The notes: generated from the letters alone by a model not told the origin. A DNA stretch of 64,000 nt from Octopus sinensis (GCF_006345805.1 NC_043003.1:116622001-116686000), one strand, 5' to 3'; shown: positions 1-64,000, numbered from the stretch's first letter. Numbers and translations are program-made.

Positions 1-12094: not shown

Positions 12095-13801
12095 ATAAAC
12101 ATCTTTTAAAATTGAATTTTCAAACCTTCTTTCATATATATATAGAGAGAGAAGGGGGAGAGGGGGAGAGGTTATGAGACGTAATAGTGTCAATAAGACC
12201 CAAAGGTGTCAGGTAATGCTGAGTAAGTACTATGGTTAGACCATAGTTAAGCTCCAGGTTCGGTGATTATGTGAATATGGAGTCCAACGTAGGTCATATA
12301 TCAGCATGTGTATATATAATTTTTTTTCAGAATGAGAAAAAAAAACAAGGCTGTGAAGATTTTAGTTCATTTATAAATGTTCTGAAATCTTCACAACCTT
12401 ATATATATATACATATATATATATTACACTGTACCTAAATTAGAATGCGTATTTTCTTTTCTTTTGGTTTAGTTATTAAAAAGGCCATCCAGCAACAAAT
12501 TCTTCTTATTCTTCTACAGTCTGTTTAGCTTGGTTGACACACTTAACTGAACAGTAATCACTGCTTCTAAAACCTTTGTATTTGTGTTTAAACAAGTATT
12601 TCTGCTTTTACAGTACATTTATCATATTTTCCAGTGTTTTCTAGTTTTAATAGCAGGATACGAACTTCTAACCTGTCTGCCAGTGGCTACAAAAGTTTAC
12701 CAAATTCAGCGAGTTCTACAAAGCATTGTCTGTTATTTAACAAACACCGTATTTTAGTCATAAAATTGCATTATGCTAAGGTAGTTCACTACCTACAGGG
12801 GAAGTGGAGACCACTAGTCGATAATACTGCAATTAAAATTTAATTCAATAATTATATGATTATTAGTGCCTGAATAATTTCAAACGGTTAATTAAATGGC
12901 AGCAATAATAACAGCATCAGTTCTAAAAATAACTCAAATTATCTCATTCTCTTTATAAGAAGAATATGAGATGTTCTGTTATTTTGTTGTCTGTTGTCTT
13001 TTACCAAATTGGTGCTACTGTTTCCACTCTGTTTTTCCGTTACCGTTTCTTATTTCCTGTTTTGCTTCTATGACAGCAAATCATGTACATTAACTCATTC
13101 ATGTATTTTTTTTCTAATTTGTTGTTCTTTATTATACTTTATAGTGCAGCGTGCATGTTTCCTGTTGCGTTCGGTTTCGTCTTCAAAGTAAATCCGTGTC
13201 TAATACCACATTCATTTTTGTTTATTACACGGGAAGTTATTGTAAGAGTAATGCTGAGAAGACAACGATATATAAGTAAATGTACAAGAAAAGCATTCAA
13301 AAATTGAGAAGGATGTTCAAGACATCGATTTTTTTACTATTAGTAGGTTTCGCTTTATTTGTGTATATTTTTCTTAATGAGATACGCGTACGAGTTTCCT
13401 TTCCTTTTCCTATACATTTTCTAGATTGAAAAACAAAATAGTCCATCTTTCAAAGTCTCTTTTATCTTATCTGTTCACATCATGTCACCGCCAACAATTT
13501 CTTTAATTTATTTACACTGATTTCTTTGTTGTTTATCGTTCAGCTACCGTCGGCAGAGTGCAGGAACATTTTTCTGCTATTTCCCGCCAAGCCGCTACAT
13601 TCTGAGTTCCGATCCAACTATCGTTGATTTTTCCATTTGTTTACGCGCGTCGACAGAATAAACACCAGTCAAATTCTGAGGGTGATGCAATCAACTATAC
13701 CCCTCCCCTCAAAATTGTTGGCTTTTCTGCCTTAATTAGTGTTCCTTACTAATTGTTTGTTTAGTAACAATTCTTTTGTGGACTTGGTAGATTGTGCTTG
13801 G

Positions 13802-14189
13802 GTGGAGGCGCAATGGCCCAGTGATTAGGGCAGCGGACTCGTGGTCATAGGATCGCGGTTTCGATTCCCAGACCGGGCGTTGTGAGTGTTTATTGAGCGA
13901 AAACACCTAAAGCTCCATAAGGCTTCGGTAGGGGATGGTGGTGATCCCTGCTGTACTCATTCACCACAACTCCCTCTCTCTCTCTCTTACTTCCTGTTTC
14001 TGTTGTACCTGTATTTCAAGGAGCCGCCCTTGTCACTCTCTGTGTCACGCTGAATATCCCCGAGAACTACGTTAAGGGTACACGTGTCTGTGGAGTGCTC
14101 AGCCACTTACACGTTAATTTCACGAGCAGGCTGTTCCGTTGATTCAGATCAACCGGAACCCTCGTCGTCGTAACCGACGGAGTGCTTCC
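13802..14189 (+). mobile_element. SINE family A tail type 1 (full length)
   Basis: A/B boxes; flanking repeat AGATTGTGC at 13789-13797 and 14195-14203. Confidence 0.9.
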
Positions 14190-14242
14190 ATCCCAGATTG
14201 TGCATAATTTTGCCTACGTAAGTTATTGATCTTATTAACGCC

Positions 14243-14440
14243 GGACGGCGAACTCGCAGAATCATGGAAGTTTTCAATAAATGTTAAGCGGCACTTCTCT
14301 CAAGATTTTACTCTCTGAGACCAAATCCCGCCGGCCAAGGTAAACTTTGTCTTCCATTATTCGAAGTAGACAAAATAAAATACCAATCATATATTGGAGT
14401 CGATGTAATCGATTACAACCCATTCCTTAAAATGATTACC
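14243..14440 (+). mobile_element. SINE family C (old, decayed)
   Basis: GGACGGCGAACTCGCAGAATC.. head and GTCGAT/ATCGATTAC body motifs. Confidence 0.55.
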
Positions 14441-14942
14441 TTGTGTCAAAATTTGAAGCATTTAAATTGTTGATGTTGTTGTTGTCATTGCTGTTATTAC
14501 CTTTGTAGTTGTTTTCCATGAACAGAAGAACCGAAGGCAGACTTATGAAAGTGTTGGGATACTGTAACAGTTTGCGTCAATTATACTTTCTTTTTTATTT
14601 TTGTATTTAAATTTCGAAACACTTTTAGTGTCCGCTATATTTACGTGAGAGTGACAAATAGTCTCTTATATTTTTTTAATATTTGGACTTATTTTATTTC
14701 TGTTGTGAAATATAAAAAAAAATGACACATACATACATGTTTGCGTGCATACATGTATGCACACATACACACATACATACATACATACATACATACATAC
14801 ATACACACATACATACATACATACATACATACATACATACATACATACATACATACATACATACATACATACATGCATACATACATATATGTATGCGTAC
14901 ATACAGGCATGTACACATATATACATACTTACATGCATACAT

Positions 14943-15249
14943 GTGGAGTCGCAATAGCCCAGTGGTTAGGGCAGCGGACTCGCAGTCGTAGGATCGCGGT
15001 TTCGATTCCCAGACCGGGCGTTGTGAGTGTTTATTGAGCAAGAACACCTAAAGCTCCACAAGGCTCCGGCAGGTGATGGTGGCGATCCCTGCTGTACTCT
15101 TTTGCCACAACTTTCTCTCACTCTTCCTTCCGTTGGCCTGCTCGCTTAGCCAGCGGGGTGGCGTCATTTGAAGGCCAAAACAATGCGAAGCGCATTGTGA
15201 CCAGCGATGTGTAGCAACATCTGATAGCCTGGTAGGTCACGGTGATCAC
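14943..15249 (+). mobile_element. SINE family A, tail type 2
   Basis: Same head/core as type 1 up to CTTTCTCTCACTCT, then GTTGGCCTGCTCGCTTAGCCAGCGGGG..CACGGTGATCAC. Confidence 0.9.
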
Positions 15250-15572
15250 ATACATACATAAACACATACATATAACACTTGAGCGATATTTATTACTTTT
15301 TTGTTTGTTTTAGTAATTTCCCCCCAAACTTCTCATAATCCACATAGTCCAAGTAAATATCCTAAAAGTGACACTATTTAGCTGATATAGCATAAGAAAC
15401 AACGGATAATAAACCTTTCTGCGCAAAATTATCTTCCCTGATTAATAATTTTCTGAATAAAGTGGTGGCTATTTCGCCCCAAGAACCACAGTTTCTAGAT
15501 GGCTACGTGACACAACCGTTCTGTGTCCTTAAGTTCAAACAAGGGAGATAAGCACCTCTACCCAACAAAGCC

Positions 15573-15624
15573 AGCATCCAGAGACTAGTTTCATGGTTGT
15601 TGCTCTTCATCAGTCTGGAGTAGC
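15573..15624 (-). ncRNA. Minimal type I hammerhead-like motif (stem II eroded)
   Basis: Minus strand: TCCAGA-CTGATGA-AGAGCAACAACCAT-GAAA-CTAG-TC-TCTGGA; 6-bp stem I, palindromic ACTAGT, GUC site. Confidence 0.55.
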
Positions 15625-16281
15625 TTGACCTTGCTAGGTGTCGGTGTTAACCCGATGTTGAAAACTTGTTCTAAATGATGGAGTTTTTACACCACATTTA
15701 TTCACAATGTATTGGTCTCCTGGGCGGGACTATTGCATGCAGAGACACGCGCCCGCAGTGCCGCGCGCAATGGAACTGAACTCGAAATTGCGATTTTCTA
15801 AAACAATCTTCTTATGGACACACTCATGTCTGCACCATATTATGGAAACTTTTGGCAAATACCTCATTCCATCGGCTATAATTTTTCAGAAATTTCAATG
15901 TTGCAAACAGTTCTTTGATGCCAGGCATCCTGTCATTTATGCTGTGAAATCTCTTTAAACTTTCGGACTTCGAAATACATTTTTATTTTCTATTTTGGTC
16001 AAAAAATGTTTAACGAAAATCGTGATAGCAGAGACCCTGAGAAAAGAATTATCAAACAGACAGGAGCTTTTTTATACGTATGGACCTCTACAACAGCGAT
16101 AGAAGCATAATTGATAACCTCTGCAGTATCATAATTGGAACTTTCTCAGCGCAGGACACATATAGATTCACAATGCATAGTTTGAAATAATTTAGAGATA
16201 CTAACCTGAACAATCCTCTACATATGGATATGCTTTTATATTACACACACAAATGCACACATGCACAATCATATATATTTG

Positions 16282-16314
<33 letters not shown>

Positions 16315-16436
16315 ATATATATATAAAATATTTCACTTTATCTCTCACAATATACTCAAATATATTTTGTTTGATACATGTCTTACTTTTGCAAATATTC
16401 TGTAATTTCCAATCTTCAACTTATTTTAGTATATAT

Positions 16437-16515
<79 letters not shown>

Positions 16516-16535
16516 TACATACAGGTACTTATATG

Positions 16536-16562
<27 letters not shown>

Positions 16563-16573
<11 letters not shown>

Positions 16574-16694
16574 GGTACTTATATGTATATATGTATGTAT
16601 CCACACATACACACACAGACATATATATATATATATGTCTGTGTGTGTATGTGTGGATACATACATATATACATATAAGTACCTATATGTATAT
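16563..16694. repeat. Perfect 132-bp palindrome centred on (AT)8
   Basis: 58-bp arms 16563-16620 and 16637-16694 are exact reverse complements. Confidence 0.9.
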
Positions 16695-17799
16695 ATGGAC
16701 ACAAAGAAAGAAAGAGAGGAAAGGAATACGAAAAACGGAAGCATTGTTCACTTAATGATACGTATGTATGTGTGTACGTCAATCCGTCTATTTGCCTGTT
16801 TGCGTATGTATAACAACCTGTTTCTTCCTAAGCAGCGGCTATATGATATCAAGCTAAATCTCACCACCTATAGACAATATAAGTGACTGCTCTCGCTAAG
16901 TAATAAAAACACTGCATCAGTGAAAAACTGCACTTGCCTTGTCTGAGAAGCTGCATTTAGGAATGGCGGTGATTTACCATAAATTCTGGCTAATGTTATC
17001 ACTGCGAACATTAAAAGCTTATTGATGTTCTGCCCTACAGGGGGGCGCACGCTGTAAAGTATGCTAGGTCACTGGAAAGAAATGCAATGAATGATGGATA
17101 GTGTAATAGTTAAAGGAGACGAGAACTTAATGAAACAAGAACAAAGAAAGACTAAAAGAATTTAATGATGGAAAGATAGAATGATTGCAATATGTAGGAA
17201 AAGAAATTGAAATACAACATGAGGCAAAAACAAATTGAAAAAGATTAAGAAAGGCAGAATGTGAGAGTTTAAATTTAGAGAAAGAACGAACTATATATAA
17301 AGGGAGAGAGAGATTGAAGAAATGAGAACGGCTGGAGTGAACTGAAGAACAGTAAACATACTAAAATAAGTTGAAGATTGGAAATTACAGAATATTTGCA
17401 AAAGTAAGACATGTATCAAACAAAATATATTTGAGTATATTGTGAGAGATAAAGTGAAATAGATTGGTTTATTTATTGATGTAGAGAGACAAAGAAAGAG
17501 AGGAAAAAAAAAAGGCAGGAGAGGAAGTTAGAAAGAAGTTTATTTCGCGAGAATGAGAAATAGAAATAAATAAGTATAAAGAGGTCGAATGTGATAGAAA
17601 ATGTGCAATAGTATTTTATCAGGTAATAAATAGCTGAATACGATGCGGGATATATGGCGTTCGCACACACACTTGCTCAAGCTTACACACGTGCATAAGT
17701 GTATATATATATATATATATATATACTTATGTGTGTGTATGGAATTTGTATATATATATGTATAAACGGCGGTGCATCAGCATGGCCGCAGCTCTGAGC

Positions 17800-18130
17800 T
17801 GAAACTGTCCGTTATGGGTAGGACTTTGGGTGTCTAATTGTGTTGAATCAATATGTGCAGCTTGTGTCACACCGGGTAAATTCATAAAGACGGGGATGTC
17901 CCTCTGAACAACATTTCTGATTGAACCCAGTATATCTAGAGGGATATTCCCTTCTTCATGTATGAACCTGATTTGATAAAAACTGCAAAAATTGAGGCAA
18001 AACAATTAGATGCACAAATCCTATTCAAAGCAGACAGTTGTAGGATGGGTCGAAACGGTCGTCGTTCTCAATAAAGACAAGAACCAAATCAATCCGTTTC
18101 CTTCATCGGTTATTATCTCAACTAACACTG
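17800..18130 (+). mobile_element. Possible old Penelope-like 3' remnant
   Basis: Frameshifted LEG..YEPDL resembling a GIY-YIG C-terminus, followed by GAC..GGTC-GAAAC-G-GTC-GTC (hammerhead right half, left core lost) and AATAAA. Confidence 0.35.
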
Positions 18131-18628
18131 CGGAATACCTAACGTAGAACAGGAGGAAATATATCCCAACTATAAACGACACCTGGTAAACCAAACTGTG
18201 AATGAGTTTTATCCAATACAGGTCCTTAAAATGAGGCATCTTGTTAGGTCTGAGTAGCAAGCAAACTCAACAATATTAAGCGAGTAGCGGACTTGGTGCA
18301 TAAGTGCTGGTCACATGATATTCTTGCAGTTTCAATGTAAATATTTTAACTCCATAATCTGTTTTAGACCGAGAGCCAGTCCTGATTTGATGAGACTTGA
18401 AGCTCCAAAATATTGGCAAGGCACAATATGTGTACAAATGGTCCTAATACCATGAAACGTGATTCTTAAGTATGCTTGGGTATGGATTAATTAATTATGA
18501 GATAATCAACTTGCGTAAATAATAAATTTAATTAGACTTTCAGCTCCATTAATGAATCACATTGAATATTACTCCTTAGACACAAGTGATACTTAAATGA
18601 AAACTTAAGAAAATTTAAGAAAAAAAAT

Positions 18629-18786
18629 TCTTTCGCCACAACTTTCTGTCACTCTTTCTTCTGTTGGCCTGCTCGCTTAGCCAGCGGGGTGGCGTCATTA
18701 GAAGGCTAAAACAATGCGAAGCGCATTGTGACCAGCGATGTGTAGCAACATCTGATAGCCTTGGCGGTCACGGTGATCACGGTGAT
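18629..18786 (+). mobile_element. SINE family A tail type 2, 5'-truncated
   Basis: Matches ~15100-15249; ends in tandem CACGGTGAT. Confidence 0.85.
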
Positions 18787-19130
18787 ATATATATATATAT
18801 ATTTGTAGTTATACATATACACATAGCCATATGTATGTATGTACGTATAGATTGTTTGAAGTTTTGTACAGATTTTATATAGTCAGTAAAAAGAAATTAG
18901 TCAGAATTTGCATAAAAACCATTTCTTGAGCGCTATCATCTCCTTAGGGATCCTTTACGAATCCCTAAAAGCGGTGAAAACGCTAATTAAGTAGTTTTTA
19001 TTAAAATGCTAACCACCTTCTTTTCTTTATTTACATACATACATACATATATATATGTATACATGCATTTTCAGGAGGTTAGCTTACATGTTTCACGAAT
19101 CATATTTCACTAACACATGTTTGATTGCAG

Positions 19131-19181
19131 ATGGCGCCCCGTTGCCTGATCTAGCAAGGAAGACATTGACAGGAAGCAAAC
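19131..19181 (+). other. Candidate short exon
   Basis: Branch-like CACTAAC (19108-19114) and TGCAG| acceptor; phase-1 frame (D)GAPLPDLARKTLTGSK; donor GTATTA is weak. Confidence 0.2.
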
Positions 19182-20020
19182 GTATTAAGCACGTGACAAC
19201 AAAACATCCTTGGAATTTTTTTTTTAATTCTTCAAGTGACATTTCCATATATTCTTATAGAATTAATAAATTTACAAAGGAAAATACTTGAGATTTCTTT
19301 TTTACTAAAAACATGAATTTAAATTTCAGTGACATTGTAAATAAATTTAGAAATAATAAATTAAATTTTTTTACAGAATGTAATAGATTAAAACTATATT
19401 AAAATATATTCCATAATTTGCATATCTCTACTTGAATTTAATATGTAAAGTGTTTTTTCTACAAATGTAAAAATTAATATATATACAATGAATAATATTA
19501 AGATACGATTCTAACTTCCAGACATCGAGTATAATAGGAAGAGAATTTTGAAATACAACCATTTTTGTAGTTATATTTTTCAATTATTTATAATCCACAC
19601 ATTAACTTGTGTCGTTGTATTTGTCATCGGTTTTCTAAGGCAGTAATACACCTACAGTATTTTATCAAAGATATGAAGTTATACACACCAGGAAACGATA
19701 AGCACTTGATCAGTTTCTTGTCATTCCACCATACTTCTACAGAAAACATTGCGGTGAGCAAACATCAACCTAACTCTATAGTTTAATTTCCGATAGCTTG
19801 ATATAACTCAAAACGCATGTCCGCGCACGCACACACACACCACACACACACACACACATGTATTCACACATGCAGAAACACAATGGCACATCTAGATTCA
19901 TCCAAATGCAAACAAGGTGTCCAGTAAGATATACAGAAGCTCTCTGTATCGCTTTCCCCACACCTATACACATTCATTACTTACAAATATATGCCACATA
20001 CACATGCACACATACATATA

Positions 20021-20064
<44 letters not shown>

Positions 20065-20803
20065 ATATATATATTGTATGCGTGTGGGTTTATAATGGAG
20101 TGTTTCTCTTAACATTTTTCCTGCTGCTGATTTTTTTCCATATATATGAATGATTTACTCTGTTTAGGGTTAGAAGACAAGATGTTTGAATCCAATTAAT
20201 CTTTAGAATTTTACAGAAAGCAATTTTTCTCTCAAACGCATTAGCTAAAGGCTCGAATCATGTTTGGTGTTTATATCCCCAACCAGTCGTGGGGGAAATA
20301 AGCTTTATATCCGGTCACTTGGACTTATTTTATTAGTGAAAGCTAATAAAATTTGGGGTCAAACTACGTGTGTAACCCACAACATGATCCTTGTTACAGT
20401 GTGGTGCCTTATATGCCACAGTGTCAGCGAAGTACAAGGTCCCAGTAGGGCATCCCATGCTTGAAAGCTACAGGTCAGTTTAATAAGGACCACTACTCTG
20501 AAGTAATAATGTTTTTGTGTAAGCCCAACAGCCCTATCTACAAGGAAAGCTTCGTGACAGATGAATCGATAGCAATTCAAAACCAACAGTCTGGGACAGA
20601 AACAGACAGAGTATAGATGGCCGAGGCTCATTAAGGAGCGAAGTGCTTTGGGAAGTCAAGTACAAGTCAAGTACATTAAAAGAAGCAAAATGAGGCCACA
20701 TTTCATATTTTCTGAAGAAGATTTGATACCAATATTTGAGCATACAGGCGAAACGCACAGTTTCGTTAAGAGCCATTATCACGTACAAAGATCAAAGATC
20801 AAA

Positions 20804-21216
20804 GGCGGCGAGCTGGCAGAAACGTTAGCACGCCGGGTCAAATGCTTTGTGGTATTTCGTCTGCCGATACGATCTGAGTTCAAATTTAGCCGAGGTCGAC
20901 TTTGCCTTTCATCCTTTCGGGTCGATAAATAAAGTACCATTTTCACACTGGGGTCGATATAGTGGACTTAATCCGTTTGTCTGTCCTTGTTTGTGCCCTC
21001 TATGTTTAGCCCCTTGTGGATAGTAAAGAAATAGGTATTTCGTCTGCCGATACGATCTGAGTTCAAATTCTGCCGAGGTTGACGTTACCTTTCATCCTTT
21101 CGGAGTCGATAAATAAAGTACCAGTTTCGCACTGGGGTCGATATAATTGACTTAATCCGTTTGTCTGTCCTTGTTTTCCCCTCTGTGTTTAGCCCCTTGT
21201 GGGCAATAAAGAAATA
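20804..21216 (+). mobile_element. SINE family C, partial-dimer form
   Basis: Head GGCGGCGAGCTGGCAGAAACG; body repeated after GTAAAGAAATA; TSD TATCACG(T/A)ACAAAGATCA at 20777-20794 and 21217-21234. Confidence 0.9.
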
Positions 21217-21460
21217 TATCACGAACAAAGATCAGGAATTTAAAGCCCATATGTGTGAGTGATAGTGTATATATGCTATAATTCTCTGTACACGTGCACA
21301 AGTGTTTAAACTTACATAAGTGTAAATATGTGTAGAAGTAAAAAAGCGATGGATACATGGACACTCACAGAAGATACTTATAAAATTATGATTCGGACGT
21401 TTGCAGGCAAACAGAAAATACATGTAGAGAGTCAAAACTATTGGAAAGGTTGCAAGACGC

Positions 21461-21564
21461 AACGAAAATTTTAGGACAATAAAAAAAAAAACGTGGAAAT
21501 TTTACCGGTAAGTGTGTTACATAATAAGGCACAAAAAGAAAATGACTCTCCCCAGACACAACAG
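21461..21564 (+). repeat. Unclassified interspersed repeat family F, copy 1
   Basis: GGAAATTTTACCGGT..GGCACAAAAAGAAAATGACTCTCCCCAGA shared with 23241 and 40571 copies. Confidence 0.8.
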
Positions 21565-21609
21565 TATATATATGTGTGTGTGTATATATGTATATATATA
21601 TATATATAT

Positions 21610-22075
21610 GTTATAAGGGTGAAAAGGAACACACGAGTTGATATATATGAAAAAACAAGTCAAAAATAGAAAATGCTAAAATAATTTTATAGTGAACATT
21701 TCAGTACCGGTTTCGGTCATTTTGAGACCTTTTCAACTGTAACGATTAAATAATTAAATTTAGAAAAATTAGAAGAAAAGTTTTTTTAAAGGAATATTTC
21801 TATAGTAGTGTTCAGATATAAGTGGCATTCTGCCTTTCTCTGACTCCCTTGTTTGCACTTGTGTATTGGAGGTCGTTGTGAGTTCTTGGTAGGGTAGTAG
21901 AGGAAGAAGGCTGATGAGGAAAGGGAGTGGGAGAATCTGGGAGTGCCCTGATGGTCGTATTTTGAATGGTGAGTGGCGGCTGGCAGTCGCAGTTCAATTC
22001 AGGAGAATATTTCTATTGAAAGGCTTGTTTATAGAATTTGCGTAGGTGTTATACTAAAAAACATTAGTGACAAAG
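21610..22075 (-). mobile_element. Penelope-like element 3' end (GIY-YIG C-terminus + pLTR)
   Basis: Minus frame HLRKFYKQAFQ*KYSPELN resembles the 'E..FI.K..P.LN' terminus; hammerhead downstream at 21702-21739. Confidence 0.6.
21702..21739 (-). ncRNA. Minimal type I hammerhead ribozyme, U3-A8 core variant, apparently intact
   Basis: CAG-TTGAAAA-GGTC tcaaaat GACC-GAAA-CCGG-TA-CTG: stem II with G10.1-C11.1, palindromic ACCGGT, GUA site, 3-bp stem I. Confidence 0.7.
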
Positions 22076-22084
22076 TTAAGGTGT

Positions 22085-22320
22085 AGAAGGTGGAGAAGTA
22101 GAAGAAGAAGAAGAAGAAGAAGAAGAAGAAGAAGAAGAAGAAGAAGAAGAAGATGACGATGTTGATGGTGATGATGATGAAGAAGAAGAAGAAGAAGAAG
22201 AAGAAGAAGGAGAAGGAGATGACGATGATGGTGATGGTGGTGATGATTATGACGACGATGATGATGATAATGATGATGATGAAGAAGAAGAGGAAGAAGA
22301 AGAAAAAACAGAGAAGGGAG
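22085..22320 (+). repeat. Compound (GAA)n/(GAT)n triplet repeat
   Basis: Direct reading. Confidence 0.9.
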
Positions 22321-22745
22321 AATATGAATGGGTTAAAGTAGTGAGTTGTGTATGATTTGAAGTTGGCATGTTATGGATTATAGCTGTGATTTTAGCTGTG
22401 ATTAGTAATGGATTCTTTGGAATGTAATATTTGTGTGTGAATATTTCTTTTATTCTAAAGTTGAGGTATATTAATTGTTTGTCGTAGACCCGTTAAGAAA
22501 TGGCCTGTATTTTGCAATAAAGAGAGTTTCTTTACTTATTCGTTGTCTCGAGGTTGTATCGTCCCTAAATTGGTAGAGGGGGAAAATCCTGAAGCTTGGT
22601 GTTTTTTTGTTGGCGCAAGTATCTATGTGTTGGCTAAAAGCTATTTTTCTGTTTTGGGGAGTTTTTATCTGGGATCTGTGCAGGGCCATTCGTTTACGCA
22701 AACTATTTTTTGTTTGGCCTATATATATATATATATATATATATG

Positions 22746-23149
22746 CTCTTTTACTCTTTTACTCTTTTACTTGTTTAAGTCATTTGACTGCGACCATGCT
22801 GGGACACCGCCTTTTAATCAAGCAACTCGACCCCGGGACTTATTCTTTTTGTAAGCCCAGTACTTATTCTATCGTTCTCTTTTGCCGAACCGCTAAGTAA
22901 CGGGGACATAAACACACCAGCATTGGTTGTTAAGCAATGCTAGGGTTAGACACACACGCATATATATATATATATATATATACATATATACGACGGGCTT
23001 CTTTCAGTTTCCGTCTACCAAATCCACTCACAAGGCTTTGGTCGGCCCGAGGCTATAGTAGAAGACACTTGCCCAAGATGCCACGCAGCGGGACTGAACC
23101 CGGAACCATGTGGTTGGTAGACAAGCTACTTACCACACAGCCACTCCTG
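22746..23149 (-). mobile_element. SINE family B (full length, internal (TA)n)
   Basis: Head CAGGAGTGGCTGTGTGGTAAG, B box GGTTCAGTCCC, tail (GAGTAAAA)n. Confidence 0.9.
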
Positions 23150-23240
23150 TATATGTATATAATTCTTATGGAAGAGTATCGTTGACAGTGACTTCGAAGT
23201 TTTGGCCATTTAAGTCATCGTCGAATTGCCATAATTGGCA

Positions 23241-23379
23241 ATAAGAAATAAGTGGAAATTTTACCGGTGAGTGTGTTACATTATAAGGCACAAAAAGAAA
23301 ATGACTCTCCCCAGACACAACAGAATATACTTCTACACACGAAATCATATAAAGAATCTTGCAAACCAAATCCAAAAAC
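23241..23379 (+). repeat. Unclassified repeat family F, copy 2
   Basis: Aligns with 21461 copy and the reverse complement of the 40571 copy. Confidence 0.8.
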
Positions 23380-23905
23380 GAAATTTAGAGAGATTAATTG
23401 ATATAAGCGACATTATTTCACCGTACATAGATTATCTCGTGTTATAAATTTACCTCTGTAAATATCTTTCTTAACTCAATTGCTCACGAATTTTTTGTTC
23501 ATTTTCACAGTAAATTATCTTCATGCTCAAAAATCAACGAGGTACGATGAAATGTTATTTAAATTTCAGATTTTAACAGTATGTAGATTGAAATCTTTTT
23601 CCAATTTGATTAATATTTATCATTAATTGGAGCTTAGTTGCGAACTTTCTACAAACTCAGTTATACGCGACTAATACAATGTTTATATGAGAAAAGAAAA
23701 ACATTTTGACTGATCAGGATAGCAAAAGGATTTATATTCGAAATATATTGTGTTTATTGAAGGGCTTGCGCGCGCACGTATGTGCATGTGTGTGTGTGTG
23801 AATAAATGTATATGTAAGAATTTACATGGACATAAAAAATAAATAAGAACTTAAACCTATACGATGTATATGTATAAGTATATAAAAATGTGTATTTGTG
23901 TGTGT

Positions 23906-23943
<38 letters not shown>

Positions 23944-24255
23944 AAGAGTGATAGGGAGAGAGAGAGGTGTTTTCTATGGTGTGTGTATAGATATATACGT
24001 ATTTAAGTTCCTACGCAAAAAGCCTTCTTCTGAAAATGTGTAAAAAAATAAAACATTTCCGAAATATTAACAGAAGAAATGCACCTGGATGCTAATCTGA
24101 ATTCTAAAAATCAATTATCAGATTTCCAGTATTTTCATATATTTAGATTTCTCAATTTCCTCACGAACGCAAACTATCGTTTTTCAATATTTGTTTCTTT
24201 TTGCCAAGTTTACATTCATACATATAAATATAAACATGTATTATATGCATATATA

Positions 24256-24296
<41 letters not shown>

Positions 24297-24632
24297 GGAG
24301 TAAGCACATATTTCTGCTGCTTTTAAATAAAGCATATATATGTATATATGTATGTATATACATGATGTGTATATGCATGCATATAATGCATATATGTAAA
24401 TATGTATGTATACAAATGTATATATATATAATTCATACACAACATATATATACATACATATATACATATACATACATACATGTATATATATATATATATA
24501 GAAAGAGAGAGAGAAAAAGAGATATACATTCATACAAATATGAATAAAGCTATGTATTCACACTTGTCTTCAAATATGCGTTTCTGTGCTTGTTACTTTT
24601 CATATACATATACATATGTAGGTATATACACG

Positions 24633-24665
<33 letters not shown>

Positions 24666-25549
24666 ATATATATAGATATTTACTTTGAAATCTCTGAGCG
24701 AAGAATATGCAGTAACAGTACCGTACAGTAAAGTCTATTTGCCAACGTAACCTGGCAATCCTACGCAGGATGATGTTACTACGTTTTAGCCCCAGAAAAA
24801 CATCTTTTCCAGCTGCCTGCCGACACATGATCGGTGTCCATATACTGTGAGCAAGGGAATCTACCGCTCCTCTTCTAGTCGCGGCGATACCTGTAGACCA
24901 GTTGTTTCTGGGAAATTTCCCTTCCTCTGTACAGGACAACCGCCGGTTACAGATAGCAGTCACTCGTTTATATATACATATACATATATGTATGTATATA
25001 CTGACACACCCAGATACATTTATTCATACATACAATTTCGAATCTTTGAATTATATATCTCCATATATGTATGCAGGTATCCATGCATTTATCAGGTTCG
25101 GGACGGAAGCTGTTCACTCACAAATAGTCACCACTGAAAAGGTTCAGGTAAATGTTGAGGATGAGAAATGAAAGGGTTGTTCATATACGGAGGAAGCCAT
25201 GCTTTTCTCTAATTTTCGTACTATGCTATGTATCATCGAACAAGTACGATCTGGCATCGAATTCTTTTACGCAAAACTCAGAATGACAAACAATGGCCAT
25301 ATTTACGACTGGGCTGTTAGATTACGTGAACTCTGCTCGTTAATTATAAATCCAGCAGATCGAGCACCGTGCTGCACTTTTCGCAGCAGGGCTTCACTGA
25401 TATATATTTCAGCGTTTCATGAGACACGGCCGTCTGCTTATTTAAATTACTCTGGTTTACAACTTCTTTTGAGGCGGTATCCTGTGAGATGAAAAACGAA
25501 ACAGTTGTTTTTGCTTTCACCCTGTGAAAATCCAATCTGATGAACGAGG

Positions 25550-25903
25550 TGTGAAGCCAACTTGTTCGTACCAATGGATCATTAAAAATCTCTCGTGGAA
25601 GCGCCATCCAACCAAAATGCAAATATATGGGAAACTACCACCTGTGTCATCTCTTTTGAAAGGTAGAAGAGTCCAGTTTGCTGGACATTGTTGTAGAGCT
25701 GAAAACGAGGTAATTTCTACTCTTCTCCTCTGGAAGCCATCTGCTCGCAATACCAGATGGCGCACACTCTCCTACCCTGATGTAATCTCCAGGGATACAG
25801 GCATCCAGCAACAGAACCTCCGTAATGCCATGATGGACCGTGAAGTCTGGCGTAGCATGGTAAATTCTATTGTCTCGACCATGGTTGAACAATGATGATG
25901 ATC
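25550..25903 (+). mobile_element. 5'-truncated RTE-type LINE 3' end with (GAT)n tail
   Basis: NLSWKRHPT..LPPVSSLLKGRRVQFAGHCCR..LLLWKP..LSYPDVISRDTG..AMMDREVWR; stop at 25895 runs into TGATGATGA. Confidence 0.8.
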
Positions 25904-26169
25904 ATTAAAAAAACGTTTGCCATTCTCTTGCAGGCATCGTGCGACTTACTTCTTAATGTATGCGCCAAATCGCCATGAACGAGAAGTATTTTGCATGTTT
26001 ATTTATCTTTTTACGACAGTCTTACAAATACCATTCTTTTACACAGACTGACATCAATATAATTCCATCTGGTAAGTTTAATACCCGAAAACATCGCGAT
26101 TGCTACGCGAAGTCTTTGTGGAACCCTTTGGCTTAGATAAAATGAATAAACGTAGTCTACATTTGTTTC

Positions 26170-27615
26170 AGCTTAATTCTGAGTAGTGTGTTGTGAGAAG
26201 CAATACATTGTCCCATCATAAACCCAAGTATTAAATTTATTTGTATCCACCATCGCTTACAACAGGATTATATTAATCGTGGTCTCCGTGTGAGCATCTG
26301 TATTTTAGATCGATCAATATCTACTACGAGCAAAGCTTAAGATGGACTTCAGGAATGCTTTTAAGAATATGCAGCGAACATTCGTCTAGCAACGTCATGA
26401 CCTGATGTTTAATATCAGATATCAAATATAAATTTATGGGATAACTACCAATATTCTGAACTTCAAAATACTTACCTAAAGGTATGTTCGATTAAAATAT
26501 ATCAGCCATATCTAGACATCCAATATGAATTATACCAGAACATGTTCAGCTCTTATTTACCGAGAAACAAAAGTTCTCATGACAGGAATATACCTTCAAA
26601 CAGTGAAAAGCACGGGCAATTAAGCATGATCATCAGATCTTTAGCTGTTTTTGAACAAAGAATTCCGAATCAATGTATAATTTTTTAATACAGTTATTTG
26701 TTCATCGCCTGTCAACTACCGCTCCTGTCCGTTCCAAAGAAGGATCTAATATAATCAGTGTTACAGAGGGTATTCTAGAATGGCGGATAACTCTTTACAC
26801 AGGCTTTATTTCAATGAGCCATAGGTAGAGAATCATGGGTGACCTATTGCAGCAACATAGGAGGCGCAATGGCCCAATGGTTAGGGCAGCGGACTCGCGG
26901 TCGGAGGATCGCGGTTTCGATTCCCAGACCGGGCGTTGTGTGTGTTTATTGAGCGAAAATACCTAAAGCTCCACGAGGCTCCGGCAGAGGGTGGTGGCGA
27001 CCCCTGTTGTACTCTTTCGCCTCAACTTTCTCTCACTCCACTCTTACTTCCTGTTTCTGTTGTACCTGTATTTCAAGGGGCCGGCCTTGTCACTCTCTGT
27101 GTCACGCTGAATATCCCCGAGAACTACGTTAAGAGTAGACGTGTCTGTGCAGTGATCAGCCACTTACACGTTAATTTCACGAGCAGGCTGTTCCGTTGAT
27201 TCGGATCAACCGGAACCCTCATCGTCGTAACCGACGGAGTGCTTCCATTGCAGCAACATATTATCAAGGAAATGGTTAATATTCCTCAGATGAAGACACT
27301 TATATCTGTCATTAAGTTCATCAATTCAGGGGAAATACTCGCATCTGATGACATAACGGTTCAGGTTTTTACACATGGTGAGATGTATTAGTTGATCATG
27401 TTGCAGCAATAATTGTCAATGGTAGTTGAATGGATGCAATACTGACTTCACTGTAGAAACTAATGTCTCAGGTAGCTATCGAGGTATTTCCAGATTTGTA
27501 ACATTTGGTGAAGTACCTCGAAGACATTTGCTGAATTGGATGTAGACATACATAGACAACATCTTTGTTCAAGAGTTTCATTGTGGATTTAGATCTTGTT
27601 GAAACACCACCGATG
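26170..27615 (+). mobile_element. Old RTE (BovB-like) LINE ORF remnant, interrupted by a SINE
   Basis: Broken frames: TAPVRSKEGSNIISVTEGILEW; IKFINSGEILASDDI; SYRGISRFVTFGEV; YIDNIFVQEFHCGFRSC*NTTD, resembling RTE linker and RT motifs. Confidence 0.65.
26860..27246 (+). mobile_element. SINE family A tail type 1 with perfect 14-bp TSD
   Basis: ATTGCAGCAACATA at 26846-26859 and 27247-27260. Confidence 0.95.
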
Positions 27616-27660
<45 letters not shown>

Positions 27661-27664
<4 letters not shown>

Positions 27665-27811
27665 CTGTGTGATAAGAAGTTTGCTTCCCAACCGCATCGT
27701 TCAGAGTTCAGTCCCACTGCGTTTCACTTTGGTCAAATGTATTCTACTATATATCCACGGTCTGACAAAAGCATTGCGAGCGGATTTGGTAACGCAAAAT
27801 AAAAAAAACGT

Positions 27812-27850
<39 letters not shown>

Positions 27851-28050
27851 GTTTGCGGGTTTATTCCCCACTACTGCTTGACAACCGTTGTTGGTGTGTT
27901 TAGGTCCCAGTAACTTAGCGGTTCGGCAAATGTGAGAGATAGAATAAATACCAGACTTTAAAAAAACCCACAGGAACGGTGGATGATTCATTTGCCTAAA
28001 AATTATTCAAGGCGGTACTCCATCCTGGCCGCACTCCAATGACTGAGACG
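27661..28050 (+). mobile_element. SINE family B (old, decayed)
   Basis: GGCTGTGTGATAAGAAG head, internal (TG)n, TTAGCGGTTCGGCAAA body. Confidence 0.7.
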
Positions 28051-28778
28051 ATTAAAGAATAAAATATAATTCATAGAATTCTAATTTTTACAACAAGTGA
28101 GAGATGTTATTTTAGAGACGCTCGATTTCTCTCCTATAAATCTATCAATCAGTAAAACTAGGCAATTAATTAATCGATCAAAATATCAATGATTCTACCT
28201 AGCAATTGATCTACTTGTAGGTCTCACCATACATTTATCTACCTGTCTACTTTTCTTAAAGATTTATTTCGCTGCACCTCGCTTTTCCCTTCATTTAAAA
28301 GATCAATAGTTCCTTCTGTTTTGGATATCATTCATTTCTGAAACAGGAATCAAGACAAAAGCAAACGAAATAAACCAGATAGAAAACAATAAAGATAAAG
28401 AAATAATAAAGAAAAAGGAATAAAGGTGAGGAGATGGCGAGGAGAGGAGGAGGATGATAAATTGAATATCACACATTGGCGAGCTTGGTTCATCTGTTCT
28501 TGAGGCTTAGGGTTGTTTATTCTTTCGTTTATAATTGTTTGAATAATATCTTTGTGAAGATTATCTCATCTCTTGCCAGGAGAAAGTTACACACCATATC
28601 AAACTGCCTCCAACCGAAATGTGCTAACATATCTGGAGACTTCGGTTAAAGATAATATCATAAGAAAAGTAAAGGAGTTATAAGAAATGAAAAGAATATA
28701 TCTAGAATATGGCGACATAAACCGAATTATATATATATATATATATATATATAATAGATCTATATATTATGTAATATG

Positions 28779-28828
<50 letters not shown>

Positions 28829-29163
28829 ATATATATATTATATTTTATATATGTTTGTATGTATGTATGTATGTATGTATGTATGTATGTATGAACTACG
28901 AAGGGAGAGAAAGGTTGGAAAGGAAAGATAGGAGAAAGACAGAGTAAGAATGAGCTAGAGAAGAAAAAGTGGTGAGAAAATACTTTTTGAAAGTCCTTCC
29001 GCTTATATTTCATGTTTGCCCATTGAATAATCCAAGTTTGTATTAAAACAAACGCTTGGAAAATGAGATAAGGTATATCGAAAAGAAAATATGCACAAAC
29101 GTTTACATTTGTCTCTATATGTATGCGAACGTGTGTATGTAAATCTGTATGTATATATCTATA

Positions 29164-29206
<43 letters not shown>

Positions 29207-29559
29207 CGTGTGTTTTGCTCAACCGTTCCGTGTATATGAATGTGAGTTTAGAGTGTTGATGATAGAGAGGAAATCAGAAAGAAAGCTGATAGAGAAAGAT
29301 AGAGAAAGAGAGATAGAGATAGATTGATGAGAGAGAGAGAGAGAGAGAGAGGCAAGTAAATAGAAAGACTGGGGCGAAATTGTTATTTATCTTATATGAG
29401 GAAAGAATAAAAGCGACAGATTTATTAAATTTGGTAAGGGAAAATGGAAGATACGCGGGAGAAGTTAGACAAATAGACAAGGTACACAGTGAAATAAAGT
29501 ACATAGTGATTAATGTACACAGCGAATAAATTACCCAGTGGACAAAGTACACATTAATA

Positions 29560-29930
29560 ATACTAATACTAATACTGATACTACTACTACTAATAATAAT
29601 AATGATAAAAATAATAATATAATAATAATAATATATGATAATAATAATAATGATAATAATAATAATAATAATAGTAATAATAATAGTAATAATAATAATA
29701 ATATAGTAATAATAATAATATAATAATAATAATAATAATAATGATAAATAATAATAATATAATAATGATGATAATATATAATAATAATAATAATAAAATA
29801 ATAATAAGAATAATAATATAATAATATATAATAATAATAATAATGATAATGGTGGTGTTGGTGATAGTAATAATTTTAATAGTGATTTATTCATAATAAT
29901 GATAATAACAATAATAATAACTATTATCAG
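29560..29930 (+). repeat. Long compound (AAT)n-based repeat
   Basis: Direct reading; no Dong insertion recognised inside. Confidence 0.9.
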
Positions 29931-30201
29931 ATTATTGAAATAAACAAATGGCAAGCATATATAATGCTGTGTTTCTATAAAAATGGAATATAAAGATTTT
30001 TGTTTTCAATAACAAATCAATAAAAAATATATAACGCCTGTAAATAAATTTCATTTGTAAGCAGAAACGATTTAAGAACGCCATAGAAGTGGAAAGAATT
30101 GAGGAGAAAGAAAACAAGCAAAATAGAATGGAACAGATTTGGAACTGTTAGGGATGTGTGCGTGTGTGTGTGTTTGTACGTGTGTGTGTGTGTGTGTACG
30201 T

Positions 30202-30238
<37 letters not shown>

Positions 30239-30400
30239 TGTGTATGTGTGTGTATGTCTATGATGGGTGGTGGTGGGCATATTTTAGAAATATTCAATGG
30301 AACAAAGGAAAAGTTTTAAAGCAGTAGGGTATATGATAACGAATAGAACAGCAACACGAACAACAATCTCAGCAACAACTAGAACTATAACAACGACAAT

Positions 30401-30432
<32 letters not shown>

Positions 30433-31011
30433 CGCATTTGAAAAACACAATGAAAGTATTAAAAAATAATAATAAGGATTTCTAGAAAGATAATATATTA
30501 ACATGGTGATCAGGAGAATCATGATGATGATGATGAGGAGGAGGATGAGGATGATGATGATATCGATGAAAATAAGAAAGATTTTGACAATGATGATGAA
30601 CATGGCGGTGGTCACCATCATTCTGATGTTGATGCTGGGGACTTCTAACTTAACAAATATCGATCGATAATTTGTATTTTTAATCATAATAATTATTATT
30701 AGTTTTGTCAGAAATATTATTATCGTAGTAACAATTGTGGTGGTGATGGTGGTGGTGGTGGTGGTGGGGGTGGTGGTGCTGCTGGTGGTGGTGATGGTGG
30801 TGCTTTTGCTGGTGCTGCTGGTGGTGGTGGTGGTCGTCGTCGTCGTCGTAGTAGTAGTAGTAGTAGTTGTAACTGTCCACTTGAAATTATATAGAAACCT
30901 ATTAGCCAAAGGGTGGGAAAAGTGAATTTCAAAAATAAGACAGATTCAAAAAAAAAAAAGCCAACGAAACAGCAATATTCTGGATTCCAGTGAATAAGAA
31001 AATAATACTGC

Positions 31012-31023
31012 ACGTACACACTT

Positions 31024-31083
<60 letters not shown>

Positions 31084-31330
31084 AACACACACACACACTT
31101 CCACACACACACACGCACGCACACAGACACACACACACACACACGCACACAGACACACACACACACTTCCACACACACGCACACACGCACACACTCGCAC
31201 ACACACGCACACACACGCACACACACAGACACACACACACACACACAGACACGCACGCACACAGACACACACACACACACACACACACATACACACACAC
31301 GCACACAGACACACGCACGCACGCACATGT
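31012..31330 (+). repeat. Compound (CA)n repeat
   Basis: Direct reading. Confidence 0.9.
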
Positions 31331-31888
31331 GCAAGATAGTGGCCGAAAGATATCTTCGTGCATTTCAATTTAGTTGGTTATTTGACGAAATATTTATTTA
31401 GCAAACACATTCTTGTCATCTTCATCAACAATAGAATGATAAAAAGACCATATTTGCCTTTTCTTCTTTGTTTAATTATTTTGCTGAGATTTCTTTCGTT
31501 TGTTTCTTTTATTTTTTTTTAACTGATTTATATTCTTTCTGCATTTTAATTTCTCATTTCTGTTTTTTTTTTACGTTTATTTTATGCAATTTTCTTTTTT
31601 AAACATTGCATGGACATTTATGCTGGAGGTTTTAGTTCCTAAGCGAGCAGCTGAGATAGAATTTGTAAATAAAATGACTGTGCTCTTGTAATGAATCCGC
31701 ATAAAATAATCGAAATTATCTCCAGAAGAACAGCATCAGCAACATTTTCATCGTCAGAATTAAAGAAGGGCTGCTGAGAAGAGAGATTGGAAGGGGAAAA
31801 AAATAACGTGTGAGAATATGTAAGAACCCGAGAATGAAGGACAACAATGGTACTAATATAGATGCTACTTAGATTACTAACAACCATT

Positions 31889-32890
31889 GAGGAAGGAGGA
31901 GAAGAAGAAGAAGAAGAAAGAAGAAGAAGAAAGAAGAAGAAGAAGAGAAGAAGAAGAAAAAGAAGAAGAAAAAAAGAAAAAGAAGAAAAGAAGAAGGAGA
32001 AGAAAAGAAGAAGAGAAAAAAAGAAGAAGACGGAAAGAAGGAGGAGGAGGAGGAGGAGTAGAAGAAGAAGGAGAATAAGAATAAGAAGAATAAGAAGAAG
32101 AAAGAAGAAAGAAGAAGAAGAAGAAGAAGAAGACGAAAAAGTAGGAGGAGAAGAAGAAGAAGAAGAATACTGAAAAGGAGGAGAGAGGAAGGGAGAGAAG
32201 AAGAAGAAGAAGAAAAGAAGAAGAAGAAGGAGAAAACGAAGGAAGAAGAGAAGAAGGAAAGAAGAAGAAGAAGAAGAAGGAAAAGGAGGAGGAGAAGAAG
32301 AAGAAGAAGAAGAAAGAAGACGGAAAAGGAGGAGGAGGTGAAGAAGAAAGAAGAAAGAAGAAGACGAAAAGGAGGAGAGAGGAGGAGAGGAAAAAGAAGA
32401 AGGAGAAGAAGAACGGAAAAGGAGGAGAGAAGAAGAAGAAGAAGACTGAAAAGGAGGAGGAGAGAAGGAGGAGAAGAAGAAAAGAATAGAAAAGAAGAAG
32501 AAGAAGGAGAAACGAAGGAGGAGAAAAAAAGAAAGAAGAAGAGAAGAAGAAGGAAAAGGAGGAGGAGAAGAAGAAGATAAGAAGAAGAAAAAGAACGGAA
32601 AAGGAGGAGGAGGTAAGAAGAAGAAAGAAGAAGAATCAGAAACGAAAAGGATGAGGAGGAGGAGGAGGAAAGAAGAAGAAGGAGAAGAAGAAGACGGAAA
32701 AGGAGGAGGATAAGAAGAAGAAGAAGAAAAGAAGAATAAGAAGAAGAAGAAGACGAAGAAGAAGGGGGGAGAGGATTGTGAGGAGGAGAGGAGAAAGGAT
32801 ACGAAGAAGAGAAGAAAAGAAGAGAAAAAGAAGAGGGAGAAGAAGAAGCAGAAGAAGAAGAAGAAGAAGAAGAAGAAGAAGAAGAAGAAG
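31889..32890 (+). repeat. ~1-kb polypurine (GAA/GGA) tract
   Basis: Direct reading; source of the 424- and 345-aa spurious ORFs. Confidence 0.95.
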
Positions 32891-33930
32891 CAATAATCGA
32901 TGTCAAAATTCATTCCGGAGGTCGTTGTCGTAGAGATTGTGAGGGTAATTGGGGTGGCCGTGTTAGACCCGTTTTTCTAATACTGAAATTACTAAACTAA
33001 ATCCAAAATACAAAAAACGTATTACCAAACCTAAATGTGCACAAACACCGAAGCGGTTGCGTAAGTGGTTAATGTAGCAAGATATGGTTCCTAACTTGCT
33101 GTGGATTCCGAAATATTAAACTGGCTCGATTCAGACGAACTTGCAGAAAGAGCAACTACCATAACAAGAAAATCAGAAAATATATTTCGGAAAATTAATA
33201 AGAAAACGGTTAGGTGAGCTATAAAAATGGACGGAAATAACAATAAACACACACCAAACGTCATTGATCTACAAACAATTTATGAACAATTGATTTTTGC
33301 CAAGGTGTTTGCCATGGTGTTAGCCGTCTCTAAACATAACCACAAAATTATTAACATTAATGTTAACATTAACATCGAAAGAACACACTACGGCTACAAG
33401 AAGTAATACTAGTTATGTAGCAGTAATGTTAGTTGTACAGTACTTACAAGATACTTTTTTACTTTACAGTGGAAACCACCTATTAAAACCAATCGAAACT
33501 ATATCGACGTTAAGAAGATCAGGGGAAAGATCTTTTATTGCAGTTCGCTGAACGATAAGAAAAACGATAGTTTATACAACCAAGCATCAATTATAACCAA
33601 GCACAACCACAAGAATATGACTTCTTACATTGCCGCCAGATCGCATTATTTTGTGTGAAGTGTCGGTCGTTGACTTATCGTTTTTTTTATATTCGATTGG
33701 TCGTTACATTCTCGATTATGGAAAGATACAGGTTAGCATTTTGAGTAGAAAGATTCGTAATTTGAACCTCGATTGCAATGGGAAATAACCAGAAAGAAAA
33801 TAATAAATAACTCCAACAAATTCAGCTTATTTATATGTGGTTTGTTGGCTTATTAGAAATAGTATCAAAATCTCCGTCAACTCTCGCCTTCAAATTTTCA
33901 AAATTCTAATCTTTATTAGATTTTATTAAA

Positions 33931-34120
33931 AGGACGGCGAACTAATAGGGTTCTTTGAACGCCGAACAAAATACTTGTTAGCACGTTCGGAGTTTAAATT
34001 CCATCAAAGTCAACGTTGCCCTTTATCCTTTCGGGGTCAATAATATAAGTAACACCGGGGTCGATAGAATTTACTCGCCCACACCCCCAAAATTTCTGGC
34101 CTCGTGTCAAAATTTGAGAC
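33931..34120 (+). mobile_element. SINE family C (decayed)
   Basis: GGACGGCGAAC head; TTTATCCTTTCGGGGTC and GGGGTCGAT motifs. Confidence 0.6.
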
Positions 34121-34397
34121 GGGTTTTAGATACTGTAATCATAAATATTCTCTTAACAGACGAATGGTCCCTATAAAACTACTTTGAACAAAAAGTATGT
34201 TTAATCAGTGTTTATTTGGAGGCTAAAAAACAACAATACAAAATCTAATAATAGTATAGCAATCTTACTATGGTTATTTTTAAATGCTGATACGAGAAAA
34301 CCATATTCATATGGACAAAGAAATCTTGGAATGAGGAATAGCGTTATGAGAATTGTTCTGGATAACATTCTTTTCTACTCTGGGCACACGACCCGAA

Positions 34398-34683
34398 ATT
34401 TTGGAAAGGGGACCAGTCGATTATATCGACTCCAATACACAACTGGTACTTAATTTATCGACCCCGAAAGGAAGAAAGGCAAAGTCGACCTCGTCGGAAT
34501 TTGAACTCAGAATGTAGCGGCAGACGAAATACTGCAAAGCATTTCGCCTAGTGTGCTAACGTTTCTTATTTCTCCATTGCCCACAAAGGGCTAAACACAG
34601 AGAGGACAAATAAGGACAGACAAAGGGATTAAGTCGATTACAGCGACCCCAGTGCGTAACTAGTTCTTAATATATCGACCCCA
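34398..34683 (-). mobile_element. SINE family C, rearranged/tandem fragments
   Basis: Two consecutive family C segments joined at GAAATAA|GAAACGTTAGCAC (minus strand). Confidence 0.75.
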
Positions 34684-34723
34684 AACACTACTTCGATTAA
34701 ATTTTTACCGATAGAGATCAGCA

Positions 34724-34797
34724 CCATTTGTCTCGGACTCCCATTTGTCTAGGACTCCCATTTGTCTAGGACTCCCATTTGTCTCGGACTCCCATTT
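34724..34797. repeat. 17-bp minisatellite CCATTTGTCT(C/A)GGACTC x4 plus partial
   Basis: Units at 34724, 34741, 34758, 34775. Confidence 0.95.
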
Positions 34798-37397
34798 TTC
34801 ATTTTATTTTATCATTTTATCATTTTATCTAGTTTCAGCTCACGAATTCTGCAATAATAAGAAAGAGTTTTATATGCACAAGGTCAGATAAGCGAACATT
34901 CTATTACATATATCATCAATACTCTACTGATCCTTATTTAATCGGTTGAAGAATAATGTAAGGCAAATTCCCTTTGGGTCACAAGACATTTTATTCAACG
35001 CGTCAATGATTCTGGTAATTTAACAACAACAACAAACACAAAAATGTCGACGACAACAATAACAATAGTAACAATAATTAAAGATAGAAATTGAGGAGAG
35101 AGCTTCGGGGGTTACACGGACCCCAGATTTTCACTGGTACTTTATATTATCATACACAAACGGCCCAAAAGCAAATTTGAATCTGTGCGATTTGAACCTA
35201 GATCACAATGAATTGGAAAAGTACTACAAGTTATTCCTCCGACGATTTAACAAGTCTACCGCTCCGAATTTATTTGTTTTATTGTATTTTTACTTAATTG
35301 CCACCACATTTATAAATGTATTAATATTTAATTCGTTACATTACGGCAGGCTCAATGTTGCAAGTCTCTAATAATTAACGTAATTATATGAGTTTCTAGA
35401 CCAGTTGAATGAGCGGCAAGGACACCAAAATCATGTTGGGAAGAGGTCATAGTTCATTTAATCAACCCACACTAATTGACGCGTATTTATAGCAACGACG
35501 CCAGCCGGACAGAAGAAGCAAAATTAACCACTGCGAAATGAGAAAACAGGATTTAACTAAATATCGCGAAAAAAACCCAACAAAAAACACTTTGTATAAT
35601 TTTTAATGTCTGTCATTAAAAGCTGTTCTGATAGGACACAAAACTATTTGCAACAATTACCATAAGTACCGTAATGGAAGCGGAGATAATAAAACCAATA
35701 GATGGTGTTATTTACTATCAGGTCAGCCTTAGACGGAGCATTTCATGATCAAACGCAAAATGATCGTGTCGTTTTTTATGCTATTTTTTCCTGCTATAGC
35801 CTTTACGTCATTTCTCTAAAAGAGTCTCTCTAAAATTACATTATCTTATGTTCTCATTTTTATAAGTTAGCATGAGGGAGATTTGGTTCTATTTTTAGTA
35901 TGGCAAGTAACTAAACAGTGGCTAATGTATGGCGAAACCTTTTTGTAAAACTTGCTGTGCCGTGCCAGTGATGACAAGTTGTCTTTATGATAAACGATAT
36001 CGTGACAAAAGTCAAATTGTCAAATCCTTGTAGCTCTAAAGATGTCCAGCGGAATATGAAGAATGTTCGGAGATAAAGAATAACAATATAATAGTGAAAA
36101 CAGTTGTGTTAACTTGCCATACAGGGTTCAACTAATTTCATAGAAGGCATTTCAGACACGAGGTTGGAATTATATCATTGTAATTTGTCACTGTAATCCG
36201 AACACTATTTATGAAGATATTCTGATTGCTGGGAAGAATTCAGGGCATGGAGAACAGTTTATTCTCAAACTTGAGCCATTTCTTTCTCATATATAATTAT
36301 GACAGGTTATGAAGATCAGCTTCAACAGCCACAAATTTCTCCATTTATTTAAGACTTCCTTTACATACATATTGACTCTCCATTAATCAAATCTACAACT
36401 CGCAAGTCTAAACCACAAGAAAAATACATCGTTTCTGATAGATTATTTTTACAATGATCCCAAACTACCATTTGCTTGAATTATTTAAAATAGAAATGCA
36501 CTAATGGATATTTCAACCTCTGTTAAGTTTATGCTTGTGAAATATCGTCCAACATAAACTGTACCATATTCTAAGAATACAGAAGTTTCTGTAAGCACTA
36601 TTTCTCAAGGAGATGCTTATTTCTCCTTCCATATTTCTAAGTTATCCCGGATGTTAAAATTGCATGGAATATTCAAAATTCCTTCTTTCTTCACTGGAGT
36701 GTTCAGACTTATGAGATAACCGATACTTTATCCAAACACATTTCCTAATCAGAATTCTAGTTATTCTGCTTGAAATTCATCATTCTCCCTTCCTCTAAAT
36801 CCATCTGTCATTAATGCAAACGAAATTCTTCTAACCGGCAGATGTTCGATAATTTCCCGTTCTGCATTGAGAATATTTATACCCCACTGACACTTTCCTC
36901 GTCTTTAGTAACTCCAATTCAAAACATCCCTTCATAATTCTTCGAGTCCTAACTTACTGACACTGATGTCACATTTGCTGACACTTTCACGAATTTGAAA
37001 TGCTGGTGGAAGTTATTCCGTCGTGTCACCTTGAAATATTCTAACCGGCTCGCTAAATTTCCAAATATATTCGGTCGATTTCTTAATTTAAAATCTATTT
37101 CTGAGATAACAGAATTTCTTTTCGTGCGTTCCGATCTAACTAATTAGTAATCAAAGAAGCTACTGACATCAGTCTGTTGCATCATAAAACTCAATCAGGA
37201 GAAGTTTTTATGTCTTCACGTTATCTAAGAGTTTAAAGCTGAAGGAATTTACTCTAATTTTCCTGGTCAGCAATTTCTAAAATTCTTGTGACCCGTTTCA
37301 GACAACTAAATATGTCAGTGACACCATTTCCCAATCCACAACCCCTGAACCCCTAACATATTCGAAGAAACACTCGTCCAGATGCCCCAAGTGGTTA

Positions 37398-37702
37398 TTT
37401 TTATTTTTGCTCCTTCTCAAGCTATGTCTGGCTCATAAGGGCCGGTTTCCCGGTTTCTTGGTGTATAGGTTCCCCACCTGGACGGGACGCCGATCCTTCG
37501 CAGGTGAGCTGCAAGATGCAGGAGGAAAGAGTGAGAGAAAGTTGTAGCGAAAGAGTCAGCAGAAGTTTGCCATTACCTTCTGCCGGAGCCGCGTGGAGCT
37601 TAGGTGTTTCGCTCATAAACACACACATCGCCCGGTCTGAGATTCCAACCCACGATCCCTCGACCGTGAGTCCGCTGCTCTAACCATTAGGCCATGTGCC
37701 TT
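37398..37702 (-). mobile_element. SINE family A, tail type 3
   Basis: Same head/core, then TTCCTCCTGCATCTTGCAG..GGCCCTTATGAGCCAG..GAGAAGG; TSD CAAGTGGTTA at 37388-37397 and 37703-37712. Confidence 0.9.
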
Positions 37703-38104
37703 CAAGTGGTTAATGGTATTGGTCAATTCGATTTCCTACACCACTGGTGAAAATGTCACTGTACCGCTGAGACATTATTTATCGAGCATTGCAACACAAG
37801 TAAAGCAACAGCAACGTCTTTAGAAGATGACTGAAGGATCGCATTTTTGTCAGTCGTTCTGTTAACTGTGTTGATGACAAAAGTGTCACAAAGTATCCTC
37901 GTCTTTGACAATAGTGTTCTTAAAGTTTTGCTTTTTAATCCGACTTATCACTCGCAGACAAAATCAACAATATTTAAATACACACAAATACATACATAAA
38001 TCAAAATATAATTCCTAATTCTGCTTCACCACGTCACTTGAGTTATATTTACACCTACACAAACACCAAGCAGAAAACATCATTTGATTTGTTTCAGCAA
38101 AACA

Positions 38105-38260
38105 GGCGCAGGAGTGGCTGTGTGGTAAGTAACTTGCTAACCAACCACATGGTTCAGTCCCACTGCGTGGCATCTTGGGCAAGTGTCTTCTGCTATAGCC
38201 CCGGGCTGACCAATGCCTTGTGAGTGGATTTGGTAGACGGAAACTGAAAGAGGCCTGTCG

Positions 38261-38342
<82 letters not shown>

Positions 38343-38569
38343 TTGTATGTCCATGTTTGTCCCCCTAGCATTGCTTGACAACCGAAGCTGGTATGTTTAC
38401 GTCCCCGTCACTTAGCGGTTCGGCACAAGAGACCGATAGAATAAGTACTGGGCTTACAAAGAATAAGTCCCGGGGTCGATTTTCTCGACTAAAGGCAGTG
38501 CTCCAGCATGGCCGCAGTCAAATGACTGAAACAAGTAAAAGAGTAAAAGAGTAAAAGAGTAAAGAGTAA
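38105..38569 (+). mobile_element. SINE family B (full length)
   Basis: GGCGCAGGAGTGGCTGTGTGG head; internal (TA)n(TG)n; (GAGTAAAA)n tail. Confidence 0.9.
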
Positions 38570-38953
38570 CTCATAACAGGTAACTCACATTGAAAGTATT
38601 CTTTCACAATTCATAAAGTCACAAGCTTTTGGAATACACGAGGAACACTACTATTACCATTTTCTGTTCGGTCAGAAGAGTCGATATCCTCACTAAATTC
38701 AATTCGACATCTTCAAAATTACAATCAGCCCCCTTCCGGGTGACTCGGTCTCCCAAAAATGGCATCACAATATCTTTTGAGCACGAATTCCATGCAAAAG
38801 TAATTTTAAACTTTGATATTATTTACATTTTTAGGAGATAGTTTGAAAATATTTCGAATGGAAGCGATATAACCTTACCTGCTTTCATAAAAAGTCATCA
38901 AGATGAATTACCAATAGGTATCAAACAGAAACCCCAAAACAAAACCACAGTAA

Positions 38954-39487
38954 GGCACAGGAGTGGATATATGGTAAGAAGCTTGCTTCCCAACCACATG
39001 GTCCCCGTTTCAGTCCCACTGCGTGGCCTCTTGGGCCAGTGATTTCTGCTATAGCCTCGGGCCGATCAAAGCTTTGTGAGTGGATTTGGTAGAAGGAAAC
39101 AGCAAGAAGCCCGTCTTATATATTTATTATATACTAATGTGTGTGTTTGTCACCATCGCTTGGCAACCTATTTCTTTACTACCCACAAGGAGCCAAACAC
39201 AGAGGGGACATCAAGGACAGACAAACGGATTAAGTCGATTATATCGACCCCAGTGCATAACTGGTACTTATTTAATCGACCCTGAAAGGATGAAAGTCAA
39301 AGTCGACGGCTAAGCATTTCGCCCGGCGTGCTAACGTTTCTGCCAGGTCGCCGCCTTGACAACCGATGCTGCTGTGTTTATGTCCCCGTAGCTTAGCGGT
39401 TCAGCAAAAATACGATAGAATAAGTACTAGGTTTATTAGGTCAATTTCTTTGACCTAATAAATGACTGAAACAAGTAAAAGAATAAA
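38954..39487 (+). mobile_element. SINE family B with nested family C insertion
   Basis: Host B sequence resumes after 39354. Confidence 0.8.
39169..39354 (-). mobile_element. SINE family C (internally deleted) nested in family B
   Basis: TSD CTTG(G/A)CAACC at 39159-39168 and 39355-39364. Confidence 0.85.
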
Positions 39488-39554
39488 TGATACACACTCT
39501 TTTTATATGTTTGATAAACCGTACAACCAAAATAGTCTAAAATACAAAGTCCTA

Positions 39555-39715
39555 ATAAACCTAGTTCTTATTCTATCGATTTCTTTGGCCGAACCGCTAA
39601 GTTACGGAGACACAAACACACCAACATCAGTTGTCAAGCGATTGCCACACAAACACACACATATACGTACGCACACCATAAATATATACATTGATATATA
39701 TACGACGGGCTTCCT
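39555..39715 (-). mobile_element. SINE family B middle fragment
   Basis: TTATTCTATCG..CCGAACCGCTAAG..GACGGGCTTC. Confidence 0.7.
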
Positions 39716-39935
39716 GTTGCACATTGCAGTCAACCGGGTAACAAAATGTTTTGGCCACATTATAGAGAAGACGAAACATTCGTGGATTTCTTTTATCTCT
39801 ACCACATTGATTATCAAAACTCAATATTATTTTAAAAAGTTACAATGGTTATAATTCTGATAACGTCCGTTGCTCTTAAATGCTGTACAATATTTAGTTT
39901 GCACTTAACCCTTTAGTGTTTAAACCGGCCATATA

Positions 39936-40345
39936 CTCTTTTACTCTTTTACTTGTTTCAGTCAAGTGACTGCGGCCATGCTGGAGCACCGCCTTTAGTC
40001 GAGCAAATCGACCCCGGGACTTATTCTTTGTAAGCCCAGTACTTATTCTATCGGTCTCTTTTTTGCCGAAGCGCTAAGTGATGGGGACGTAAACACACCA
40101 GCATCGGTTGTCAAGCAATGCTAGGGGGACAAACACAGACACACAAACACACACACACATATATATATAAATATACATATATACGACAGGCTTCTTTCAG
40201 TTTCCGTCTACCAAATCCACTCACAAGGCATTGGTCGGCCCGGGGCTATAGCAGAAGACACTTGCCCAAGATTCCTCGCAGTGGGATAGAACCCGGAACC
40301 ATGTGGTTGATAAACAAGCTACTTACCACACAGCCACTCCTGCGC
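39936..40345 (-). mobile_element. SINE family B (full length)
   Basis: As the 22746 copy. Confidence 0.9.
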
Positions 40346-40570
40346 AAATATTCTATATGTTTTATATTCAAACTGGCTAGATCTGGCCTCTAACACCTAA
40401 CCTACATTGACATTCTAAAAATAAACAATCGCAATCATTGAAACCTCAAAGCTAGAAGATAATGCATGATTAATTCAAAACAATTTGAGTGAGAATGTAT
40501 TACATTTAACAGAGTAATCTGAACACTAAACGGTTAAATATCTTTTCGAAGAGAATTCAACGAATACTTT

Positions 40571-40785
40571 GTTTTTGGATTTGGTTTGCAAGATTCTTTA
40601 TGTGAGTTCCTGTGTTGAAGCATATTCTGTTGTCTCTGGGGAGAGTCATTTTCTTTTCGTGCCTTATAATCTAACAGACTCACCGGTAAAATTTCCTCTT
40701 ATTTCTTATTTTTATTTTCCTAAAGTTTTCGTTTCAACGAAATACTATTCCATATTTCGTTTCAACGAATACTATTCTATATTTT
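40571..40785 (-). repeat. Unclassified repeat family F, copy 3
   Basis: Reverse complement of the 23241 copy; short tandem duplication TTTCGTTTCAACGAA(A)TACTATTC. Confidence 0.8.
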
Positions 40786-40795
40786 TGGGGCGGGG

Positions 40796-41065
40796 GATGA
40801 GGAATTATGGACATTATTTACAATGGACGGATAGGTGACCATATTGTTTGTTGTTATCACAATGTTTCGGCTGGTGTATTCTACCCTTCATCGGGTGTTC
40901 TTGTGGAATTTCGAAACCAAACCCTTTATTTGACTAATGGGGTACTCTGTTCTCATTCCTAAGGTCTGTTGCTGATATTAATTGTCTATTGATATTATTT
41001 TTCAAGTCCCTGCCTGGATTTGAACTAAGAATCCGAGGGATAGTAGCCCGCGCTCTTATTCACTA
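40796..41065 (-). mobile_element. SINE family E (tRNA-like head, hammerhead-bearing tail)
   Basis: Minus: TAGTGAATAAGAGCGCGGGCTAC..AGTTCAAATCC head; CAC-CCGATGA-A..CCAGCC-GAAAC-ATT-GTG at 40858-40897; tail ATCCGTCCATTGTAAATAATG..AATTCCTCATC. Confidence 0.75.
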
Positions 41066-41283
41066 AGTTCAATACCAAGCAGGGACTTGAAAAATAATAT
41101 CAACAGACAATTAACATCAGCAACAGACCTTAGGAATGAGAACAGTTTTTACTCCGTTAGTCAAAAAAAGGGTTGGGTTTGAAATTTCACCAGAACACCT
41201 GATGAAGGCTGGAGAGTACACCAGCCAAAACGTTGTGATAACAACAAACAAGATGATAAGACCTATCCGTCCACTGTAAATAA
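41066..41283 (+). mobile_element. Inverted second copy of SINE family E (B box to tail)
   Basis: Reverse complement of 40814-41026, about 85% identical by hand alignment. Confidence 0.85.
41196..41237 (+). ncRNA. Minimal type I hammerhead motif in SINE E (G12 mutated to A)
   Basis: CAC-CTGATGA-A-GGCTGG agagtaca CCAGCC-aAAA-CG-TT-GTG: perfect 6-bp stem II, palindromic ACGT stem III, GUU site. Confidence 0.65.
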
Positions 41284-41431
41284 GAATTCAATGAACATCA
41301 AGAATATGACGTTTTGGCCTCTTTCAACTTTGACCCGAAAATGGTTCTCACAAGTAATTGATTAATAAAAATTTGAATTGAAATAAAAAAAGAAGTGACA
41401 ACTGATATTATTTTAAATGCATTTATTGATA

Positions 41432-41640
41432 CTCTTTACTCTCTCTCTTTTACTCGTTTACATGCTGGAGCACCGCCTTTAGTCGAGCAAATCGACCCCA
41501 GGACTTATTCATTGTAAGCCCAGTATTATTCTATCGGTCTATTTTGCCGAACCGCTAAGTGACGGGGACGTAAACAAACCAGCATCGGTTGTAAAGCAAT
41601 GCTAGGGGGACAAACACGGACATACAACACATACATATAT

Positions 41641-41722
<82 letters not shown>

Positions 41723-41882
41723 CGGGCTTCTTTCAGTTTCCGTCTACCAAATCCACCCACAAGGCATTGGTCGGCCCGAGGCTATAGCAGAAGAATCTTG
41801 CCCAAGGTGTCACGCAGTGGGACTGAACCCGGAACCATGTGGTTGGTTAGCAAGCTACTTACCACACAGCCACTCCTGCGCC
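41432..41882 (-). mobile_element. SINE family B (full length)
   Basis: As other B copies; long internal (TA)n. Confidence 0.9.
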
Positions 41883-42413
41883 TTTATTCAGATAAAATGT
41901 ATTGAAAATTTAAAACAAGTACTTCCTCTTAAAATGAAATGATTATACATTGCATGGATGCATATCTGTCGGAATAAAATGTATGGATCACGGGTTTCAT
42001 ATATTTCAGTACGCGAGGAAGGCATGAACATCACTGTTTCGCATGTGAATAAACAGGTAAAATCTTCGTATTAAAATAAAAACCAAATGAATAATATTTC
42101 AGAAGTTGTAACAACAAATGTAGATTAAAAGGTAAGTTTTTAGAAATCTGAGACATTTCTTTGTTTCAAATATTTCAATAGATTTTATAACAGCGCCGTT
42201 TGTGACGTTCTGTTTAGATTTTAGATTCTGATAGAATTGTATGACATCATAATATGCGATGTAATCTTTTGATGCCATAAGACTGGTTCAGGCTGGGAAC
42301 AGAATCAATAGGACTTAAGAAGTCCATACACAAATATATAGACACACCTACGCACACAAACACACAAGCAAGAATCAAAACATACATAAACACGCACACA
42401 CACACACACACAC

Positions 42414-42477
<64 letters not shown>

Positions 42478-43426
42478 AGGTCAGATCTGTATATAGTTCT
42501 ACCTGTTACACTTGCGGTTATTTTTGAAAAGTCCTTGTTTTGGCGCGCTAAATAACCGGAAAATAATAATGTAGTATACACGCGTCACATTTTGAATGAC
42601 CGGCAGGGAATGGGTGAAGAAAAAGTTCTTTCAAAGACAGGAGAGTGCAAGAGGAGATATATGTGTGTAAGTGTGGATATGTGCGTGCGCGCAGATCTGC
42701 GTGTGCGCGTGTGTGTGTGTGCAATGATAACACGTGTGTGTGTGTGTGTGGTTGTGGCTGTTAAACAATGTGTGTGGTAGGGCTTAGTATTGTTTAAGGT
42801 CAAGGAAGAATGAATTAGGAGTGGCTCTTGTGTCTATCCATGTGGAAGAATGGTCAGTTAAAGGTACTGGTAGTTTGAAGTATGTGTGTGTGTGTGCGTG
42901 TATGTATATGTATTGCGTGTGTGTTTTGTTTGTAGTGTGTGTGTGTGTGTATGTATGTGTGTGTTCGTCTGTGTATGCGTAGAGTTTGTGTGTGTGGCAG
43001 AGAACTGCTTTACTTTGTGTATGTGTGCGTGTGTGCTTGTATGTGCGTGTGTGTGTATACATGTATGTATAATTGTGTGCGTGTATGTATGAGTGTATGC
43101 TGTGTGTATGGGATGTATGTGAATGTTCATTTGTGTGTGTGTATGTGCGTGCGTTTCGTATGTGCGTGTAGTTGTGTGTGCGTGTGTATGTGTGCGAGTG
43201 TATGTGTGTATGCGTATCTGGGTGTATATACGTGTATCCTTGGGGTTGTGAGTGTTAGGTGTGTGCATTCGTGTGCATGTGTACGCATGTTTGTTTGTGC
43301 GTGTGTGTCTGTGTCTATATGTGTATACGTATGTGTATGTGTGTGTGCGCATGTATGCATATATTGTGTGTATGTATATGTACAGTGTGTATATGAATTT
43401 GCGTATGCGTGTGTATATGTATGTGT

Positions 43427-43720
43427 GTGGAGGCCCAATGGCCCAGTGGTTAAGACAACGGACTCGCAGTTGTAGGATCGTGGTTTCGATTCCCAGACCG
43501 GGCGTTGTGAGTGTTTATTGAGCAAAAACATCTAAAGCTCCATAAGGCTCCGGCAGGGGGTTGTTGGCCATCCCTGCTGTACTCTTTCGCCACAACTTTC
43601 TCTCACTCTTTCTTCTGTTGGCCTGCTCGCTTAGCCAGCGGGGTGGCGTCATTTGAAGGCTAAAACAATGCGAAGCGCGTTGTGACCAGCGATAGCTGGT
43701 CGATCACGGTGATCACGGTG

Positions 43721-43722
<2 letters not shown>
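43427..43722 (+). mobile_element. SINE family A tail type 2
   Basis: Head, core and type 2 tail ending in tandem CACGGTGAT. Confidence 0.9.
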
Positions 43723-43751
<29 letters not shown>

Positions 43752-43795
43752 TACATATGTATATATATATGTATGTTTATGTGTATATGTGTGTG

Positions 43796-43837
<42 letters not shown>

Positions 43838-43844
43838 ATAATAT

Positions 43845-44250
43845 ATATATATATAGAATGTGTGTCTGTCTGTGTGAATTCCTAAAACTTGAGAACTACA
43901 CAACCAATTTCATTAAAATTTTACACATGCCTTACTTAGGGCTCAGGGAGTGTCATGGGCTAAAAAATTAACTTTTTACCTAGGGTGAGCCCACAGCAAT
44001 ATCATATCTTCTCCACTATTTCAGTATTACGTGTTAAAAGTGAAACAAAAACATCTCTCTATTGTAATGTCAGATACTTTCACTTTAATACTGAAACTAT
44101 TAAAGTCAAACTATTATATAAGAGGGATGAACCATTAACAGTGGGCATCCATTTTGCTAGAAGAAGATCCGCTATGGTCTTATATGCTCACCAACGGTTT
44201 TTAATTCATATTAATCAAATTAATATTCAATTCTCACCCTTATTATTTTA
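43845..44250 (+). mobile_element. Possible non-autonomous Helitron-like repeat (5' part)
   Basis: GTGTCTGTCTGTGTG..AACTACACAACCAATTTCATT..AATTTTACACATG resembles 5' regions of small non-autonomous Helitron-type elements (recalled, not searched); single copy here. Confidence 0.35.
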
Positions 44251-44949
44251 AATTTAAATTTAAACCCAGGACCATGTGTTTTGGAACGAAGTTTGTTACC
44301 ACACAGCTACACCTGCACCCATGTATGTGTGTGTATGTGTGTATAGCTGTATATGTATACATCTATATATGTAGATGTGTGTATATATATATATGTACAT
44401 GTAAATATGTACACATATATATTCACATATATACATTTCCTATCTCAAAGAAATTCAAACAATTCAAACCCAAGATAAAAAGATTCTCAACAATTCAACT
44501 TCTCTGGTTGACATTAAGATACCTACCCCTAATAAGGGCGTTAACTCTCACATTTTAGAGCTCCATGACCTCCATTTTTCAGGAGTATAATCTTTTTATC
44601 AGGTTGAATAAGACTGGAATTTTGGAATATGCGCATAAAAATCAGTAGTATGGGATACATGTGGCACAATTACAATTATTTTTAGGGTGTGTAAAGAGGG
44701 AAATAATTCTCATCTGTAATTTTGATGAAATTCGAAACATAGTTATTCTAGTTCATTACAGAAAATATAACAGAAAAGTCTAATTCTTCAATTGTATGTA
44801 ACTCTGCTAGTATATTTATAAATAAAGTGTCTGTGTGTTCGTATATGTACATATGTACATAAATGCATGCACTAAATACCCTGATACGGGACCCCGCTTG
44901 CTAGATCAACTGTTTATCGAATAAACCTCAATATTCTTCAAGCCATTGC

Positions 44950-44985
<36 letters not shown>

Positions 44986-47017
44986 ATATAATATATATAT
45001 ATATAAACACTGATGTGCTCCTGCATGGCCGCAGTCTAATCACTCAAACATGTAAAAGATAAAAGATAGGGTATTTTCAGAGAAGCACACTCAACCCAAG
45101 TTCTGGGCTGTCGACACTTTTGGATTTCAGACTAATACCAAAATTCTTCAGGTGTAGAAAATCCTGGTCTCACGATGGTAAGAGCGTTGTACGGGTGTAG
45201 CGAAGATAAAATATGATCTAAATAATAAGACAAAGAAATACGCTAACAAATCTTTAATGATCTGTTACAATTGGTTCGGTACCAACTCTACTTGCAACGC
45301 CTTAAAGCAGAGTTGGTAATGAAACAATTGTAAATGATCATTAAAAATGTATCAAAGTATTTCTTTGTCATATTTCATATATAATATATATCTATGTTTC
45401 TATCTAACTCTCTCTCCCTCTCTCTCCATTTTTCTCTATTTGCCTATGTATGTATTTACGTAGGTCTGATCTGTTTAAATTCATGTACATGCGACTGTTT
45501 ATGAGTGTATGGATGTTCCTGCACGTTTATTTCCACATATTGTTCCTCAAACAATGTATTCTGTCTTTGGTCAGTGTTTACTGAAAAGTGTTTGTCTTTT
45601 CCAGTGCATTTCAATGACTGATATTTGCTCTTTGATTTCCAACCTTGATAATTATCATTATAACGGTGACTTCTTGCTTCTCTTTTTATTTAATAGTAGT
45701 TCGTTAAATGCTGCCACTAGAAGAGAAATGCCCAGATAAAAATTTTGAACAATGTAGATCAATTACCTCAAGAAAAATATTTCCAAGCTGCTCACAATTA
45801 TTAAATGAGCCAATCTTATTGCCTGTACGTATAAAACAAACAAATAAACAAAAGAGGTTCTATGTTTTAACCTGACCCATTCAAAATAGCCAGCGATTTT
45901 TCTGACAAATCATATGTTATCTAGTATAAAAAGGGAAGTATTCAATGGATAATTTAATCCCAGAAACAATAGCAGTGAAAAAAAAGAGCCTGGCTTATAA
46001 CGGCTGCAGAACCTTTGATCATAATATTGTTCTGGTTAAGATGACTCGGGGATACGGAAACAACTTGAGCAACAAATGGAAATTGAAATAAAGAAATAAG
46101 AAGAAAACAGGAAGAATATAAAGCAAAAGCACATTAAATATCTTCATTGAATTCTACTTTTTCTTGTTTTTATGCTTTCATTTTGTTTATGTATTCACGA
46201 TTTATTTTTCAATATTCTCAATTAACTTAAATAATGAAAATGGAGAAAGCCTGGCCATTTTCTCATTCTCTTATACAGGCTTCTTTACAAACAATGCACG
46301 AGAAAAAATGGTAATAAAATTGTATCAGCGAAGAGAGAAACACGGCGAAAAAATATGAGTTCGTAAAAGTCATCTAATTAGTTGCATTATTGGTATTTGG
46401 CCAACGTTTTAAAGATGTTGGAAAGCAGCCATTGAAGAGATTCTAAGTAATTACCCTTTTTCCTCCGCTTAATATGTGTTTGCTTGTGTATTTAGATGTC
46501 TATGTTTGTGAGTTGCTATACTTTCAAGTATGTATACAGCTATGTTTGTGTTGTATGCACGAAAGATAAAAGTGTGAAAGCGAGTGACGAGAGTTTATTG
46601 AAGTACTTCTGGTTCTGGTGGCAAGTATGTCTCATGCTGTCTGTGGGCGTAAGCGTTGTATTTGTACGTTACATATATCATATATACACATGAGTCGTGT
46701 GTGTAAAGATGCAACTCATGTTAACCTTCTAAGTTTCGATTTTCCCGTGTGTCCCAAGAGGCAAATGTCTTCTATAATTGCTATCGCTCGTCAAAATAAA
46801 TTGCGGGAAATGGTAACTCTACTTATTTTATCGCACGCTGTATAAAGGGAGGTCTGAATCTGATAAGTTCATGATTTCTTAGAGTTTCATTAGAAAACGT
46901 AACTCAAATTTTTCAATAATTCGTTCATAGCTTAAATATATCTTTCATGTATAAAAACTAGAAATCAACTACACGGCTCACACACACAAATATATTTCCG
47001 AGCTGACAATGGTTACG

Positions 47018-47048
<31 letters not shown>

Positions 47049-47409
47049 CATGGTGGTGGCTGCCTCCTCGTTATCGAGTATGGCCATTGCACGATGCTTA
47101 ATCAGTGTTGTTATCGTGCAATTCCTGTGCAAGAAGATTTTTTAAAGTGAGGAAAGAATGTGCACTGAGTCAATCCCACTCACTAAGCAACAGGGGCCAT
47201 AATCCGAAAAGAAGAACAAGTCAACATCATCAGTAACCACTGAGCCGCAGGTTTTATGTTGGAGTTATCCCAGAGAAATCTGCAGTTATTGAATCCAGAT
47301 TATAAGTTCAGGTTTATACCTACAATTATTGGGTTACTAGGATATTTAACCAATTGTCTAAATACCAATATTGAGAAGTTAGGCTTCTCAAAACCAGAAA
47401 CGAGACAAC

Positions 47410-47545
47410 TGGAACTGTAAAAATGAGTTAAAGCTCCGCTCGAAACGTTAAGCCCTCCTTCTTTCCTTCTTTCCTGAGCGTCCAATAAAACTATACTTGT
47501 TCCACGTCCTCACGTTGTTGTGTTTACTCTTTGTGTTTTCATGCT
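47410..47545 (+). mobile_element. Diverged Penelope pLTR-like fragment
   Basis: GCTC-GAAAC-GT-TAAG..CCTGAGCG.. similar to the 50768 and 54170 copies; left hammerhead core not intact. Confidence 0.45.
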
Positions 47546-47560
47546 TGGATTAACTACATA

Positions 47561-47920
<360 letters not shown>

Positions 47921-48086
47921 ATTAATTATTCAGTTAATTAAACAATATGATTGACGAAATTCAAACGAAATAAACAAATTTATTAACTTCGATCTTCGAT
48001 CTTCCTCTCCGATCTCTTCCTTTGTATATTCCCATCTGACTAACGTAAGGGAGACAATTCTTGATTGAATAATATTTACTTAATTC

Positions 48087-48490
48087 CAGGAGTGGCTGTG
48101 TGGTAAGTAGCTTGCTAACCAACCACATGGTTCCAGGTTCAGTCGCACTGCGTGGCATCTTGGGCAAGTGTCTTCAGCTATAGCCCCGGGCCGACCAATG
48201 CCTTGTGATTGGATTTGGTAGACGGAAACTAAAAGAAGCCAGTCGTATATATATATATGTATATGTGTGTGTGTGTTTGTGTGTCTGTGTTTGTCCCCCT
48301 AGCATTGCTTGACAACCGATGCTGGTGTGTTTACGTCCCTGTCACTTAGCGGTTCGGCAAAAGAGACCGATAGAATAAGTACTGGGCTTACAAAGAATAA
48401 GTCACGGGGGCGATTTGCTCGACTAAAAAGGCGGTGATCCAGCATGGCCGCAGTCGAATGACTGAAACAAGTAAAAGAGTAAAGAGAGTA
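48087..48490 (+). mobile_element. SINE family B (full length)
   Basis: As other B copies. Confidence 0.9.
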
Positions 48491-49727
48491 TACGAAGCAT
48501 GAAAGCTATGAAAAAGAGTTAGATATAAACATTGCATAATGAATCTAAGTTTAAACGTGAGAATATGTTCATGAATATTTGCTTCTAGTGTATAATATGG
48601 GAAGGATATAGAATGGTGTCGTGTGTTTGTGGCTGTAAGTTTCGGCACATATATAACTATTATAACGAAGCTTCTGGTTGGCTGAGTGACGTAATGGAGG
48701 GAAGGAAGAAAATGTATACACTTGGAAAGATGTATGTAACAGTGCACGGGTGTATACACAAGGGTGTGTGATTATTTACGCGCACACACATATACACATA
48801 AATATAAAGTACGTGTATAAATGTTGGGTTTCGTTATATCGTGTCTATTCGCTTTCAATAACATTCTCTCTCTCTCTCCTTCTGTGTATACATGTGCGTA
48901 CGTAGGTATATATAATGGAACTAACGCTATGTTAAAGACAATGTAAAACGAATACAGAGATAAAAATAAAAATAAAAAAAAGTGTGGACGTATATACCAC
49001 ATGAGAGGAATGCAAAAAGAATAGAAACAAATGTTTAAAAAAATGGAAATTCGAATTGCGACTGTAGGCAGGAAAAACGAATTTTGGTGACGCGACTGCA
49101 AATCAAAAGCAATAACGGTCAAAGAATAACACAAGGAATTCTATGAAATCTTGAGTTAACTATCTTAATGCTTTGTGGGTTAGGATTCCAGATAGATTAA
49201 AGGTTTTGCTTCTCTACAAAACGGTCCCTTCTGATGGAATTCTTTAATGTATACCGTCGGCTTTAGTTTTGGCTTGTTACAGTTTTCTTTTCTCTTTAAT
49301 GTACGTTTTCCCTCGCCTCCATTCATGCTACTGTTGCATTTTTCTTTTCTTTTTGTTTTTGCTAGTGCCATGGTTGTGATGGTTGTTGTTGCTGGTGGTG
49401 ATGGTGGCAGTGAGGTGTTCTATTTTTATTCTTGTATGTCTGTTCTTTTTTTCTTCTTCAGGCTTTTCGTTCTTATTTCTCTGTTTCTCTTCCAACCAAC
49501 ATCCAGTTCAACTAGTTTTCCAGAAATGACATATAATTGTATGTATTATCTATATGAGGTGGCCACGATACACTTGGGAATTGGCACATGCATCACAAGC
49601 ACAGAAACACACACAGAAAATACAAACACGTATATACACATAGATACACGCATGTCTGTGTATATAAATATATACATGTATATACATATATACGCACACA
49701 AATATACATATATACACACAAACATTC

Positions 49728-49762
<35 letters not shown>

Positions 49763-49867
49763 ATACATATATATATATATGTCTGTGTATATAAATATAT
49801 ACATGTATATACATATATACGCACACAAATATACATATATACACATATATATACACACAAACATTCA

Positions 49868-49907
<40 letters not shown>

Positions 49908-50150
49908 CATAAATATATACATATATTTAATACATACAAAATCACACACACACACACACAAATATATATACATACATACAGACATATATATATATATATG
50001 CTTGGCTTAGAGTGAGTCACTGAGTGACGTAAAGCAATTTACGTGTCACTATTTATCTACCATGAATAATGGAGTCGATATATTGCTAGAACTGTGACGA
50101 TTACTCAAGAACACATTCACACACATGTGCACACACATGTTCCCACAAAT

Positions 50151-50187
<37 letters not shown>

Positions 50188-50327
50188 CACAGACCGACCA
50201 GCAAACCCACACGACGAACACCCTACCCAATGAGAAACAAATACACAAATTCAGGCGATCATCACATGCATACGTAAAAGCTAACTCAAAGCTAACTCAT
50301 ACTTATGTACACACACAGACATATACA

Positions 50328-50728
50328 GTGGAGGCGCAATGGCCAGTAGTTAGGGTCCGTACTCGTGGCCATAGGATCGCAGTTTCGATTACCAGACCGT
50401 GCATTGTGAATATTTATTGGGCGAAAACACCTAAAGGTCCACGAGGCTCCGGCAGGTGGTGGTAGCTAACTCTGTTGTATTATTTCACCACAACTTACTC
50501 TCACTCTTACTTCCTGTTTTTGTTGTACCTGTATTTCAAAGGGCCGGCCTTGTCACTCTCTGTGTCACACTGAATTTCCCCGAGAACTACGTTAAGGGTA
50601 CACGTGTCTGTGGAGTGCTCAACCAATCGCACGTTAATTTCACGAGCAGGCTGTTCAGTTGACAGTATCAACTGGAATCCTCGCCATCGTAACCGACTGA
50701 ATGCAACGATGATGATGATGATGATGAT

Positions 50729-50730
<2 letters not shown>
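50328..50730 (+). mobile_element. SINE family A tail type 1 followed by (GAT)n
   Basis: Head, core and type 1 tail. Confidence 0.9.
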
Positions 50731-50766
<36 letters not shown>

Positions 50767-50767
50767 C

Positions 50768-50921
50768 TTTGTTTCTTTTCTGTGTATCTTTCTGTCGAAG
50801 AGCGTAGGCTCAAAACTTAAAAGACTTGTTCTATTTCTATTCCTGAGCGCCATACTAATACACTTGTTTCTTTTTACTTCACCTGCCTTCGTCTTTTGTT
50901 TATTTTTGTAAACCTTCCCGT
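50768..50921 (+). mobile_element. Solo Penelope pLTR fragment with degenerate hammerhead (50788-50823)
   Basis: CTTT-CTGTCGA-A-GAGC gtag GCTC-aAAAC-tT-A-AAAG; same family as the end of the 52655 element. Confidence 0.7.
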
Positions 50922-50989
50922 TATATATATATATACATACATACATATATATATATATATACATACATACATACACACAACCACACACA

Positions 50990-51061
<72 letters not shown>

Positions 51062-51344
51062 CATGCATAAGTGTGTGTGTATGCATATTTGTATATATAA
51101 ATACATGTAGTATGTATGTTTACATTTTCCTAAAGAACAGTGTGATAGAGAAGTGACCATAGACGAATTTGTACATTCTGAAGTCTGAGTCATATTTGAA
51201 GTGTAGGCGTGTTTGCGTGTTTGTAAAATTTGCTGCACACTCATTTGGTGTCGAGTTAACCTCGGCCAATGGATACAATGTGGCTGGCATTTTGCTTACA
51301 GAAAATGTACAGATGTTCTTCGGCCATGCACATATATGTCGCGG

Positions 51345-51510
51345 TAAGCTGGCAGAATCGTTAGCACGTCGGGGAAAGTGCTTAGCGTCATCTTATTCGA
51401 GTTTCTACCGCAGAGGTTAATTTTGTTTTCCATTCTTTCAGGGTCGACAAAATAAGTACCGGCTGAATAGTGGGGTCGATGTAATTGATTTACTCCCTTT
51501 CCCACTGAAA
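51345..51510 (+). mobile_element. SINE family C (decayed)
   Basis: AGCTGGCAGAATCGTTAGCACG head; GGGTCGA motifs. Confidence 0.65.
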
Positions 51511-52208
51511 CCAATATATGTTTGTCAGTTAGCAGAACAGTTGATGTTTTATCAAGTTCCAAGTACAAATTATTTTTTTAGCGTTAACGAAAATGCGTCC
51601 GTTGCGGTGAACGACAGAAAAAAAGATATTGGAGCCAAAATACTCAGGTTTTGTGTGTCTGTGATAAATATGTGTGTCAGCAATGAGAGCAACCTTGAGT
51701 GGCGTACATTCTTTTTTCAGTCTGCTGGCTAAAGCTGTGTCACGTACGCTGTCTTTCTCATGGCATTCTGTAGCGGAGGTTGAGTAGCGGAGGTTGAGTA
51801 GTTCTTACAGCAACTGGTCGTGGTTTGGTTGTGACCACTGACTAATTAAGTGGCGCACTATCTATATATATGAAGCTAATATTTCTCAGAAAGGCACTGG
51901 AGACGAAACTGCGAATGAGGTTTCAATTTGCTGCATGTCCCAAGCACTTACTTTGCAACACTGGGCTTCTTATGAGTTAAACATCTGTAGATTCCGTTGT
52001 TTATTTCTCTGGGCAAATTATCTGCGAATGAAAAACAAAAAGCAAATCCTTAATATGTTTATCAGAGACTGACACACGTCGTCAACCCTTGTCACCATCT
52101 TGTCTATTTAATTCTTTTTATGGATTTTTATGACCGACTATAATGATTCAGGTTAGATACCGAAGGCGGGTGTTTGTTTCTGGGTCTGCCAAATATTCCT
52201 GCCATATA

Positions 52209-52630
52209 CTCTCTCTTTTACTTGTTTCAGTCATTTGACTGCGGCCATGCTGGAGCACCGCCTTTAATCGAGCAACTTGACCCCGGGACTTATGTTTTTG
52301 TAAGCCCAGTACTTATTCTATCGGTCTCTTTTGCCGAACCGCTAATTAACGGGGACATAAACACACCAGCATCGGTTGTCAAGCAATGCTAGGGGGACAA
52401 ACACACTCACACAAACACACACACGCATATATATTTATATACATATATATATATATATACATATATACGACGGGCTTCTTTCAGTTTCCGTCTACCAAAT
52501 CCACTCACAAGGCTTTGGTCGGCCCGAGGCTATAGCAGAAGACACTTGCCCAATGTGCCACCCAGTGGGACTGAACCCGGAACCATGTGGTTGGTAAACA
52601 AGCTACTTATCACACAGCCACTCCTGCGCC
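52209..52630 (-). mobile_element. SINE family B (full length)
   Basis: As other B copies. Confidence 0.9.
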
Positions 52631-52654
52631 TATATATGTGTATATATATATATA

Positions 52655-54285
52655 TATTTGCTTTTTTTCCTGCAACAACTAGACTCCTTCCTCTTTTTTA
52701 TCCATTCCTTCCATCCTGCCCTCCATTTCTCCTGCACCATATCCAACACTTCCGTCGCCTTTCTTGACATTTCGGTCAACATACGCAACTCCTACCTCCA
52801 TCCACCACAAACACGGATTTACACTCATACCTCAACTTGTCCTCCCCCCACCCTACCCACATCATGCTCTCCATCCCCTAATCCCAATTCCTCCGTCTGC
52901 GCAGGCTCTGCAGTGACAACCATGACTTTGAGACTGTCTCAACTCATAACTCGCCACTTCAACCTTCGTGGATATCCTCTCACCACTATCCACACCGCCC
53001 TTGCTAGAGCACGTTCAGTGGGCTGTGCCTCTGATCTCTCCTTGCACACGCCCTGCTGCTGCTCATCTCCCGTTTCCTCTCACCTACCACCCCTCCATCC
53101 TTCTCCAACGCACTATTCCACGAGCCTTCCGGTGACTCCAGCTCGATTCCAGCAATAGTCCTGGTTCACAGTCTCTTCCCTAGCCTAATCTACCAAGCTG
53201 GCTCGGTCCACTGCTCACGCCCACACTGCCGCACTTGTCCCTGCCTCTCCAACACCACCCTTCTCACAGGCACCCATCATCTTCCCTATCATATCATTGA
53301 CTCCTTTACCTGCACTTTTACCAATCTCATTTTCTTCATCTCCTGCTATTTCTGCCCTTCTCTGTACATCGGTCAAACGGGATGCCGCTTGGCTGATCGC
53401 TTCGCGGCGCCTCTCCGAGACATTAGGCTCGGCAATGGCGCTCGGTCTAGCGTCATTTCCGCTCAACTGGTCATTCATTAATTACAACACCCGTTTGTAT
53501 TCGGACAATCTTTGCACAGGGGCCATCCAAACTCCCACCTTTGTCGTGAACCGGAATTAATCTTCTTTCTTCGCTTCTTTGTACCATATGGGCTCAACTC
53601 TCCTCCCCTCTTCATCTGATACCTACTTCTTCTCTTCGCTTTCCCCTCTTTTGCCCTGACACCTGCTTCCTCTCTTCACTCCTACGCACCTTCTCCTTTC
53701 ATTGATACAGCCTCCATCCACCCCACACATACCTACCCCTATCCCCGGCACCTCCACCTCCATACTCACCCCACATCATCACCTCACCTCACAACCTCAC
53801 CCCTACATCCTCGTTACGAACACCACCACACTCTCATTCCAACCCCTCCAGGAGCACACATTAGCAGTGATCACCTTCCCACACCCACACCATCGTCTGT
53901 TCACCCACATATTACAAATGCACATATCCACACGTCAAGTTACACGCACACATCCACACGTCAAAATCACCAGCCCATACCCACACATACACACACACTC
54001 TCACATACACATACGCAAGCGCACCTTAGTTTTAGGATCACCAGTACTTTATTATCTGCCCTTCTTCCCAGCTCTCCTATCCAACTGCCTTTTTCCAACC
54101 AGTCTCCATGATTGAGCGCTAAATTCACAAGATTTTTTTTATTCCCTCTCTGTTTATTTCCTCGTGTTCCTTTCTGCTGAAGAGTGTAGGCTCGAAACGT
54201 AAAAGACTTTCTCACCTTCCCGAGCGTCAAACTTATACACCTGTCTTCGTCTCTTGTTCTTCTTTAAATTTCACGATGGATAATG
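52655..54285 (+). mobile_element. Penelope-like element, 5'-truncated: RT C-terminus, GIY-YIG endonuclease, 3' pLTR (frameshifted)
   Basis: FHPALHFSCTISNTSVAFLDISV; SQFLRLRRLCSD..FNLRGYP..ALARAR; CSRPHCRTC; NLIFFISCYFCPSLYIGQTGCRLADRF; ELIF..PYGLN. Confidence 0.9.
54170..54205 (+). ncRNA. Minimal type I hammerhead motif in the Penelope pLTR (A6 to C variant)
   Basis: CTTT-CTGCTGA-A-GAGT gtag GCTC-GAAA-CG-TA-AAAG; palindromic ACGT, GUA site. Confidence 0.65.
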
Positions 54286-55180
54286 GTTCATACACTACAG
54301 ATGTTTCAACGCTATAAATGCTCTCCACCTCCCTTCCTGTCATCGTAATGTTTTTCCTATATTAACTAACATGAGCAAGCGAATCCATTCTTTTGACTAT
54401 TACAGGTCAAGGAATTATGAAATGCTACAAACTGGTGATTTTTTTAATGTTTTTTTTAATGTGTATTTCGCGTGCATTGACCCGATGAAAGCAATTATTT
54501 TCGCATGATGTAATATCGCTATTCATCAATAATAAAAGAAACTCGTTGGAAACAGCTGTAGTGAAATAACAATTAACGATTTGTTGTTATTTATTATTCA
54601 CCTGATTTGGAACCTGACATTAACACGGATCTGGAGTTTATCAAGTTCAGTACAGTTGGTGCACTGTGTGGTCCTACATACAACATTAGGACCCAAGATA
54701 TACACTGTTCGGTGCACTTAACTGTATATACAAGTGGAATAACAATTTGTCTGTACTTCGGTATGTAGGTAGTCGGTCCTCTCATCTCGTAGTATACATT
54801 ATATCAGCCGACCCGAGGCTTTACCAATTAAGTACTTGAGTCACTTGAATCTTGAACTTATATATTTTTCATTATTGAATTGATAAAAGGTGAGGTATTT
54901 TTCTAATTCATATATATATATATAAATTATAAGAGAGTTACCACTATGTGAATAGCTCTAGTGCTAAGAATAGCTCCGTTACTAGTATAGCCACAGAAAG
55001 ATGTTTCCAAGAAGAAATAACATTACATTTAACGGAAGGATAGTGAAATATAACGAAAAACTAGATTGACCCTTATAATTTATGTATAAATTTGTATTAT
55101 CCCCCTAGTTTTATATGCTAAGCCACTTGGTGTTAAATTGATGGTATTATTAAATTAATATCAAATTGTTCACCCTCATT

Positions 55181-55236
<56 letters not shown>

Positions 55237-55321
55237 TTTGTGAAATTTGATTTATTATTTCTAAATTGAATTTTCCCCTGTAAGTTTGGAATAATATTCC
55301 TTCATATTATATATATATATA

Positions 55322-55490
55322 TGGGAGAGTTTACGAAAAAACAAAAGACGAAGACAGGTGGTGTACAAAACAAACAGATGTATTAGTATAAAGCTCAGGG
55401 ATAGAAAAAGTCTGTTACGTTTCGAGCCTACGCTCTTCTACAGAAAGGGTCACAGAAAAAAAACAAAGAGAGAAACATGGAGAGAAAAAA
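55322..55490 (-). mobile_element. Solo Penelope pLTR fragment with hammerhead motif (55412-55447)
   Basis: Minus: CTTT-CTGTAGA-A-GAGC gtag GCTC-GAAA-CG-TA-ACAG. Confidence 0.7.
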
Positions 55491-55528
55491 ATGTATGTAG
55501 TGGCTAACGATCAATCATGGCGATCTAC

Positions 55529-55570
<42 letters not shown>

Positions 55571-56034
55571 CGTGTGTGTATGTGTGTGTGTGTGTGTATG
55601 TATATGCGTATTTGTGTATGTATGTGTGTGTTTGTGTGTGTGCGTGTGAGTGTATGTACTATATGAAAGAAATAGAACTTAAAGGACATGTTTACTACTT
55701 CAGTTGCGAATCATTATGAGACCTCGTATTGTAAGACTCCATCCACTTTTGATATACATCATCCATTCGTTATTCCATATCTTAAACATACCCTCTAACG
55801 TGTTTTTCTGGGACATTGTGCAGTTTTTTAATCAGATTTTCTTCCACTTCTGTTTGAAACGAAAAGGAAAGAAAACCTTCGAAAGCCTATTCATGTTTAA
55901 AACAAAAACAGAGATGTGCGCATTGGCAAAAAGAGTTATGTGCTGTGTGACATAACAAGAGGCGCCTCGCGTTTTTCGCCTCACTGACAGGACGTGAGAT
56001 GTGAGAAATGGTGTTCGCATGTTATATATCATCT

Positions 56035-56405
56035 ATGGCCCAGTGGTTAGGGCAGCGGACTCGCGGTCATAGGATCGCGGTTTCGATTCCCAGACCGGGC
56101 GTTGTAAGTGTTTATTGAGCGAAAACACCTAAAGCTCCACGAGGCTCTGGCAGCGGATGGTGGTGATCCCTGCTGTACTCTTTCACCACAACTTTCTCTC
56201 ACTCTTACTTCCTGTTTCTGTTGTACCTGTATTTCAAAGGGCCGGCCTTGTCACTCTCTGTGTCACGCTGAATATCCCCGAGAACTACGTTAGGGGTACA
56301 CGTGTCTGTGGAATGCTCAGTCACTTGCACGTTAATTCCACGAGCAAGCTGTTCCGTTGATCGTATCAGCTGGGACCCTCATCGTCGTAATCGACGGAGT
56401 GCTCC
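56035..56405 (+). mobile_element. SINE family A tail type 1
   Basis: A box TGGCCCAGTGG, B box, core and type 1 tail. Confidence 0.9.
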
Positions 56406-58021
56406 TACTATGATGAACAAAGTCCTTCCAATGAAATACAGAATCAAAATCTTCTTCGAGTTTTAGTAACTTTTATATTTTCATTTATCTTATTTTTATT
56501 TACTGATTATAAAGATGTTCTATTTTTTTTTATTTACGGTGGTGAGGAATCAACAAATGAAGGCTGCCCTATAATCTCAATATTCTTATTGTCTCCGCGA
56601 ATCTCCTCACCTCTTATGACACTTTTCAGAATGTTTATATTTCGCATTATTGGTAGAATTAACAAACCTAGATTTTTAAAAGTCCCTTCTGTTCTTTGTT
56701 CGCCCGACTGGAAATGCAGAACAAATAGTTAAAGGATATAGACTTTATAATCATTTGTTCGAATGATGATAGAAATTCTCTGAAAAATACCATAACAGGT
56801 AACAAAAGAATGTCTCGGCGTAAGAAGAAGAAAACGAGGCAATCATCGTGGTTTGGCTCATTGTCACAACCACAAAAAAATCTATGCTACCGTTTCTAAT
56901 TTCAACCTTTAAACGGTATAGTAATTATCATGGTATAAGATATAATTACCTTAAAAATGTATTTTGAAAATTAATGGACATGTTGCCAATCTATCTTTCA
57001 CTCCAAAAAATCATATCAATTATAGCATCTAAATTTATCTTGCGTTAAATTTTCTCGTGGCTGTTGGCCAGTCAAGTTAGTGGGCCAAATATAAAATAGC
57101 GTTTCCTATCTTCATTACCAACGAAGAGGCGTTCTTACTTTAAATGGCGAAAACAGAAATAAGACGACTCCAACTACAAAAAAGAAATTAGGTTGATTAA
57201 TAAAAATTTCAATACATTTGTAAAATGACCATTAATAGTAAAGTGCTTTTTCGTAAAGTAGAATAGAAATAGATAAGAGTAAAACATTATCTGGAGACTA
57301 CGCAAAATCAAATTTACATTGATGTTGACCTGAAAAAAGATGGTGGTGGTGGTGGTGGTGTTCTTTGCGGTGACAGCGGCGACGGTGGAACTATAAATTA
57401 CTGGTACTTCATGTAGACTTCATCATGATGCTTGCTAAACAGGTTACGGGCTTAAGCGAACGCAAACCTTAGAGGCTTGGTAAATCCATGCCCGGATGTG
57501 AAATGGATTAAAGAAATTTATAAGAATGCTTGCTTATTGAATATGATATTTATCCTTGCCGTTGTTAAGATACACGCAACAGGATTAAGTGTATGAATGC
57601 GGATTAAGAAATTTGATTAGAGAGAAAAAATGAACAAGAAATAAACGTAAAGAGTCTTACCCTAAATCGAAATCCTTTTTAAGCCAAATATTTGAAAAAT
57701 ATTTACAAATACAAATTTTTGCATATTTTAACAAATCTATCTTCCTGCACTGTGTCAGACACTTCGAAGCAAGATATTGGGTTCATAATATTTCCTTTAT
57801 TAATAGATTAACCAATGGGAGAATTCCTTCGAAATATAGTAAGCAAAGGCCAATGAAATTAGGCATCATCGTGGAGGGGAAATGATATTTAATGCTTCTA
57901 TAATTTCATTGAGAATAAAGTGAATCAAGTGAAGAGAATAATATCGAACAAAACTAAACATTTTAAATATGAGAGTACATATATGTATGTATATATGCAT
58001 ATACATATATTATCTATGTTA

Positions 58022-58062
<41 letters not shown>

Positions 58063-58347
58063 TACACACACACTTATCTATACATATGTATGTATGTGTG
58101 TGTGTGTGTGTGTGTGCGTAGTTGCAGAATCATATCAACTGCCTTTTATACGATGCAGCAATACATACTTTGTGATCCTTCTTAAGAAAAGAAAGCAGTT
58201 TCATGCAAACTCATGCAAATTATACCCCCACCCTTTCACTTTTAAACAAACAATAATTTCATTTATATCAGTGATCCAGTTCAATATATATCAATTGAGT
58301 TGATTCTATGCGTAAGAAAGCAACAAATGTGGTTTTAGCTCATAACA

Positions 58348-58375
58348 CCCGGGCAACGCCGGGATTCCTTGTTAG
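58348..58375 (+). mobile_element. Helitron-type 3' terminus (hairpin + xTAG)
   Basis: CCCGG-GCAACG-CCGGG hairpin, 8 nt spacer, TTAG then T; canonical end is CTRR. Confidence 0.5.
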
Positions 58376-58587
58376 TATACATATATACACAACTGTATAT
58401 ATACGTATATATGTGCATAGATAGATTGATAGATAGATAGATAGATAGAAAAACATGTTTTGAGATGCATTTCTCTGGTTTGTTATACCAGACCTACTTT
58501 ATACCTAATAAAAATATCTATATATGTGTATATACACCCTCACACATATATATGTATAACATTTGATAAATAAGCACAAATATATAC

Positions 58588-58625
<38 letters not shown>

Positions 58626-58631
58626 TTGTGC

Positions 58632-58666
<35 letters not shown>

Positions 58667-58984
58667 TGCGTGCGTGTGTGTGTGTGTGTGTACCCATTTA
58701 TTTTGTGTATCGCATCATTCTGTTCTTCAGCCTCGAGTAATCCTTCTTGTCATAGACAAACTGATAATTGGTATTTTTAAATCCGCCGCTTGCAATGTTC
58801 TCTCTCTGCTATGGAGACGTTAATACACTCGCCTATGAACGGCTATCATTAACGAAATTTAATAGATATGAGAAACTGTCCTCTTTTTCTCTTTGTCTCT
58901 TCCCTCTCAGTCAAACACATACGCATCCTATCGTTCTCTCTCTCCCATTTTCTCGGTGTTTAAACCATTCAATAAAGTACTTAC

Positions 58985-59056
58985 CGAGCTTTTAGGCTTC
59001 GTTCGCAGCACACTTCTTATAGCGTTTGGTTTCACGCCAAAATTTTGATGGTTCAT
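58985..59056 (-). other. Candidate first coding exon (24 codons) ending at a consensus donor
   Basis: ATG at 59056, open MNHQNFGVKPNAIRSVLRTKPKSS, then |GTAAGT; CpG-rich context; no homology recognised. Confidence 0.2.
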
Positions 59057-61311
59057 TTCGCGTTTGGGTTGCTGTTATTTGTTTTAATAACGATAATAGA
59101 ACCTGTAGAGTGTTCCAAAATCTGTATACCTCTGCATTCTATCTCCTCTCGCCACTTCCCTTCTCCTTTTTAGTTTCCGCTCGAAAAGACAACGAATTTT
59201 CAAGGAAACGGTCGTTGCAGTGATTAAGGGATATGATCGGCAACGATATTTTCCACATGATACCTATCAATGTTGGTCATTTGCGAACGTGCAAAACGAC
59301 GGTTTTGTTTAGATTTATCGCTTTAATACTACCTAAATGAGAATACTCCGTGATCCAAAATCTACGCCACGTTAATTTTTCTGGATGACGTTTTCTCGGA
59401 GCGTAAATTGAACAACACATATTTAATTATATTTCGGTTACAAACACCAGAATTATAGGCATTTCTTAAACAGGTAAGTTTGTGATTTAGTGTCACACGT
59501 TTACGCAGAGACACACAGACATACACGCACGCACGTACATACATGTATACGCATGGAGTATATATATATTTGTGTATATATGCATGTACCCAGTGTGATG
59601 GAGGAGTAGGGCGTACGCAAGTGCATCGTATATCTATCTTTCTAGATATCTTGCCATATATATTTCTATCCATTTATCAGAAATTCAATCAACCTAGCTA
59701 TCGATTTATCATTATCACACTCGTTATTTTCTTCTAAACCTTCGTTACAGTGTTGCGCACATGCATACAGATACACATGCACACATGCATACACACGCAC
59801 ACAAACATGTATGCACACACACACATATAGTGGTATTTGCATACAGTGATCACAATATGTGTATACGTGTATGTATGTATGTATGTGCGTAGATACCGAT
59901 GCATGTATGTATATATGTATATATGTGTGTATATATGTATGTATATATGTATGTATGTATGTATGTATGTGTGTATATATGTATGTATGTACGTATGTAT
60001 CTATGTATGTATGTATATATGTATGTATGTATGTATGTAATGTATGTATGTATGTAATGTATGTATGTATGTATGTGTGTATGTATGTATGTATGTATGT
60101 ATGTATGTATGTATGTATGTATGTGTATGTGTATGAGCTCTTCTGTGAATCTACGTGAAGTTTCAGTATATGAATAATATTATACACTGTTTAATTAGTG
60201 TGTGTCTATCCATTTCTCAATCTAACTATATATCTGTCTGTTTGTCTGTTCTTCCCTGTCTTCACATTTATCTCGGTGTCTTCTTTAGCAGACCGTTAAG
60301 CCCACAAGCAGTGAAGGATAATATAACATGTCGTGTGCCGGTGATAAACATTAACTTTCTTCAGCCTATGCAAGAGAGTACAGACTAAATGACTAATAAT
60401 AACAGGTTTCTTACATAGCTTCTCAAGTAAATATCTACGTCATGTTTTTCTTCTATCTCCCATTTCCCGACGATGTGCAATGGCGCTCGTAGCAGAAGCA
60501 AGAAATGCAGCCATTTTCTTTTCTCTTATAAAGTTTTCCAGTTGTCAGCTTTTTGCCTACTGTGTTATTTTTATTACATTTTAGAGTTTCATTTTCATTA
60601 TTACAACGTATTTATCCATGCAACATGTTTATTTCAATAACATGTCGAATTTTCTCGCCCTATATAAAAATTTCCAACGTCTGATGTGTACATTGGCAAA
60701 TAGTAATTTTATAGAAATTACAAATAAAATGGAACATCACGTTGATTCTTCACTGGCCAATCAACAACATCTAACTTATACTGTTTCTTCTGTTAGAATC
60801 TAGAGATGTTTTAAAAGAAATACACAATACACTGGAGGAAAATGGTATGAATTATCTGGTTTCATGAGACGGATACCACATCTGGTGTTGTTTAGTTTTT
60901 ACTTTTGTTTTCGTATTTGTGTAACTTATGGGAAATACTAGTTATTACTTTTTGTTAGGAAATGAGCACGCTTCGTACGGTATGTGTGAGTGTTGTTCTA
61001 TGGCTTTATGTCGATTGGTGATCGTGTTAACTAGCGCTGTGTGGGTGACTTGCTTGTATGATATGAATTCTTGTTTGTGATAATATTGATTATATACACA
61101 CATGTGTTGCATTACTTAATAGAGCAGAGTGTTTTTTCGTAATCACCCTAAAATATATCTGTTGGGTGAGTTGCTGCACTTATTCATTTTAAAAGATATC
61201 TGTGATATTCCTTAGAAAGTGTCTTAGGAAGGGTGTGGGCTATGCAATACGCTTAAAATAGACACCCATATTCAATATTTCTAGATGTTTTCTAAGAATT
61301 CCTTAACAATA

Positions 61312-61482
61312 GGCATAGGAGTGACTGTGTGGTAAGTAGCTTGCTTACGAACCACATGGTTCCGGGTTCAGTCCCACTGCGTGACACCTTGGGCAAGTGT
61401 CTTCTACTATAGCCTCGAGCCGACCAAAGCCTTGTGAGTAGATTTGGTAGACGGAAACTGAAAGAAGCCTGTCGTATATATG

Positions 61483-61521
<39 letters not shown>

Positions 61522-61716
61522 CTGTGTTTGTCCCCCCAACAACGCTTGACAACCGATGCTGGTATGTTTACGTCCCCGTATCTTAGCGGTTCGGCGAAAG
61601 AGACCGATAGAATAAGTACTAGGCTTACAAAGAATAAGTCCTGGGGTCGATTTGCTCGACTAAAGGCGATACCCCAGCATGGTCACAATCAAATGACTGA
61701 AACAAGTAAAAAATAA
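61312..61716 (+). mobile_element. SINE family B (full length)
   Basis: As other B copies. Confidence 0.9.
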
Positions 61717-61884
61717 ATAAATAGCAATCATTTATTTGCAGATCCCAGTTTTGATAGTTTCTGGGACATGTCGGTATCCATAAAAATAATTTGTTAATTA
61801 TCTTACAGAAATGGTTGCGTGCCCCTCCAGTTCTACCAATTAGCTATTGACAACAAAACACAGTCTACTTTCAATTCTATATCT

Positions 61885-61999
61885 AAGAGATGAGGAATTA
61901 TATATAGTATTTACACTTTTTACATTTGACGGATATGGCGTAGTGGTCAAGAGCGCGAGCTACTCACCCCAGCATTCCGAGTTCGATTTCAGACAGTGA

Positions 62000-62034
<35 letters not shown>

Positions 62035-62111
62035 TGATAATAATAATAATATAATAATAATAATAAAATGATGATAATGATAATAATAATAATAATAATA
62101 ATAATAAAATG

Positions 62112-62143
<32 letters not shown>

Positions 62144-62332
62144 AAGAAGAAGAAGAAGAAGAAGGAGAAGAAGAAGAAGAAGAAGATCGAAAAATACCTT
62201 AGGAATGAGAATCCAGGTACGAAATTTCCCCAAGACACCTGATGAAAGCTAGAGAGTATATTAACCAAAAGGTTGTGTTAACAAAAAAGAAGATGAGGAC
62301 AAATATCCGTCAAATGTAAATAATGTATATTC
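61885..62332 (+). mobile_element. SINE family E: inverted tail piece, tRNA-like head, (AAT)n(GAA)n, body, hammerhead motif, tail
   Basis: A box TGGCGTAGTGG (61936), B box GAGTTCGATTTC (61979); ACAC-CTGATGA..GTT-GTGT at 62235-62278 (stem II and GAAA eroded); 61885-61936 is the reverse complement of the family's 3' tail. Confidence 0.8.
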
Positions 62333-62339
62333 TACTTTA

Positions 62340-64000
<1,661 letters not shown>

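What the first reader, a model, noticed from the sequence alone, without database searches (positions are those of the whole stretch)
40814..41283. 470-bp fold-back formed by two SINE E copies, each with a hammerhead
Seen: arms 40814-41026 and 41066-41283 (about 85% identical) with a 39-bp spacer holding the tRNA A-box region; both share a short middle that is a long microsatellite in the 62-kb copy. Each arm's HHR has different lesions, and their consensus restores CUGAUGA-A-GGCUGG..CCAGCC-GAAAC-GUU. Established: PLE insertions often have inverted terminal copies; coleoids have extensive A-to-I editing of dsRNA. Inference: one insertion event, datable from arm divergence, and a potential ~210-bp dsRNA substrate.
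Basis: partly seen in the sequence, partly recalled or inferred. Interest (0 to 1): 0.72.

Follow-up and report, generated by a model that had tools for sequence, protein, structure and literature searches.

The report
Decayed fold-back SINE insertion, octopus
Two copies of a small octopus retroposon carrying a broken hammerhead-ribozyme motif sit head-to-head, with the layout that Penelope-like retroelements leave after a single insertion; it is an old, ordinary repeat insertion whose only likely effect is to form a long RNA hairpin if it is transcribed.

Summary
Window 40814-41283 is a head-to-head inverted pair of one retroposon family. The arms match at about 87% over about 220 nt. As RNA it folds into a near-perfect hairpin (-308.6 kcal/mol, z = -25.6).

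The "spacer" is not filler. It is the A-box to B-box stretch of the longer, minus-strand copy. The plus-strand copy is cut off at its B box.

Each arm carries a minimal type-I hammerhead-like motif of the Penelope-like element (PLE) kind, and each is broken. The plus arm has one lesion (G12 to A); the minus arm has three.

A single insertion is supported. The only other family copy (61937-62328) has the same layout, with a roughly 20-nt inverted 3' fragment. Both units carry a roughly 40-nt homologous "tail" on the inverted copy, and each unit has one candidate 12-bp target-site duplication around it. This matches published PLE insertion architecture.

Arm divergence (K2P 0.116) gives roughly 16 My.

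Caveats:
- Restoring G12 in the consensus needs a CpG-aware choice; plain majority gives A.
- Rfam finds no hammerhead.
- No further copies, partner PLE, transcription or editing could be checked.

Verdict: a new member of a known kind, of modest interest.

The parts
40761..40772 (.). Candidate left target-site duplication of the fold-back unit (TTCAACGAATAC)
   Evidence: Matches 41287-41298 at 9/12; all three mismatches are transitions. An anchored test against random window positions gives p about 0.04. Weak on its own.
40774..40813 (-). About 40-nt 'tail' extension beyond the 3' end of the minus-strand copy
   Evidence: It contains ATAATTCCTCATC (40796-40808) and ATATAGAAT (40774-40782). 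Both recur at the same relative place next to the inverted fragment of the 62-kb unit (61889-61901, 61874-61882). The 13-mer occurs nowhere else in the window. PLE tails of 30-40 bp on one inverted copy are described in PMC8557442 and PMC3846280.
40814..41069 (-). Longer copy of the retroposon ('SINE E'), 3' end at 40814 and 5' end inside the A box at about 41065-41069
   Evidence: It aligns to the 62-kb copy from 61941 onward. 3' terminal motif TATCCGTCCATTGTAAATAA at 40814-40833. B-box-like GTTCAAATCC at about 41016-41028. A-box remnant TTAGTGAAT at 41059-41067.
40858..40897 (-). Hammerhead-like motif of the minus copy, three lesions
   Evidence: Sense strand reads CAC-CCGAUGA-A-GG--GU...CCAGCC-GAAAC-AUU-GUG. 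Lesions are U4 to C (40893), a 2-nt deletion in helix II, and G16.2 to A. It keeps G12.
41059..41069 (.). Head-to-head junction with overlap or microhomology
   Evidence: ATTCACTAAGT reads as the start of the plus copy (compare ATTC-TTAGTTCAA in the minus copy). Its reverse complement, ACTTAGTGAAT, reads as the A-box end of the minus copy. There is no filler DNA. A 15-bp overlap at such junctions is described for Penelope in PMC3846280.
41063..41286 (+). Shorter copy of the retroposon, 5'-truncated at the B box, with an intact 3' end
   Evidence: 86.8% identical to the minus copy. B-box-like AGTTCAATACC at 41067-41077. 3' motif TATCCGTCCACTGTAAATAA at 41264-41283. No tail is detectable beyond it.
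41196..41237 (+). Hammerhead-like motif of the plus copy, one core lesion
   Evidence: CAC-CUGAUGA-A-GGCUGG-(8-nt loop)-CCAGCC-AAAAC-GUU-GUG. A replaces G12 at 41227. The predicted cleavage site would lie after 41234. It is one of two window hits with at most one core lesion, and the only one with a 6-bp helix II; chance expects 0.1.
41287..41298 (.). Candidate right target-site duplication (TTCAATGAACAT)
   Evidence: Pairs with 40761-40772.
61862..61873 (.). Candidate left TSD of the second unit (AGTCTACTTTCA)
   Evidence: Matches 62329-62340 at 10/12; anchored test p about 0.014.
61874..61915 (-). About 42-nt tail of the second unit
   Evidence: Shares the 13-mer and the 9-mer with the tail of the fold-back unit.
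61916..61936 (-). Inverted, extremely 5'-truncated copy: only the last about 20 nt of the element
   Evidence: TATCCGTCAAATGTAAAAAG, 2 mismatches to the family 3' motif. 61905-61936 is 87.5% complementary to 62303-62334.
61937..62328 (+). Forward copy of the family: tRNA-like head, 183-bp microsatellite (62004-62186), and a 3' module with a decayed hammerhead-like motif (62236-62277)
   Evidence: A box TGGCGTAGTGG at 61936-61946 matches the consensus at 11/11. B box AGTTCGATTTC at 61980-61990 matches at 9/11. The 3' module is 80% identical to the plus arm.
62329..62340 (.). Candidate right TSD of the second unit (ATTCTACTTTAA)

Best explanation
The fold-back is the fossil of one retrotransposition event of a non-autonomous octopus retroposon. 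The element has a tRNA-like Pol III head, a short or microsatellite middle, and a roughly 190-nt 3' module with a minimal type-I hammerhead motif. Its insertion machinery was most likely that of a Penelope-like element.

**Inferred mechanism.** At a staggered break, both exposed 3'-OH ends primed reverse transcription from the 3' end of element RNA. This could be 'twin priming' on two templates, or the self-priming plus template jump that Arkhipova proposed. Two cDNAs then grew towards each other and stopped at different points, one inside the A box and one at the B box. They were joined through a few nucleotides of microhomology. The result is two outward-facing intact 3' ends, inner 5' truncations, an extra roughly 40-nt tail on one side, and one roughly 12-bp target duplication.

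**What happened since.** The arms have drifted apart by about 11% in substitutions. This corresponds to roughly 16 My at the octopus rate quoted in the literature. Both hammerheads are now inactive by sequence.

**What it does today.** It has no element-level function. Only one strand of any transcript carries a sense hammerhead, and that motif would be buried in the hairpin. A read-through transcript would form a roughly 215-bp, roughly 89%-paired dsRNA, a plausible ADAR or small-RNA substrate.

**Status of each step.** Shown: the anatomy, the fold, the motif and its lesions, and the replication of the architecture in a second unit. Inferred: PLE mobilisation, the priming mechanism, the age, and any RNA-level consequence.
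For: - **Arms and fold:**
- **Spacer:** it is the head of the longer copy.
- **Family 3' ends:** all four in the window occur as two inverted pairs.
- **Tail:** the 13-mer is found only at the outer end of the inverted copy of both units (chance 0.15 even with one mismatch allowed). A 9-mer sits at the same offset.
- **TSDs:** candidates lie exactly outside the tail and outside the 3' end in both units (p 0.04 and 0.014).
- **Hammerhead motif:** the plus arm has a bulged nucleotide after position 9, a G10.1-C11.1 pair, a 6-bp helix II, no helix III with a palindromic C15.2-G16.2, and a short helix I. These are the hallmarks listed for PLE min-HHRs in PMC4209133. Chance expectation is 0.1 per window.
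- **Literature on architecture:** an inverted 5'-truncated copy plus a 30-40-bp tail at one end (PMC8557442). A 31-bp tail at the 3' end of one inverted pLTR, a 15-bp overlap at the junction, 8-10-bp TSDs, and head-to-head as the commonest form (PMC3846280). Paired min-HHRs on opposite strands 100-700 bp apart in S. mansoni.
- **Partners exist:** the window is octopus (a LINE-like ORF is 82-91% identical to O. bimaculoides proteins). Octopus genomes hold recently active Penelope families (PMC13282606).
- **Not an assembly artefact:** an artefactual palindrome would have near-identical arms; these differ by 11-13%.
Against: - No autonomous PLE with the same 3' end was available, so mobilisation by a PLE rests on architecture and on the ribozyme motif alone.
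- No extant copy has an intact hammerhead core. Rfam hammerhead models give no hit even at E <= 10.
- With three sequences, covariation is not significant: one compensatory pair, reached by 243/500 shuffles.
- G12 is in the minority (1 of 3 copies).
- The TSDs are short and imperfect, and a 27-bp tandem duplication (40727-40784) overlaps the left one.
- ARAGORN and Rfam do not recognise the head as a tRNA.
- Only two insertion units could be examined. Both metagenome scans and one viral scan found no further copies.
Confidence: 0.72

Rival explanations
1. Two independent insertions. A second copy of the family landed exactly at the 5' end of an older copy. PLEs are said to insert into or next to existing copies, so the arm divergence would reflect different source copies and different ages.
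For: The arms differ by 11-13%, which could come from two templates. Only one arm has the tail. The review PMC6765202 notes that PLEs tend to insert into or beside pre-existing copies. The TSD evidence is weak.
Against: The two copies abut with overlap and no intervening or split sequence. No TSD surrounds the plus copy alone. The second unit in the window shows the same inverted-fragment, tail and TSD layout with only a 20-nt inverted piece, which is hard to obtain by an independent insertion. Both arms share sub-type features that the 62-kb copy lacks.
Confidence: 0.13
2. Post-insertion inverted duplication. A single copy and some flank were duplicated in reverse by replication template switching or hairpin-primed repair, unrelated to retrotransposition.
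For: Palindromic duplications do arise this way. Microhomology at the centre (41059-41069) would fit. The outer flanks show weak, non-significant similarity.
Against: Flank similarity beyond the element ends is not significant (p 0.16-0.97). The arms end at the element's own 3' terminus on both sides. The tail is homologous to that of an unrelated locus. The same layout occurs in the second unit.
Confidence: 0.05
3. A terminal-inverted-repeat DNA transposon (MITE-like or Foldback-like) that merely contains SINE-like sequence.
For: Both units have terminal inverted repeats (20 to about 250 nt) and short flanking direct repeats.
Against: The inverted part varies from 20 to 250 nt between units and always starts at the same 3' end, as 5'-truncated cDNAs do. 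There is a Pol III A/B-box head and a hammerhead-like motif. A candidate TSD of about 12 bp is not a length I know from TIR superfamilies (my own knowledge, not checked here). The extra sequence (tail) sits on one side only.
Confidence: 0.03
4. The hairpin has been co-opted as a functional RNA, for example a long-hairpin small-RNA precursor or a regulated ADAR-editing platform. This does not exclude the origin given above.
For: The hairpin is very stable. Octopus shows exceptional hyper-editing and dsRNA potential, and Penelope elements are massively edited in lizard (PMC5625713).
Against: There is no expression data. Rfam microRNA matches lie far below their gathering scores (79.6 against 245 bits) and are generic long-hairpin matches. 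The arms have drifted at about the neutral rate with uncompensated indels.
Confidence: 0.07

Closest known systems
Penelope-like element insertion units (pLTR with an adjacent inverted 5'-truncated copy and a 30-40-bp tail; Evgen'ev & Arkhipova; PMC3846280, PMC8557442)
   Same: Head-to-head inverted copies with intact outward 3' ends, variable inner 5' truncation, overlap at the junction, a roughly 40-nt tail on one inverted copy only, a short TSD around the whole unit, and a hammerhead motif near the 3' end.
   Different: There is no RT or GIY-YIG ORF. The body is a roughly 250-390-nt non-coding unit with a tRNA-like Pol III head. No direct (tandem) pLTR is present. The partner PLE is unknown.
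Minimal type-I hammerheads of metazoan PLEs (Cervera & de la Pena 2014, PMC4209133)
   Same: CUGAUGA core, one unpaired nucleotide before a long (6-bp) helix II starting with G10.1-C11.1, GAAAC-GUH with no helix III and a palindromic C15.2-G16.2 (so a dimeric mode of action is expected), and a short helix I. Pairs of motifs on opposite strands 100-700 bp apart were noted there.
   Different: Every copy here has at least one core lesion. Activity is untested. Rfam models do not detect them.
Sm-alpha / Sj-alpha SINE-like retroposons of Schistosoma (Ferbeyre 1998; Laha 2000; summarised in PMC6765202 and PMC2770079)
   Same: A tRNA-derived Pol III-promoted short retroposon that carries a hammerhead ribozyme and is very abundant in the genome.
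   Different: Those carry a canonical hammerhead shown to be active in vitro (per PMC6765202) and are often found within repetitive sequences. Here the motif is the minimal PLE type, the host is a cephalopod, and the copies form fold-backs. Sequence homology was not tested.
Non-LTR retrozymes of animals (PMC7229834; bioRxiv 10.64898/2026.07.22.740005)
   Same: Short non-autonomous elements with type-I hammerheads, argued to derive from PLE pLTRs.
   Different: Retrozymes are defined by head-to-tail tandem repeats that yield circular RNAs. This family shows no tandem copies in the window and has a tRNA-like head.
L1 twin-priming inversions (Ostertag & Kazazian 2001; cited from memory)
   Same: Both DNA ends at the target prime reverse transcription, and the two cDNAs are joined by microhomology, giving an inverted junction.
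   Different: In L1 the second primer anneals internally on the same RNA, so the two parts are different segments. Here both arms contain the same 3'-terminal sequence.

Membership tests
PLE-type (Penelope-like) insertion unit, non-autonomous | Inverted 5'-truncated copy directly adjacent, head-to-head, to another copy | tested here: met
   the second unit.
PLE-type (Penelope-like) insertion unit, non-autonomous | [quoted passage not shown] | tested here: met
   40-nt and 42-nt extensions sharing a 13-mer and a 9-mer in both units. They are absent or undetectable on the other side.
PLE-type (Penelope-like) insertion unit, non-autonomous | One short target-site duplication around the whole composite | tested here: inconclusive
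   9/12 and 10/12 matches at the predicted positions, p 0.04 and 0.014. They are short, imperfect, and were judged partly after the fact.
PLE-type (Penelope-like) insertion unit, non-autonomous | 3' end shared with an autonomous RT/GIY-YIG element of the same genome | not testable with these tools
   No PLE ORF was seen in the window. No octopus genome sequence was reachable.
Hammerhead ribozyme, type I, minimal PLE variant | Intact catalytic core CUGANGA ... GAAA ... UH | tested here: not met
   No perfect motif in the window. The plus arm has A at position 12; the minus arm has C at position 4 and A at 16.2; the 62-kb copy has several changes.
Hammerhead ribozyme, type I, minimal PLE variant | [quoted passage not shown] | tested here: met
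   All present in the plus arm. Criteria are from PMC4209133.
Hammerhead ribozyme, type I, minimal PLE variant | Match to curated covariance models | tested here: not met
   No Rfam hammerhead hit at gathering score or at E <= 10.
Hammerhead ribozyme, type I, minimal PLE variant | Covariation supporting the helices | tested here: inconclusive
   89% of cells paired and one compensatory pair, but only 3 sequences; 243/500 shuffles do as well.
Hammerhead ribozyme, type I, minimal PLE variant | Self-cleavage | not testable with these tools
   Needs in vitro transcription of monomeric and dimeric constructs.
tRNA-derived SINE | Internal Pol III A and B boxes at tRNA-like spacing | tested here: met
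   62-kb copy: A box 11/11 and B box 9/11, 44 nt apart. The loose pattern alone is not rarer than chance in the window. The minus arm keeps the B box and half the A box; the plus arm keeps only the B box.
tRNA-derived SINE | Recognisable tRNA cloverleaf | tested here: not met
   ARAGORN finds none. No Rfam tRNA hit at E <= 10.
Non-LTR retrozyme | Head-to-tail tandem repeats each carrying a hammerhead | tested here: not met
   The family has no tandem copies in the window.
microRNA precursor (Rfam MIR2646, MIR4208 and others) | Score at or above the family gathering threshold | tested here: not met
   79.6 against 245 bits, and 45.5 against 140 bits. These are plant families matching a generic long hairpin.

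The most novel reading that the evidence does not exclude
Hammerhead-bearing SINEs in octopus that are mobilised by PLEs may often be inserted as ready-made fold-backs. If so, this one class of retroposon would supply the genome with thousands of intrinsic long dsRNA hairpins. That could be a major cause of the exceptionally high dsRNA potential and ADAR hyper-editing reported for octopus, as Penelope elements appear to be in lizard.
Probability: 0.2. Interest if true: 0.6.

Novelty: new member of a known kind. Interest (0 to 1): 0.33.

Why it matters
On its own the locus is a dead repeat. Its value is as a clean, small example that shows every hallmark of PLE-type insertion in 540 bp: head-to-head copies, a one-sided tail, junction overlap and a single TSD.

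It also indicates that octopus has a tRNA-headed SINE family that probably uses the Penelope machinery and carries the PLE minimal hammerhead. If a genome-wide census confirms frequent fold-backs, the family would be a convenient system for two questions. One is how PLE reverse transcription produces inverted structures. The other is how much of cephalopod hyper-editing and dsRNA load comes from such built-in hairpins rather than from chance neighbouring inverted repeats.

Tried and rejected
- **More family copies.** Two exact-pattern scans of metagenome contigs and one of viral contigs found nothing, including with a pattern that matches all three window copies. A look-up of the closest O. 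bimaculoides protein found no contig on record. The protein search returned octopus proteins only from UniRef and Metaclust, with no contig on record. No genome-wide census was therefore possible.
- **Literature search by sequence string.** It found nothing relevant.
- **Rfam.** No hammerhead or tRNA match. Only sub-threshold microRNA hairpin matches, rejected as generic.
- **Longer palindrome.** I tested whether it extends 50-80 nt past the element ends. Local alignments of the four flanks are not significant, so only the 13-mer and 9-mer tail homology is kept.
- **Empty-site reconstruction.** I used paralogues of the older repeat on the left flank (40568-40733 against 23240-23383 and 21461-21569). 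The paralogues diverge before the insertion point.
- **Thermodynamic folding of the hammerhead segments.** Monomers and dimers reproduce helix II but do not test the catalytic fold.
- **Protein content.** Long ORFs in the window are translated microsatellites or LINE remnants; none has a significant Pfam match (one SAP18 hit, 16.6 bits, lies below the 27-bit cut-off) and none is a PLE protein.

Full report
**1. What is there**

Window 40814-41283 is a genuine inverted repeat. BLAST aligns 41066-41283 (+) with 41026-40814 (-) at 86.8% over 219 columns (E 5e-65). A more permissive alignment gives 192 identities in 222 columns with 7 gap columns. Gapless extension brings the inner arm ends to 41029 and 41063, 33 nt apart.

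Folded as RNA, 40790-41310 forms one long hairpin. The MFE is -308.6 kcal/mol, against -121.6 +/- 7.3 for dinucleotide shuffles (z = -25.6). The arms differ by 23 substitutions and several small indels, so this is not an assembly palindrome.

**2. What the arms are**

The only other related sequence in the 64-kb window is at 61937-62328. It has four parts:
- A tRNA-like Pol III head. The A box TGGCGTAGTGG matches the consensus at 11/11, the B box AGTTCGATTTC at 9/11, and they lie 44 nt apart.
- A 183-bp (AAT)n/(GAA)n microsatellite.
- A 3' module ending in ...TATCCGTCAAATGTAAATAA.
- No recognisable cloverleaf. ARAGORN and Rfam do not call the head a tRNA, so "tRNA-derived" rests on the promoter boxes.

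A three-way alignment gives these results:
- The minus-strand copy of the fold-back runs from its 3' end at 40814, through the "spacer", to about 41065-41069 inside the A box.
- The plus-strand copy starts only at the B box, at about 41063.
About 5-11 nt at 41059-41069 can be read as belonging to either copy. There is no filler.
- Both arms share a short middle of about 45 nt in place of the microsatellite, and a roughly 30-nt segment missing from the 62-kb copy. They are the same sub-type and each other's closest relatives.

**3. The hammerhead motifs**

The plus arm reads CAC-CUGAUGA-A-GGCUGG-AGAGUACA-CCAGCC-AAAAC-GUU-GUG (41196-41237). Except for A in place of G12 (41227), it satisfies my descriptor for a minimal type-I hammerhead. 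It also shows the features that Cervera and de la Pena list as hallmarks of PLE min-HHRs:
- a G10.1-C11.1 pair;
- a long helix II;
- no helix III, with a palindromic 15.2-16.2;
- a short helix I.

Random sequence of the same composition yields 0.1 such motifs (at most one lesion) per 64 kb. It yielded none in 60 trials with a helix II of at least 6 bp.

The minus arm (40858-40897) has U4 to C, a 2-nt deletion in helix II, and G16.2 to A, but it keeps G12. The 62-kb copy is more decayed. All three single-base lesions in the arms lie at CpG sites.

There, two of the three copies have A. G is recovered only by arguing that CpG decay hit two copies independently.

Rfam hammerhead models give no hit even at E <= 10. 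With three sequences the covariation test is uninformative: one compensatory pair, reached by 243/500 shuffles. The motif is therefore homologous to PLE-type hammerheads by its anatomy, but no copy here can be called an active ribozyme.

**4. One event or two**

Four observations favour one event.
- **The copies abut head-to-head with overlap.** Neither copy is split.
- **The family's ends always come in inverted pairs.** All four 3' ends in the window occur as two such pairs. The 62-kb unit also has an inverted 3'-terminal fragment, only about 20 nt long, directly in front of its forward copy (61916-61936). An independent 20-nt insertion there is implausible.
- **Both units carry the same extension on one side.** Beyond the 3' end of the inverted copy there is an extra 40-42 nt. 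It holds the same 13-mer, ATAATTCCTCATC (40796-40808 and 61889-61901, the only two occurrences in the window), and the same 9-mer, ATATAGAAT, at matching offsets. The right-hand flanks of the two units are unrelated, so this is element-derived sequence and not a shared target.
- **Each unit has one candidate TSD pair.** I fixed the tail boundaries from that homology first. Then I found direct repeats exactly outside the tail on the left and 3-5 nt past TAAATAA on the right. These are TTCAACGAATAC / TTCAATGAACAT (9/12) and AGTCTACTTTCA / ATTCTACTTTAA (10/12). The anchored tests give p about 0.04 and 0.014.

These four features are what Arkhipova and colleagues describe for Penelope-like elements:
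- an inverted 5'-truncated copy next to the element;
- a 30-40-bp tail at the 3' end of one inverted copy;
- overlap or palindromes at the junction;
- short TSDs, and head-to-head as the usual form (PMC8557442; PMC3846280).

Paired min-HHRs on opposite strands 100-700 bp apart were already noted in Schistosoma.

**5. Organism and age**

A LINE-like ORF in the window is 82-91% identical to Octopus bimaculoides proteins, so the window is from an octopus. Octopus genomes contain many Penelope families, some recently active (PMC13282606).

The arms have p = 0.107 and K2P = 0.116 (12 transitions, 11 transversions). That paper quotes JC 0.09 as about 25 My and 0.2 as about 56 My, which is about 0.0036 per site per My per lineage. 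At that rate the insertion is about 16 My old, provided both arms were identical at birth.

**6. How it works now**

Nothing suggests a current function.
- The plus copy lacks an A box, and the minus copy has half of one.
- The two hammerhead motifs lie on opposite strands, so a single transcript carries only one in sense. They cannot form the cis dimer that the minimal hammerhead is thought to need.
- In the predicted hairpin the sense motif is fully paired with its complement.
- The realistic consequence is passive. If the locus is transcribed as part of a longer RNA, it would form about 215 bp of about 89%-paired dsRNA.
- Porath et al. found octopus to have the strongest hyper-editing signal and an exceptional density of potential long dsRNA. 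They found Penelope to be the one massively edited LINE-class repeat in lizard (PMC5625713).

**7. Comparison and novelty**

tRNA-promoted short retroposons with hammerheads have been known since Sm-alpha and Sj-alpha (PMC6765202, PMC2770079). PLE min-HHRs and PLE fold-back insertions are well described. Animal retrozymes have been argued to derive from PLE pLTRs.

I found no paper describing such a family in cephalopods. The locus is best called a new member of a known kind.

**8. Limits**

I could not reach any other octopus sequence. The genome-wide frequency of fold-backs, the family consensus, the partner PLE, orthologous empty sites, expression and editing all remain open.

Noticed in passing
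window 54174-54205 (+); related copies 55374-55523 (-) and 50767-50867 (+): A second, unrelated repeat family carries a PLE-style minimal hammerhead-like motif: CTTT-CTGYNGA-A-GAGC/GCTC-GAAAC-GTA-AAAG. Core position 6 is U or C, not the invariant A, in all three copies. It is either a decayed motif or a non-canonical core variant.
   Followed up: partly
window 6479-6799 (-), 20851-21216 (+), 34415-34685 (-), 39169-39307: A 183-bp SINE-like unit with a B-box-like GAGTTCAAATT occurs as head-to-tail partial dimers at three of its four loci. This is another layout reminiscent of PLE partial tandems or retrozymes. My scan found no hammerhead core in it.
   Followed up: partly
window 40727-40784: A 27-28-bp tandem duplication (2.1 copies, 93% identical) lies immediately left of the fold-back. 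It spans the candidate left TSD and the first bases of the tail. It may be a later slippage event or a by-product of the insertion.
   Followed up: partly
window 38104-38553 (-), 39925-40345 (+), 41461-41887 (+); also 22746-23149, 48087-48492, 52198-52635, 61308-61717: An abundant roughly 420-bp SINE family brackets the fold-back. The copies at 38104-38553 and 39925-40345 are inverted, about 91% identical and 1.4 kb apart, which is another potential long dsRNA.
   Followed up: partly
window 16329-16438 and 17352-17461: A 110-nt inverted repeat, 98% complementary, with arms 913 nt apart. Not examined.
   Followed up: no
window 40951-41141: Rfam plant microRNA models (MIR2646 at E 4e-17, MIR4208, MIR2655) match the hairpin far below their gathering scores. 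This shows how such fold-backs can be mis-annotated as microRNA precursors.
   Followed up: yes
window 2254-2694, 3219-3695, 25488-25892: Remnants of LINE-type ORFs. The first is 82-91% identical to Octopus bimaculoides 'uncharacterized' proteins, which identifies the source as an octopus. The last looks like the C-terminus of an RTE-type element.
   Followed up: partly
window 6910-7009: A run of 100 N, which is an assembly gap.
   Followed up: no
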